A DNA stretch of 46,285 nucleotides, from the IMG/VR virus record IMGVR_UViG_3300038393_001395, positions 1-46,285 of that record. One strand, 5' to 3'. The notes under the pieces were generated by a model, which was not told the origin of the DNA, did no database searches, and saw only the letters and a list, made by a program, of their open reading frames with translations. The stretch is from a virus. Its lineage: Duplodnaviria; Caudoviricetes. Positions within the stretch are counted from its first letter, which is position 1; every line of letters begins with the position of its first letter. Both the position numbers and the translations under genes were made by a program. Positions 1 to 46,285 of this stretch are shown in pieces.

Positions 1-127
1 ACGACTCTGTCGTCGCTCAGAAGAAGACTATCCAGGCGCTGGAGGATTGGGCGAAGAAAACCCGCGCGCTGGCGGATGCGACTGCGTCCGTGCTCGACAG
101 CCAAGCCGAGATCGACCAGCAACTCGC
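1..127 (+). repeat. 127-bp terminal direct repeat (circular assembly overlap), copy 1
   Basis: Identical to 46159-46285; the tape-measure frame reads through the junction. Confidence 0.95.
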
Positions 128-1103
128 CGGCCTGGCGACTACGCTCAAGGAGCGTCGCCGGCTCGAATTGAAAGCGCTGGACGAACGCCACCGTGCCGAG
201 CGCGAGCGCCTCTCGGCCGACCTCGCCGTGGCTCTCCGTGGCGGCAACGCGGACGAGATACTGAAGGCGCGCCAGCGGCTTTACGATTCCGAGCGGAAGA
301 ACGCCATTGCGGCTCAGGGTGTCATGGAGGCGAACCGGAGCCCCCTGGAAGAGTACCAGGCGCGGCTTGGTCGCGACCCCGCGACGCGGAACGAGGAACT
401 TGCGGTCGAAGGGCTGAGCCGCTTCGGAGACGCCCTGACCGATGCGATCTTCGAAGCACAGGACTTCGGCGAGGCGCTCAAGGCCATAGGCCGGGACCTT
501 GCTAAGGAGCTGTTCCGCGACTTCGTAGATCAGCAGATCATCAAGCCGGCCGCCAATTTCGTGTCGGGGTTGTTCGGCAGCGGCGGGGCCGGCGGCGCTG
601 CCGCCGGCGTCGAGATGACGGCGGCCATCACCGCGGGCGGCGCAGCCGCCGCGTCTGAGATGGGCCTCGCGATCACGGCCGCCGGCACGGCGGCTGCGGC
701 GCAGCTTGCGGGCGCGATGGCGGCCGGAAGTTTCGGCGGAGGCGGAGGCTTCGGCCTAGACCTGCTCTCGGCCCTGCCTGGGTTCGCGAGCGGAACGAGC
801 TTCGCGCCCGGCGGCCTGGCCTTGGTAGGCGAGCGCGGCCCGGAAATCGTGAACCTGCCGCGTGGCTCCCAGGTGATCCCGAACCACGCCTTGGGCTTGC
901 TGAACATGGGCGTGCCGAGGTTGGGCGGGGGTGGGGTGAGCGTCACTTATGCGCCGGTCCTGCACGTTCAGGGCGGCGATCCGGAGGCGGTGCGCCAGAT
1001 CCGCGCCGAGTTCGCCCGCCACAAGGCCGAACTACCCGCGATCATCAAGGCCAACGCCGCCGACGCCTTCGCACGCGGCCAAGTCCGGCCCGGCCGGCGG
1101 TAG
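3..1103 (+). CDS. Tail tape measure protein, C-terminal part (continues from 44577 across the junction, ~894 aa total)
   Basis: In frame with ORF from 44577; Ala-rich helical; C-terminal FASG...LVGERGPE motif typical of TMPs. Confidence 0.9.
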   Translation, partial: DSVVAQKKTIQALEDWAKKTRALADATASVLDSQAEIDQQLAGLATTLKERRRLELKALDERHRAERERLSADLAVALRGGNADEILKARQRLYDSERKNAIAAQGVMEANRSPLEEYQARLGRDPATRNEELAVEGLSRFGDALTDAIFEAQDFGEALKAIGRDLAKELFRDFVDQQIIKPAANFVSGLFGSGGAGGAAAGVEMTAAITAGGAAAASEMGLAITAAGTAAAAQLAGAMAAGSFGGGGGFGLDLLSALPGFASGTSFAPGGLALVGERGPEIVNLPRGSQVIPNHALGLLNMGVPRLGGGGVSVTYAPVLHVQGGDPEAVRQIRAEFARHKAELPAIIKANAADAFARGQVRPGRR

Positions 1104-1121
1104 CCGGGCTGCTCGGCCGAA

Positions 1122-1143
1122 CATCTGAAAACGTTTTCAGATG
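1122..1143. promoter_or_regulatory. Perfect 22-bp palindrome CATCTGAAAACGTTTTCAGATG
   Basis: Self-complementary AT-rich site in the TMP-distal tail intergenic gap; function unknown. Confidence 0.5.
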
Positions 1144-1228
1144 GGCGGGCGAAGCAGGGCCCGAACCGGCCACCCCCGCTCCCGCGGAGCGTGGCGACGA
1201 TCCATTCATTTCCGAGGGGCGGTTCTTC

Positions 1229-1912
1229 ATGGCGCTGACGTTCCCGCGCACCCTGCCGGACACCCGGACGGGACGGTTCCGCTTTGAGCTGGACCGGGTC
1301 GATTACAGCACCACGGAGCGTCGGGGGGCGTCGCTGGGGGTGCAGGTCGGATTTCCCCTGTGGAAGCTGTCCGTCAACTTCGGGGCCGGCTTGACCGAGA
1401 ACCAGGCCGACGCCTGGGTGGCGTGGGCCGACAGCCTGCAAGGGGGCTCGCGCACCTTCTACGGCTGCGAGCCGACCCGGGCCCGCCCGAAGACCTACCT
1501 GAGCGGCTTTTCGCTGATGACCCGGGCGGGGGGCGGGGCCTTCCCTGACACCGGGGCGGCCACGTCCTGGTCGGTGGACACGACGCGTGAAGTGCTGACC
1601 CTGAACGGCCTGCCGGCGGGGTTCATCCTTCAGGTCCGCGACTACGTCGGTTTCGAGTGGACCTCGGCCGGGGGTGACCCGCGCCGCGCCCTGGTCCGCA
1701 CGCTGGAAGCCGCCACCGCCAACGGCTCGGGCGTGCTCACGGTGACCATCTCCCCGCCGCTGCCGACCGTGGTGGACGCCGGCGCTACGGCCCGGGTCTC
1801 GGGCGGGGTCTGCATCATGCGCCTGCTCCCCTCGGAAACCACCATCGGGGACAGGGACGAACTGCGCCGGGTCGGCGGGACCATCACCGCCATTCAGGAT
1901 CTCCGCGCGTGA
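1229..1912 (+). CDS. Distal tail protein (putative)
   Basis: First gene after TMP; size and beta-rich composition; RBS GAGGGG. Confidence 0.65.
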   Translation: MALTFPRTLPDTRTGRFRFELDRVDYSTTERRGASLGVQVGFPLWKLSVNFGAGLTENQADAWVAWADSLQGGSRTFYGCEPTRARPKTYLSGFSLMTRAGGGAFPDTGAATSWSVDTTREVLTLNGLPAGFILQVRDYVGFEWTSAGGDPRRALVRTLEAATANGSGVLTVTISPPLPTVVDAGATARVSGGVCIMRLLPSETTIGDRDELRRVGGTITAIQDLRA

Positions 1913-2565
1913 AGACGTTCTCGACGGCCACGCAGGAAGCCCTCGAAAGCGGGGAGGCCATCGTCACGGCGGCCATCAAGGTGGTCACCCCGGGCGAGAC
2001 CTGGCGGGTGTGGGGCGGCTACGGCGACCTCGCCATCGCGGGCGAGGCCGACCCGTTCACGGGCATCGGGGACCGCGCCCTGGTCACGGCCAGCGGCGGC
2101 GAACTCGGCTCGGCCGCCAACGCGCTCACCATCGACCTGAACGGGGTGGAGCCGGAGAACCTGCGCCTGCTCGGCCTGTCGGGCCTGCGCCGGGCGCCGG
2201 TCGTGGTGTGGCGGCTGATCTTCGACGTGACTGGGGCGAACATGCTCGCCGCGCACGTCTTCACCCGGGGCCGGCTCGACGTGGCCCCGGTCACCGGTAC
2301 GCCCGGTGGCGAGAAGTCGATCCGCTTCGACATCGAAGGCGCCGCCCGCTCCCTCGGCCGGCGCATGGGCCGGATGCGGACCGACGCCGACCAACGGCTG
2401 ATCCGCTCTGACGACCCGGGTTTCGAGCTGGTCTCCATCGCCGGCGAAGTGAAGCTCTATTGGGGCGGCAAGACCCCGGAGCGGGCCGGGTCGGCCCTGC
2501 CCGGCAGCAGCTTCCTCGGCCACCTGGGCCAGATCATGGGCCTGCCGCAGGGCGGCGTCCTTTGA
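1909..2565 (+). CDS. Minor tail/baseplate hub protein (DUF2163/gpL-like, putative)
   Basis: GTGA-coupled; tail-tip position; motif ending DDPGFELVS..GEVKLYWG. Confidence 0.65.
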   Translation: MKTFSTATQEALESGEAIVTAAIKVVTPGETWRVWGGYGDLAIAGEADPFTGIGDRALVTASGGELGSAANALTIDLNGVEPENLRLLGLSGLRRAPVVVWRLIFDVTGANMLAAHVFTRGRLDVAPVTGTPGGEKSIRFDIEGAARSLGRRMGRMRTDADQRLIRSDDPGFELVSIAGEVKLYWGGKTPERAGSALPGSSFLGHLGQIMGLPQGGVL

Positions 2566-2984
2566 TGCGCGACCACGACGCCCTGATCCGGTTCCTTCAG
2601 GACCGGGCCTCCTTCGCGTTCGGGTTCGACTGGCGCGAGCCCCGGACCCAGGACTGCTTCCGGCTTGTCATGGAGGGCGCCCAAGCCCAGACCGGCGAGG
2701 ACCGCTGGGCCGACGTGCGCGGCCGGTGGACCTCGGAGCGCGGCGCGGCGCGCGCCATCCTGAAGTTCGGGCCGACCTTGGCTGACGTGCTGGACAAGCG
2801 GTTCGCCCGGGTCGCGCCCGCCCTCGCCATGCGCGGCGACATCGGCGCGATCACGGGGCCGAAGGGCCTGACGCTCGGGATCATCGAGGGTCACAGCGTC
2901 GCGTACTGCGCCGAACGGGGCGGGCTGGAGCGCCGGCCCCGCACCGAACTGGAACTGGCCTGGTCTGTCGAGGGGGGCGTCTGA
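2565..2984 (+). CDS. Tail-assembly NlpC/P60-like protein (gpK-like)
   Basis: ATG overlaps upstream TGA; F.F.W...DC motif and RGDIG; position before the J-like gene. Confidence 0.6.
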   Translation: MRDHDALIRFLQDRASFAFGFDWREPRTQDCFRLVMEGAQAQTGEDRWADVRGRWTSERGAARAILKFGPTLADVLDKRFARVAPALAMRGDIGAITGPKGLTLGIIEGHSVAYCAERGGLERRPRTELELAWSVEGGV

Positions 2985-5576
2985 ATGCCGTTCGTCGCCC
3001 CGCTCGTCACCGCCGTGATGGGGACCAGCGTCCTCGCCAGCGTCGTCACCTTCACCATCAATGCGACCATCTCGGTCGGCCTGTCGCAGCTCCTCTCGCC
3101 CAAGCAGAAGGGACAGGAGCGCCAAGCCCAGGTCACGTCGCTTCAGATCGGCGAGAACGCCCGGGGCGTGATCTTCGGCGAGGTCGCGACCGGTGGGACC
3201 CTGGTCAAGGCCACCAACTACGGCGGAGGCTACGGCACCGATTACGAGGTGCTGGTCATCGCGCTCGCGGACCATCGCTGCGAGGCCCTGTTGGGCTTCT
3301 ACGTGGACGACGAATACGTGGCGTTCACCGGCAACGGTCCGGTCTCCGGGTTCACCAACGCGGGCGGGCAATCCTGCCTTGACGTGTATTTCTTCGACGG
3401 CAGCACCGCCACCCAGACCGTTCCCTCGACCTGGAACCTGGGCTGGCCGAACCCCGTGCTGGACGGGGTGTGCTTCGTCGCGGTCCGCTACAAGTACAAT
3501 CCCAAGGTCTGGTCCGGCGGGCGCCCGAAACTGCTGTGGCGGGTGAAGGGAAAGCGCTGCTACGACCCGCGCCTGGACACGACTGTGGGCGGCTCCGGCG
3601 CCCATCGCTGGAACGATCCTTCGACCTGGGCCTGGACCGACAACGCCGCCGTCTGCCGCTACAACTTCCAGCGCGGGATTTACGCCCTGGATCAGGTCGG
3701 CGACCCGTCGATGCTGCTGGTCGGCCGGGGCCTGTCCGAGGAAGAGGCCGACCCCGCCCGCGTGTTCGCCTCGGCCAACGTCTGCGACGAACTGGTGGCG
3801 ACCGGCGCCAGCACCACGGAAAAGCGTTACCGGGTCGGCTGCTACATCGCGGCGGACGAGGCCTGGGAACAGGTGGAGGAGAACTTCGCCGCCGCCATGG
3901 CCGGGGTCATCGTCCAGCCTGACGGCGGGATCGACGTGGAGCCGGGCCAGTCCAAGGCCGTGGCCGCCACCATCACCGACGATGACCTGCTGAACGGCCG
4001 GGAGGTGGCGTTCTCGCCGTTCATCTCGGACGCCCGCCGGGTCAACACGGTCATTCCGCGATACGTCGAGCCGGCGCAGATGTGGAAGGATCACGCCGCG
4101 CCGCTGCGCCGGAACGCCACCGACATCACCGACGACGGCGGGATCAGGGACGAAACCCTGTCTCTGCCCTTTGTGACATCGGTCTATCAGGCCCAGCGGT
4201 GCGGGGAGATCCACCGCCGGCTGATGCGCCTGGAGCGCACCGCCACGGTGACGCTCGGTCCGAAGTGGTCGTTCCTGGAAGACGGCGACTGGATCGACTG
4301 GACCTCGGGCGAGTTCCACGACGGGGCCACGATCACGTATCGGGTGGAGAGCTACACGCTCGCCCCCAACCATGAAATCACCCTGGAGCTGCGCGAGATC
4401 GCGTCCTCGGTCTATTCGTGGACCGCGGCAGACGTGATCCAGCCTCAGGCTGAGGAAATGCCGACCGGCGGCGGTGGCGGGACCATCGGGCCGAGCCCGG
4501 CCGGCGACCTGGCGCTCTCGAGCGTCACCGCTTCGGGTGTCACCATCACGGACGGGTTCATCAAGCGGGCCGGCGGCAAGATCAGCTGGGCCACGCCGCT
4601 GGACGAGGCCATCGACGCGGTCGCGGTGGAGTGGCGGCGGCAGGGGGCGACCAAGTCCGAGGGCACCTTCACCGTCCACGACGAGGACGCGGGCGAACAG
4701 GAGTTCGCCACGAAGCTGGACAACAAGGCCTATGAGGTGCGGGCCCGGCCGATCCCGAAGGACCCCGGCCGCACCTGGGCATGGTCGTCGTGGCTGTCGT
4801 TCACCTCGGGCCTGCACAAGACCCCCACCACCTCGCTCGTTTCGGCCTCCACGGGCGCGACGCTCGGGGACTCGGACGTGATCACGTCACAGGGCACGGC
4901 GGCGGCCATCGTCAACCAAGGCGGGCTCGCCACCCGTAACCACACCGAAGCGTCGTCGGCTCCCGGAAGCCCTGGAACCGGGGACCTGTGGACCGACACC
5001 TCGGCCACCCCGGTCAAGCTGAAGCGGTGGAACGGGTCGGCGTGGGTGGTGCAAGCCACCTACAACACCGGCGCCCTGGCCGACCTGAACACGGCCGACA
5101 CGGCGCAACTGGCCGCCTTCGCCGCGACCCGCTGGTCTACGCAGGTTCAGACCTCGGGCCTCGGGGGGGCGGGGACCATCTTCATCGCCTACCAGGGCTC
5201 CCCGGCCAGCAACTACACGCAGCTGGACGAGTTCACCTTCACGGTGGACACGGCCTCGGTCCCGGTGCTGATCGAGTGGAACGGTCAGATCAACTGGAAC
5301 CGCAACGCCGCGACCAACACCATCCTCATGGTGACGATTGACGGCAACCCGGCCTTTGTGGCGGGGGCCGACACCAACACGGAATTGCGTAAGCAGTACC
5401 AGGGCAACCAGAACGCCTTGAACCTGGACGTGATCCTCACGGTGCTCAAGACCACCCTCTCAGCCGGGTCTCACACGGTCAAAATCTGGGGCAAGACCGT
5501 TGAGAACCCCGGCGTGACCCTGGTCCCGCACCTGAGCATGGGCGCCATCACCAAGGTCATTCAGGGGAAACGCTGA
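2985..5576 (+). CDS. Tail tip / central fibre host-specificity protein (J-like)
   Basis: 863 aa; VKGKRCYDPR...WAWTDNAA motif; FN3-like segment; GDLWTDT..LKRWNG.W motif. Confidence 0.85.
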   Translation: MPFVAPLVTAVMGTSVLASVVTFTINATISVGLSQLLSPKQKGQERQAQVTSLQIGENARGVIFGEVATGGTLVKATNYGGGYGTDYEVLVIALADHRCEALLGFYVDDEYVAFTGNGPVSGFTNAGGQSCLDVYFFDGSTATQTVPSTWNLGWPNPVLDGVCFVAVRYKYNPKVWSGGRPKLLWRVKGKRCYDPRLDTTVGGSGAHRWNDPSTWAWTDNAAVCRYNFQRGIYALDQVGDPSMLLVGRGLSEEEADPARVFASANVCDELVATGASTTEKRYRVGCYIAADEAWEQVEENFAAAMAGVIVQPDGGIDVEPGQSKAVAATITDDDLLNGREVAFSPFISDARRVNTVIPRYVEPAQMWKDHAAPLRRNATDITDDGGIRDETLSLPFVTSVYQAQRCGEIHRRLMRLERTATVTLGPKWSFLEDGDWIDWTSGEFHDGATITYRVESYTLAPNHEITLELREIASSVYSWTAADVIQPQAEEMPTGGGGGTIGPSPAGDLALSSVTASGVTITDGFIKRAGGKISWATPLDEAIDAVAVEWRRQGATKSEGTFTVHDEDAGEQEFATKLDNKAYEVRARPIPKDPGRTWAWSSWLSFTSGLHKTPTTSLVSASTGATLGDSDVITSQGTAAAIVNQGGLATRNHTEASSAPGSPGTGDLWTDTSATPVKLKRWNGSAWVVQATYNTGALADLNTADTAQLAAFAATRWSTQVQTSGLGGAGTIFIAYQGSPASNYTQLDEFTFTVDTASVPVLIEWNGQINWNRNAATNTILMVTIDGNPAFVAGADTNTELRKQYQGNQNALNLDVILTVLKTTLSAGSHTVKIWGKTVENPGVTLVPHLSMGAITKVIQGKR

Positions 5577-5959
5577 TGCAGCTCGCGCTCTATCGGCCGG
5601 ACGGCCTGATCCTCGGAGTCTACGACCGGGTAGAGGACGCCGAACTGAACCGGGCCGCCGCGTGCGAACGGACAGGGCTGGCCTGCGACCTCGCCCCGGT
5701 CCCCGAAGGCCTTCCGACCTACGCGGCGTGGTTCGACGGGGAGGGGGTGGCGCTGCGGCCGGAACTGTCGCTGGCCGTGCCGGGTGCGGTGGAGGTGGGG
5801 GAGACCCTGACCCTCGGCCTGCCGGCCGGCGCCGTGCTGACCCTCAACGGCGAGCCGGTGGAGGGTCCCGCCGTCACCTTCGCCGCGCCGGGGGCCTACG
5901 ACCTGAAGGTGGTCGCCTGGCCCTACCTGGACTTCACCGCCACCGTCGAAGCGCTTTGA
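5576..5959 (+). CDS. Hypothetical tail-associated protein
   Basis: Coupled to the J-like gene (TGATG). Confidence 0.6.
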   Translation: MQLALYRPDGLILGVYDRVEDAELNRAAACERTGLACDLAPVPEGLPTYAAWFDGEGVALRPELSLAVPGAVEVGETLTLGLPAGAVLTLNGEPVEGPAVTFAAPGAYDLKVVAWPYLDFTATVEAL

Positions 5960-5969
5960 GGAACCCCGC

Positions 5970-6347
5970 ATGGGCGCACCTACGAAAAACGATCTCTATG
6001 CCCGGGAGAACGCCACGCTGCAGGCGACGCTCTACGTGGACGACGCGGGAACTCCGGTCGACGTCACCGGCTGGACCTTCAAGATGCAATGCCGCCGGCC
6101 GGGCGACGCGGCGGGCTCGCCGACCGTCAACCTGAGCACGGTGACGACCGACGTGCAGGGTCTCCGCATCGTGGACGCGGCCGGGGGCGAAGTCGCCATC
6201 CGCATCGACGACACGACCCTTTCCGGCATCGCCGACAGCACCGGCAAGTTCACCATGGCCTACGACATCCAGGGGACCCGGCCGAACGGGACCAAGGTCG
6301 TCGTCTCTGAGGGGACCGTGACCGTCTACGGGGGCGTCACCCAATGA
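5970..6347 (+). CDS. Putative fibre adapter (BppU N-terminal-like Ig fold)
   Basis: PVDVTGWTFKMQCR...YDIQGT...EGTVTV pattern; RBS GAGGA. Confidence 0.55.
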   Translation: MGAPTKNDLYARENATLQATLYVDDAGTPVDVTGWTFKMQCRRPGDAAGSPTVNLSTVTTDVQGLRIVDAAGGEVAIRIDDTTLSGIADSTGKFTMAYDIQGTRPNGTKVVVSEGTVTVYGGVTQ

Positions 6348-7078
6348 CCGAGATCACCGGGACGGTTCGCCAACAGGCGCTCAAGGGCGGCGTCGCAGGC
6401 CTTCGCGGGGAGAGCGCGGCGGACGTGTACCGGCGCACGGTCGATCCGACCGCCACCGACGCGCAGTTCCTCGCCTCCCTGCAGGGGGCGGGCACGGCGG
6501 CGGGCGACCTGTCCAACGTCTCGAACGCCAACTTCCTGTCCAAGGCCGTCGCCGCCGGGCTGCTGAAGGCGGGAAAGACCACCATCCCGGTTATGGCGGG
6601 AGCCATGACCGCGCGCACCACCAACGGCGCGGCGGCGGGAACGACCGAGACCACGACCAACAAGCTGATGCTGCGGACGCTCGATTTCGACGCCTCCACG
6701 GCCGAGTACGCGCAAATCCTGATCCCCATGCCCAAGTCGTGGAACGAGGGGACGGTGACGGCGCAATTCCTGTGGGGAGCCTCCGCCACCGGCAACGTGG
6801 TGTGGGCGGTGCAGGCGGTCGCCATCTCCGACGACGACGTGTTCGACGCCGCGTTCGGAACCGCGGTGAAGGTGACGGACGGCGTCACCGCCACGACCGA
6901 CCTGATGATCTCGGCCGAGACGGGGGCGATCACCGTCGCGGGGACGCCGGCGGACGGGGACCTGGTCTGCTTCCAGTTCTACCGCGACGCCGCCAACGCT
7001 TCGGACACCTGCGCCGTGGACGCCAAGCTGGTGGGGGTGCGCCTGTTCATAACCCTCAACGCCTCGGACGACACCTGA
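6344..7078 (+). CDS. Putative tail fibre/structural protein
   Basis: ATGA-coupled; Thr/Ala-rich with beta-rich C-terminus. Confidence 0.55.
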   Translation: MTEITGTVRQQALKGGVAGLRGESAADVYRRTVDPTATDAQFLASLQGAGTAAGDLSNVSNANFLSKAVAAGLLKAGKTTIPVMAGAMTARTTNGAAAGTTETTTNKLMLRTLDFDASTAEYAQILIPMPKSWNEGTVTAQFLWGASATGNVVWAVQAVAISDDDVFDAAFGTAVKVTDGVTATTDLMISAETGAITVAGTPADGDLVCFQFYRDAANASDTCAVDAKLVGVRLFITLNASDDT

Positions 7079-7806
7079 TGCTGAGCGCGCCGTCGATCAG
7101 CTACCTGGGAACCGGGGCCGCGGCCCCCGCCGGTCCGGCGTTCTCCAACGTCAAGCTTCTGATCGGGGCGGACGGGGCCAACAACTCGACCAGCTTCACC
7201 GACGACAGCGCCGCGCACCGCACGCTCACGGTCGGGGGGAACGCCAAGGTCACCACCAGCAACCCCAAGTTCGGGACGGGGTGTCTGCTGCTGGACGGGT
7301 CCGGCGACTACCTGTCGCTGGCGCCCTCTTCGGGGGTGTGGAGCCCCGGCGCGGGTCAGGCCACGGGCGAGCTGTGGGCGCGCTTCGCTACGACCGGCTC
7401 GCTCAGCGCGGCGCTGATGGGCCAATGGGGGGCGTCCACGTCAGAGTGTTCGTGGTTCTTCTACCTGTCGGCCGGCACCCTGCGGCTGCGCTTCTACGAC
7501 AACACCCTGACCGTGCGCGACTGCGACGCCGCTTGGTCCGTGCCCGACACCAACTGGCATCACCTCGCCTGGGACCGGGACGGCTCGGGCGTGGTCCGCA
7601 CCTACGTGGACGGGGTGATGAAGGGCAAGACCACCCTCGCCCAGACCATGAACAACGCCACCGGCCAGTTCGGAGTCGGGACCATCCCGAGCGTGGGCCT
7701 CGACCTCAACGGCGCCCTCGACGAAATCCGCGTCACCATCGGCGAAGCCGTCTACGCCACGGACGCCGGGTTCACGCCTCCGACCGCCGCGTTCGCGCGG
7801 TCCTGA
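7078..7806 (+). CDS. LamG/concanavalin-like jelly-roll protein (putative receptor-binding)
   Basis: WHHLAWDRDG..VRTYVDG and G.LDEIRVT LamG signatures; ATG overlaps upstream TGA. Confidence 0.8.
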   Translation: MLSAPSISYLGTGAAAPAGPAFSNVKLLIGADGANNSTSFTDDSAAHRTLTVGGNAKVTTSNPKFGTGCLLLDGSGDYLSLAPSSGVWSPGAGQATGELWARFATTGSLSAALMGQWGASTSECSWFFYLSAGTLRLRFYDNTLTVRDCDAAWSVPDTNWHHLAWDRDGSGVVRTYVDGVMKGKTTLAQTMNNATGQFGVGTIPSVGLDLNGALDEIRVTIGEAVYATDAGFTPPTAAFARS

Positions 7807-7830
7807 CCGACCCGCCCATCCTTCTCTCTC

Positions 7831-7854
7831 GGCCGCCTTCGGGCGGCTTTTTTC
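7831..7854 (+). terminator. Hairpin GCCGCC-TTCG-GGCGGC followed by T6
   Basis: Intrinsic-terminator shape; near-copy at 43439-43459. Confidence 0.65.
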
Positions 7855-7872
7855 ATGCCTGGAGCCTAGCCG

Positions 7873-8271
7873 ATGAGCTACCGCGACCTTTCCACCTCGA
7901 CCAGCGTTCAGGCGAGCCAAGCCTCCGAAGAGGTGGTGATCGATCCGGCGACCAAGCTCCCCATCGACCCCCGCGCGCCCTCGCCGGATCAGGACCCGAT
8001 CTTCGACCATGCGAACGGCACGAAGACGAGCGTCACCACCTCGGCCACGGTCATCACGCCGCCGACCGGCTGCAAGTATCTCCGTATCTCGGCCGACGCG
8101 GACGTGTTCGTGAACACGGCGGGCAGCGCCGCCGTGGACGACGGCACCTCCATCCGCATCATCGCCAACCAGCCGGAAGTGATCCCGGTCACGGCGGGGA
8201 CGGCGGTCAAAGCGTTGTCCGCGTCCGGCACCGCCGTGGTCCGCTGCACTCCCCTGAAGGTGCGTTCGTAA
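7873..8271 (+). CDS. Hypothetical virion-type beta-sandwich protein
   Basis: RBS GGAG; 132 aa; coupled to the next gene (TAATG). Confidence 0.65.
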   Translation: MSYRDLSTSTSVQASQASEEVVIDPATKLPIDPRAPSPDQDPIFDHANGTKTSVTTSATVITPPTGCKYLRISADADVFVNTAGSAAVDDGTSIRIIANQPEVIPVTAGTAVKALSASGTAVVRCTPLKVRS

Positions 8272-9479
8272 TGCAGCTTGGACCCAGAGCCCTCGCGGGA
8301 CGGGGGCAACCGGCGGCGCTGGCATCTCTTTCGTCGGGGCGACGGGGTATCGCTTGGGCCGCGGCCCTGCCGGCCCTCCGCTCGTTCGTCACGGCCAACT
8401 ACGACCAGCCGAACCCGCACAATCGGGCGGTGATGGCGAGCCCGCCGACCGTGACGGCGAACGGCACGACGCTGCCGGCCGGCATGGTGGTCAGCGCCTC
8501 GATCTCGCCCGCCACGCAGGGCACGGCTGCGCTTCGCATCCTTGGCGGCACGCTGTTCACCGCCGGAGCCTTGTCGCGTGTTTACTCGGCGACCATCGGC
8601 GCGACGGGCGGCAACGGCGGCACCAACGACGGCAAGCAATGCGCGGGCTGGCGGGCCGACATCATCGCCAACGCCCAAAACGTGTCGTTCCGCGTCGGCC
8701 CGACCTCGGCGAAGTACCGCTTCCTTGTGGACGGCCAGTATGTGGACCTGACCGGGACGCAGACGGTCGCGACGACCGGAACCACGACCGAGTACATCAA
8801 GCTCGCCTTCGCCAGCAAAGCCGTCCGCCGCATCACCATCGAAGGCCAACTGTCCGGCGCGCTGTCTCAGGTGTGGTGCGAGACCGGCGGCACGCTCACC
8901 CGCCCCAGCGACACACCAAAGCGCGTCGCGTTCGCGGGCGACAGCATCACCTACGGCACCGCCGCGGCCGCGCTCGGCGACAACTACGCATGGGTGGCGG
9001 CCGACACGCTTGGGTTTGGGCACGTCTTGTCCTCGGGAGCTCCCTCGACCGGCTACGCCGCCACCAACGGCGGCGCCAACTACAAGCTGTCGCAACGCCT
9101 CGCCGACATCAACGGCACCGGCCCGTGGGACGCCATCGTGGTGGCGATGGGCGTCAACGACATTTCGCAGGGCTCGACCGGCGCAGCGGTAACGAGCGAA
9201 GTGGCGACCTGCCTCGCCTCGTTCCGGGCCAGCAATCCGGCCGCGCAAATCTTCGTCGTGGGGCCGTGGGACCGGAGCGCCCCCGCCGCGCCTGAGGCGG
9301 GATATTCAACCATCAAGGCCGCGATCCAGGCAGGCGTTCCTGCGGGGCAGGGGATCACCTTCCTCGACCCGGAGGGCGTCGCCTACGTCAATTCGGATGG
9401 GACCCACCCGACGACGGCGGGACACGCCACCCTCGGCGCTTGGCTGGCCGGCGCGATCAAGACCGCGCTAGGGGCGTAA
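8271..9479 (+). CDS. SGNH/GDSL hydrolase (esterase) with N-terminal beta domain, 402 aa
   Basis: Blocks FAGDSITYG, G, MGVND and DGTHP match the SGNH catalytic motifs. Confidence 0.85.
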   Translation: MQLGPRALAGRGQPAALASLSSGRRGIAWAAALPALRSFVTANYDQPNPHNRAVMASPPTVTANGTTLPAGMVVSASISPATQGTAALRILGGTLFTAGALSRVYSATIGATGGNGGTNDGKQCAGWRADIIANAQNVSFRVGPTSAKYRFLVDGQYVDLTGTQTVATTGTTTEYIKLAFASKAVRRITIEGQLSGALSQVWCETGGTLTRPSDTPKRVAFAGDSITYGTAAAALGDNYAWVAADTLGFGHVLSSGAPSTGYAATNGGANYKLSQRLADINGTGPWDAIVVAMGVNDISQGSTGAAVTSEVATCLASFRASNPAAQIFVVGPWDRSAPAAPEAGYSTIKAAIQAGVPAGQGITFLDPEGVAYVNSDGTHPTTAGHATLGAWLAGAIKTALGA

Positions 9480-10730
9480 CTATTGCTTTTGATTTCTCAA
9501 CGCGCGCAGTCGCTCCATCTGTGCGCGCTGGTATTCTTTGAAATCGACTCCGGTTCGGGCGAGCTTCGATCTGACGCTTGGTTCCTGAGCGACAGGGGAA
9601 ATCCCCGGCCCAGCGCGTCCGATCGCAGCGAATGCGGAGAAGAAGAACAGAATCGAGAGCGGGTTGCCGATGTTTAGGCCGCGGCCCTCGGCCAGATTGT
9701 AGATCAGATAGCTGAGAATGCCGATTATGGCGGCGCGGCGCGCCACCCCGGTCGTGTTCTTAGCAGCGCGAGCCGAGATCCAGAGGAACGCCGCGAACGA
9801 AGCAAGGCCAATGATTCCAGTTTCCGCGAGTATCTGTAGGACCATATTGTGTGAATAAAAGAGCTTTCCGCCGACCGATGCCATCGTGTCCATGCCTACG
9901 CCGAAGATGGGGCGCTCAAGCCAGGCGTGGAAGAAGTACGACCAAATAACTGTCCGACCGGAGCCGCCAGAGACCAGGCCGCGATAAGGGTCAGAGATGT
10001 GAAGGACTTGGTCGAGGGTCGCCCAGATCACGTCTCCGAACGCAAGTATTGCCGCAAGGCTGGTGATTGCGACTGTCACGGCAAGGAGCACGGCGGCCGC
10101 GGGGCGACGTTTGAACAGTCGTGCTAGGCCAGGGGCGAGTGCGATTAAAAGCAGAGCCGAGATCGTCAAGATCGAATTTCGGGAGGAGACCGCCAGAGCC
10201 GGAAGCAGGCAGGCGGGGTAAAGCATCACGGCTAGGCCCAGACGGCCGCTCATCACAGCCATGGCGTAAATCGCGACAGCGATCATCCCGAATAGGTTGG
10301 GGTGCATTCCGGGAAGAAGACGCCCACCGCTACTGACCGCGCCGAGAAGGTTCCATCCGTTAACTGCGCAGCCGAGAGCAAGCGCGATAACCGAGAGAAC
10401 GGCTGCGCGGCTAAGGGCAAAGCGAAGATCGGCGTCGCTTAGCGCGCGACCCGCCTGGTACGAAAAAAATCCGAACGCTCCCAGCGCGATGGGCAACAAC
10501 AGGTCGGCAAATGTGCCGCCGTTGACGAGAAGCGAGATGAGCAGCGGAACTGTGACGAGTTCGGCGGGGATGAGGCCTTTTAAGTCGAGTGATCCGCCGA
10601 TGACTGCGATGACGACGATGCTGAAGGCAACCAGCGCGAAGTAGATCTGTAGATTGGGTACGAGGTACGCGCCGCCGGCGAGCGCCGTGAACACTCCGGT
10701 CAACACCCTTGCCCGCCAACCGACCATCAC
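9480..10730 (-). CDS. O-antigen ligase / Wzy-type polysaccharide polymerase (moron)
   Basis: About 10-12 hydrophobic segments; HPN, SR, SGR..IW, P.FGVG and HN.VLQILAETGIIG motifs; antisense to late genes; visibly lower GC; GAGGGG RBS before GTG 10730. Confidence 0.85.
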   Translation of the reverse strand: MMVGWRARVLTGVFTALAGGAYLVPNLQIYFALVAFSIVVIAVIGGSLDLKGLIPAELVTVPLLISLLVNGGTFADLLLPIALGAFGFFSYQAGRALSDADLRFALSRAAVLSVIALALGCAVNGWNLLGAVSSGGRLLPGMHPNLFGMIAVAIYAMAVMSGRLGLAVMLYPACLLPALAVSSRNSILTISALLLIALAPGLARLFKRRPAAAVLLAVTVAITSLAAILAFGDVIWATLDQVLHISDPYRGLVSGGSGRTVIWSYFFHAWLERPIFGVGMDTMASVGGKLFYSHNMVLQILAETGIIGLASFAAFLWISARAAKNTTGVARRAAIIGILSYLIYNLAEGRGLNIGNPLSILFFFSAFAAIGRAGPGISPVAQEPSVRSKLARTGVDFKEYQRAQMERLRALRNQKQ

Positions 10731-10831
10731 GCCCCTCGGGCACCAGCAGTTCGGCTGAGCCATAGCACACGCGCCGAGCGCTTCCAGCCCTTCCTCGCCC
10801 CACCACCAGAACTCCCGCAAAGGACCGGCTC

Positions 10832-11176
10832 ATGCCGCCTGAACGACGAACTGTGTCGGAACTCGACGCAGAGCTAGGCCGTGTCCGAGAGTGGCAGACG
10901 GGCCATGAGCGGCAATGCGCCGAGCGCTACCAGGGTCTCCGCGACGACATGAAGGAGGTTCGCGAGACTCTGTCCCGCATGGCCGACCGGATTTTCGCGC
11001 ACCCCGTCGCGCCGTCGCCTGTGCAGCCCGAACCCAGACCTCAGACCCTCGGGGACCGGGTCAAGCTCTGGGGCGTGATCGTGGCCCTGTTCGGGGGCCT
11101 CGCCGGGGCCGTGGACGTCCTCTCCAAGATCGCGGTTGGCCTTCAGGCCCTCCTCAACCCCCCGCCTCACGCGTGA
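10832..11176 (+). CDS. Holin/antiholin-like protein (coiled coil plus C-terminal TM)
   Basis: HE..C.ERY coiled coil followed by a hydrophobic helix; first gene of the lysis cassette; RBS AAGGA. Confidence 0.55.
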   Translation: MPPERRTVSELDAELGRVREWQTGHERQCAERYQGLRDDMKEVRETLSRMADRIFAHPVAPSPVQPEPRPQTLGDRVKLWGVIVALFGGLAGAVDVLSKIAVGLQALLNPPPHA

Positions 11177-11184
11177 GGGAGCCC

Positions 11185-11475
11185 ATGAACCCGCTCAAGC
11201 TCTCCCCCCTCGTCCGCCTCGGCGCCCTGATCGGGGCCGGGGTGGTGTTCTCGGGCTTCCTCGCCTGGCTGATCTTCCTGGTTCGGTCCGGCTGGCCCGC
11301 GACCCTGGCGGACAAGCAGCTCGGCGCCCTGTCCTTCATCGCCTACGGGGTCCTGGCCCTGCTCGCCATCGTCCTCGTCGCCCTGTCCGCCGTGAGCGTG
11401 AAGGCCCAGGCCCCGGGCGGAGCCTCCCTGGAAATCGACGGCGACGGTCCGAGCAACACCGGGCAGGGGAGCTGA
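11185..11475 (+). CDS. Putative holin, 2 TM, 96 aa
   Basis: Two hydrophobic helices; GAGGGAG RBS; lies in the lysis cassette. Confidence 0.55.
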   Translation: MNPLKLSPLVRLGALIGAGVVFSGFLAWLIFLVRSGWPATLADKQLGALSFIAYGVLALLAIVLVALSAVSVKAQAPGGASLEIDGDGPSNTGQGS

Positions 11476-11479
11476 GACC

Positions 11480-12655
11480 ATGGCGAACGAAGCCGAAGAC
11501 CCTCTGCTTCAATACGCCACCGAAACCCAGGCCCGCCATTATAGGGCCTTCAAGGAGCATGGAGGGTATCGAGCCGCGGCCCGCGCGCTCGGGGTGAACT
11601 ACACCGCCGTCCGGTCCTCCATCACCCTGCTTGAGAAGAAGGCGGCCCGGAAGGGCTACGCACCGGGGCATTGGGACCAGGGCGTGCCGCCCGGCTACAT
11701 CATGGGCAAGGTGACGCGCGAGCGGATCCACGAGGACGGCACTCGGTCGTGGCAGCGCATGTCGCCCGAGACCGAGAACCTGGAGGCCATCATCGCCCGG
11801 TGCGAGGAGCGGCTGGCGGACTTCCCCCGCTTCGAAGCCGTGGCCCCGCCGGCGCCGGTCGCCGCGCCGCTGACCAACTTCCTCGGCCTGTTCGACCTGC
11901 ACATCGGTGAGAAGATCAGTTCCACGGACCCGGCCGGGTGCTGGGACGTGGCTATCGCCAAGCGCACGATCACGGCGAGCGCGAGCCACGCCATCCTGAG
12001 CGCGCCCAAGGCCAAGCGCCTGGTCCTGTGCTTCGGCGGAGACGCGGCCCACTACGACGGCCTCGAGCCGGTCACGCCCCGAAGCAAGCACGTCCTGCAC
12101 TCGGACGGGGACTTCGACGACATGGTGGACGCGGTCCTCGATGTGGCCGTGTCCGTGATCGACCAGGGCTTGAAGACCCACCAAGAGGTCTACGTCATCT
12201 GGGCCGAAGGCAACCACGATCAGGCCTCGACCGTGTGGATGCGGAAGATGCTCGCCCGGATCTACGCCGCCGAGCCCCGGCTGACCGTGGTCCAGTCCAA
12301 GGTCCCGTACTACGCGCTACGCTTCGGCAAGGTGATGCTGTGTGTCCACCACGGCCACGGCGCCAAGCTGACGGACTACGCCGGCATCTTCGCCTCGATG
12401 TTCCGCCAGATGTGGGGCGAGTCCGAGTACGCCTACGCCCACCGGGGCCACGAGCACCACATCCACGAGAAGGAGAAAGGCGGCTTGCTGGCGACCCAGC
12501 ATCCGTCCCTCGCCCCCTCCGACGACTACGCGCTCGGTAAGGGCCTCATCAGCCGCCGCGGCTGCATGATGATCACGTACCACGACGAGTACGGCGAGGT
12601 TTCCCGGAGCACGACCCGCCCCGAGATGCTGGACCCCATGCTCCGGGCCGCCTGA
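11480..12655 (+). CDS. HTH plus calcineurin-like metallophosphoesterase
   Basis: N-terminal YRAAARALGV HTH; DLH, GD, GNHD, HGH and GHEH metal motifs. Confidence 0.8.
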   Translation: MANEAEDPLLQYATETQARHYRAFKEHGGYRAAARALGVNYTAVRSSITLLEKKAARKGYAPGHWDQGVPPGYIMGKVTRERIHEDGTRSWQRMSPETENLEAIIARCEERLADFPRFEAVAPPAPVAAPLTNFLGLFDLHIGEKISSTDPAGCWDVAIAKRTITASASHAILSAPKAKRLVLCFGGDAAHYDGLEPVTPRSKHVLHSDGDFDDMVDAVLDVAVSVIDQGLKTHQEVYVIWAEGNHDQASTVWMRKMLARIYAAEPRLTVVQSKVPYYALRFGKVMLCVHHGHGAKLTDYAGIFASMFRQMWGESEYAYAHRGHEHHIHEKEKGGLLATQHPSLAPSDDYALGKGLISRRGCMMITYHDEYGEVSRSTTRPEMLDPMLRAA

Positions 12656-12765
12656 TGGGCTTCGTCGCCGGCGCCCTACTTCACCTCGCCGGAATCCTCC
12701 TCGCCGCCCTCGTCCTGATTGGAGCGGGCTATTTCGCCTTCGCCCGGTGGGTGCTGGGCCGCTGA
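12655..12765 (+). CDS. 36-aa single-TM micro-protein (MGFVAGALLHLAGILLAALVLIGAGYFAFARWVLGR)
   Basis: Read by hand; TGATG-coupled; fills the gap before the endolysin. Confidence 0.6.
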   Translation: MGFVAGALLHLAGILLAALVLIGAGYFAFARWVLGR

Positions 12766-12784
12766 ACCCCCAAGGACAATCCGA

Positions 12785-13303
12785 ATGACCGAACAGGACC
12801 GCTTCGCGCGTTGCCTGCCGCTGCTGCTTGCGCATGAGGGCGATTTCAGCGACGACCCGCACGACCCCGGCGGCGCCACGAACCTCGGCGTCACCTTCCA
12901 CACGCTCGCCGACTGGCGGGGCCGCCCCGTCACGGTGGAGGACGTGCGCGCCCTGACCGTGGAGGAGGCGGGGGCGATCTACCGGGCCCGCTACTGGAAG
13001 GCCGCCGCCTGCGACCGTTTGCCGGCGGGGGTGGACCTCATCACCTTCGACTGCGCCGTGAACCAGGGCGTGGACCGGGCCCGGCGCTTCCTGCAAGCCG
13101 CCGCCCGCGTCGTCGTGGACGGCCAGATCGGCCCCGTCACCCTCGCCGCGGTCGCCAAGGTCCCGGCCCGCGAGTTGGTGGAGCGCATCCGCGCCTTGCG
13201 CCTGGCCCACTACAAGAGCCTCCCCGGCTACCCCCGCTACGGCAAGGGGTGGAGCCGCCGCCTGGCCGAGACCGCCGACACGGCGAAGGGGTGGACGTCG
13301 TGA
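12785..13303 (+). CDS. Endolysin, glycoside hydrolase family 108 with peptidoglycan-binding domain
   Basis: HEG.F.DDP.DPGG.TN.GVT motif; VDGQIGP.TL; YGKGW..R. Confidence 0.92.
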   Translation: MTEQDRFARCLPLLLAHEGDFSDDPHDPGGATNLGVTFHTLADWRGRPVTVEDVRALTVEEAGAIYRARYWKAAACDRLPAGVDLITFDCAVNQGVDRARRFLQAAARVVVDGQIGPVTLAAVAKVPARELVERIRALRLAHYKSLPGYPRYGKGWSRRLAETADTAKGWTS

Positions 13304-13755
13304 TCTCCCCAGGATGGAAGCTCGCCGGCTACATCGCCGGGGGCGTGCTGGTCCTGATCCTCGCCCTCGCCCTGCTCCGGGGCCTCGGAGTCAAGTTCGA
13401 CCCGTTCCACCTCGGAGACCGTCAGCTCGCCTCGGCGCAACAGGCCGCCGCCACGGCCAAGGGGGAGGCCGCCGTCGCCAACGGACAGGCCGAGGCCCAG
13501 CACCAGGCCGCGACCGTCGCCGACGCGGGCGCCCGCCGCGACTCCCTCACCGTCACGATCCACACGGACAACGAACATGCGATCCAAGCCGCTCCGGGCG
13601 CTGCTGCTGGCGTCGATCCTGACCTCAACCGCGTCGGGCGTCGGGGGTTGTGCAGGTACAGGGCCTATGCCGACGACCCTGCTTGCGCTGGACTGCGCGG
13701 CCCTGATCCCGCCGAGCTACCGAAAGCCGATCGCTGGGACCCCCGCGCCGGGTGA
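13300..13755 (+). CDS. Inner-membrane spanin (Rz-like)
   Basis: N-terminal TM, Ala-rich coil, C-terminal cysteines; directly after endolysin. Confidence 0.75.
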   Translation: MISPGWKLAGYIAGGVLVLILALALLRGLGVKFDPFHLGDRQLASAQQAAATAKGEAAVANGQAEAQHQAATVADAGARRDSLTVTIHTDNEHAIQAAPGAAAGVDPDLNRVGRRGLCRYRAYADDPACAGLRGPDPAELPKADRWDPRAG

Positions 13756-13927
13756 GAACGCCACCGCCGGGGACCTCTGGTCCGCCCTGGACGACCAGAC
13801 CGCCCGGCTCGACCGGGCCAACGGAAGGACGGCGGACCTTGTCGCCATCGCTGAGGCCTGCCAAGCAGAGCAACGAAAAGCGGCCGAGGCGCTGAACCCG
13901 CCTCGGCCGTGGTGGAAAACCTGGTAA
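13577..13927 (+). CDS. Outer-membrane spanin lipoprotein (Rz1-like), overlapping
   Basis: Signal peptide with lipobox VGGC; overlaps the Rz-like gene in another frame. Confidence 0.75.
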   Translation: MRSKPLRALLLASILTSTASGVGGCAGTGPMPTTLLALDCAALIPPSYRKPIAGTPAPGENATAGDLWSALDDQTARLDRANGRTADLVAIAEACQAEQRKAAEALNPPRPWWKTW

Positions 13928-13931
13928 CACC

Positions 13932-13962
13932 CCGCCCTCGGCTTCGGCCGGGGGCGGTTTTT
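13932..13962 (+). terminator. End-of-late-operon intrinsic terminator
   Basis: CCGCCCTCGGC-TTCG-GCCGGGGGCGG followed by T5. Confidence 0.75.
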
Positions 13963-13966
13963 CACG

Positions 13967-14095
13967 TCACCGCTTCTGCTGAGCGATCATCTTCAGGCTC
14001 TGCAACTCGGTACGGATTTGCGAGAGCTGTTGGGCGATCTTCTCGAGAGCCTCGACCTTGCGACGCTCAAGATACGTTTTCGTGTCCTGATCCAT
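13967..14095 (-). CDS. 42-aa coiled-coil micro-protein (MDQDTKTYLERRKVEALEKIAQQLSQIRTELQSLKMIAQQKR)
   Basis: Read by hand; clean amphipathic ORF just downstream of the 46-aa gene. Confidence 0.55.
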   Translation of the reverse strand: MDQDTKTYLERRKVEALEKIAQQLSQIRTELQSLKMIAQQKR

Positions 14096-14103
14096 CGGTC
14101 AGG

Positions 14104-14244
14104 TCACTTCTTTCGGTTCGGAGCTTGGGTCAGGGCCGAGGCCGCCGCAGACCGTTGGGCCGGGGTCGACTTCGGATCGCTGAGCACCTTGCCCGCCGCG
14201 CTCGCGGCCTTGCTGCCCGTGGTTTCGTTACGCTTAGTGGGCAT
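14104..14244 (-). CDS. 46-aa basic micro-protein (MPTKRNETTGSKAASAAGKVL...AASALTQAPNRKK)
   Basis: AAGG RBS; the T...AAS.A.K.L...AASALTQ pattern resembles small proteins I recall from mobile elements. Confidence 0.6.
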   Translation of the reverse strand: MPTKRNETTGSKAASAAGKVLSDPKSTPAQRSAAASALTQAPNRKK

Positions 14245-14351
14245 GGCGAATAGCCTTCTGCTTGACGCCGGCCATAGGCAGCCGGCGAGAACGACGTTCG
14301 GCGATTCGTTGGCGCCGGCGGAAGGGCGAGCGTGTCGCAGCGGTGGACGAA

Positions 14352-14561
14352 TTAAGCCGTCCTGTTGATGTTCTCCTCCGTGCCCGGCCAAGCATGGACC
14401 GGAATACCCTTCAGCGGCGGAACAGGCTCCGCCCTGTACCGCGCCAGTTCGCGCTCGAGCTCGCGGATCACCCGCGCCGCGGCCTTGGCCGTCTGGTCGT
14501 ACTGCCGACGCTCCAAGAGCTCGATCAGGACCCTGTTCGGGCTCTCGCCTTGCTCGCTCAT
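14352..14561 (-). CDS. Hypothetical protein, 69 aa
   Basis: GAGGGG RBS; follows the Zn-finger gene. Confidence 0.55.
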   Translation of the reverse strand: MSEQGESPNRVLIELLERRQYDQTAKAAARVIRELERELARYRAEPVPPLKGIPVHAWPGTEENINRTA

Positions 14562-14573
14562 GCTCTGTCCCCC

Positions 14574-14849
14574 TCAGTCGTCCGTCATGTTCGTGGGCCA
14601 TGTCCCGGCTCCGGGCCGCATCGCCCAGAAGAACACGCGCTCCCCACACGTCGCGCACTTCGGCCGGCGGTTCCACAGGGAGAAGTCACGGCCCATCTTC
14701 TCCGCGATCGGACCCAGGTCCACAGCCTTGTCCCTCTCGCATCGTGAGCAATGCGCCTTGACTACGGCGCCCTCGACCATGAGCGCACCCACGGTCTCGG
14801 TCCATGTCGGCCGGATCCTCGCCCATCCTGCGCGGTGTCGTCCTCCCAT
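14574..14849 (-). CDS. Zn-ribbon protein (CxxC...CxxC), 91 aa
   Basis: CSRC and CATC; GGGGAG RBS; downstream of the LexA box. Confidence 0.7.
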   Translation of the reverse strand: MGGRHRAGWARIRPTWTETVGALMVEGAVVKAHCSRCERDKAVDLGPIAEKMGRDFSLWNRRPKCATCGERVFFWAMRPGAGTWPTNMTDD

Positions 14850-14885
14850 GCCTGACCCGCTACTCCCCTAGCGGGCGAGTGGCAA

Positions 14886-14900
14886 GAACGGATCGGGAAC
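14886..14900 (-). promoter_or_regulatory. Alphaproteobacterial LexA (SOS) box GTTC-N7-GTTC
   Basis: The + strand reads GAAC-GGATCGG-GAAC, 36 bp upstream of the ATG at 14849. Confidence 0.7.
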
Positions 14901-14911
14901 GGGGTTTCGGG

Positions 14912-14933
14912 GATGCTTCGGGACTATTCCGGG
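14912..14933 (+). repeat. attP arm-type repeat GATGCTTCGGGACTATTCCGGG
   Basis: 21/22 identical to 15142-15163; the two copies flank the core. Confidence 0.7.
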
Positions 14934-15037
14934 GAATTTCCCGAAATCATGGTCCTCGTAACGGTTTTCCGTACCATCGCTGTTCCGGCCCAGGTCGGCC
15001 GGATTGCTCGCAAACCCCTTGCCAGTAAGGCGTTTTC

Positions 15038-15086
15038 TGGCGGCCCCTAGAGGACTCGAACCTCTGACCTTCGCTTTAGGAAAGCG
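15038..15086 (-). other. attP core: 3' half of tRNA-Arg(CCT)
   Basis: Minus strand reads CGCT-TTCCTAA-AGCG (anticodon arm), AGAGG-TTCGAGT-CCTCT (T arm), acceptor strand and CCA; lies 6 bp from the integrase stop; no D arm. Confidence 0.88.
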
Positions 15087-15092
15087 CGGGCG

Positions 15093-16229
15093 CTACTTCC
15101 TACGCCGTTGTTTCGGCACGACTATTCCCGCCTCTGCCGATGATGCTTCGGGACTATACCGGGAGTTCGGGTCAAGCGCCTCGCGCAGGTCCTCGGTCAG
15201 GGCGTGGGCGTAGCGCTGGGTCGATTTCAGGTCCCGGTGACCGAGCAGCTGCTGGGTCAGCTTCAGGTTCCGGCTGTTCCGCAGGAGCGTCGTGCCGGCG
15301 TGGTGGCGGGCGCCGTGGATCACGCGGGGCAGGGTGATCCCGGCCCGCTTGGCGGCGCTTCTGAGCCGCGCCTGCAGGCCGTAGTAGCTCACCGGGACCA
15401 GCACCGGGCGGCCGTCTTCCTCGCCCTGCTCGAACCACACCGTGTCCAGACCCGCCACCCGGGCGAGCCGAGCGCGGGCGTCCAGGTCGGCGCAATGCGT
15501 GCGGGTGAGGGGCAGAAGGTGGGGCACGTCGCCCTTGCGGTCGGGGAGCGACAGGTGCGCCGTCTCGCCGTCCACCGAGTCCGGCGGGAAGAACAGTTCC
15601 CCCAGGCGCAGGCCGTAGGTGAGCAGCACGTCCAGCGCGGCGGCGGCGACCGGATCGCACTCGGCTTTCCATGCGGCCTGTTGAGCGGAGGAATAAATCC
15701 GCACTTCCGGCGCCGGCTCCTTCAGGCGGAGTTCCTTCCAGTCGATCTCGGGCAGGCCCTTGGCGCCCCAGGTCTTGCGGGCCCGGGTCAGGATGCGCCG
15801 GGCCAGGTCCACCACGTCGGCGTTCACCGTGCCGTTCTTGACCAGGTACTCCTTCGCGCCCTTCGCCTTCGACTTCCTGTAGGTCTGACCCCGCCGGGTC
15901 TGCACCGCCACGGCGATCGTGTTGGCGTCGATCTGGGCGAGGCGCGTCGCGGGGCCTATCAGCGCGACGAGGCGGTCCAGCCGGCGTTCGAGGTCCGGCG
16001 CCGTAGCGAGGTGTTGGCCCACCTCGAGCCACCAGCGACCGGCGGCCTCGTCAAAGCTCAGCTCCGAGGCCGATCCGAGACGACCCTCAGCCGCGTCCAG
16101 GCGGTACTTCCGTTCGACGGCTTCCGCGGCGCGGCGGGTTTCCTGCCCGGTCGAGCCGTGGAACCGCTGGCCCTTGAAGATGAAGTCGTACTGCCAGAAG
16201 CGACTTCTGGCCGGCTTGTAGACGGACAC
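15093..16229 (-). CDS. int: Tyrosine integrase
   Basis: YGLRLGE, HGARH, LLGH and TQRYAH catalytic motifs; arm-binding N-terminus. Confidence 0.95.
   Translation of the reverse strand: MSVYKPARSRFWQYDFIFKGQRFHGSTGQETRRAAEAVERKYRLDAAEGRLGSASELSFDEAAGRWWLEVGQHLATAPDLERRLDRLVALIGPATRLAQIDANTIAVAVQTRRGQTYRKSKAKGAKEYLVKNGTVNADVVDLARRILTRARKTWGAKGLPEIDWKELRLKEPAPEVRIYSSAQQAAWKAECDPVAAAALDVLLTYGLRLGELFFPPDSVDGETAHLSLPDRKGDVPHLLPLTRTHCADLDARARLARVAGLDTVWFEQGEEDGRPVLVPVSYYGLQARLRSAAKRAGITLPRVIHGARHHAGTTLLRNSRNLKLTQQLLGHRDLKSTQRYAHALTEDLREALDPNSRYSPEASSAEAGIVVPKQRRRK
15142..15163 (+). repeat. attP arm-type repeat, copy inside the int 3' end
   Basis: GATGCTTCGGGACTATACCGGG. Confidence 0.7.
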
Positions 16230-16474
16230 GTTGCACCCGACAGGTAAGAGCGAAGGTCGGCTTCGGTGTAGGCCCGAAGCCTCCCCTTCAAGACGTAAGG
16301 GATCAAGCCGTCCTCGCTCATCTGGGCGAGGGTCTTGACGTTCATGCCGAGCAGCTTGGCCGCCGCCTTGGCCGTGATCGTCAGGCGCTCGGCGAAGACC
16401 CTGCCCAGCAAGGAGTCAGTCGCGGTCATGGCGCGGCTCTCCGACAGCGCGGCCGCTGTGATCGCCCGGCTCAT
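16058..16474 (-). CDS. xis: Excisionase-like HTH protein (start may be 16429)
   Basis: AAAKLLGMNVKTL...G.IPY...RAYTEADL winged-helix pattern; upstream of and overlapping int. Confidence 0.75.
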   Translation of the reverse strand: MSRAITAAALSESRAMTATDSLLGRVFAERLTITAKAAAKLLGMNVKTLAQMSEDGLIPYVLKGRLRAYTEADLRSYLSGATCPSTSRPEVASGSTTSSSRASGSTARPGRKPAAPRKPSNGSTAWTRLRVVSDRPRS

Positions 16475-16695
16475 CGCTCCCCGCCCTCTTCCTCGGGCTT
16501 CGCGGGTTCGGTTCGGGCGAGCACCAACGTGACTCTGTCAACGCCGGGGGCGCACTCCGTCTTTAGGGTGAAGTCCCAACCCAGCTTTCGCGCCGTCCGA
16601 AGCATCGGAACGAGGTCGTCCATAAGGGCGTCGAGCGGCTCTTTGTGGATGTTGTCAGCGGCCACTTCGTCTCGCCCCTCAGTTCGCGGGCTCAT
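16471..16695 (-). CDS. Hypothetical protein
   Basis: Coupled on both sides within the early operon. Confidence 0.55.
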   Translation of the reverse strand: MSPRTEGRDEVAADNIHKEPLDALMDDLVPMLRTARKLGWDFTLKTECAPGVDRVTLVLARTEPAKPEEEGGER

Positions 16696-17243
16696 CGCTC
16701 CCCTCCCCTGGACGGGGGAAGGGCGAGGAGGGCGCGAAGGGTGGTCGAAGCGTTCGCGACGAACTTGAGCAGCCCCACTGTCGTGTCGACGACTTCGCCG
16801 GAGACGTTCTCACCATTCGTCAGGCGAGCGATGTGCGGGCCTTCAGCCGGTCGGAGTTGGGCGGCGACAGCATCCATCATGTCCAGCACCCTCGCCACCG
16901 CCTCTCGTTCGGGAAGGGCGGGGGGATCTTGGGTGACGAGCCGTCCCGTGCTGGGTTCGGCCTTCGTCGGCGCGGGGCCGGCGTCGCTCGGCTCTGCGGA
17001 GGGCGGCGGGTCGAGCGGTCGCCAATGCGTGGCCCTGAACCGGGAGTTCCGGCGCCACGTCAGGATTTCGTCGGTGCGGCTGGATGGATTGTGCCGCCAG
17101 CACCGCTGCACGTCCCACTCGCGGTCGATGGCGAGAAAGGCCGCATCCCTCGGAGCGGTCTCAATCGGCTGCCAGCCTTGGCACGGGACGGCTCGTGCAC
17201 CCATTTCATCCCCTTCGGTGAAGGCCGAGATTGAGAGGGTCAT
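16692..17243 (-). CDS. DUF551-like phage protein
   Basis: WQPIETAPRD...THWRPL.PPP motif. Confidence 0.7.
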   Translation of the reverse strand: MTLSISAFTEGDEMGARAVPCQGWQPIETAPRDAAFLAIDREWDVQRCWRHNPSSRTDEILTWRRNSRFRATHWRPLDPPPSAEPSDAGPAPTKAEPSTGRLVTQDPPALPEREAVARVLDMMDAVAAQLRPAEGPHIARLTNGENVSGEVVDTTVGLLKFVANASTTLRALLALPPSRGGER

Positions 17244-18181
17244 GCGGCGAGCCTTTCGAGGGTCGCGAGCGCGCTCAGCGAGGCGCGGCCGAGGCGGTAC
17301 GGGATTTCCGGGACGACGGCGTTGCCGAGGCCATGCAGGCGGTCCACCCGAGCGGGAACCCCATTAGCCACTCGACCCACGTCGGGTTCAGTTGCCCACC
17401 CCCATGTCGCTCCACGGCGTCCGGCAGGGTGTTGTCCGGGCTCTTGCCCCGGGCGATCAGGCTCTCCGGGCTGGCTCCGCCCTTCCAGTCCCTGGACGAG
17501 GGCGTCGGCCACATGCGAACCGCCGTTTGCAGGTTCACGCCCCCCTGAAGGTTCGGACCCGAGCCCGCTCCCGTCCCGCCATTCGCCCGCGGCGTTGGCC
17601 AGAGCGGCTTCAGAAAGTTCCTGGGCGAGCGCCCGCCGGAACGCATCGCCGAAGCCTTCGTGTTGCTCGCCTCGGGGGTAGGCAACAATCCAGATCCGGT
17701 CGCGTCGGTGAGGGGCGCCAACGGCGGACGCTGGTATGCAGTCCCATTCCGCATCGTACCCGAGCGCGGCCAGGTCTCCGAGAACAACTCCAAGTCCCCG
17801 ACCAAGGAGCGCTGAGACGTTTTCCAGATAGACGAGCCGAACGGGCCGTCCGATGTCACGCAGCTCGCGAAGAAGTCGGGCGATCTGGAACCATAGTCCG
17901 GAACGCGCGCCGTCCAGCCCGGCGCCCTTGCCGGCATAGCTGAGGTCCTGACAGGGGAAGCCTCCGCAGAGGGCGTCCACGGAAATTCCGTCTGCGGCCA
18001 GTCGTTCAGCGGTGAGGGTGTTGACGTCGTCATAGCAGGGAACGTCCGGCCAGTAGTGGTTGAGGAGGTGGCGCGGCTTGGGCAGCACTTCGCAGAAGGC
18101 GACGGTGCGGAACCCGCCGGTGCGTTCCAGGCCGAGGCTGAAGCCGCCGATGCCCGAAAACAGGTCGAGGACGTTGATCAC
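17240..18181 (-). CDS. DNA (cytosine-5) methyltransferase, alpha chain (motifs I-VIII and X, no motif IX)
   Basis: LDLFSGIGG, GGFPCQD, LENV, HRRDRIW and GNAVVP. Confidence 0.92.
   Translation of the reverse strand: MINVLDLFSGIGGFSLGLERTGGFRTVAFCEVLPKPRHLLNHYWPDVPCYDDVNTLTAERLAADGISVDALCGGFPCQDLSYAGKGAGLDGARSGLWFQIARLLRELRDIGRPVRLVYLENVSALLGRGLGVVLGDLAALGYDAEWDCIPASAVGAPHRRDRIWIVAYPRGEQHEGFGDAFRRALAQELSEAALANAAGEWRDGSGLGSEPSGGREPANGGSHVADALVQGLEGRSQPGEPDRPGQEPGQHPAGRRGATWGWATEPDVGRVANGVPARVDRLHGLGNAVVPEIPYRLGRASLSALATLERLAA
17275..18033 (-). CDS. Nested alternate-frame C5-MTase beta chain (three PTP repeats plus motif IX)
   Basis: LLPTP/LWPTP/MWPTP repeats and LNPTWVEWLMGFPLGWT; lies wholly inside the alpha gene; start uncertain. 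Confidence 0.75.
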   Translation of the reverse strand: MTTSTPSPLNDWPQTEFPWTPSAEASPVRTSAMPARAPGWTARVPDYGSRSPDFFASCVTSDGPFGSSIWKTSQRSLVGDLELFSETWPRSGTMRNGTAYQRPPLAPLTDATGSGLLPTPEASNTKASAMRSGGRSPRNFLKPLWPTPRANGGTGAGSGPNLQGGVNLQTAVRMWPTPSSRDWKGGASPESLIARGKSPDNTLPDAVERHGGGQLNPTWVEWLMGFPLGWTACMASATPSSRKSRTASAAPR

Positions 18182-18528
18182 CCCTCACCCCCTTCCCGCG
18201 TGTGTTGGGCGGAGAGGTACGCGCTGAACCGATGAAGCGCGGTCGCGAAGGCCACGCGCTCGCGCTCGGCCTGAAGCCAACGGAGGGCGAGCCGCGCGGG
18301 GCGGGGCATGGTCCCGCCTTTGCACCAGCGACTGACCGCGCTGCTGTCGACCCCCAGTTCCTCGGCGATGCGGCTTCGCCAGCCCACGCCGTAGACCTCG
18401 CGCGCCTCGCTCAGCAGCGCGAACGCCTCGGGATCGCACGCGGCCAGATCGTCCGCCTGAACCCGCTTCAGCAGCCCTTCCAGGCTATCGCCTTTAGTCA
18501 TGGGAGGGGTCATGCGCAAAACTCCCAC
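18178..18528 (-). CDS. XRE-type HTH protein
   Basis: IAEELGVDSSAVSRWCKG. Confidence 0.7.
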   Translation of the reverse strand: MGVLRMTPPMTKGDSLEGLLKRVQADDLAACDPEAFALLSEAREVYGVGWRSRIAEELGVDSSAVSRWCKGGTMPRPARLALRWLQAERERVAFATALHRFSAYLSAQHTREGGEG

Positions 18529-18992
18529 AGCAGTTTGTCCTCGGTCGGATGCTTGTCGGCGCGCGGGCGCGATGGCGTGTCCCAGCTGCGACCCTTCACT
18601 TCGGCCACCTTGGTCCAGCCCGCGACACGCAGGCTATCGCCGCTTTCACGGGCCAGCGTGTAGGTCCCGATGCGGCGAAACCCCATCGCCATGGCCGCCC
18701 GTGCACACCTGGCCAGGAGGAAGGAACAGACGCTGGACGCGTGGGCCTTGCCGTCGCGGCCTATCGCCGGCGGAAGGTCTGACCTCGCGCACAGGCGGGT
18801 GATCTCAGCGGTGGAGCCGTCGTCCCGGTGTCGGGAGACGGGCCGCCCGACGATGGCCACGCCAACCAGCTCGCCGGCGCGGTATGCGCCCAGGCTGAAC
18901 AGGTGGCCAACCGGCGGAGTGTGGTGGCGGTGATGCTGGGCCACGAACGCGCGCGCCGTGTCGAAGTCTACGCGACCGTGCGTGAGCCTCAT
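18510..18992 (-). CDS. XF1762/Mom-like GNAT-fold protein
   Basis: FV..HHRHH.PP.G, GVAIVGRPV.R..DDG.T.EITRLC, TYTL..ESG.SLR.AGW. Confidence 0.75.
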   Translation of the reverse strand: MRLTHGRVDFDTARAFVAQHHRHHTPPVGHLFSLGAYRAGELVGVAIVGRPVSRHRDDGSTAEITRLCARSDLPPAIGRDGKAHASSVCSFLLARCARAAMAMGFRRIGTYTLARESGDSLRVAGWTKVAEVKGRSWDTPSRPRADKHPTEDKLLWEFCA

Positions 18993-19507
18993 TCCGCCCC
19001 TCCCCCCGCCTGAGACGCGATGAGGGAGCGGACGTAGTTGACGGCTTCAGCGATGAACCGGGCGTCGCGCTGCGCCAGTTCGATGAACGGCCGGCGCTCC
19101 TCATCGGTGCCGCTTTTGCAGGCGTACGACCCAGCCGTTCCGACGCAGCCGGCGTCCGCGAAGACGTGGCGCATCTCGTCGCCCTGAACACGCCACGGCC
19201 CTTCCGTCGCCTTCTCCGCCAGTTCGACAAGCTCGGCAGGCAAGGCGGGGGCGGCCTGGTTCGCGACAACCGCATCCCGCATACGGATCGCTTCCGCCTC
19301 GTCAGGGGCGTACACCGAAGCGGTCCAGAGATGGCCCTCTTCAACCGCAGGCCCGGCGACGGGGGCGGGAGGGGCGGACGACATGGCGGCGAACGCGGAC
19401 TCAACACGACGGGACACGTCGTCAGCCACGGCTTTGGGCGCTTCCAGGTACAGCGCACGCAGGCCGCGCCGCGCCTCCTCGACAACGCGCTTCACGGCCT
19501 CACCCAT
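18989..19507 (-). CDS. Hypothetical protein (Ead/Ea22-like ATEGPW motif)
   Basis: LAEKATEGPW...DARFIAEA pattern. Confidence 0.6.
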   Translation of the reverse strand: MGEAVKRVVEEARRGLRALYLEAPKAVADDVSRRVESAFAAMSSAPPAPVAGPAVEEGHLWTASVYAPDEAEAIRMRDAVVANQAAPALPAELVELAEKATEGPWRVQGDEMRHVFADAGCVGTAGSYACKSGTDEERRPFIELAQRDARFIAEAVNYVRSLIASQAGGGAE

Positions 19508-19748
19508 TGGCGGCCTCGGCTTTCTGGATGGCGGCGGGCTTGAACGTGTTCCACCAGTTCATGAGATCGCCGATGCAGTTCGGGCAGAGGTCCTTGAAGG
19601 TTTTCCCGTCCATCGAGCCGATCCACTTCGGCCCGTTCGACTGAGCGGCCGTGATCCGGCCCCACTCGTAGGCCCGAAAATCCTGCCGGATTTCCTCGAC
19701 GTGCCCGCAACGGTCGCACGTCATGACGGGGACGCTGGACTTAGCCAT
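19500..19748 (-). CDS. Zn-finger hypothetical protein
   Basis: TCDRCG...DLCPNC. Confidence 0.65.
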   Translation of the reverse strand: MAKSSVPVMTCDRCGHVEEIRQDFRAYEWGRITAAQSNGPKWIGSMDGKTFKDLCPNCIGDLMNWWNTFKPAAIQKAEAANG

Positions 19749-20301
19749 TGGCGCGGGCCTCCGCTTGGGCGGCGCGGTCGAGGGCGGCGTTCATGGCCTT
19801 GAGGTCGCCGATGCGGACCCTGACCGTGAGTTCCACCTGGTCGTCGTCGCGAAGGGGAGCCCAGCCGTTGGTCGGCTTGCCGAAGTAGCCCGTCGCCAGC
19901 CTCAGCGCCCCCACCAGTTCCCCGACTAGATCGGCAGGGGGAGGGGGGAGGGCGGCTCGAACCTTGCCCGTAACCGCGTCGTGGCGAGAGTCGGCGAGCA
20001 CGGCGCGGATATATCTCCCGTGCCAGCGGGAGTATTCCTCACACCACTCGGCGTTAGGGTACAGCAGCGGGTGAGGCGGCATGGCACCCGGCACGACCAC
20101 GGGCGAGGCGCCCACCTCGGCAGGGGAGGGAGACTGAGGGGCGGCGGCGAGCATGGCGGCCCACATCTCGGGCACGCTGGCGAACACGGTCTCGGCCGCC
20201 GCGTGGGCGGCGAAGTGCGCGTTGACCATCGCTTCGGTCGGCTCGACCGGGACGAGCTTCCACCCGCCCCCCGCCTGTTCTTCTCGGGTGAGGTCAGCCA
20301 T
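19741..20301 (-). CDS. Hypothetical phage protein
   Basis: GWKLVPVEPTEAM...MWAAMLAAAP motif common in phage early proteins. Confidence 0.65.
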   Translation of the reverse strand: MADLTREEQAGGGWKLVPVEPTEAMVNAHFAAHAAAETVFASVPEMWAAMLAAAPQSPSPAEVGASPVVVPGAMPPHPLLYPNAEWCEEYSRWHGRYIRAVLADSRHDAVTGKVRAALPPPPADLVGELVGALRLATGYFGKPTNGWAPLRDDDQVELTVRVRIGDLKAMNAALDRAAQAEARANG

Positions 20302-20953
20302 GTCTCGTCTCCTTGCGGACGACCGAGCCGTCCAGCTTCTTGGTGTGGGTCTGGGAGAAGCCGCGGCCCTGGAGGCGGGCTTTCGGGGAGGTTCGGCCCG
20401 CCTGGGTCGGCCGGGGGCGCGGCTCGACGGCTCGGGCTTCGACGGCGAAGCGGCGCACCACGGCGCGGCCGGCGACGGCGTCGGGCCGGGCGGCCACCAG
20501 GGCGGCGCACAGGTCGGCGATGCGGTCGCCGATGTTCAGCCGGTCCCAGAACTTGCGCTGGCCCTTGTCGCAGGCGTTCGGCGCGAGCTGGTGGTGCCAG
20601 CGGCAGAGCCCGACGCTCTTCTCGTCGTCGGAGCGCACGCCCTTGCCCGAGCCGGTCCAGCCCTTGGAGGCGATGGCGAGCTTCTGGTGCGCCGCCTCCA
20701 GCGGGTTGGGCTCGCTTTTCGTGTCTGGGGCACCCTCGATCTCGCAGGCCACGCACAGGCCCACCTCATGGATGAACCCGAGGTGGTCGGCGCAGCGCAC
20801 CCGCGGCCGGCGTTGGCCTTCCGCCGCGGGCTGCACCTTCGCCGGGCGGAGCTTCTTGTTCTCCTTGCGGACCCTGGCCTTGATGGCGTGCGCTCTCGCC
20901 AGAAGCTCTCGCTCCTCCAAGGTCAGGACGCGGCGGTGAATCGGCGGCTGCAT
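20294..20953 (-). CDS. HNH-like Zn nuclease (DUF968/Ref-like), 219 aa
   Basis: LCVAC...EAAH...DD....LCRWHH; ATG overlaps upstream stop. Confidence 0.7.
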   Translation of the reverse strand: MQPPIHRRVLTLEERELLARAHAIKARVRKENKKLRPAKVQPAAEGQRRPRVRCADHLGFIHEVGLCVACEIEGAPDTKSEPNPLEAAHQKLAIASKGWTGSGKGVRSDDEKSVGLCRWHHQLAPNACDKGQRKFWDRLNIGDRIADLCAALVAARPDAVAGRAVVRRFAVEARAVEPRPRPTQAGRTSPKARLQGRGFSQTHTKKLDGSVVRKETRHG

Positions 20954-21969
20954 CAGGCGAACGCCTCTTCGCGTTCGGCCCTGACGTATTCCAGTTCGGC
21001 GAGACGGTCCGGGTCCTTGCTGTCCAGTTCGGCGCGCAGCTTGGCGCACTTCGACCAGGCGGCTTCGAACGCTTCGGGGGACTCGGCCGAGCGCAGGGCG
21101 TTGATCGCCATTTCGGTGCGCTGTTCGAGGGTCAGGAGCGAAGAACCGGAGGTCATGCCGGGAATGGCCGGTTTGGCCCGTTCCGCCGCCGGCACGCCGC
21201 CACGGGCCCATTCCGCGAGCAGCTTGCCGTGCTTCTCCGACAGCGGCTCCTTGCCCCCGAACATGTCGCGGAACTGGCCGGGGAGCTTCATCGCCATGCG
21301 CTCGCCCGGATGCTCTGAGTTCCAGGTCGGGACCCCGTCCGAGCGCGGGTGCAGCAGCGCGCTCATGGTCATTTCGTATACGAACTCGGGACCGGCGATG
21401 GGGGTGAACCCCATGTCCACCGGCTTGGTCTTGCCGTCCTTGGGGTCCTTCATCGGCTTGGTCTTCTCGCCGGCGCGGAAGCACATGATGCAGGACACGC
21501 CGAGCTGGACGATGCCGTTGAGAAGCTGGCGGCGGGCGGCCTTGGGCTTCTGCCAGGCGAGCATCTGCATTCGCTCGCGCTTGCCGTAGTCCTGCCCGGC
21601 CATGCGGGTGAGTTCGGTCTCGTGGGCGTCGAGCAGGCCGCCCGGCCCCTCGTGCTCGTGCGACATGGAGTCGACCACGACCACGCCGGCTTTCTCGCTG
21701 ACGCAATGGGCGATGGCGGCGAGGTAGTCGAGCGAGCCGAACGGGGCTCCGAACTCGACGTGCTGGAACTTGAACTGTTCCGCGTAGTGCAGGGCGCGCC
21801 GGGCCTCGGTGTCGATGAAGAAGATTTCGCCGCCGGTCACGGCTTGGATGCCGGACGCCATGCGAAGCGCGGAGAAGGTCTTGCCAGAGCCGGACGGCCC
21901 GACCAGGCCGACCAGCAGCGGGACTTGTTCGCGCACGGCGGCGCGCGCGGTGAAGGTGCGGGCGGTCAA
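20953..21969 (-). CDS. AAA/P-loop ATPase, Sak4-like recombination protein
   Basis: Walker A GPSGSGKT, IDTE, VVVDS; follows the RecE-like exonuclease; TTG start coupled to upstream stop. Confidence 0.8.
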   Translation of the reverse strand: MTARTFTARAAVREQVPLLVGLVGPSGSGKTFSALRMASGIQAVTGGEIFFIDTEARRALHYAEQFKFQHVEFGAPFGSLDYLAAIAHCVSEKAGVVVVDSMSHEHEGPGGLLDAHETELTRMAGQDYGKRERMQMLAWQKPKAARRQLLNGIVQLGVSCIMCFRAGEKTKPMKDPKDGKTKPVDMGFTPIAGPEFVYEMTMSALLHPRSDGVPTWNSEHPGERMAMKLPGQFRDMFGGKEPLSEKHGKLLAEWARGGVPAAERAKPAIPGMTSGSSLLTLEQRTEMAINALRSAESPEAFEAAWSKCAKLRAELDSKDPDRLAELEYVRAEREEAFA

Positions 21970-22907
21970 AACTGGCCCTCCGGTCCGTTCAGGGTTTCGT
22001 CGGTCATCACCCGGTTCTCCCACCGGCTCAGAAGCCAAGGGGCGGGGGAGGCGCTGAAGGGCTTGCGCGGGTAGCCGGGGAACTCGCCCGTCGCCATGGC
22101 GCGGTCCCAGATGGCGCAGGCCATTTCGACCTGTTCGTCCGCCAGCGAGCGCCCGGCTTCGCTGACCTCGGGGACGCAGATTTCGAAGGGCGGCTCTTGC
22201 TCCTGCACCACGAAGAAGAAGCGGCGGCGGCCGGCGCCCAGCGGGTCGAGAATGTCGAGCCCGCGCCGGTAGAACGCCTCTTGGAAGTGGTAATTGCAGG
22301 AGTAGAGCAGCGCCTCGGCTTCGGGCGGGGCGGCGCTGCGGGCCGTGGTCTTGAAGTCCACGATCACGCGGGCGTCGGGGGTCATGCGGTCGATCAGGCC
22401 GCGCCGCCAGAACCCGCCCTCTTCCCAGGCGAGCATCGCCTCGGCCACCTTGGAGCCGCCGAGCAGGTCGGCGATCACCGGGCGGGCGATCTCGGCCATG
22501 CGCTTGGCCCTGCGAAAGTCCTTGGTCTTGAGCGGGATCGCGCCGCGCGCCATGGCCGCATCCCGCTCCTCGCGGGCGGCCTTGGTGGTGAACGCCTTGG
22601 CCTCGATCTCCACGACCTCGGCCCCGACCCCGAAGGCGAAGGCGTGCGCGGCCTTCCCGATCTCGCGGGCGGCGACGTACTTCTCTTCGGCTTCGTCCTC
22701 GTCGGACTCCACCACGGAAAGCCGGGGGTGCTTCGCCTTCGCATGGGCGAGCGAGCGGACCAGGGCGACTTTGCCGATGGATGAAGACAGCGCCGGGGCC
22801 GGGCAGGGGTCGGAGTGGTACACGTCCTCGGGGACGCCGAGGTAGAGGCCCGGCCCGGTGATCGCGCCAGACCAGATGGCGGCGCGGAACTGCGGTTGCG
22901 CGTTCAT
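21966..22907 (-). CDS. RecE/ExoVIII-like PD-(D/E)XK exonuclease (DUF3799)
   Basis: YH...LSSS, IG.AAH, RG.ID...IVDFKT, YHFQ.AFY motifs. Confidence 0.85.
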   Translation of the reverse strand: MNAQPQFRAAIWSGAITGPGLYLGVPEDVYHSDPCPAPALSSSIGKVALVRSLAHAKAKHPRLSVVESDEDEAEEKYVAAREIGKAAHAFAFGVGAEVVEIEAKAFTTKAAREERDAAMARGAIPLKTKDFRRAKRMAEIARPVIADLLGGSKVAEAMLAWEEGGFWRRGLIDRMTPDARVIVDFKTTARSAAPPEAEALLYSCNYHFQEAFYRRGLDILDPLGAGRRRFFFVVQEQEPPFEICVPEVSEAGRSLADEQVEMACAIWDRAMATGEFPGYPRKPFSASPAPWLLSRWENRVMTDETLNGPEGQF

Positions 22908-22999
22908 CAGATCGCTCCCGAGAAGTGGAGAAGGGCGGTGGCGGCGAGGGCGACGGGGACCATGGCGAGCATGATCCGGTCGGCGAGGGCGGGGTTCAC
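22907..22999 (-). CDS. 30-aa TM micro-protein
   Basis: Fills the gap with coupled start and stop; hydrophobic. Confidence 0.45.
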   Translation of the reverse strand: MNPALADRIMLAMVPVALAATALLHFSGAI

Positions 23000-23247
23000 G
23001 CCAGCGCCCTCCCCATGGCGCGGGCGAGGACACCCAGCTTGGTCACGTCCACCTGGGCCCGAGCGAGCCCGGCGGGGGTGGTGTAGCCCTCAAAGGCGGC
23101 CTGAACGGACCGGGCGAGGGTGACGAGCCGGGCCGCGTCGGCGCGGGCGCCCGGATACACCGTCACGGTCGGAGGACCGGCGTTGAGGGGGGCGGCCACC
23201 ACGGGGCCAGCCCCCTCGGTGACGAGGCGGAGGGAGGCGCGGGACAT
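22996..23247 (-). CDS. Hypothetical protein
   Basis: Coupled early-operon ORF. Confidence 0.55.
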   Translation of the reverse strand: MSRASLRLVTEGAGPVVAAPLNAGPPTVTVYPGARADAARLVTLARSVQAAFEGYTTPAGLARAQVDVTKLGVLARAMGRALA

Positions 23248-23567
23248 CAGGCGGCACCTTTCAGAAGGTCAGCGGCCGGTCCTGAGGAGGAAGGGGCAGG
23301 ACCGGCCGCGTCATTCCCGCCCTCGGTACGCGCGTCGGGGGTAGGGGACGCAGGGCGGGAAGGGGTGGGGGAGAGGGCCTCGGCCCGGCGCATTTCGGCG
23401 CGAAGGCCCGCCATCTGAGCGGTGAGGCGGTCGAAGGCGTCGAAGGCCCGCTCGAGTTGGCACTCGGCGTAGTGTTTGCCGAGGCCTTCCGTGTGGAAGG
23501 CGGCGCGCAGGGCGGTCTCGGCCATGTGCGCGTTCTCGGCCGCGTTGATGAGGCGGGAGGCGTTCAC
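23247..23567 (-). CDS. Hypothetical protein
   Basis: GTG start overlapping upstream stop; GAGGG RBS. Confidence 0.55.
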   Translation of the reverse strand: MNASRLINAAENAHMAETALRAAFHTEGLGKHYAECQLERAFDAFDRLTAQMAGLRAEMRRAEALSPTPSRPASPTPDARTEGGNDAAGPAPSSSGPAADLLKGAA

Positions 23568-23752
23568 AGCGGGGCCCTCCACACCAGCACCAGCGCCACC
23601 CCGGCGGCGCAGACGGCGAACAGCAGGTTGCTGAGCGGCGCGTCGTCGGTGTTCAGGTGGAAGTCCCGCTCCAGATAGCGGCCCCGCCACACGGCGGCGT
23701 GGTAGGCGGCGACCAGAAGGGCGCACGCGGGGATGAGGACGAGGGGGGACAT
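23564..23752 (-). CDS. Small 2-TM membrane protein
   Basis: Two hydrophobic helices; coupled start. Confidence 0.55.
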   Translation of the reverse strand: MSPLVLIPACALLVAAYHAAVWRGRYLERDFHLNTDDAPLSNLLFAVCAAGVALVLVWRAPL

Positions 23753-23913
23753 CAGCGGGCCCCGCTTTCGAGGAGCCACAGCTCGCGGGTGATCTCGTTG
23801 ACGGCTTCGCGGGCGTCGGCGGCGGCGGCGGCGGTCTCGGCTTCGGCGAGGGCTTCGCGCGCCTCGTCCAGTTCAGCCTCAAGGCCCGCGATCCGCTGGC
23901 TGGCGTAGATCAT
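23752..23913 (-). CDS. 53-aa coiled-coil protein
   Basis: Read by hand (MIYASQRIAGLEAELDEARE...); GAGGA RBS. Confidence 0.5.
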   Translation of the reverse strand: MIYASQRIAGLEAELDEAREALAEAETAAAAADAREAVNEITRELWLLESGAR

Positions 23914-24053
23914 CGGTCTTCCTCGGTTTCGGTGTGGGTGTCGTCGCGCCGGTCCAGCGCGGTCGGGTCGATCCCCCGTCCCATCGCGTCCAGCACTCGG
24001 GACAGGGGGAGGGCGATCAGCTCCTCGGCTCGTTCGGTCGGGGCGGGGCTCAT
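23910..24053 (-). CDS. 47-aa hypothetical protein
   Basis: GGAGG RBS; coupled. Confidence 0.45.
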   Translation of the reverse strand: MSPAPTERAEELIALPLSRVLDAMGRGIDPTALDRRDDTHTETEEDR

Positions 24054-24364
24054 CACGCCCGCACCTCCGGGGCGTTCGCCGCCGCCTTCTCCAGCGCCGA
24101 GACCAGCTCCCGCGCCGAGCGCAGGGCCCGCGCCGCAGCGTCCGCCGCCAGCTTGTCGTCCCTCGCCGGCAGGAACGGACGGCGCCGGTCGTCCAGAACC
24201 CGGATCAGGTCGGGGCCCATCTGACGGTGCGCGATCTCCGCCTGGATCAGCGCGTTGAGGAACGTGCGCGGACGATCCGACGACGCGGCGACGGCGCGAT
24301 CCGCCTCCGCCCACAGCGCGTCAGGCGCGGGCTTCTCGCCCTGAATGTTCGGCTGGTGCTGCAT
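24053..24364 (-). CDS. First gene of the leftward early operon, hypothetical
   Basis: GAGGGGGAG RBS just downstream of PL. Confidence 0.65.
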   Translation of the reverse strand: MQHQPNIQGEKPAPDALWAEADRAVAASSDRPRTFLNALIQAEIAHRQMGPDLIRVLDDRRRPFLPARDDKLAADAAARALRSARELVSALEKAAANAPEVRA

Positions 24365-24394
24365 CCCGTGCGGCTCCCCCTCGGTGTGAGAGGA

Positions 24395-24436
24395 AGATTA
24401 TCGGGCGGTCCGATAATGTCAATCGGACAATCCGAT
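24395..24436 (-). promoter_or_regulatory. PL promoter with OL operators (24400-24414, 24422-24436)
   Basis: Minus strand TTGACA-16nt-TAATCT; operators ATCGGGCGGTCCGAT and ATCGGACAATCCGAT. Confidence 0.75.
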
Positions 24437-24463
24437 AAAATCGAACACGTATCGAGCGGGCAC

Positions 24464-24487
24464 AAAAAAGCCCCGCCGAAGCGGGGC
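24464..24487 (-). terminator. Terminator of the cI immunity transcript
   Basis: Minus strand GCCCCGC-TTCG-GCGGGGC followed by T6. Confidence 0.8.
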
Positions 24488-24512
24488 CTGCGTTAAACGG
24501 TTGGATCGGTCG

Positions 24513-25448
24513 TCAGAACCGGATCGGGACCACGACCAGGGCGCCAGTCGTGGCCCCGCCGTCCACCGTCCGTGCGGACGACCGATAGAACCTCGTCGCC
24601 CTCAACGCGGGTTCGGCGACCGCAGCCGGAACGGCGCTTGTAACCTCGCAATCGGACAACTCGCCCGACCCGCCGATGACGCATTCCAGCATGGCGCGCC
24701 CGCTTCCGGCCGGCGCTTCGGCGGCGAGCTGCTCGGCCGATGGCCGGGACACCCAATTGGGGTTCGTCACGACGCGCGTCGGTCGGCGTCCCCGCATCCG
24801 CGCCAGCTCGCTCCCGTTGGCATCCACCACGGCCACGCGGCTAAACACGGCTGAGACCGCGCATCGGCGCGTAGTGACCTGGGTTGGGTCGTCAAAGGTC
24901 GGACTCTCATAGCCGTCCTCGCAGGTTATGGCGCGCCCGTTCGGAGCGACAATGCTGCCCTCCATGACCAGCCTCATCTCTGACGCCAGCGCCCGAGCTT
25001 TGGCGGGCGGCACCTGAAGCGAGACGTCGAACCCCGTAAGGTCGTCGCCTGTCAGGACGTAACGAAGGCGGATATAGGACTTCACCTTTACCTTGGCCCC
25101 GAACGCATTCTGGGCTGGGGTCTCTCCGACTTTTCTCGTCACCGAGTAGAAGACCGCGTCCCGGTACATTCCGGCATGAATGCCGAGCGTCTGCGTGTTC
25201 GGGTCGTAGGTCCAATACGCCGAGCCGCCAGTCCCGTCGTCTTTACTCAGCAGGGGGAGGCTGACCCTGAACGCTTTTCCCGCGAGATCGGCTCCGGCGG
25301 GACCAGGCTCAAACCGGTCTTTGCGCTCGTAAGTCGCTACCGTCCTGGTGGCGTTGAAAAGGTCGTCGTCGGTCAGGGGCGAGGCGGCTCGGGCTGGAAG
25401 TGTCGGGCCCATCGCCAAGGCCAAGCCTATCAGGTAGTGCCGCATCAC
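24513..25448 (-). CDS. Secreted protein with C-terminal TonB-C domain
   Basis: Signal peptide (MRHYLIGLALAMG...ARA); C-terminal NPNWVSRPS...GRAMLEC.I..SG.LSDCEV...VDG...VVVPIRF. Confidence 0.7.
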   Translation of the reverse strand: MMRHYLIGLALAMGPTLPARAASPLTDDDLFNATRTVATYERKDRFEPGPAGADLAGKAFRVSLPLLSKDDGTGGSAYWTYDPNTQTLGIHAGMYRDAVFYSVTRKVGETPAQNAFGAKVKVKSYIRLRYVLTGDDLTGFDVSLQVPPAKARALASEMRLVMEGSIVAPNGRAITCEDGYESPTFDDPTQVTTRRCAVSAVFSRVAVVDANGSELARMRGRRPTRVVTNPNWVSRPSAEQLAAEAPAGSGRAMLECVIGGSGELSDCEVTSAVPAAVAEPALRATRFYRSSARTVDGGATTGALVVVPIRF

Positions 25449-25466
25449 GTCCCCCTCGGTGTGTGC

Positions 25467-26192
25467 CTATCTGCGCGACCTTCGCCACTGGATGGGCGGC
25501 GGCGGCCTCTCTTCCTTGCGGAAGCTCCCCACGACCACGAACGCGATCTCGGGCCGGTCCTGGTCGTCCGGCGAGTTCACGTCGAGGTAGATGCGGTCCT
25601 GATGATCGGGGTGGTTCGAGCGGGGGAGGAGGGCGACGCGGCCCCCTTCCTCGACAGCGACTTCCTTGATGGTCGCCTCGCGCAGCTCGCCTTGCGAGCG
25701 GTACACCACCACCCTATCGCCGGGCCGCACGTCGGTGTCCTGCGCGTCGGCCACGATGACGAACGTGCCGTCCGGGTAAAGCTGGTCCACGGATGGCCCC
25801 AGCACCTTGAGCGCCCGGAGGCGAATGCCTTCGTAACCCTGGAGGGCAACGGGGATCTGGTAGCGATCCTCCTCGGGATACTCCAACGCCAATTTGAACG
25901 CGCCCCCCTGCACTTCACCGACGACATCGATGCCTCTGATTGTGGCGGAGGTATGTACGACGGCGGACGGTGTTGGGCGCCCAAGCTGGGTGTCCTCCAA
26001 CGACTCCTCTGGAATTCCAAGGGCGCGGGCCAGCTGCGGCTTGTAGTCACGCCATGATTGCAGGGTGTCGCGTTCCCAGTCGGAAACGACGGACTGGGTC
26101 ACGCCTAGGCGCTCACCGAGAGCCCCTTGCGTCAGGTGCGCGCGTTTTCGCGCGGCCTTGATTCTGCCCCCCGGCGTCATGGCCGCGAGCAT
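25467..26192 (-). CDS. cI: CI-like repressor (XRE HTH plus S24 peptidase); start 26192 or 26180
   Basis: RIKAARKRAHLTQ..LG..LGVTQS.VS.WE; GEVQGG cleavage region; GPSV (Ser) and ATIK (Lys). Confidence 0.9.
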   Translation of the reverse strand: MLAAMTPGGRIKAARKRAHLTQGALGERLGVTQSVVSDWERDTLQSWRDYKPQLARALGIPEESLEDTQLGRPTPSAVVHTSATIRGIDVVGEVQGGAFKLALEYPEEDRYQIPVALQGYEGIRLRALKVLGPSVDQLYPDGTFVIVADAQDTDVRPGDRVVVYRSQGELREATIKEVAVEEGGRVALLPRSNHPDHQDRIYLDVNSPDDQDRPEIAFVVVGSFRKEERPPPPIQWRRSRR

Positions 26193-26222
26193 CGTCAATT
26201 CCCATGGGGGCGCATCCGATAA

Positions 26223-26258
26223 ATCGGAGCTTGCGATTATCGGTTCATCCGATAATAT
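26223..26258 (+). promoter_or_regulatory. OR operators (26223-26237, 26239-26253) and PR
   Basis: ATCGGAGCTTGCGAT and ATCGGTTCATCCGAT match the OL consensus; TTGCGA-16nt-TAATAT. Confidence 0.75.
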
Positions 26259-26265
26259 CGAGTCT

Positions 26266-26511
26266 ATGTCCGATACAGACGACGCCTTGAACGTCATCGT
26301 TCACCTCAAAAGCCGCTTCGGGACGCAGACCCGTCTCGCGGCGGCGGCCGGCGTCCGACAGAATACCATTACCGACAGGAAGAACGCGAACTCCCTAACG
26401 CACCAGCAGATGCGAAGCATCCTGCAGGCCGCCCCCAAGATGGGGGTCAAAGTCGATCCTTGGGACTTCTTTCCCGAGTTGAGGCGCTCGGCTCAGGAGC
26501 GCTCTCAGTGA
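26266..26511 (+). CDS. cro: Cro-like repressor
   Basis: FGTQTRLAAAAGVRQNTI HTH; divergent from cI. Confidence 0.8.
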   Translation: MSDTDDALNVIVHLKSRFGTQTRLAAAAGVRQNTITDRKNANSLTHQQMRSILQAAPKMGVKVDPWDFFPELRRSAQERSQ

Positions 26512-26645
26512 CCTTGTCGGTTCTTCCGATTTCCAATCGCCCCAGCTGCCCGCGGTCCCGACTGGTGGGCCACGGGCGGGCGGGCCCCCTGTTTTTCGGA
26601 AAAGGGCTGGGGGCCCGCCACCTATCGCGCGCCTCCACCTCCCCC

Positions 26646-26840
26646 TCAGCGCGCGGTGCGCGCGGGACGGGCCGTACGTTCCTGGTCGGCTCGTCCCGCG
26701 TCCTGCACCTCAACACGGGTCCTGAACTTCTCGGCGGCTCGCCGGCACACGTCGGCCTGGGCGCCCTGGTGGAACCCGGCTTCGAACATCAGCGCCTTGG
26801 CGGTGCGCCAGGCGTCAAGATTGAAAACAGCCGCGGCCAT
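26646..26840 (-). CDS. 64-aa antisense-oriented hypothetical protein
   Basis: GGGAGGG RBS; occupies the cro-cII gap. Confidence 0.45.
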   Translation of the reverse strand: MAAAVFNLDAWRTAKALMFEAGFHQGAQADVCRRAAEKFRTRVEVQDAGRADQERTARPARTAR

Positions 26841-26926
26841 GCCCAGGCCCTCCCGACAACCCCAACGCCGATCAACCTGAGCCGTTCCCGTAACGGCGTC
26901 ATTGGAACGCTCTAGGAGAACGAACC

Positions 26927-27376
26927 GTGACCTCGCGTGAACATGCCCGGCTCGCTCGTGAACTGATCACCGCGTGCGGCGGCCTCGACGAGTGCGCCGC
27001 CAACTGCCGCGTCAGCAAGGCGAACCTGTCCCGATACCAGAACCCGCATGAGGAGTGCTTCATGCCGGCGGACGTGATCGCGGACCTGGAGACCTACTGT
27101 GGCCGGCCGATCTACTCGGCGGCCCTGTTCGACCGGTTCGAGCAGCCCAGGGCCGAGGCGTCCGACCTCCGCGAGGCCGTGTTCACCCTGACGGAGGAGT
27201 CCGCCGACCTGCAGCGGGTCGCCCGCGAGGTGCTGGCCGATGGCCGGATCACCCCGCGCGAGCTCGACCGCCTGGCCGAGGAAGAGCGGCAGGCCGAAGC
27301 CGCCCTGCAGAAGGTCCGCGCCGCCCGTCAGGCTGCGGAAGCCGCCCAACAACGACCGGCCCTCAAGGCCGTCTGA
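26927..27376 (+). CDS. CII-like regulator
   Basis: L...CGG.......RVS...LSRY...MPADVIADLE; LADGRITP.E; AGGAG RBS; position after cro. Confidence 0.7.
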   Translation: MTSREHARLARELITACGGLDECAANCRVSKANLSRYQNPHEECFMPADVIADLETYCGRPIYSAALFDRFEQPRAEASDLREAVFTLTEESADLQRVAREVLADGRITPRELDRLAEEERQAEAALQKVRAARQAAEAAQQRPALKAV

Positions 27377-27490
27377 CTACCCGCTGTCAGCCCCGCCGAC
27401 AGAGCAGGGGCGCCGGCAACATCGAGAGTTTAGGCGCGGAGGCTTGCGGCGCCGTTCGGAACGGCAGGCCACATAGGGGGAGAGGGCAAA

Positions 27491-27901
27491 GTGGCCCGTT
27501 CCATGAACTACGTCCCGAGCGACCGTGCCCTGCTGCATGGTGCGTTCGCCGTTTCCGCCGTGCCCATGGTGCTGATCGGCGGTTCCATGCTCGCCATCGG
27601 AGACACGGGTCCCGCCGTGTGGATGGGGGTGAGCCTGCTCGCCACGGCCGGGTGCTGGCGCTGGGCCTTGGCGGCCTTCGCGCCCAAGCGCCCGGACCTC
27701 GCCGCCCTGCGCGCCGCCGACCCGCGCTCGGACGAGGAGATCCTGGCCGGGGACGAGGTGTTCCAGCAGCTCAAGAAGCAGGTCGAAGCCGCTCGCCGGC
27801 GCAAGCAGCGGTACGCGCACCTGGAAGCGCGGTTGACCGCCTATCGTGCCCGGACCCTGCAGCGCGCCCGGGCCTTCCGTCTGACGGAGGGCTGGGCGTG
27901 A
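27491..27901 (+). CDS. 2-TM membrane protein with basic C-terminal coil
   Basis: Hydrophobic N-terminal half. Confidence 0.55.
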   Translation: MARSMNYVPSDRALLHGAFAVSAVPMVLIGGSMLAIGDTGPAVWMGVSLLATAGCWRWALAAFAPKRPDLAALRAADPRSDEEILAGDEVFQQLKKQVEAARRRKQRYAHLEARLTAYRARTLQRARAFRLTEGWA

Positions 27902-28617
27902 GCTGGACCCCGCAAATCGAGAAGGTCGCGCGCGAGCTGTGGCTGTTAAACCAGAGCGCCGGGACTGTGGCGCAGACGCTGAACGCCCGCTTCAACACCC
28001 GCTTCACACGTAATTCGGTGATCGGGAAGGCGTGGCGGCGGGGCTGGTCGGTGGACCGCAACGATGACGCGCCGCAGTTCGGCGGGGCGCAGAACGACGT
28101 GTGGACCGCCGACAAGGTGGCGGTCCTGCGCCGCCTGATCGACGCGGACGTGCCCTATGTGCAGATCGCCGAGGCGCTAGGCGCGGGCTTCAGCGCCGGG
28201 TCCGTTTCCGGCAAGGTCAAGAGGCTGGGGTGGTCCTCGCCGCGTGGCTCGATGGAACACGGCGTCAAGCAGGCCCGCAACGCGGCCGCGGCTCGTCGCG
28301 CGCAAGCGTGGCGCGTCGAAAACCGCCCGTCCCGCGCCCCCGCCGAACCGAAGCGTCCGCCCATGTTGATTCCATCGCCTGGGGATGCGCGCGCCCTCGC
28401 CGACCTGAAGCGCGGACAATGTCGATGGCCGCTAGACCTCAGCGTGACCGTCGAGGCCGACGCCACCACCCTCTTTTGCGGCGCCCACGCCCACGACCAT
28501 GAGGAGGCCGAGCGGCCCTACTGCCCCTACCACACCAAGCGCGCGTCCTCGGCTGGGATGGGGCGCAAGCCCGCGACGGTCAAGGACCTGGTCCGCGGCC
28601 TTCGGAGGTTCGCGTGA
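27898..28617 (+). CDS. gcrA: GcrA-like cell-cycle regulator, 239 aa, duplicated N-terminal domain
   Basis: SWT...LW....SA..A..L...TRNSVIGK; a second WT...L..L...IAEALG...SV.GK.KRLG; C-terminal L.DL....CRWP...FCG...PYC..H. Confidence 0.85.
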   Translation: MSWTPQIEKVARELWLLNQSAGTVAQTLNARFNTRFTRNSVIGKAWRRGWSVDRNDDAPQFGGAQNDVWTADKVAVLRRLIDADVPYVQIAEALGAGFSAGSVSGKVKRLGWSSPRGSMEHGVKQARNAAAARRAQAWRVENRPSRAPAEPKRPPMLIPSPGDARALADLKRGQCRWPLDLSVTVEADATTLFCGAHAHDHEEAERPYCPYHTKRASSAGMGRKPATVKDLVRGLRRFA

Positions 28618-28865
28618 CCGTCTCTGTCCAGCGTGCCAGCCCCAGGGCCAAGTCCCCCGTTCACGCCACCATCACCGACCAGGCCTGGAAGGCCATGGCC
28701 GACACGGTCCTGGGCCAGCCCACGGTCGAGCTCCGAAAGTTCTGCGCCCAGGAAATGACCCGGGCCGTGGTCGCCTGCCTCTCCGTCACCCATGGGCATG
28801 AAGAAGCCCTGGCCCTGCTCGGGGCCACGGTGGGGCGGATGCAACGGCAGGTGGGGAGGAAGTGA
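28614..28865 (+). CDS. Hypothetical protein
   Basis: Coupled ORF. Confidence 0.55.
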   Translation: MTVSVQRASPRAKSPVHATITDQAWKAMADTVLGQPTVELRKFCAQEMTRAVVACLSVTHGHEEALALLGATVGRMQRQVGRK

Positions 28866-29842
28866 TGCGGGTCGAGACCATCGGCGACTGCACGCTCTAC
28901 CTCGGGGACTGTCGGGAACTGCTTCCGACATTCGAGGGCATCGACGCCGTTTGCACCGATCCGCCGTATGGCGTTCGAGACGATGCGTGGGACGACATGA
29001 GCGAACGCGAGTTCGCCCGGTTCAGCATGGCATGGCTCGCCGAGGCCGCCCGCATCGCCCCGGAAGCGGTGATCTTCGGCTACCTCGACAGCGCCGTACA
29101 TCGGCTCTGCCAGATGATCTATCCGAGGGTGCGGCCGATGATCTGGGCCAAGCCTCCCGGCTCGCAGCTTTCCGGCGCATCCGAGCGCAAGCGGTGGTTC
29201 GCGTTCGAGGCGGTGTTCCACTGCCACCAGGGCGAGACTTGGAGCGTGGTTGAGGCGCGCGATGTCGATGTCGCCCGGCTCGTCAAGGCGGCGCGTGATC
29301 GGAAGGGCCTGACCCGAGGCGCGGTAGAGGTCTTGCTTCGCGGCAAGAAGACCGGCCTCTGCTACCGATGGGAGGAGGGCTCCAGCCTGCCCGGTCCCGA
29401 GGACGCCGCAGGCCTTCGCCGAGTTCTGGGCCTCGGAGACGAGTTCGACGCCGCGCTGCGGGCCGCGCTAGACGCCAAGGCCGAGACCGTCTCAGCAGCG
29501 CGCGAGCAGGCGTCCAAGAACGCTGCGGCTCGCTCGGACGTGCTGAGCTACCGCACCGTAACGGCGGGCCGTCACCCGTGCGAAAAGCCCATTGGTCTCA
29601 TGGATGACTTGATCGAAACGACCGGCGACCGCTGGCGTTCGGTGCTGGACCCGTTCCTCGGTTCCGGCTCGACCGGCGTGGCGTGCACTCGCCTCGGGCG
29701 CCGCTTCGTCGGCATCGAACAGGACCCGACCTACTTCGACATCGCCTGCAAGCGGATCGAGGAAGCCTACGCCCAGCCCCGCCTGTTCGACGAGCCCGCC
29801 CCCAAGCCGGTGCAACCCAAGCTGTTCGGGGACGCCGCATGA
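28865..29842 (+). CDS. Beta-class N6-A/N4-C DNA methyltransferase with internal XRE-HTH
   Basis: GDC, TDPPY, HPCEKP and VLDPFLGSGSTG; inserted VKAARDRKGLT...YRWEEG.SLP. Confidence 0.88.
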   Translation: MRVETIGDCTLYLGDCRELLPTFEGIDAVCTDPPYGVRDDAWDDMSEREFARFSMAWLAEAARIAPEAVIFGYLDSAVHRLCQMIYPRVRPMIWAKPPGSQLSGASERKRWFAFEAVFHCHQGETWSVVEARDVDVARLVKAARDRKGLTRGAVEVLLRGKKTGLCYRWEEGSSLPGPEDAAGLRRVLGLGDEFDAALRAALDAKAETVSAAREQASKNAAARSDVLSYRTVTAGRHPCEKPIGLMDDLIETTGDRWRSVLDPFLGSGSTGVACTRLGRRFVGIEQDPTYFDIACKRIEEAYAQPRLFDEPAPKPVQPKLFGDAA

Positions 29843-31335
29843 CCGTCGCCCTCGTCAAAGCCCACGGCCTCAACGAGCCCGCCTCGGCCCTGCCCCACAA
29901 CCTGGAAGCCGAACACGGCCTGATCGGCTGCGTCCTGTTCGACAACGGGGCGTTCGAGCGTATCCCGGACAGCTTCCGTGCCGAGCACTTCCATGAGCCG
30001 CTGCACGGCGCGATCTGGGAGGCGATCACGGCCCTGGTGAGCGCGGGCCGGGTCGCGGACCCGGTCACCGTTCAGGACAAGGTGAAGGACCACGGCGCCT
30101 ATGAGGCGGCCGGCGGCCTGCCGTATCTGGCGGACCTGTTCGACCGTGCGCCCCCGGCGGCCAACGCCGCCGACTACGCCCGCGTCATCACCGAGCAGGC
30201 CCGACGCCGTGACCTGATCCGCATTGCGGGGGACGTGGACCACGCGGCCCGCAAGGACCACGACGCGGACGCTCGCGAGATCATCGAGCACGCCGAGGCC
30301 GAACTCTACAGCCTGGCCGAGACGGGCCAGCGCTCGGGAGGCGTCGTCACCTTCTCCCACGCCATCACCGGGGCCGTGCGGATGATCGGGGACGCCTTCG
30401 AACGGGACGGCAAGCTCGCCGGGCTGTCGACGGGCCTGATCGACGTGGACCAGAAGCTGGGCGGGCTGCACCCCTCGGACCTGCTGATCCTCGCCGGCCG
30501 CCCCTCGATGGGTAAGACCGCGCTCGCTACGAACATCGCTTTCAACGTGGCGAGCAAATACCGCTACCAGGCCCAGCCGGACGGAACCCGCAAGACCGTC
30601 GAGGGCGGGGTCGTCCTGTTCTTCTCGCTCGAGATGAGCGCCGAACAGCTCGGCATGCGGATCCTCGCCGACGTGTCGGGGGTGTCATCCGACAAGCTCC
30701 GCAAGGGCGAGATCGACATCAGGGACTACGCCACCGTCCGCGACGCGGCGATCGAGATCAACGACTCCCCCCTGTTCGTGGACGCCACCGGCGCCCTGCC
30801 GATCGCCAAGCTCTCGGCCCGCGCGCGTCGCCAGAAGCGCACCACGGGCCTCGACCTGATCGTGGTGGACTACCTGCAGCTCGTCACCACGGGCCGGCAC
30901 TCGCGCGAAAGCAACCGGGTCGCCGAGGTCTCCGAGATCACCCAGGCCCTGAAAGCCTTGGCGAAGGAACTGAACGTCCCGGTGATCGCCCTGTCGCAGC
31001 TCTCCCGCCAAGTGGAGCAGCGCGAGGACAAGCGGCCCCAGCTGTCGGACCTTCGGGAGTCCGGGTCCATCGAACAGGACGCGGACGTGGTCTGCTTCGT
31101 CTACCGGGAGGCCTACTACCTGGGCCGCGCCGAGCCGAAGCCGGGCACGGACGAGCACCTGACCTGGCAGGACGAGATGTGCGCCTGTCAGGGCCTCGCC
31201 GACCTGATCATCGGCAAGCAGCGCCACGGTCCCATCGGCACCGTGAAGCTCTCCTTCGACGAGAACACCACCAAGTTCGGCAACGTCGCCCGTGACGGGA
31301 CCTTCGCCGCGCGCAATCCGTACGGGGACGACTGA
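29839..31335 (+). CDS. dnaB: Replicative DNA helicase
   Basis: LPHNLEAE, AGRPSMGKT, FFSLEM, VDYLQL, LSDLRESGSIEQDAD, KQRHG. Confidence 0.97.
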   Translation: MTVALVKAHGLNEPASALPHNLEAEHGLIGCVLFDNGAFERIPDSFRAEHFHEPLHGAIWEAITALVSAGRVADPVTVQDKVKDHGAYEAAGGLPYLADLFDRAPPAANAADYARVITEQARRRDLIRIAGDVDHAARKDHDADAREIIEHAEAELYSLAETGQRSGGVVTFSHAITGAVRMIGDAFERDGKLAGLSTGLIDVDQKLGGLHPSDLLILAGRPSMGKTALATNIAFNVASKYRYQAQPDGTRKTVEGGVVLFFSLEMSAEQLGMRILADVSGVSSDKLRKGEIDIRDYATVRDAAIEINDSPLFVDATGALPIAKLSARARRQKRTTGLDLIVVDYLQLVTTGRHSRESNRVAEVSEITQALKALAKELNVPVIALSQLSRQVEQREDKRPQLSDLRESGSIEQDADVVCFVYREAYYLGRAEPKPGTDEHLTWQDEMCACQGLADLIIGKQRHGPIGTVKLSFDENTTKFGNVARDGTFAARNPYGDD

Positions 31336-32507
31336 TGGCCCGGCCGCTCACGCCCGAAGACTGCGACCTGCAGGACTTCCCGCGCATGATGATCGACATT
31401 CCGCGCCTGCGCGGTTCGTCGTTCGACTCCACGCTGGACGACAGCGCATGGCGGGCCGGGGTCAACCTGTGGATGGCCGCATGGCACCAGGTCCCGGCCG
31501 CGTCCCTGGAGAACGACGAAGCCCAACTGGCGAAGGCGGCGGGCCTCGGCCGGGACGTGAAGACGTGGCGCAAGGTGAAGGGCGAGGCCCTGCGCGGCTG
31601 GACCGCGTGCGACGACGGCCGGCTCTATCACCCCACGGTGGCCGAGTTCGCCCTGGAAGCCTGGATCGAGAAGCTGGGCCACCGCCTGTCGAGCGGCGCC
31701 GGCAACGCCAAGCGCTACGGCGGCACCTTCGACCCCGCCCCGACCTATGCCGAGATCACCGCCGCCGCCGACCTGCTCCGGGAGCTGAACCCGAAGTCCC
31801 GGGCGCTCTCCAAGCAGCACGTGATGAAGGCTCTAAAAGCGCCCGACGAAGGCGACGCCGGGACTGCCGGTGGAACTCCCGGTGAACCTCCCGGTGGGAG
31901 CCCCGCTGGGATCGTTCCGGGATCGCAAGGGAAAGGGACAGGGAAAGGGACAGGGAATAAGAGAGAGAAGGATGAACCTTCTCTCTCAGCGCGCGGCGCC
32001 GCCGCGAGAGAGAGCCGAGGGGCTTCGAAGGGTTCGAAGCGCAAGCCCGAAACCGCCATCCCGGACGGCTTCCCCGACACCGAAGCCCTGGCAGAGGCCC
32101 GGAGCGCGCTCGCCTCAGCCGGCGTGAGCCTCGACCCCGAGACCCTAGCCAAGCGGTTCAGGAACCACGCTCTGGCCGAGGATCGCCGGGTTCGTGACTG
32201 GTCCGCCGCCTGGCGCAATTGGGTGGACATCGAGGCCGACAGGGGCCCTAAGGCGGCCGCAAGCCCTGCCGAGGCCATGCCCGAGTTCGTGTTCGCCGGC
32301 CCCCCGGAGCTCCTCGCCGACATCGTCGCGAAGATGGGCGAGCCGTGGGCCCGGTCGTGGCTCCGCCGGTGCGAGTGGCAGGACGTGCCCCGCAAGGCCC
32401 TGATCAGCGCCAACTCGTTCGTCGTCTCGACCCTGCGACGGGAACTCGCCCGGACCCTGTCCGCCCATGGCGTGACCGTTCTTCAGGACAAGGGGCAGGC
32501 CGCATGA
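31335..32507 (+). CDS. Replication initiator (DUF1376/O-like)
   Basis: P.CDLQDF..M, W...WHQVPAASL..D...LA N-terminus; internal repeat tract; DWSAAWRNW C-terminal motif. Confidence 0.8.
   Translation: MARPLTPEDCDLQDFPRMMIDIPRLRGSSFDSTLDDSAWRAGVNLWMAAWHQVPAASLENDEAQLAKAAGLGRDVKTWRKVKGEALRGWTACDDGRLYHPTVAEFALEAWIEKLGHRLSSGAGNAKRYGGTFDPAPTYAEITAAADLLRELNPKSRALSKQHVMKALKAPDEGDAGTAGGTPGEPPGGSPAGIVPGSQGKGTGKGTGNKREKDEPSLSARGAAARESRGASKGSKRKPETAIPDGFPDTEALAEARSALASAGVSLDPETLAKRFRNHALAEDRRVRDWSAAWRNWVDIEADRGPKAAASPAEAMPEFVFAGPPELLADIVAKMGEPWARSWLRRCEWQDVPRKALISANSFVVSTLRRELARTLSAHGVTVLQDKGQAA
31860..31987 (+). repeat. Putative replication origin: 12-bp iterons, purine tract and 11-bp inverted repeat
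   Basis: GGGACTGCCGGT/GGAACTCCCGGT/GAACCTCCCGGT/GGGAGCCCCGCT; AGGGAAAGGGAC x2; GAGAGAGAAGG-ATGAA-CCTTCTCTCTC. Confidence 0.6.
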
Positions 32508-32692
32508 GCGACCTTCCCGACCGTCTGGAAGCCCTGGCCGTGAAGTTCGAGAGGGCCGCACGGACCGCGGAAGCCGAAAACGCGGCGTCCCCCGACTTCG
32601 CCCTGACCGCTCGGGCCCTGTCATGCCTGAAGGACGCAGGGACCATCAGAGAAGCCATTCAGATCATTGCTGGAAAAGGAGTTGAGGCGTGA
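32504..32692 (+). CDS. Hypothetical protein
   Basis: ATGA-coupled. Confidence 0.55.
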   Translation: MSDLPDRLEALAVKFERAARTAEAENAASPDFALTARALSCLKDAGTIREAIQIIAGKGVEA

Positions 32693-33015
32693 CGGACGCT
32701 GCTTACGAACCGGGTCGGACTTACGAGATCGGCACCTTCGCGGACTTGGTCCGGGTCCATCGCTCGCTCCCGGCCGAGCGCCGAGAGCTGCTGCTGCGTG
32801 AAGTGGTGCAGGGCGTCCAGTACGTCTCGACCTACCTCGACCTGATCGGTGCCGTGTTGGGCGGCGTCGAGGCCGAAATCCCGCCCCTGCGCTGGATCGA
32901 CGACGACAAGGGCAACGCCGACGTTCACGCCACCTTCTCGGACGGCGAGACCCTGACCCTGCAGGTCCGCCCGGACTCCGTGTCGGTGTCCGACACCACC
33001 CCCAAGAGCGCCTAA
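32689..33015 (+). CDS. Hypothetical protein
   Basis: GTGA-coupled; GAGG RBS. Confidence 0.6.
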   Translation: MTDAAYEPGRTYEIGTFADLVRVHRSLPAERRELLLREVVQGVQYVSTYLDLIGAVLGGVEAEIPPLRWIDDDKGNADVHATFSDGETLTLQVRPDSVSVSDTTPKSA

Positions 33016-33055
33016 GCGCCAAGCCCCCCGCATCATCGAAAGTCGCCCCCTCCCC

Positions 33056-33871
33056 ATGACCAAGAAAACCCGCCGCAAGGCCAAGCAGGGCCGCCCCCGC
33101 AAGGAAGGCGCCCGGTATCCCTCGGGACAGCTCAAGGCGAAGCACTCGACCGAGCCGAACCCGGTCACGCTCGCCCGCCGGCGTGAACTGCTGGGCGACC
33201 CCGACGCCACCTCGGCCGAGTGCGCCAAGGCTGAGAACCCCCTCGACCTGATGCTTGAGCGCGGATGGATCTCGACCGGGCTCTGGTCGGCGGCCCGCTG
33301 GTACCTGGGCCTGCACAAGCTCGCCAAGGTGGACCTACCCCGCGTGGGCGCCGTGGACCTGAACCGCACCTCCCGAGGCGTGGACCACAGCACCGGAGAC
33401 CCCGAGGCCATGGTCCAGCTCCGTGCGGTGTGGGACCGGCTCCGGGCCAATCCGGGCGCCGCCTCCGAGCTCTCCGACCTCGCCCTGCACGACAAGTTCC
33501 CCATGTGGGTCCTGTGGTGGGTGGAGAACCCTCCGACCATGGTGCGGACGGAGACGGATCAACTCATCCCCTGCGCCGTGCGCCACCCCTTCGGACTGCA
33601 GGCCGAGTGCAGCCCTGACGAGGAGATGCCCCCCCTCTACCGGCTGCGCCGAGAGGCCCTGTTCCGAGCCCTCCGCATGGTCCGCGAGGAGCAGATCAGC
33701 ACCAGGCCGGAGAGGGCCAAGCCCGCCCCTACCTCGGCCGAGCGAGAACGCTACGCCGGCCCCAAGGTCGAGGAGACCGTGGTCTATGCCGACGAGGAAA
33801 CCGGGGAGATCGTGCCGACCGAGTCCCAACATGGTATCCCGTTCGAGCTTGTCCGAAGGAGGCGCGCATGA
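33056..33871 (+). CDS. Putative late-gene regulator (Q-position protein)
   Basis: Basic N-terminus GRPRKEGARYPSG; PLD.MLERGWIS..L..AA; position upstream of the late operon. Confidence 0.5.
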   Translation: MTKKTRRKAKQGRPRKEGARYPSGQLKAKHSTEPNPVTLARRRELLGDPDATSAECAKAENPLDLMLERGWISTGLWSAARWYLGLHKLAKVDLPRVGAVDLNRTSRGVDHSTGDPEAMVQLRAVWDRLRANPGAASELSDLALHDKFPMWVLWWVENPPTMVRTETDQLIPCAVRHPFGLQAECSPDEEMPPLYRLRREALFRALRMVREEQISTRPERAKPAPTSAERERYAGPKVEETVVYADEETGEIVPTESQHGIPFELVRRRRA

Positions 33872-34263
33872 TGGACCGAGAGCAGGCCGAGGCGACCATC
33901 CGCGCCTATGACGCCCTGGTCGAAACGGTGTGGTCGGCGGCGTGCAGCTACTTCGACCGCAATGAACCCAGGCTCGCCGAGGACAACGCGGTTCGTGTCG
34001 AGATCGACGGCGAGAGCGTTAACGTGGCCTATCTGAACGACAGCGATTGGGACAGCCCGACGTGGACCAGCTTCGTGGTTCCGCTCTGGTATGTGCTCGC
34101 CTCGCCCGAGGCGCAGAAGGAATACCTTGCCGAGCGCAAGGCCAAGGCAAGGGCGGAAGCCGAGGCCAAGGCCCGCGCTGACCATGCCCTCACCCTTGAG
34201 CGCGAACGTCGAGAATACGAGCGCCTGAAGGCCAAGTTTGGGGCCTCCGACACCACCCCTTGA
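33868..34263 (+). CDS. Hypothetical protein
   Basis: GGAGG RBS; C-terminal YERLKAKF coil. Confidence 0.65.
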   Translation: MMDREQAEATIRAYDALVETVWSAACSYFDRNEPRLAEDNAVRVEIDGESVNVAYLNDSDWDSPTWTSFVVPLWYVLASPEAQKEYLAERKAKARAEAEAKARADHALTLERERREYERLKAKFGASDTTP

Positions 34264-34316
34264 CCCTGGCCCACAGTCAGGCTACCAAAAGTAGACGCTA
34301 CAAGTAGCGCATCCAG

Positions 34317-34346
34317 AGCCCCGGCCCCGCAAGGTCCGGGGCTTTT
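34317..34346 (+). terminator. tR'-like terminator ahead of the late operon
   Basis: AGCCCCGG...CCGGGGCT followed by TTT. Confidence 0.65.
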
Positions 34347-34364
34347 GCGTTTCGGAGACAGGCC

Positions 34365-34526
34365 ATGCCCGAAGCCAACGACACCAACACCGACCACCTC
34401 ACCGTGGACGTGGTGGAGGCCTTCCACTTCGACGGCTACTTCACCAAGGCTCTCGTCGTGTGCGGTGGCATCCTCACCGTGGTGTTCCTGGTCGGCGTCG
34501 CCCTCGGCGTCATGATCGCGGCCTGA
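34365..34526 (+). CDS. 53-aa single-TM protein
   Basis: Read by hand; GGAG RBS; hydrophobic C-terminal half. Confidence 0.55.
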   Translation: MPEANDTNTDHLTVDVVEAFHFDGYFTKALVVCGGILTVVFLVGVALGVMIAA

Positions 34527-34528
34527 CC

Positions 34529-34867
34529 CTGTCCAAGTACGACACTCGGTCCAGAGAGGCCGCATCCTGGCGTCACCTCTACGGCACGGGACGATGGAAG
34601 CGCCTGAGAGCGCACCACCTCCGCACCGAGCCCCTGTGCCGCCATTGCGCGAAACAGGGCAGAACGACCGCCGCCGCCGTGGTCGACCACCTCACCCCCC
34701 ACAAGGGCGACGAGGCCAAGTTCTTCGACCCTGCCAACCTTCAAGCCCTCTGCTCCCCCTGTCACGATGCAGGCAAGCAGAAGGCAGAGAGAGCGGGCTA
34801 CAGCGGCGAGTGTGACGAGAGCGGGTGGCCTACCGACCAGAGACACCCGGCCAACCAGCGGCGCTGA
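34529..34867 (+). CDS. HNH endonuclease (HK97 gp74-like terminase cofactor); start uncertain
   Basis: PLCRHC...VVDH..PH.GD...NLQALC..CH; sits before terS. Confidence 0.88.
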   Translation: MSKYDTRSREAASWRHLYGTGRWKRLRAHHLRTEPLCRHCAKQGRTTAAAVVDHLTPHKGDEAKFFDPANLQALCSPCHDAGKQKAERAGYSGECDESGWPTDQRHPANQRR

Positions 34868-34974
34868 GGCGGGCAGGGGGGATCGAAAGTCTGGGGCCTT
34901 CGCCTCCTCGACCGGTCGGCCCGTCGCGCGCAAACCGCCGCAGGTTTCGCATCGTTTTTCGATAAGAGGCAAAG

Positions 34975-35448
34975 ATGGGCGCTCGCGGCCCCAAGGGCGA
35001 GCTGGCCCAGGTCAAGAAACTCAAGGGGAACCCGGGCAAGCGCCCGATCTCCGAGCCGGGTGTGAACGCGAAGGGCGAGCCCTTCATTGCGGAGCACCTG
35101 CCTGACGACGCCAAGGCGTGCATCGAGGTCATTCGGCAGTCCATGCCCCCGGGCGTCTACGCCAGGGCGGACAGCTTCCACCTGGCCGCGTTCGCGCGGG
35201 CCTGGGCCCTGCACAAAGAGGCGTCGGAGAACCTGAATGCACCGGGCTCCGCCGTATCAACGGGCTCGCAGGGCCAGCCGGTCGTCTCGCCGTGGGTGAG
35301 CATCCTAAACGAGCAGGCCAGGCTCATGGCGTCGCTCGGCGACAGGCTGGGTCTGGATCCGAAGTCGCGGGCGGCGCTCAAGCTTCCCGACGAAAAGCCA
35401 AAGTCGCGGTTCGAGGGGCTGATGGGGGGCGGGGCCGGCAACGCCTGA
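34975..35448 (+). CDS. terS: Terminase small subunit (P27 family)
   Basis: RGPK.....KKLKGNPGKRP...LGLDPKSRA. Confidence 0.9.
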   Translation: MGARGPKGELAQVKKLKGNPGKRPISEPGVNAKGEPFIAEHLPDDAKACIEVIRQSMPPGVYARADSFHLAAFARAWALHKEASENLNAPGSAVSTGSQGQPVVSPWVSILNEQARLMASLGDRLGLDPKSRAALKLPDEKPKSRFEGLMGGGAGNA

Positions 35449-36974
35449 ACGAGCGGGCCGAGCGGGTCATCCGCTTCATCGAATGCCTGTCGGTCCCGAG
35501 CGGCGAGGGGCAGGGCGGGCCGTTCCTGCTGAGGCCCTGGCAGAAGGCGTTCATCCGGGACGTCTACGGGCCCGCCTTTCAGAACGGCCGGCGCAAGGTG
35601 CGCCGCGCCATCCTGTCGATCGCGCGCAAGAACGGAAAGACGGCGCTGATCGCTGCCCTGGTGCTGGTCCACCTGGTGGGCCCGGAGGCCGTGACCAACG
35701 GGGAAATCTACTCGGCGGCCAACGACCGCGAGCAGGCGGCCCAGGTGTTCAAGGTAGCCAAGCAGATCGTCGAGGCGGACCCGGAACTGCGACAGCTCCT
35801 CACCGTGGTCCCGTCGACCAAGTCCATCGCGTGCAAGTCGAACGGGAGCTTTTACCGGGCCATCTCCGCGGAAGCGGGCACGAAACACGGCCTGAACCCG
35901 ACCCTGGTCATCTTCGACGAGCTCGCCCAGGCCAAGAACCGGGAACTCTACGACGTGCTCGACACGTCCATGGGCGCCCGGGAAGAACCCCTGTTCATCG
36001 CGATCTCGACTCAGTCCAACGACCCGGAACACATCCTGTCGAAACTTATCGACGACGGGCTGAGCGGGGCGGACGAGACCACGGTCTGCCACCTCTACGC
36101 GGCGCCGGAAGAGGCCGACGTGCTGGACGAGGCGGGCTGGCGGGCGGCGAACCCGGCGCTCGGGGACTTCCGCTCCCTGGAAGACCTCCGGGTGCTGGCC
36201 CACAAGGCCAAGCGACTGCCGGCCGAGGAGCCGAAGTTCAGGAACCTCTACCTGAACCAGCGGGTCGCGCCGCACTCGACCCTGATCTCAAGGGCCGATT
36301 GGGAAGGGTGCAGAGGCGCCGCGGCGTGGGAGCCGGGCGAGGCGATCTATCTCGGCCTCGACCTCTCGGCCAAGACCGACCTCACCGCCCTGGTGGGCGT
36401 GTCGGTGGAGAACCGGAGCCGGGTTCAGGCCTGGTTCTGGAAGCCGGACGACCTGATCGAAGACCACGAACGGCGCGACCGGGTCCCCTACCGGCAATGG
36501 ACTGCCGACTGGATCGAAGCGGTTCCGGGCCGGGCCATCCACCCGCGGGCGGTGGCGCTGAAGGTCGCGGAGCTGTTCGAGTCCCACCGGGTCGTCGGCC
36601 TGGCCTACGACCGCTGGCAGATCGACCACCTCCTGCGGGAGTTCGACGAGATCGGCCTGCAGGCCTTCAAGGACGGCGAAGAGGGCGACGGTCTGAGGCT
36701 GGTCCCGTGGGGACAGGGCTTCAAGGACATGAGCCCGGCGATCGACGCGCTCGAGACCGCGGTCCTGCACGACGACCTGGTCCACCCGGGCAACCCGGTG
36801 CTGACCTGGAACATGGCGAACGCCGTGGCGACCATGGACCCCGCCGGCGGACGCAAACTCGACAAGCTCAAGGCGAGGTTCCGCATCGACGGCGCCGTGG
36901 CCCTGAGCATGGCCCTGGGCCTGAAGGCGCGTGAGCGCGTGGAGCCCGAGGGCAAATCATTCTGGGAGGCGTGA
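35445..36974 (+). CDS. terL: Terminase large subunit; probable CTG start
   Basis: LRPWQ, ARKNGKT, FDELA, ANPALG, GLDLS, RIDGAVA. Confidence 0.95.
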   Translation: MNERAERVIRFIECLSVPSGEGQGGPFLLRPWQKAFIRDVYGPAFQNGRRKVRRAILSIARKNGKTALIAALVLVHLVGPEAVTNGEIYSAANDREQAAQVFKVAKQIVEADPELRQLLTVVPSTKSIACKSNGSFYRAISAEAGTKHGLNPTLVIFDELAQAKNRELYDVLDTSMGAREEPLFIAISTQSNDPEHILSKLIDDGLSGADETTVCHLYAAPEEADVLDEAGWRAANPALGDFRSLEDLRVLAHKAKRLPAEEPKFRNLYLNQRVAPHSTLISRADWEGCRGAAAWEPGEAIYLGLDLSAKTDLTALVGVSVENRSRVQAWFWKPDDLIEDHERRDRVPYRQWTADWIEAVPGRAIHPRAVALKVAELFESHRVVGLAYDRWQIDHLLREFDEIGLQAFKDGEEGDGLRLVPWGQGFKDMSPAIDALETAVLHDDLVHPGNPVLTWNMANAVATMDPAGGRKLDKLKARFRIDGAVALSMALGLKARERVEPEGKSFWEA

Positions 36975-37162
36975 TGCGTCTGAAGATCGACGTCGCCGCC
37001 CTGCGCAAGGCCGCGCCGACCCTGGTCCGTGACGCCGCCGGACTCGGCGGGTGTGGGCTGGTCGCCTACGGGGCCGGGCTGATCTACCACCCGGCGGGCT
37101 TCATCATCGGCGGCCTGTTCCTGATGGCGGGCGCCTTCCTGTCGGCGCGAGCGAAACCCTGA
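36974..37162 (+). CDS. Small 2-TM protein between terL and portal
   Basis: Coupled on both sides; hydrophobic. Confidence 0.65.
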   Translation: MRLKIDVAALRKAAPTLVRDAAGLGGCGLVAYGAGLIYHPAGFIIGGLFLMAGAFLSARAKP

Positions 37163-38397
37163 TGTCGGGTCTTTTCGGGGCGCTGGCGGCCGGCGCGGAA
37201 CGCAAGTCCGCGGCGGTGCTCGACCAACTGCCGTGGTTCATGTTCACCCCGGCGTCCAAAGCCGGGCCGACCGTGAACCATCACACCGCGCTGCAGGTCG
37301 CCACGGTGCTGTCGTGCGTGCGGGTGCTGGCCGAGGGTGTGGCCCAGGTCCCGTTCAAGCTCTACCGGGCGCGCAAGGCGGGCGGCGCCGACCCGGCTGC
37401 GGACCATCCGCTCTACTCGGTGCTCTACCGTCGTCCGAACGGTTGGCAGACCTCGTTCGAGTTCCGCGAAACGGTGATGCTGCACCTGATCCTGTGCGGC
37501 AACGCTTTCGTCTACAAGAACATGGTGGGCGGCCGGGTCCACGAGCTGATCCCGCTGGAGCCGGGGAACGTCAACGTCACCCGGAACGCCGACCTGACCC
37601 TGGCCTATTCGGTCCGCGGTCAGGACGGGATCTACAAGCCGGTCCCGGCCGAACTGATGTGGCACCTGCGCGGCCCGTCCTGGAACTCCTGGATGGGCAT
37701 GGAGGCGGTCAAGCTGGCGCGCGAGGCCATCGGGCTTTCGCTGGCGCTGGAAGAGTCGCACGCCCAGCTCCACAAGAACGGGTCGCAGACGAGCGGGGCC
37801 TACGCCGTCGAGGGCAACCTCAGCGGTGAGCAGCACGCCCAGCTCACCAAGTGGATCAAGGAGCACACGACCGGGCCGAACAAGCACGCGCCCCTGGTGC
37901 TGGACCGTGGCGCGAAGTGGCTGGCGCAACAGATGTCGGGCGTCGACGCCCAGCACCTCGAGACCCGCAAGCACCAGATCGAAGAGGTGTGCCGGTTCTT
38001 CCGGGTGTTCCCGCAGATGGTGGGCCACGCCGGCGACCAGACGCCGACCTTCGCCAGCGCCGAGCAGTTCTTCATCGCCCATGTGGTTCACAGCCTGCAG
38101 CCCTGGTGCGAGCGCATCGAGCAGTCGGCTGACGTGAACCTGGTCCCGGCCAACGAGCCGGACCTCTACGTCAAGTTCAACCTGAACGGCCTGCTCCGCG
38201 GCGCCAGCAAGGACCGGAGCGAATACCTCGCCAAGGCGCTCGGCGCCGGCGGAGCGCCCGCCTGGATGACCCAGGACGAGGTCCGGGCCCTGGAAGAACT
38301 GAACCCGATGGGTGGGGCCGCCGCGACGCTGCGCGAGCCGACCAACGTCGCCAAGACCACGCCGGCCGATCCCGGCTCCAACAACTCCAAGGACTGA
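37162..38397 (+). CDS. Portal protein (HK97 family)
   Basis: TALQVATV..CV.VLAE.VA..P, PN.WQT..EF, GNA, DAQ.LE.RK. Confidence 0.95.
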   Translation: MSGLFGALAAGAERKSAAVLDQLPWFMFTPASKAGPTVNHHTALQVATVLSCVRVLAEGVAQVPFKLYRARKAGGADPAADHPLYSVLYRRPNGWQTSFEFRETVMLHLILCGNAFVYKNMVGGRVHELIPLEPGNVNVTRNADLTLAYSVRGQDGIYKPVPAELMWHLRGPSWNSWMGMEAVKLAREAIGLSLALEESHAQLHKNGSQTSGAYAVEGNLSGEQHAQLTKWIKEHTTGPNKHAPLVLDRGAKWLAQQMSGVDAQHLETRKHQIEEVCRFFRVFPQMVGHAGDQTPTFASAEQFFIAHVVHSLQPWCERIEQSADVNLVPANEPDLYVKFNLNGLLRGASKDRSEYLAKALGAGGAPAWMTQDEVRALEELNPMGGAAATLREPTNVAKTTPADPGSNNSKD

Positions 38398-38401
38398 CCG
38401 C

Positions 38402-39091
38402 ATGGCCGGATGGGAGACCAAGGGCGTGTCCGGCGTGGACCGCCTCGCCTTCGACTGCGAGATCAAGCTCGCCGGCGACGGTAACGAGGGCACGGTCGAG
38501 GGCTACGCCTCGGTGTTCGGGATCCTCGACCGCGGCGGCGACATGGTGATGCCGGGCGCCTTCAAGGCGAGCCTGGCCGAGTGGAAGCGCAAGAAGGCCT
38601 TCCCGCCCATGCTCTGGCAGCACGACCCGTCCCAGCCCATCGGGGTGTGGACGGAGATGGTCGAGGACGACAAGGGCCTGAAGGTGAAGGGCGAGCTGGT
38701 GCTCGACGTGCCTCTGGCCGCCACCGCCCGCGCGCTGATCAAGGCCGGCGCGGTGAAGGGCCTGTCCATCGGCTACCTGACCCGCGACGCCGACATCGAC
38801 CGGCAGACCGGCGCCCGGCACCTGAAGAAGGTGGACCTGTGGGAAGTCTCCCCGGTCACCTTCCCCATGCTGCCGGAAGCCCAGATCACGGGCGTGAAGG
38901 GCGATTTCGACCCGAGCGCCTGGGAGAAGGCCTTTCGCGACGAAGGGCTCTCCAACCGCGAAGCCAAGCTCGCGACGAGCGTGGCCCGCAAGCTTGTCCT
39001 CCGTGACGGAGGGCGTTCCGAGACCACCCGCCGAGACGGCGGCGCTGATCTCCTGATGTCCCTCCGCAAGGCCTCCGAGGCCCTGCGCTAA
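38402..39091 (+). CDS. Prohead protease (HK97 family)
   Basis: EGYASVF, MLWQHD..PIG, GLSIGY, LWEVS.VTFP. Confidence 0.95.
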   Translation: MAGWETKGVSGVDRLAFDCEIKLAGDGNEGTVEGYASVFGILDRGGDMVMPGAFKASLAEWKRKKAFPPMLWQHDPSQPIGVWTEMVEDDKGLKVKGELVLDVPLAATARALIKAGAVKGLSIGYLTRDADIDRQTGARHLKKVDLWEVSPVTFPMLPEAQITGVKGDFDPSAWEKAFRDEGLSNREAKLATSVARKLVLRDGGRSETTRRDGGADLLMSLRKASEALR

Positions 39092-39108
39092 CCACGGAAA
39101 ACCCCGAC

Positions 39109-40464
39109 ATGATGCACTACCGCAAGTCGGCGCTGCTGAGCGGCGCCGCCCTCTCCCTCGCGCCCGAGCGCAAGGACGACGACGCCTCGCAACTGACCGC
39201 CGAGGTGAAGAAGGCCGTCGACGGCCTGACCGCCACCTTCGAAGAGTTCAAGCGCAAGAACGACGAGCGCCTGAAGCAGGCCGAGAAGAAGGGCGAAGAC
39301 GCCGTCACCAAGGACGAAGTCGAGAAGCTGAACAAGGCGATCGACCAAGGCCTGGCCGACATCAAGAAGCGCATGGACGAGACCGAAGCCAAGGCCAACC
39401 GCCTGGCCCTGTCGGGCGGCGGCGCCGGCGACGTCGAGGCCAAGGCCGCGGCCGACCTCGGCAAGATGCTCGGCAAGTCCGACCTGAGCGTGGCCGAGTA
39501 CCGCGAATACAAGTCGGCCGTGGACTCCTACATCCGCCGCAACGAGGTGAAGACCGTCACGCTGCAGGCCGGCTCGGACCCGGCCGGCGGCTACCTGATC
39601 ACCCCGGACACCTCGGGCCGGCTGGTGAAGAAGGTCTACGAGAGCTCGCCGATGCGCCAGCTCGCCAACGTCGTGAACATCGGCACCGACTCGCTGGAAG
39701 GTCCGATCGACAACGGCGAGGCCGACGCGGCCTGGGTGGGCGAGCAGGGCACCCGCTCGCAGACCGACGCGCCGCAGTTCGGCAAGTGGACCATCGCGGC
39801 CCACGAGCTGTACGCCTACCCGAAGGCCACCCAGAAGTCCCTCGAAGACGCCAACATGGACATCGAGGCCTGGCTGGCGGGCAAGGCGGCCGACAAGTTC
39901 GCCCGCAAGGAGACCACGGCGTTCTACACCGGCTCGGGCATCCTGCAGCCGCAGGGCATCCTGACCTATCAGTTCGCCGCCACCGCCGACTCCGGCCGTT
40001 CCTGGGGCACGTTCGAATACGTCGCCTCGGGCGCCTCGGGCGCGTTCGCCGCGTCCAACCCGGCCGACAAGCTGATCGACCTGATCTTCGCGCTGAAGGC
40101 GGCCTACCGCGCCAACGCGAAGTTCCAGATGTCGCGCTCCACCATGGGCGCGGTCCGCAAGCTGAAGGACGGCCAGGGCAACTACCTGGTCGACCTGCGC
40201 CTGCGCGACGGCGCCCTGGTCGAGACCATCTTCGGTTTCCCGAACGTGGACGCCGAGGACATGTCGGCCATCGCCGCCAACTCCTACTCCATCGGCTTCG
40301 GCGATTGGGCCGAGACCTACACCATCGTGGACCGCCTCGGGATCTCCGTGGTTCGCGACAACATCACCCAGCCGGGCTTCGTGAAGTTCCACTTCCGCAA
40401 GCGCGTGGGCGGCGGCGTCGTGAACTTCGAGTCCGCCAAGTTCATGAAATTCGCCGCCTCCTAA
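39109..40464 (+). CDS. Major capsid protein (HK97 fold with delta domain)
   Basis: N-terminal coiled coil; GGYL.P; KLKDGQGNYL; RKRVGG. Confidence 0.95.
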   Translation: MMHYRKSALLSGAALSLAPERKDDDASQLTAEVKKAVDGLTATFEEFKRKNDERLKQAEKKGEDAVTKDEVEKLNKAIDQGLADIKKRMDETEAKANRLALSGGGAGDVEAKAAADLGKMLGKSDLSVAEYREYKSAVDSYIRRNEVKTVTLQAGSDPAGGYLITPDTSGRLVKKVYESSPMRQLANVVNIGTDSLEGPIDNGEADAAWVGEQGTRSQTDAPQFGKWTIAAHELYAYPKATQKSLEDANMDIEAWLAGKAADKFARKETTAFYTGSGILQPQGILTYQFAATADSGRSWGTFEYVASGASGAFAASNPADKLIDLIFALKAAYRANAKFQMSRSTMGAVRKLKDGQGNYLVDLRLRDGALVETIFGFPNVDAEDMSAIAANSYSIGFGDWAETYTIVDRLGISVVRDNITQPGFVKFHFRKRVGGGVVNFESAKFMKFAAS

Positions 40465-40477
40465 GGCCTCCCCCGAC

Positions 40478-40501
40478 TGAGGGCGGCTCAGGCCGCCCTC
40501 A
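40478..40501 (+). terminator. Hairpin after MCP
   Basis: TGAGGGCGGC-TCAG-GCCGCCCTCA with a weak U tract. Confidence 0.5.
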
Positions 40502-40525
40502 CTTCTTCAGATAAGGAAAGCTCCC

Positions 40526-40975
40526 ATGACTCCTGAACGGGACGGGGCCACGGAAAAGAACGTGGCCGTGCTCATCCCCTCGGCCACCTACGCGGCCGAC
40601 AACACCCCGGCCGCGGTCGACAACCTGGGCTATCGGGAAGCCACCATCACCCTGCACGTCGGGGTCGGCGGCATCACCTTCTCGGGCACCAACAAGATCG
40701 AGTTCGTGCTGACCCACTCGGACGACGACTCGACCTATTCGGCCGTGTCCGACACCGACCTGGTGCTGGACAGCTACGCGCCGGCCACGATCTCGAGCGG
40801 CATCGTCCGCGCCCTGACCGCCGCCCACGCCGCGGCCACGGTGCAGAAGATCGGCTACGTGGGCGGCAAGCGCTACCTCAAGCTGCTGGCCGACTTCTCG
40901 GGCACCCACGGCACCGGCACGCCGATCTCGGCGTCCGTGGTCCGTGAGTGCGCCAACTTCGAAGGCGCGGCCTAA
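40526..40975 (+). CDS. Virion protein after MCP (possible decoration protein)
   Basis: AAGGA RBS; GYVGGKRYLK beta-rich motif. Confidence 0.6.
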   Translation: MTPERDGATEKNVAVLIPSATYAADNTPAAVDNLGYREATITLHVGVGGITFSGTNKIEFVLTHSDDDSTYSAVSDTDLVLDSYAPATISSGIVRALTAAHAAATVQKIGYVGGKRYLKLLADFSGTHGTGTPISASVVRECANFEGAA

Positions 40976-40979
40976 GCCC

Positions 40980-41561
40980 ATGCCCCTTCGCCTGCTGACG
41001 GCCCCGACCGGCCTTCCGGTCTCGCTCGATGAGGCGAAGGGGCACCTTCGTGTCGAGTCCACGGACGACGACACCCTGATCACCGGCCTGCTCACCGCGG
41101 CCGTGCAACACCTCGACGGGAAGGACGGCTGGCTCGGCCGCTGTCTCCTGCCGCAGCAATGGGCGCTCGACATCGACCACGGCTGGCCGTGCGAGGTCGA
41201 ACTTCCCCTGCTGCCGGTCACAGCCGTGGACGCGGTGAAGTACGTGGACATGGACGGGTCCGAGCAGACCCTCTCCACCGACTATTACGACGTCCACCTC
41301 GACCGGGGCCTGGTGTCCTGGGCCTACGGGGTGTGCCTGCCGGCCGCGCGCTGCCAGCGCAACGCGGTCTCGGTGGAGTTCTCGGCCGGCTACGCGGACG
41401 CCCACAGCGTCCCCGGCCCCATCAAGTCGGCCATCCTGCTTATGGTCGGAAACCTCTACGCCAACCGCGAGGCCGTTAACGTCGGCAATATCGTGACCGA
41501 CATTCCGTTCGGCGTTGACGCCCTGCTCGCCCCCTACCGCGTCCGACGCACGGTCGCCTGA
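40980..41561 (+). CDS. Head-tail connector (gp6-like)
   Basis: PVSLDEAK.HLRV...DD.LI; AILLMVG.LYANRE. Confidence 0.9.
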   Translation: MPLRLLTAPTGLPVSLDEAKGHLRVESTDDDTLITGLLTAAVQHLDGKDGWLGRCLLPQQWALDIDHGWPCEVELPLLPVTAVDAVKYVDMDGSEQTLSTDYYDVHLDRGLVSWAYGVCLPAARCQRNAVSVEFSAGYADAHSVPGPIKSAILLMVGNLYANREAVNVGNIVTDIPFGVDALLAPYRVRRTVA

Positions 41562-41592
41562 CGCTCCCCCTCTCGAACAAGGAACCCCGACC

Positions 41593-42096
41593 ATGACCGG
41601 AGTCACCGCCGAAGTCGGCGTCTACATCAACGGCCGGGTCACCCGGGCGAACGACCTGAACTCGGTGTCGGCCGACCTGAACGAGGACTGGTCCAAGGCG
41701 TTCGTGGCCGGCACGGGCTCGGGCGCCGGGGACCTGGTGTTCGCTGACACCCGCACCATCGCCGCGTCGGGCACCGACAACCTCGATCTCGCCGGCGGCG
41801 TCACCGACACCTTCGGCGGCACGGTCACGTTCGTGGACGTGAAGGCCATCCTGGTCCGGGCCTCGGCCGCCAACACCAACAACGTCCAGGTCGGCGGGGC
41901 CGGTTCGAACCCGTTCGTCGGCCCGATGAGCGGCACCGGCGTCACCACCCTGCCGCCGGGCGGGATCGCCTGCTGGGTTCACCCCGGCGCAGGCTGGACC
42001 GTGACCGCGGCCACCGGGGACATCCTGAAGGTCGCCAACTCGGCCGGCGGGACCTCGGTCGACTACGACATCATCATCGTCGGGGCTTCGGCCTAA
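41593..42096 (+). CDS. Hypothetical structural protein
   Basis: AAGGA RBS; Gly/Thr/Ala beta-rich. Confidence 0.65.
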   Translation: MTGVTAEVGVYINGRVTRANDLNSVSADLNEDWSKAFVAGTGSGAGDLVFADTRTIAASGTDNLDLAGGVTDTFGGTVTFVDVKAILVRASAANTNNVQVGGAGSNPFVGPMSGTGVTTLPPGGIACWVHPGAGWTVTAATGDILKVANSAGGTSVDYDIIIVGASA

Positions 42097-42100
42097 GCCG

Positions 42101-42268
42101 ATGGCCTGGGTCCAGTTCGAGCGCCGGTTCACGTTCAAGCCCCGGCCGAACGTGATGCAGGACTTCGGGCCGGGCCTGGTCAACGTCACGCGCGCCTGCG
42201 CCGCCGCGGCCGTCACCGCCGGCGCAGGCAAGCGCGCCAAGGCCCCCAAACGCGAGGAACTGCCGTGA
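42101..42268 (+). CDS. 55-aa hypothetical protein
   Basis: Read by hand (MAWVQFERRFTFKP...); coupled to the next gene. Confidence 0.55.
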   Translation: MAWVQFERRFTFKPRPNVMQDFGPGLVNVTRACAAAAVTAGAGKRAKAPKREELP

Positions 42269-42591
42269 AGGCCGGTCTCCTGCGCGAACGGGTCACGTTC
42301 GAACGCCGCGCGCTCGACGGCAACGGCGACCGGCTCGGGGCCTGGGAGGCGCAGTTCACCCGCTCGGCCCACGCCCGGCCGCTGGTCGGCGGCGAGGCGG
42401 TCATGGCCCAGCGTCTGGCCGCCAAGCAGCCTTACCTATTCACGGTGCGGGCCTGTTCGGAGACGGCCACGGTCGATCCGACGTGGCGGCTCATCTGGAA
42501 CGGCGCGGCCTTCAACATCCGGGCCGTGACCCTGAACGAGCGGCGGGACGGCTACGACATCCTGGCCGACGCCGGGGGCGCGAGTGGCTGA
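42265..42591 (+). CDS. Head closure / head-tail adaptor
   Basis: AG.LRERVTF; WRL.W.G..FNI. Confidence 0.85.
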   Translation: MKAGLLRERVTFERRALDGNGDRLGAWEAQFTRSAHARPLVGGEAVMAQRLAAKQPYLFTVRACSETATVDPTWRLIWNGAAFNIRAVTLNERRDGYDILADAGGASG

Positions 42592-42997
42592 CTCGGTCCG
42601 CACGCAGAACCTTCAACGGTTCAAGGAGAAGGTGCTCAAGCGCTTTCCCCAGGCGGCCAAGGACGAAATCCGCAAGGCGAACGACAAGAACGCCGACGAG
42701 TTCATGGCGAAGCTCCGCCAGATCGTCCCGACCGACACGGGGGAGCTGGAGCGCACCATCGCCAAGGAGCCGGGCCGCACCGAGACCGCGGTGGCGGTCG
42801 GGGTGGGGGATGCGGAGACCCCGGCCGGGCCTGTCGAATACGGGCACATGACCGGGGAGCAGGGCTCGTCGGGCCGTGAGCACGTCCGGGGGCGGCCGTT
42901 CTTCTGGCCGGCTCGCCGGGTGCTGTTCAAGCGCATGAAGAACCGGACCGCCCGGGCCATGACCAAGGCGGCCAAGATCACGGCGGGGGCGCAATGA
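42584..42997 (+). CDS. HK97 gp10-like neck protein
   Basis: P.DTG.L..TI; VEYG; RPFFWPA. Confidence 0.85.
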   Translation: MADSVRTQNLQRFKEKVLKRFPQAAKDEIRKANDKNADEFMAKLRQIVPTDTGELERTIAKEPGRTETAVAVGVGDAETPAGPVEYGHMTGEQGSSGREHVRGRPFFWPARRVLFKRMKNRTARAMTKAAKITAGAQ

Positions 42998-43413
42998 GCG
43001 GTCTGCTTTCGACCCTGCAGGACGCGGTGGAAGCCGCGCTCCGGGCCGACGACGCCCTCAATACCGCCATGGGCGGCGCGGTCCGGGTCTACGACACGGT
43101 CCCGCCGGGCGCGGCGTTCCCCTACCTCGTCCACGGCGCCCCGCAGGCCGTCCCCGACCTGGCCGAAGGCTACGCCGGCAAGGACGTGTTCGTGGAGCTG
43201 CACGTCTGGTCCCGGCCCGAACCGCCGAGCCTAGGCAAGCGCGAGGCGGCCGACATCGCCGGCGCGGTCGAAGAAGCCCTGCTGACCGACCTCGACCTCG
43301 GGGCCTGGCGCCTCACGGACGCGGTCCCTGAAGACACCCGGATATTCGACGACGGCGACGGCCTGACCCGGCACGGCGTCGTCACCGTCCGCTACCTGAC
43401 CGAACCGGCCTGA
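42994..43413 (+). CDS. Tail terminator (DUF3168)
   Basis: VYD.VP....FPY; LHVWSR; TRHGV. Confidence 0.85.
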   Translation: MSGLLSTLQDAVEAALRADDALNTAMGGAVRVYDTVPPGAAFPYLVHGAPQAVPDLAEGYAGKDVFVELHVWSRPEPPSLGKREAADIAGAVEEALLTDLDLGAWRLTDAVPEDTRIFDDGDGLTRHGVVTVRYLTEPA

Positions 43414-43438
43414 GCCGGCCCGGACCTAACCCGCCATC

Positions 43439-43459
43439 GCCCGCTTCGGCGGGCTTTTT
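43439..43459 (+). terminator. Hairpin GCCCGC-TTCG-GCGGGC followed by T5, before the tail tube gene
   Basis: Near-copy of the 7831 element. Confidence 0.55.
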
Positions 43460-43480
43460 CATGCCTGGAAGGAGCCTGCC

Positions 43481-43927
43481 ATGGCCCAAGCTCAAACCAC
43501 CAAGTTCGGCAAGTTCAAGATCTACGTCGAGGCGACCGCCGGTTCCGGCACGTTCATCGCGCCGTGCGGCCTGACCCAGAAGTCGTTCGACCTGTCGGCC
43601 TCGGCCAACGAAGACACCATCCCGGACTGCGACGACCCGGACGCCCCCGCCTGGGTGGCGCGCACGGTCGCCAGCCTGTCGGCCGGCGTGTCCGGCCAAG
43701 GCGTGTGGGACGGCGACGCCTACGCCACCTGGCGCGCCCTGTTCCTGGCCGCGGAGTCGTTCAACGTCCGCATCGAGTTCGACGAGACCGGCGCCAACGG
43801 CGGCGGCTACTACGAGGGCGCCATGGTCCTGACCGCGCTCGGCAACTCGGCCAGCATCGGCCAGCGGGTGCAGGCCTCCGTCACCCTGGCCTCGGACGGG
43901 CCGCTGACCTGGGTCGCCGCGGCGTGA
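43481..43927 (+). CDS. Major tail tube protein
   Basis: PCGLT.K...PDCDDPD; SDG...W; AAGGAG RBS. Confidence 0.85.
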   Translation: MAQAQTTKFGKFKIYVEATAGSGTFIAPCGLTQKSFDLSASANEDTIPDCDDPDAPAWVARTVASLSAGVSGQGVWDGDAYATWRALFLAAESFNVRIEFDETGANGGGYYEGAMVLTALGNSASIGQRVQASVTLASDGPLTWVAAA

Positions 43928-44409
43928 CCGTGAAGGGAACCCGCACGGGCGAAATCGTCACCGAGTGGGGCGACGAGGACCGCACGTTCCGCCTCGGCAT
44001 CGGCCAATGGCGGAAGCTTCAGGAAAAACTCGACGTGGGCCCGGGCGAACTCGCCCGGCGCCTCGGCGGGCTACTGGAGTTCCGCCGGCGGTTCCCCAAG
44101 GCGTCGATCGTGGAGCTGCTGCTGCTGGGGGGCGCCGGCGACTGGCGGGTGGACGACGTCCGTGAGGTGCTGATGCAGGGCCTCGTCGGCGGCGGGCTGA
44201 ACCCGACCGAGGCGGGCCGCCTTGTTCGCGATCTGCACGACGAGCGCCCCCTGCTCGAGAACGTCCCCCTGGCGTTCGAGATCGTGCTGGCCTCGTTCAT
44301 CGGTCCTGAGGACGAACCCCTGGGAAAGCCTCAGGGGGAGGCGGAAGCGAACCCCTCCCCCGCGGAAAGCTCCGCTTCGCCGACCTCTACGGAAACGGCG
44401 CCGTCGTAG
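43924..44409 (+). CDS. Tail assembly chaperone G (GTA gp10-like)
   Basis: Between tube and TMP; FRLGIG...LQE..D.GP; GL.GGG..P.EA. Confidence 0.8.
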   Translation: MTVKGTRTGEIVTEWGDEDRTFRLGIGQWRKLQEKLDVGPGELARRLGGLLEFRRRFPKASIVELLLLGGAGDWRVDDVREVLMQGLVGGGLNPTEAGRLVRDLHDERPLLENVPLAFEIVLASFIGPEDEPLGKPQGEAEANPSPAESSASPTSTETAPS

Positions 44410-44573
44410 GCTTCACGCCTGCCCAGGTCGACGAAATGAGCCTGTGGCAGCTCCACGCCTGCATCGAGGGCTTCAGCAAGGCCAACGGCGGCGACACGGA
44501 ACGCCCTCTCAGCGGCGAGGAAGTCGCCGAACTCTCCGAACTTCTGGACCAAAAACCCGTGTGGGAGCGCTGA
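44322..44573 (+). CDS. Chaperone GT extension via -1 frameshift at G-GGA-AAG
   Basis: Lambda-identical slippery heptamer in the correct phase; -1 frame is open to TGA 44571-44573 (GFTPAQVDEMSLWQ). Confidence 0.8.
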   Translation, partial: GKASGGGGSEPLPRGKLRFADLYGNGAVVGFTPAQVDEMSLWQLHACIEGFSKANGGDTERPLSGEEVAELSELLDQKPVWER

Positions 44574-44576
44574 CGC

Positions 44577-46285
44577 ATGGCCGACGTCGTCGAACGCCTC
44601 ATCACCGAGTGGGACGCGGACTTCTCCAAGCTCGACGCCAAGCTGGATAAGCTGCAGCGTTCGGTTCACGGGGCCGCCTACAACGTCGAAAAGCGCCTCA
44701 AGGCGGTCAACGACAACGCCTGGGACAAGCTCTTTTCCAAGGGCAACCCGGGCAAGGCGCTCGACTCCATCTTCGACAACACCCGTCTGAAGGTGCTGGA
44801 CTCGGGCGTGGCACGGGTGGGCCTGTTCGGCTCGGCCTTGGAAGAGCTCGGCGCGGCTGGGATCGCAGGGGCGGCGGGGATTGGCGTTCTTGCCGCCACG
44901 CTCGCCAAGGCCAGGGACGCGATGTCCTTCGCCGACGAACTGTCGGACTCCGCCGTCGCGGCTCAGGTCGGGGTGGAGGCCCTGCAAGAGTACCGCTTCG
45001 CCGCGCTGGCGGCTGGCGGCGCGGAGAAGGACGCCGACGAGGCGCTGAAGGGGTTCAGCAAGAGCCTCGGCGACGCCATCAGCGGTTCGCCCAAGGCGCT
45101 GAAGTGGTTCAAGGCGCTGGGCTTCGACCGCGACCAGCTCAAGGCCATGGGCGACGTCGAGCACGCGCTCCCGAAGGTCGCCGACGCCGTCGCCAACCTG
45201 GGCTCCGAAGCGCAGCGCGCGGCCTTCGCCGACCACCTGGGCCTGCGTCCGCTGCTGCCGGTGATCGAACAGGGGGAGGGGGCGCTCAAGCGGCTCACCA
45301 CCCAAGCGCGCGCGCTCGGCATCGTGCTCAGCGAGGAGATGGTCAAGAAGGCCGGCGACGCCCACGACAAGGTCGAGATCCTCTCCAAGGTCATCAACCT
45401 TCAGCTGATGAGCGCGACGGCCGACCTCGCCCCGGTGATCGTGGGCGCGATGCAGGCGGTGGCCGACTTCGCCAAGGGCGTAAACAGCTTCACCAAGGAC
45501 GTGAAGGACGCGATCCCGGCCGTCGAGCGCATCAACGAACTGGCCGGCGCCCTGAATGGGATGAGCGTCATTCGCCTGGTCCTGAAGACCGAGGGCTTTG
45601 ACGACGAGAAGGTTCTCAATCTCCTTCGCCTGCTGAACCCGGTCGAACTGGCGAAGTTTCAGGGCAAGTTCGCGCTTCAGTCGCTCGGCATTGAAGGCCG
45701 GGCCGCCAAGCGCGCCGAAGACATGCAAGGTCTTTCGGGGCGGCTGAAGTCGGCCATGGATGGCCGGAAGATCGACACCTCGGGCTTCGGCACGCCCTAC
45801 GCCCCGCCGGAGAGCAAGGAAACACCGACTCTTCCCGGAACCGGCAAGGCCAAAGAGAACAAATTCGCCGACGACAAGCGCGAGGCGGACCAGCGGCTGG
45901 AGGACCAACTCGCCGCCATCGCTCGGGACAAGCTCGCCCTCGCCCTGAACGATTTCGCGACCCTGGACCAGCAGGCCAAGGTCCACCAACAGCAGCTCGA
46001 CGCGGAAAAGGACGAGTTCGACCGTCGCCTGAAGAACCAGGAAGCCGACTACGCCGCGAAGCTGGATGCCCAAGTCCGCGAGAAGACGTTGCGCGGCGAC
46101 CAGCGCGACGCACTCGTTGCCGAGAACAAGGCCGCGAACGACCAACTCCGGGCGCAAAACGACTCTGTCGTCGCTCAGAAGAAGACTATCCAGGCGCTGG
46201 AGGATTGGGCGAAGAAAACCCGCGCGCTGGCGGATGCGACTGCGTCCGTGCTCGACAGCCAAGCCGAGATCGACCAGCAACTCGC
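44577..46285 (+). CDS. Tail tape measure protein, N-terminal part
   Basis: ATG 4 nt after the GT stop; open to the window end; not in the ORF track because it lacks a stop in the window. Confidence 0.9.
   Translation, partial: MADVVERLITEWDADFSKLDAKLDKLQRSVHGAAYNVEKRLKAVNDNAWDKLFSKGNPGKALDSIFDNTRLKVLDSGVARVGLFGSALEELGAAGIAGAAGIGVLAATLAKARDAMSFADELSDSAVAAQVGVEALQEYRFAALAAGGAEKDADEALKGFSKSLGDAISGSPKALKWFKALGFDRDQLKAMGDVEHALPKVADAVANLGSEAQRAAFADHLGLRPLLPVIEQGEGALKRLTTQARALGIVLSEEMVKKAGDAHDKVEILSKVINLQLMSATADLAPVIVGAMQAVADFAKGVNSFTKDVKDAIPAVERINELAGALNGMSVIRLVLKTEGFDDEKVLNLLRLLNPVELAKFQGKFALQSLGIEGRAAKRAEDMQGLSGRLKSAMDGRKIDTSGFGTPYAPPESKETPTLPGTGKAKENKFADDKREADQRLEDQLAAIARDKLALALNDFATLDQQAKVHQQQLDAEKDEFDRRLKNQEADYAAKLDAQVREKTLRGDQRDALVAENKAANDQLRAQNDSVVAQKKTIQALEDWAKKTRALADATASVLDSQAEIDQQL
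46159..46285 (+). repeat. 127-bp terminal direct repeat, copy 2
   Basis: Identical to 1-127. Confidence 0.95.

Follow-up and report, generated by a model that had tools for sequence, protein, structure and literature searches.

The gene pair analysed here lies on the minus strand of virus record IMGVR_UViG_3300038393_001395, the whole 46,285 nucleotides of which are referred to as the window, and its parts are collected in Table 1. The contig, the only one in its assembly, is that of a temperate tailed phage with an integrase, an excisionase, a repressor, a DnaB helicase, a terminase, a portal protein and head and tail genes, and the methylase gene is located within a leftward block, adjoining the integrase and with a Mom-like gene nearby. 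When the neighbours were scanned for protein families, the HTH protein, the Mom-like gene and the integrase matched families other than restriction endonucleases, and the 183-aa downstream ORF was without match. The GC content of the window is 68.5% and many long spurious ORFs occur. Around the gene, contigs identical to the window were found over 16500-17364 and 17756-19000 in a sequencing run that may be its source, and over 17501-17626 in another run. The palindromes CTAG, CGCG, GTCGAC, CACGTG and GANTC are depleted in the window, without a demonstrable tie to the methylase pair. A preliminary description of this DNA had reported both ORFs of the pair at the positions found here, leaving the strand unstated.

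Table 1. Parts of the methylase gene pair and their positions in the window.
Feature	Position	Strand	Remarks
Alpha chain, 313 aa, predicted C5-cytosine methyltransferase: motifs I-VIII, linker, motif X	17240..18181	-	GTG start; catalytic Cys77 at 17951-17953
Beta ORF, +1 frame of alpha	17275..18033	-	252 aa from ATG 18033, or 220 aa from ATG 17937; phrog_1008
Dual-coding core: alpha residues 104-169 (motifs VI-VIII) under beta arm WKTSQ...FSETWPRSGTMRNG.Y	17674..17871	-	Wobble entropy, complex model, EcoHK31I-type homology
Beta cassette 1, 28 aa, type T0	17602..17685	-	First in 15/15 arrays having T0; inheritance mostly follows one alpha clade
Beta cassette 2, 30 aa, type T4	17512..17601	-	6 members, at array positions 1-4
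Beta cassette 3, 40 aa, unclustered	17392..17511	-	53% to two T7 units; only cassette with its head confidently docked (model)
Motif IX in beta, LNPTWVEWLMGFPLGWT	17341..17391	-	Wobble entropy 0.30 bits; predicted packing on alpha motifs X and I
Alpha linker, residues 170-260	17402..17674	-	Open yet variable in sequence and length

The motifs of C5 methyltransferases are numbered I to X. The translation of alpha shows motifs I, IV (GFPCQ), VI (ENV), VIII (RRDRIW) and X (LGNAVV), and residues 3-175 only were matched by PF00145 (Pfam, E 4e-35), which together bear out the earlier assignment of motifs I-VIII and X to this chain; alpha also matches phrog_363 (PHROGs). Taken across the pair the C5 set of I, IV (PC), VI (ENV), VIII (RxR), IX and X is complete, with IX in beta and the rest in alpha, and judged by these motifs alpha and beta are likely to be a C5-cytosine DNA methyltransferase, with 5mC formation as the predicted activity.

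Beta is composed of a conserved arm, three WPTP-type cassettes and then motif IX. The three PTP-initiated units and the motif-IX-like LNPTWVEWLMGFPLGWT were present as previously described. The arm, which sits under the catalytic motifs VI-VIII of alpha and had been overlooked in that description, is the decisive feature of the pair. In PHROGs, beta matches phrog_1008 'DNA methyltransferase' (E 2e-31); no Pfam family was found to match it, and a PDB sequence search gave only a weak match of motif IX to a plant DRM methyltransferase segment (E 1.5). The stretch upstream of the arm is open and unconstrained in sequence. Two ATG codons are candidate starts of beta (Table 1), and an ACG at 17991 is a third candidate. 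An excess of ATG is found among the relatives at two Asp codons that precede motif IV (GAT 102 versus GAC 58, p 4e-5), but the window itself has ACG at both of these positions. No conserved, clearly selected beta start was found, the best Shine-Dalgarno scores being spread among positions.

About 750 bp had been proposed to be coding in two frames. The ORF overlap is indeed 759 bp, but selection on the beta sequence could be detected over roughly 530 bp only, approximately alpha codons 104 to 280 (~17871-17341). For the window alone, the probability, given the alpha protein, of meeting no +1 stop between motifs IV and IX is 0.014. Openness of both frames in homologues was a check suggested at the outset, and for this 152 loci with a full alpha were reduced to 105 below 85% identity, of which 103 were scored. 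Of these 103 non-redundant relatives, 100 had no +1 stop between IV and IX, as against 1.2 expected and a maximum of 4 when the synonymous codons of alpha were resampled in 200 runs. Segmentation succeeded for 77 of 81 loci. In these, the 6228 codons from motif IV to VIII contained a single +1 stop and the 9160 codons from VIII to X contained eight, compared with 105 in 5260 upstream; stops in the +2 frame were 3-6% over the same loci. Two viral sets of 80 loci each, which share contigs and are not mutually independent, were found with alpha and with beta, respectively: in the first, the motif IX pattern was in the +1 frame in 70 loci and at least nine of the remaining ten show a divergent motif IX in the same frame, and in the second, alpha was open across beta motif IX in 78 of the 78 assessable loci. 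Inversely, resampling the synonymous codons of beta leaves alpha open in about 2 of 103 (~2%). Motif IX is present only in the +1 frame. In prokaryote genomes a nested layout was recognised by regex in 66 of 80 loci, and ten of the other 14 were read by eye, eight being nested and two broken. Prokaryote loci that had appeared to be of a '+2 frame' or 'same frame' kind were on reading found to be regex errors, with the exception of L231, which is frameshifted.

The entropy at fourfold-degenerate wobble positions of alpha is 1.70 bits at residues 6-62 and 1.60 at residues 64-103, falls to 0.96 bits at residues 104-169 under the arm (p 8e-8) and to 0.30 bits at residues 262-280 under motif IX, and is back to 1.62 in motif X. 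Individual alpha codons are invariant, namely GTG for Val119 (70/70), GGG for Gly141 (99/99) and GCG for Ala139 (47/47), and these fix Trp, Gly and Arg in beta.

The number of cassettes ranges from 0 to 5 among the 103 relatives, with 0 or 1 in 18 of them, and long betas give up to 11 regex matches to the cassette pattern. Cassettes were compared in 125 betas, consisting of the 105 dereplicated loci and L161-L247, the latter not dereplicated. The pattern cut 295 units with a median length of 36, and clustering at 55% core identity gave 41 types of at least two members and 131 singletons. The consensus of the cassette head is [WL]-P-T-P-x-A-x-D, and P-T-P occurs in 94% and T-L in 2% of 243 units; a true P-T-L head was found in five units, from three loci (L057, L060 and L099). 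Within types the differences at beta codon positions are 0.29/0.23/0.54, the third position varying most. Since the clustering of types had used the beta frame, pairs were picked again by DNA identity alone, and 104 such pairs showed the same pattern (0.18/0.10/0.43). By this codon signature the cassettes are evolving as beta-frame protein.

The array of the window is T0-T4-unclustered and that of its closest relative, L001, T0-T4-T3-unclustered, while other arrays read T0-T5-T4-T24 (L006) and T0-T9 (L082). Types T3 and T4 occur both internally and terminally. On a quick tree of alpha motifs I-VIII (79 rows and 157 columns; plain counts of changes), T0 tracks the alpha tree with three changes for 14 members, types T1, T3, T6, T7, T8 and T9 need one change per member, T2 eight changes for nine members and T4 four for five. 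The 29 single-chain proteins compared have 105 cassettes, and 38 of these match one from a nested beta at a level of at least 55%. Exchange of cassette types between phages is well supported by the scatter of most types on the alpha tree and their sharing with single-chain proteins. Variation in the number of PTP repeats, which had been suggested as a second check, was accordingly encountered together with exchange of the types themselves.

Of 50,697 phage records beta matches 470, and Mycobacterium phages account for 306 of the latter; among the records listed 40 of 60 have two annotated features under the beta match. The same nested pair is gp55/gp56 of Paenibacillus phage Shelly, in which beta is annotated as 'g55 internal gene', and the layout occurs also in an E. 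coli Kagunavirus and a Citrobacter plasmid. The earlier suggestion that gene callers miss the hidden frame is therefore right only in part, given phrog_1008, the doubly annotated records and the Shelly annotation. Other layouts exist as well. Corndog and Peaches have an alpha that ends behind motif VIII and a beta comprising arm, cassettes, IX and X, and Peaches shares cassette type T18 with nested betas. Seagreen has cassettes, IX and X in the alpha frame, its +1 frame still having the arm and two cassettes. Natural single chains have the order I-VIII, arm, cassettes, IX and X. The window is an ordinary member of a common phage family.

Structure prediction of alpha with beta had also been proposed as a check, and was done with alpha, beta from 17937 and SAH as input. 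The complex scored 0.92 versus 0.00 for the best of three controls, a score that may reflect likeness to solved monomeric methylases, since halves of a known fold can pass. Of the solved pairs 116 of 157 attained the score mark, and of the mismatched pairs 2 of 215, which is only an approximate guide in the present case. At least 64% of contacts recur between runs and the partner pLDDT is at least 51. In the model, confident contacts place the beta arm on alpha residues 123-160 and beta motif IX on alpha residues 268-292 and motif I, and of the cassettes the head of the third alone is part of the confident interface. In some of the top contacts (alpha 143-144 with beta 62) both residues are encoded by the same nucleotides, so that an apparent covariation might stem from this shared coding. 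Folded alone, beta reaches a pLDDT of 61 and a pTM of 0.30. For P0119, a single-chain relative occurring naturally, the predicted fold has a pLDDT of 86.9 and a pTM of 0.85, with pLDDT 94-98 in the arm equivalent, below 50 in the first cassette and 65-91 in the last. Its model superimposes on M.HhaI (1fjx) with Z 26.4 and rmsd 3.4 over 260 aligned residues; the predicted M.HhaI-type fold thus refers to P0119, the window pair itself having been modelled as a complex only. A search of the single-chain profile against the M.HhaI sequence gave no alignment beyond motif VIII and a trace of X.

The selection on both frames, the homology to the EcoHK31I type treated below and the complex model together make it very probable that two separate chains are made. 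The pair had from the start been likened to the alpha/beta heterodimer M.EcoHK31I, and this two-chain reading is supported by an EcoHK31I-type locus with beta in the same frame and with arm and motif IX homologous, by the dual-frame selection and by the modelled complex.

As to where the target is recognised, the linker of alpha is unconserved in sequence among relatives and tolerates insertions. In three loci (L021, L052 and L070) an extra +1-frame ORF of 115-141 codons follows beta, with a weak HNH match (E 0.003) in that of L021, and alpha is open through it, the chance of which is 0.009, 0.012 and 0.002, respectively. Judged from this variability the linker probably acts as a passive connector between motifs VIII and X rather than as a recognition domain. 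The cassettes are placed between motifs VIII and IX, which is the position of the target-recognition domain (TRD), also in single-chain relatives. They are short, with a high content of Gly, Pro, Arg and Ser. A cassette profile gave only 0.9 bits against SPbeta MtbP, with the best match on its PTLT segment and equally high scores in 10 of 500 shuffles. From position and conservation the cassettes probably read DNA as target-recognition modules.

Our reading of the whole, to which we assign a probability of about 0.6, is that two selected frames yield two chains and these a single C5 methyltransferase, in which beta chooses the targets via exchangeable cassettes. Alpha would supply the SAM-binding and catalytic motifs I-VIII and motif X, and beta, made from an internal start, would supply arm, cassettes and IX, exactly the pieces that follow VIII in natural single chains. 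Beta would hold on to alpha at two places, its arm contacting motif VII and its motif IX contacting motifs X and I. The recognition position of the small domain may be filled by a single cassette at any one time, in the way of the tandem TRDs of Bacillus phage enzymes, which act alternately, and with the cassettes serving in turn up to three sequences could be methylated. By analogy with those enzymes, activity of more than one cassette, and with it a multispecific enzyme, is favoured on balance. Methylation would shield the DNA of the temperate phage from host restriction enzymes and exchange of cassettes between phages would change the set of protected sites; we lean slightly towards such an anti-restriction role. 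More tentatively, and at somewhat less than even odds, a large phage family may have moved target recognition into a separate overprinted subunit, with a shared stock of dozens to hundreds of cassettes of 25-45 residues reading one motif each, so that adding, dropping or swapping them would reprogram anti-restriction methylation, and with the same cassettes working in nested, partly overlapping and single-chain layouts. Against the main reading stand the T0 type, which follows the alpha tree, the two broken loci among the ten prokaryote loci read by eye, and the low confidence of the internal cassettes, which are below pLDDT 50 in P0119 and absent from the confident interface of the complex. 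The unmatched TL consensus, the weak match to MtbP, the assignment of the EcoHK31I TRD to alpha and the two reservations on the complex model count against it as well.

The most serious competitor, although an unlikely one, also has two chains but a single specificity. Only the cassette next to motif IX would then read DNA, the others being a silent reserve for recombination, or all cassettes would cooperate on one site or raise affinity. That the last cassette alone is ordered in the single-chain model, that only its head docks in the complex and that some relatives (the 18 of 103 above) manage with no or one cassette all fit this proposal. However, a static model shows one docked unit even if the cassettes alternate, T3 and T4 are found at internal as well as terminal positions, and protein-level conservation of the internal and first cassettes extends to distant phages, for which there would be no need in a silent reserve.

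It is improbable that the cassettes instead bind host or phage proteins or regulate, with a specificity that is broad or resides elsewhere. The unmatched TL consensus and the weak similarity to known TRDs agree with this, as do the shortness and Gly/Pro/Arg/Ser-rich composition of the units and the poor structure of beta folded alone. No other recognition element is in sight, however, as the variable region of alpha is unconserved, and the cassettes occupy the TRD position in single-chain relatives and in a few units have a true P-T-L head.

A double frameshift, shifting by +1 after motif VIII and by -1 before motif X to give a single polypeptide, was the alternative named in the preliminary description and is now very improbable. 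Read as one chain, the motifs would be in canonical order, natural single chains encoded in one frame exist, and the failure to find a conserved and clearly selected beta start agrees with it as well. The arm overlaps motifs VI-VIII, though, and both are selected over the same codons, so that a chain shifted after VIII cannot contain the arm and no one chain can hold both. Alpha is moreover open under the cassettes, which a shifted chain would not need, and EcoHK31I, in the same register, works as two separately expressed genes, as given in PMC2836561. Finally, the idea that the second frame is no gene and a by-product of high GC or of alpha conservation may draw on the GC content and many long spurious ORFs of the window, but is practically eliminated by the excess of open frames over expectation, the constrained wobble sites, the restriction of motif IX to this frame and beta homologues that have been annotated as genes and, in Corndog and Peaches, run on past alpha.

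The two-frame design characterised for M.EcoHK31I is thus a common phage layout, and a methylase annotated from alpha alone lacks the probable specificity determinant. If the cassettes are recognition modules, they would make up an extensive natural collection of mini-TRDs, carried by a small subunit that can be exchanged, and a natural and readable code for programmable 5mC specificity. Methylation targets of phages would then be predictable from sequence, escape from restriction would be explained and a handle for programmable methyltransferases would be at hand. The nested two-chain design is already known and both genes are often annotated, as in PHROGs, where phrog_363 (alpha) and phrog_1008 (beta) represent the same nested pair by annotation only. 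Apparently new, in that they were not found in print, are the cassette library in beta and the argument from sequence for two chains in phages; no paper on beta cassettes or on a two-chain mechanism in phages was found in a search mostly without subscription journals, by which absence from print is not established.

Overlapping methylase pairs of mycobacteriophages are Corndog gp7/gp6 and Peaches gp77/gp76 (PMC4351075). For the Corndog overlap, that paper gives coding potential but neither splicing nor peptides, and leaves the choice between two products and a frameshift open; the dual selection on the arm favours two chains for these pairs. They share with the window the +1 arm, the PTP cassettes and motif IX. 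Their motif X is in beta, whereas in the window the alpha frame continues beneath the cassettes as far as its own motif X. M.AquI, in which alpha has motifs I-VIII and beta the distal variable region, IX and X (PMC3404938), is similar to the window by description alone and split differently, its motif X being in beta.

Multispecific C5 methyltransferases of Bacillus phages have tandem swappable TRDs, for which a TL consensus of P-T-[ILV] is published (PMC2413257). SPbeta MtbP and the window pair are both phage-borne, with tandem short modules between VIII and IX that each have a P-T head. MtbP is however a single chain with TL/TV motifs and the window has two chains and P-T-P, the similarity of the modules not being significant, and the TL consensus of the SPbeta/SPR-type enzymes does not extend to the cassettes of the window family. 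Multispecificity is proven for the Bacillus phage enzymes and for the window family would follow by analogy.

M.EcoHK31I is an E. coli two-chain C5 methyltransferase with the target YGGCCR, the beta chain of which lies inside alpha, holds motif IX and is required, N-terminal deletions of beta impairing the association with alpha (PMC2836561). Its TRD is assigned to alpha in PMC2836561 and PMC3404938. By means of a primer from the supplement of PMC2836561 an EcoHK31I-type gene was located in 81 of 5426 E. coli genomes. One such locus (L249) has a 309-aa alpha beside a restriction endonuclease and a beta of 176 residues in a +1 ORF starting at alpha codon 104. The alpha profile of the phage family matched L249 alpha at E 6.5e-70, and in a two-sequence search the beta profile aligned with L249 beta at E 2e-7, arm and motif IX both being in register; between them, L249 beta has no homology to phage beta and no PTP cassettes. 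Common to the EcoHK31I type, as represented by L249, and the window are a beta wholly within alpha in the +1 frame, motifs I-VIII and X in alpha with IX in beta, and an arm W-x-x-S-G-M-x-x-x-G over alpha motif VII in the same register. They differ in the TRD, which in EcoHK31I is assigned to alpha, with a TL-like segment visible by eye, whereas the alpha linker of the window is unconserved; in beta, which is without cassettes in EcoHK31I and has three exchangeable ones in the window; and in setting, EcoHK31I adjoining its cognate restriction endonuclease and the window gene sitting in a phage. With its TRD assigned to alpha and a cassette-free beta, EcoHK31I is no precedent for specificity in beta. 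Since arm and motif IX are homologous and the position of the TRD differs, the architecture is shared and the specificity element has likely changed frame. The window pair would accordingly be classed from its sequence as a variant of the EcoHK31I-type nested heterodimer rather than a plain member, because the variable region of its alpha is unconserved and the conserved modules are in beta.

The arm, the PTP-headed cassettes and motif IX, which are carried by the beta chain nested in the +1 frame of the alpha chain in this family of C5 methyltransferases, are arranged differently at several related loci. In Mycobacterium phage Seagreen (locus L164), gp68 has a hybrid layout in which the cassettes, motif IX and motif X share the frame of alpha, and the +1 frame retains the arm and two cassettes before it reaches a stop. 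The retention of the arm in the +1 frame suggests that it is still provided as a separate peptide. At two further loci, L042 and L235, a PTP cassette precedes the arm; its insertion point falls between motifs III and IV of alpha, and both frames are open.

HNH-like ORFs directly follow motif IX of beta in the +1 frame at loci L021, L052 and L070, and at all three the alpha frame reads through them. Part of motif IX is duplicated beyond the inserted ORF in L070. The insertions possibly represent a mobile endonuclease aimed at the doubly conserved motif IX codons. Among long beta proteins, P0016, P0020 and P0036 contain a LAGLIDADG domain (PF00961), placed upstream of the arm in P0016, and P0012 (903 aa), P0014 and P0011 have 9-11 or more cassettes. 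The cassette array and motif IX are joined to a primase-polymerase (PF09250) or Dam-like methylase (PF02086) domain in P0048, P0051 and P0076, either as true fusions or as gene-calling run-ons.

Together with the C5 enzyme, an N6/N4-type methyltransferase and a Mom-like protein bring the candidate DNA-modification genes of the phage to three (see table). The N6/N4-type gene adjoins the DnaB helicase gene and its product has an HTH-like insert at residues 138-194. The Mom-like gene lies two genes upstream of the C5 methylase gene. Across the whole window CTAG, CGCG, GTAC and GANTC are strongly avoided, as are several 6-bp palindromes (GTCGAC, CACGTG, TGGCCA). Avoidance of GANTC, the CcrM site, would fit an alphaproteobacterial host.

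Coordinates of features in the window and at related loci
Feature	Location	Strand	Remarks
732-aa ORF	window 7281-9479	+	C-terminal GDSL/SGNH hydrolase domain; after tail genes
Mom-like DNA modification protein	window 18510-18992	-	phrog_1384, E 4e-30
Second DNA methyltransferase, N6/N4 type	window 28862-29842	+	PF01555
HNH-like ORF	L021 2447-2869		+1 frame, directly after beta motif IX
HNH-like ORF	L052 2243-2587		+1 frame, directly after beta motif IX
HNH-like ORF	L070 2405-2812		+1 frame, directly after beta motif IX
Seagreen gp68	L164 810-2345		hybrid layout
EcoHK31I-type methylase alpha chain (E. coli)	L249 2498-3427		WP_001328257.1

The 5' primer used to locate the EcoHK31I-type gene (supplement of PMC2836561) matched 81 of the 5426 complete E. 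coli genomes. In the stretch shown of the E. coli locus L249, the proven beta chain of this methylase is without RefSeq annotation, the alpha chain being the only one annotated.

What the first reader, a model, noticed from the sequence alone, without database searches (positions are those of the whole stretch)
24513..25448. Secreted, anchor-less TonB C-domain protein in the rexAB slot: candidate TonB-decoy superinfection exclusion
Seen: the only gene between cI and its terminator, bracketed by OL and OR, so it should be expressed in the lysogen. It encodes an apparent cleavable signal peptide, an unknown ~200-aa domain and a TonB C-terminal domain, with no Pro-rich linker or ExbBD-coupling TM anchor. 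Established: this slot holds exclusion genes in lambdoid phages (rexAB); periplasmic TonB C-terminal fragments are dominant-negative for TonB-dependent transport and phi80 infection in E. coli; Caulobacteraceae have many TonB-dependent receptors. Inference: a periplasmic decoy that occupies TonB boxes and blocks phages or bacteriocins using those receptors, a mechanism distinct from Cor-type lipoproteins.
Basis: partly seen in the sequence, partly recalled or inferred. Interest (0 to 1): 0.85.

Follow-up and report, generated by a model that had tools for sequence, protein, structure and literature searches.

The report
Exported prophage protein, worn TonB tail
A temperate soil phage carries, right behind its repressor gene, a gene for a likely exported protein whose main, unnamed domain turns up at the same spot in two other prophages and may help keep rival phages out, while its TonB-like tail has lost the receptor-contact motif, which makes the proposed TonB-decoy role unlikely.

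The parts
24513..25448 (-). Slot gene, 311 aa from GTG (310 from the next ATG): signal peptide + unnamed domain + degenerate TonB_C-like domain
25386..25448 (-). Probable Sec signal peptide, residues 1-21, A-R-A cleavage motif, no lipobox
   Evidence: sequence read by eye; hydropathy; not run through SignalP
24789..25385 (-). Unnamed ~200-aa beta-rich domain (residues 22-220) with conserved DxF, NAFG hairpin turn and a Cys pair (C176, C196); no Pfam, NCBIfam or PADLOC family
24516..24767 (-). TonB/TolA C-terminal-type domain (about residues 228-311), Caulobacteraceae type with Cys pair C256/C267
24699..24719 (-). Residues 244-250: AP in place of the YP motif and a 6-residue gap where relatives have the next helix
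25451..25457 (-). Ribosome-binding site, inside a 14-bp leader repeated at 24375-24388
25467..26180 (-). cI repressor (HTH + S24); start may lie a few codons further upstream
24468..24489 (-). Intrinsic-terminator-like hairpin followed by a T run
24400..24436 (.). OL: two exact operator palindromes (24400-24414, 24422-24436)
26223..26253 (.). OR: operator palindromes (26223-26237 with one mismatch, 26239-26253 exact)
26266..26511 (+). cro-like gene (weak P22_Cro/HTH hits, by position)
26927..27376 (+). cII-like activator (phrog_101, E 2.1e-14)

Best explanation
The gene sits in the cI-to-OL slot of a temperate phage and likely encodes a lysogen-expressed periplasmic protein that would act through its unnamed N-terminal domain, probably to hinder entry of other phages, with the TonB-like tail a degenerate host-derived appendage rather than the working part. 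Shown: layout, operators, terminator, fold of the tail, loss of YP and its helix, optional tail in the family, recurrence of the N-domain behind unrelated cI genes. Inferred: co-transcription with cI from PRM, Sec export and cleavage after residue 21, disulfide formation, and binding of the N-domain (probably by its long conserved beta-hairpin) to an envelope protein that incoming phage needs. The target is not identified.
For: Slot is accessory: the three closest cI genes (54-57%) with the same operator have OL 9-107 bp after the cI stop and no gene between. The N-domain lies directly behind an S24 repressor and between operator-like repeats in two other Caulobacteraceae elements: L043 (with intact TonB_C) and L044 (lipoprotein, no TonB_C); that is 2 of the 14 strongest hits in 401 family genomes. 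In a rough FastTree the three slot members are not sisters and L044's sister is a non-prophage copy (support 0.99), which suggests separate captures. Distant members lie tail-to-tail with a repressor gene (L078/80/81/82, one element; L089), beside a lysis cassette (L067) and as three copies in a phage tail region (L068). 131 of 149 relatives have no TonB tail; others carry SPOR (2), PDZ (3) or RodZ_C (1). 7 of 15 distinct related cI loci have another, unrelated-looking exported gene in this slot (signal peptides by eye). Exclusion genes in this slot: lambda rexAB (PMC11436027 passages).
Against: No expression or phenotype data. 12 of the 14 strongest family hits are not behind a cI: most are lone low-GC3 genes among housekeeping genes or in islands, so the family is not phage-specific. 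No member matches a PADLOC model (0 of 150) and the N-domain has no clear fold relative, so nothing ties it to defence except position. The signal peptide is the least hydrophobic of the 21 N-termini measured.
Confidence: 0.4

Rival explanations
1. Envelope fitness factor or passenger, not exclusion: a mobile periplasmic gene of Caulobacteraceae, picked up behind cI because that promoter is on in lysogens; it would serve some envelope-stress, binding or toxin-immunity role, or little at all.
For: Patchy, mostly non-prophage distribution with low GC3; tandem paralogues in L030 and L068; many swapped periplasmic tails; the tail here looks eroded.
Against: Three captures behind unrelated repressors and two more tail-to-tail cases point to a benefit in lysogens; the slot holds exported genes in 7 of 15 related cI loci.
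Confidence: 0.33
2. Tethered blocker: the TonB-like tail would dock the protein on the periplasmic face of a TonB-dependent receptor or another outer-membrane barrel and the N-domain would lock it; this copy has a respecialised tail.
For: The same two-domain build sits behind cI in L043 with an intact YP-helix; 18 of 149 relatives carry the fusion; distant members carry TolA-like tails (L074, L076, by eye); the model keeps the last strand that pairs with TonB boxes (PMC13253070 and PMC11658791 passages); a likely host relative has 55 Plug matches.
Against: L044 fills the slot with no tail; the YP Tyr contacts receptors and is needed in P. aeruginosa TonB1 (PMC10350073 passage) and is absent here.
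Confidence: 0.15
3. One reading: the free TonB C-domain would occupy TonB boxes, compete with host TonB and block TonB-dependent phages or bacteriocins.
For: TonB/TolA CTD fold without anchor or linker; TonB fragments can competitively inhibit energy transduction in E. coli (10.1101/2022.09.26.509584 passage); a predicted precedent exists, SIP-1; TBDR-rich hosts.
Against: YP motif and helix lost, kept in 15 of 18 relatives and in SIP-1; below family cut-offs; two thirds of the protein is another domain that is the constant part of the family; hosts already encode many signal-peptide TonB_C proteins, 11 of 14 and 4 of 6 TonB_C ORFs; no TonB-dependent Caulobacter phage is named in PMC13001222 (passages). 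A general decoy would also starve a host that lives on TBDR uptake (inference).
Confidence: 0.12

Closest known systems
SIP-1 (QXV80559) of E. coli phage IsaakIselin, predicted TonB-CTD superinfection-exclusion factor (PMC12124388; abstract, outline and passages read)
   Same: Phage-encoded, signal peptide, TonB C-terminal-type fold, no anchor; exclusion proposed but untested.
   Different: SIP-1 is a 110-aa stand-alone domain that keeps YP and the next helix, lies beside the receptor-binding genes of a phage known to use the TBDR PqqU. The gene here has a 200-aa extra domain, has lost YP and the helix, lies behind cI, and its phage's receptor is unknown.
Lambda rexA-rexB (PMC11436027 passages)
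   Same: Same slot: after cI, before OL, inside the operator-bracketed immunity region.
   Different: No Rex match in Pfam, PHROGs, NCBIfam or PADLOC; Rex acts by membrane depolarisation, this protein has no TM segment and is probably periplasmic.
TonB and TolA C-terminal domains (PDB 6i97_E, 7zc8_A, 1xx3, 2gsk_B, 2grx_C; TolA 2x9a_B)
Chromosomal signal-peptide TonB_C proteins of Caulobacteraceae (L099-L121)
   Same: Signal peptide, Cys-paired TonB_C, no linker; some repeats are worn in the same place (L105, L107, L109, by eye).
   Different: Those are mostly single or tandem TonB_C repeats with other partners; I found no study of their function in the searches run (listings only).
Cor (phi80, N15) and Llp (T5) receptor-blocking lipoproteins
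   Same: Exported phage proteins that block outer-membrane receptors from inside; one slot relative (L044) is a predicted lipoprotein.
   Different: No lipobox here, much larger, no sequence match seen in the family scans.

Membership tests
TonB energy transducer | N-terminal uncleaved TM anchor | tested here: not met
   Best 19-residue hydropathy 1.02 with two prolines and A-R-A, against 1.56-2.57 in four canonical TonBs
TonB energy transducer | Pro-rich periplasmic linker | tested here: not met
   Highest Pro share 0.12 against 0.33-0.68
TonB energy transducer | TonB C-terminal fold | tested here: met
TonB energy transducer | Curated TonB_C profile cut-off | tested here: not met
   Pfam 18.6 of 24.6 bits; TIGR01352 23 of 27.1
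TonB energy transducer | YP motif and following helix | tested here: not met
   AP plus 6-residue gap; 15 of 18 TonB-tailed relatives keep [YF]P; role of YP from PMC10350073
SIP-1-type TonB-CTD exclusion factor (predicted class) | Signal peptide for export | tested here: inconclusive
   By eye and hydropathy only; conserved Cys pairs fit the periplasm
SIP-1-type TonB-CTD exclusion factor (predicted class) | Stand-alone CTD that keeps YP and helix | tested here: not met
   SIP-1 is 110 aa with the motif; this protein is two-domain and lacks it
SIP-1-type TonB-CTD exclusion factor (predicted class) | Binds the TBDR that the phage uses | not testable with these tools
   Host strain and phage receptor unknown; needs a binding assay
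rexAB-slot lysogenic-conversion gene | After cI on the same strand, before terminator and OL | tested here: met
rexAB-slot lysogenic-conversion gene | Absent from close relatives (accessory) | tested here: met
   0 of 3 closest cI loci have a gene there
rexAB-slot lysogenic-conversion gene | Expressed in the lysogen and excludes phage | not testable with these tools
   Needs a lysogen or heterologous expression
RexA/RexB | Sequence match to Rex models; multi-TM RexB | tested here: not met
   No such hit; no TM segment
Cor/Llp lipoproteins | Lipobox cysteine | tested here: not met
   First Cys is residue 176

The most novel reading that the evidence does not exclude
An undescribed periplasmic domain family is a modular exclusion factor of alphaproteobacterial prophages: the N-domain does the blocking, and swappable tails (TonB_C, TolA-like, SPOR, PDZ, lipid anchor) aim it at different envelope machines, the TonB tail docking it on TonB-dependent receptors. 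It would be the first exclusion system for Caulobacteraceae prophages that I could find and would give a role to the many secreted TonB_C domains in these hosts.
Probability: 0.13. Interest if true: 0.75.

Novelty: new member of a known kind. Interest (0 to 1): 0.38.

Why it matters
If the N-domain excludes phages, it adds an unnamed family (206 clusters at 50% identity) to envelope-level exclusion and gives a handle on Caulobacteraceae prophages, for which the listing of one search showed no such system. The case also warns the scan: a signal peptide plus TonB_C in an alphaproteobacterial phage is not by itself a decoy, because hosts carry many such genes. L043 (intact tail), L044 (no tail) and this gene (worn tail) form a natural three-way test of which domain matters.

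Full report
Setting. The window is a whole virus record of 46,285 bases with direct terminal repeats. It encodes an integrase, a capsid protein, DnaB and a GcrA homologue, so it is a temperate tailed phage. The host is inferred, not shown, to be a Caulobacteraceae: the closest cI (54-57% identity) occurs in a genome of that family, and named relatives of the slot protein come from Caulobacter sp. Root1472 and a Caulobacteraceae bacterium. The best sequencing run is a soil metagenome that may be the source.

Observation. The ORF 24513-25448 (-) is real, with a strong RBS and GC3 of 0.79, like cI (0.81) and below the core genes exonuclease, DnaB and capsid (0.92-0.96). It starts 18 bp after the cI stop and ends 24 bp before a terminator-like hairpin. 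Operator palindromes bracket the unit: two exact copies at OL, one exact and one near copy at OR, and no other exact copy in the window. Lambda's record shows the same order, cI-rexA-rexB-OL. Co-transcription with cI follows from the layout and from lambda (inference); no RNA data exist.

The tail is worn where it matters. It scores under both curated cut-offs. Against the 18 relatives that carry the same tail (15 by Pfam at E <= 0.01, 3 by eye), it has AP instead of [YF]P, a 6-residue gap over the next helix and a second 2-residue gap; 15 of the 18 keep [YF]P. PMC10350073 (passages) calls YP the most conserved TonB feature, with the Tyr contacting BtuB and FecA and needed in P. aeruginosa TonB1. 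PMC13253070 and PMC11658791 (passages) place the TonB box against the third strand, which the model keeps, so binding is not excluded.

The N-domain is the constant part. A full HMMER search gave 206 clusters at E <= 0.001, of which 150 were listed, 149 besides the query. 131 of the 149 have no TonB tail (some are fragments); SPOR (2), PDZ (3) and RodZ_C (1) tails occur, and TolA-like and ankyrin-like tails in more distant members (by eye). Most begin with a signal peptide or lipobox (by eye). No member hits PADLOC (0 of 150); 12 of 150 weakly hit the unknown phrog_13753.

Context of relatives. In 401 Caulobacteraceae genomes, 93 had a match at E <= 1e-5 and 14 at about 1e-20 or better. Two of these 14 lie directly behind an S24 repressor with operator-like repeats on both sides: L043, a prophage remnant, with an intact TonB tail, and L044, a prophage with a terminase gene, as a lipoprotein with no tail. 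Their repressors and operators differ from the window's. The other 12 are lone, mostly low-GC3 genes among housekeeping genes or in islands. Genus searches added 4 more hits in 197 genomes and none new in 44, with no cI next to them. A rough FastTree of 160 N-domains separates the three slot members and pairs L044 with a non-prophage copy; at about 28% identity this is suggestive only. Among 30 metagenome loci, one element (4 loci) and L089 have a distant member tail-to-tail with a repressor gene; many of the rest are too short to tell. Two viral loci carry members as morons elsewhere.

The slot itself is a swap site. Of 15 distinct related cI loci (6 viral, 10 genomic, one shared), 7 have an exported-looking gene within 343 bp downstream and 8 do not, among them the three closest, where OL follows cI directly (signal peptides by eye).

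Anchor-less TonB_C is ordinary in the host group. One genome has 15 TonB_C matches in 14 ORFs: 2 canonical TonBs, 1 M56-like fusion, 11 signal-peptide types. A second has 8 matches in 6 ORFs: 2 canonical, 4 signal-peptide types, beside 55 Plug matches (classes by eye). A host that encodes so many of these is unlikely to be poisoned by the architecture as such (inference), and the phage gene looks drawn from this pool.

What is known. PMC12124388 (abstract, outline, passages) predicts by AlphaFold2 that SIP-1 of phage IsaakIselin, a signal-peptide TonB C-domain homologue, binds the TBDR PqqU and blocks superinfection; untested. SIP-1 is too diverged to hit Pfam TonB_C yet keeps YP and the helix, the part lost here. 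I reached this paper through an earlier scan note; the scan has also noted TonB-domain lipoproteins in E. coli prophages and exported TonB/TolA tips on a Klebsiella plasmid (unchecked). A preprint states that TonB fragments competitively inhibit energy transduction (passage). PMC13001222 (passages) lists pili, flagellum, S-layer and smooth LPS as Caulobacter phage receptors and never mentions TonB; that is thin sampling, not proof. Searches for this family or a Caulobacter exclusion system (listings only) showed none; subscription papers and supplements were not seen.

Verdict. An exported accessory gene in a lambdoid immunity region, a known kind, built on an undescribed domain. Exclusion through the N-domain 0.40; non-exclusion envelope role or passenger 0.33; tail-tethered blocker 0.15; plain TonB decoy 0.12. 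Interest 0.38.

Noticed in passing
window 25450-25463 and 24375-24388 (-): An exact 14-bp leader, including the RBS, precedes both the slot gene and the first PL gene; these are its only two copies in the window. It may mark how the gene was inserted, or only a favoured RBS context.
   Followed up: partly
window 26516-26530: An operator-like site with one mismatch just after the cro-like gene.
   Followed up: no
window 27820-28614 (+): Phage-encoded GcrA cell-cycle regulator homologue (Pfam E 2.3e-19).
   Followed up: no
L105, L109, L111, L116-L118 (G001:C46, about 38,400-44,000): A cluster of six signal-peptide TonB_C genes within about 6 kb in one Caulobacteraceae genome, several with tandem, partly worn repeats; function not found in my searches.
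   Followed up: partly
L059, L062, L064, L065, L066, L010, L011 (just after cI): Unrelated-looking exported proteins or lipoproteins fill the same post-cI slot in other alphaproteobacterial prophages; the L059 lipoprotein has an NGFGA stretch recalling this family's hairpin turn.
   Followed up: partly
L068: 7-450, 3581-4441, 4581-5396: Three diverged copies of a distant family member flank a tape-measure-like gene in a viral contig.
   Followed up: no
L029-L041 and L148: A more distant, apparently chromosomal subfamily, often beside ahcY or a membrane-transporter gene (by eye), with three tandem copies in L030.
   Followed up: no
L047: 3884-4660 and 4660-8445: A family member abuts a 1261-aa ORF without Pfam match in an island-like contig; possibly a defence gene, untested.
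   Followed up: partly
L043: 4555-7752: Prophage remnant reduced to cII-cro-cI, the intact-tail homologue and an integrase fragment; the retention of this module may be informative.
   Followed up: partly
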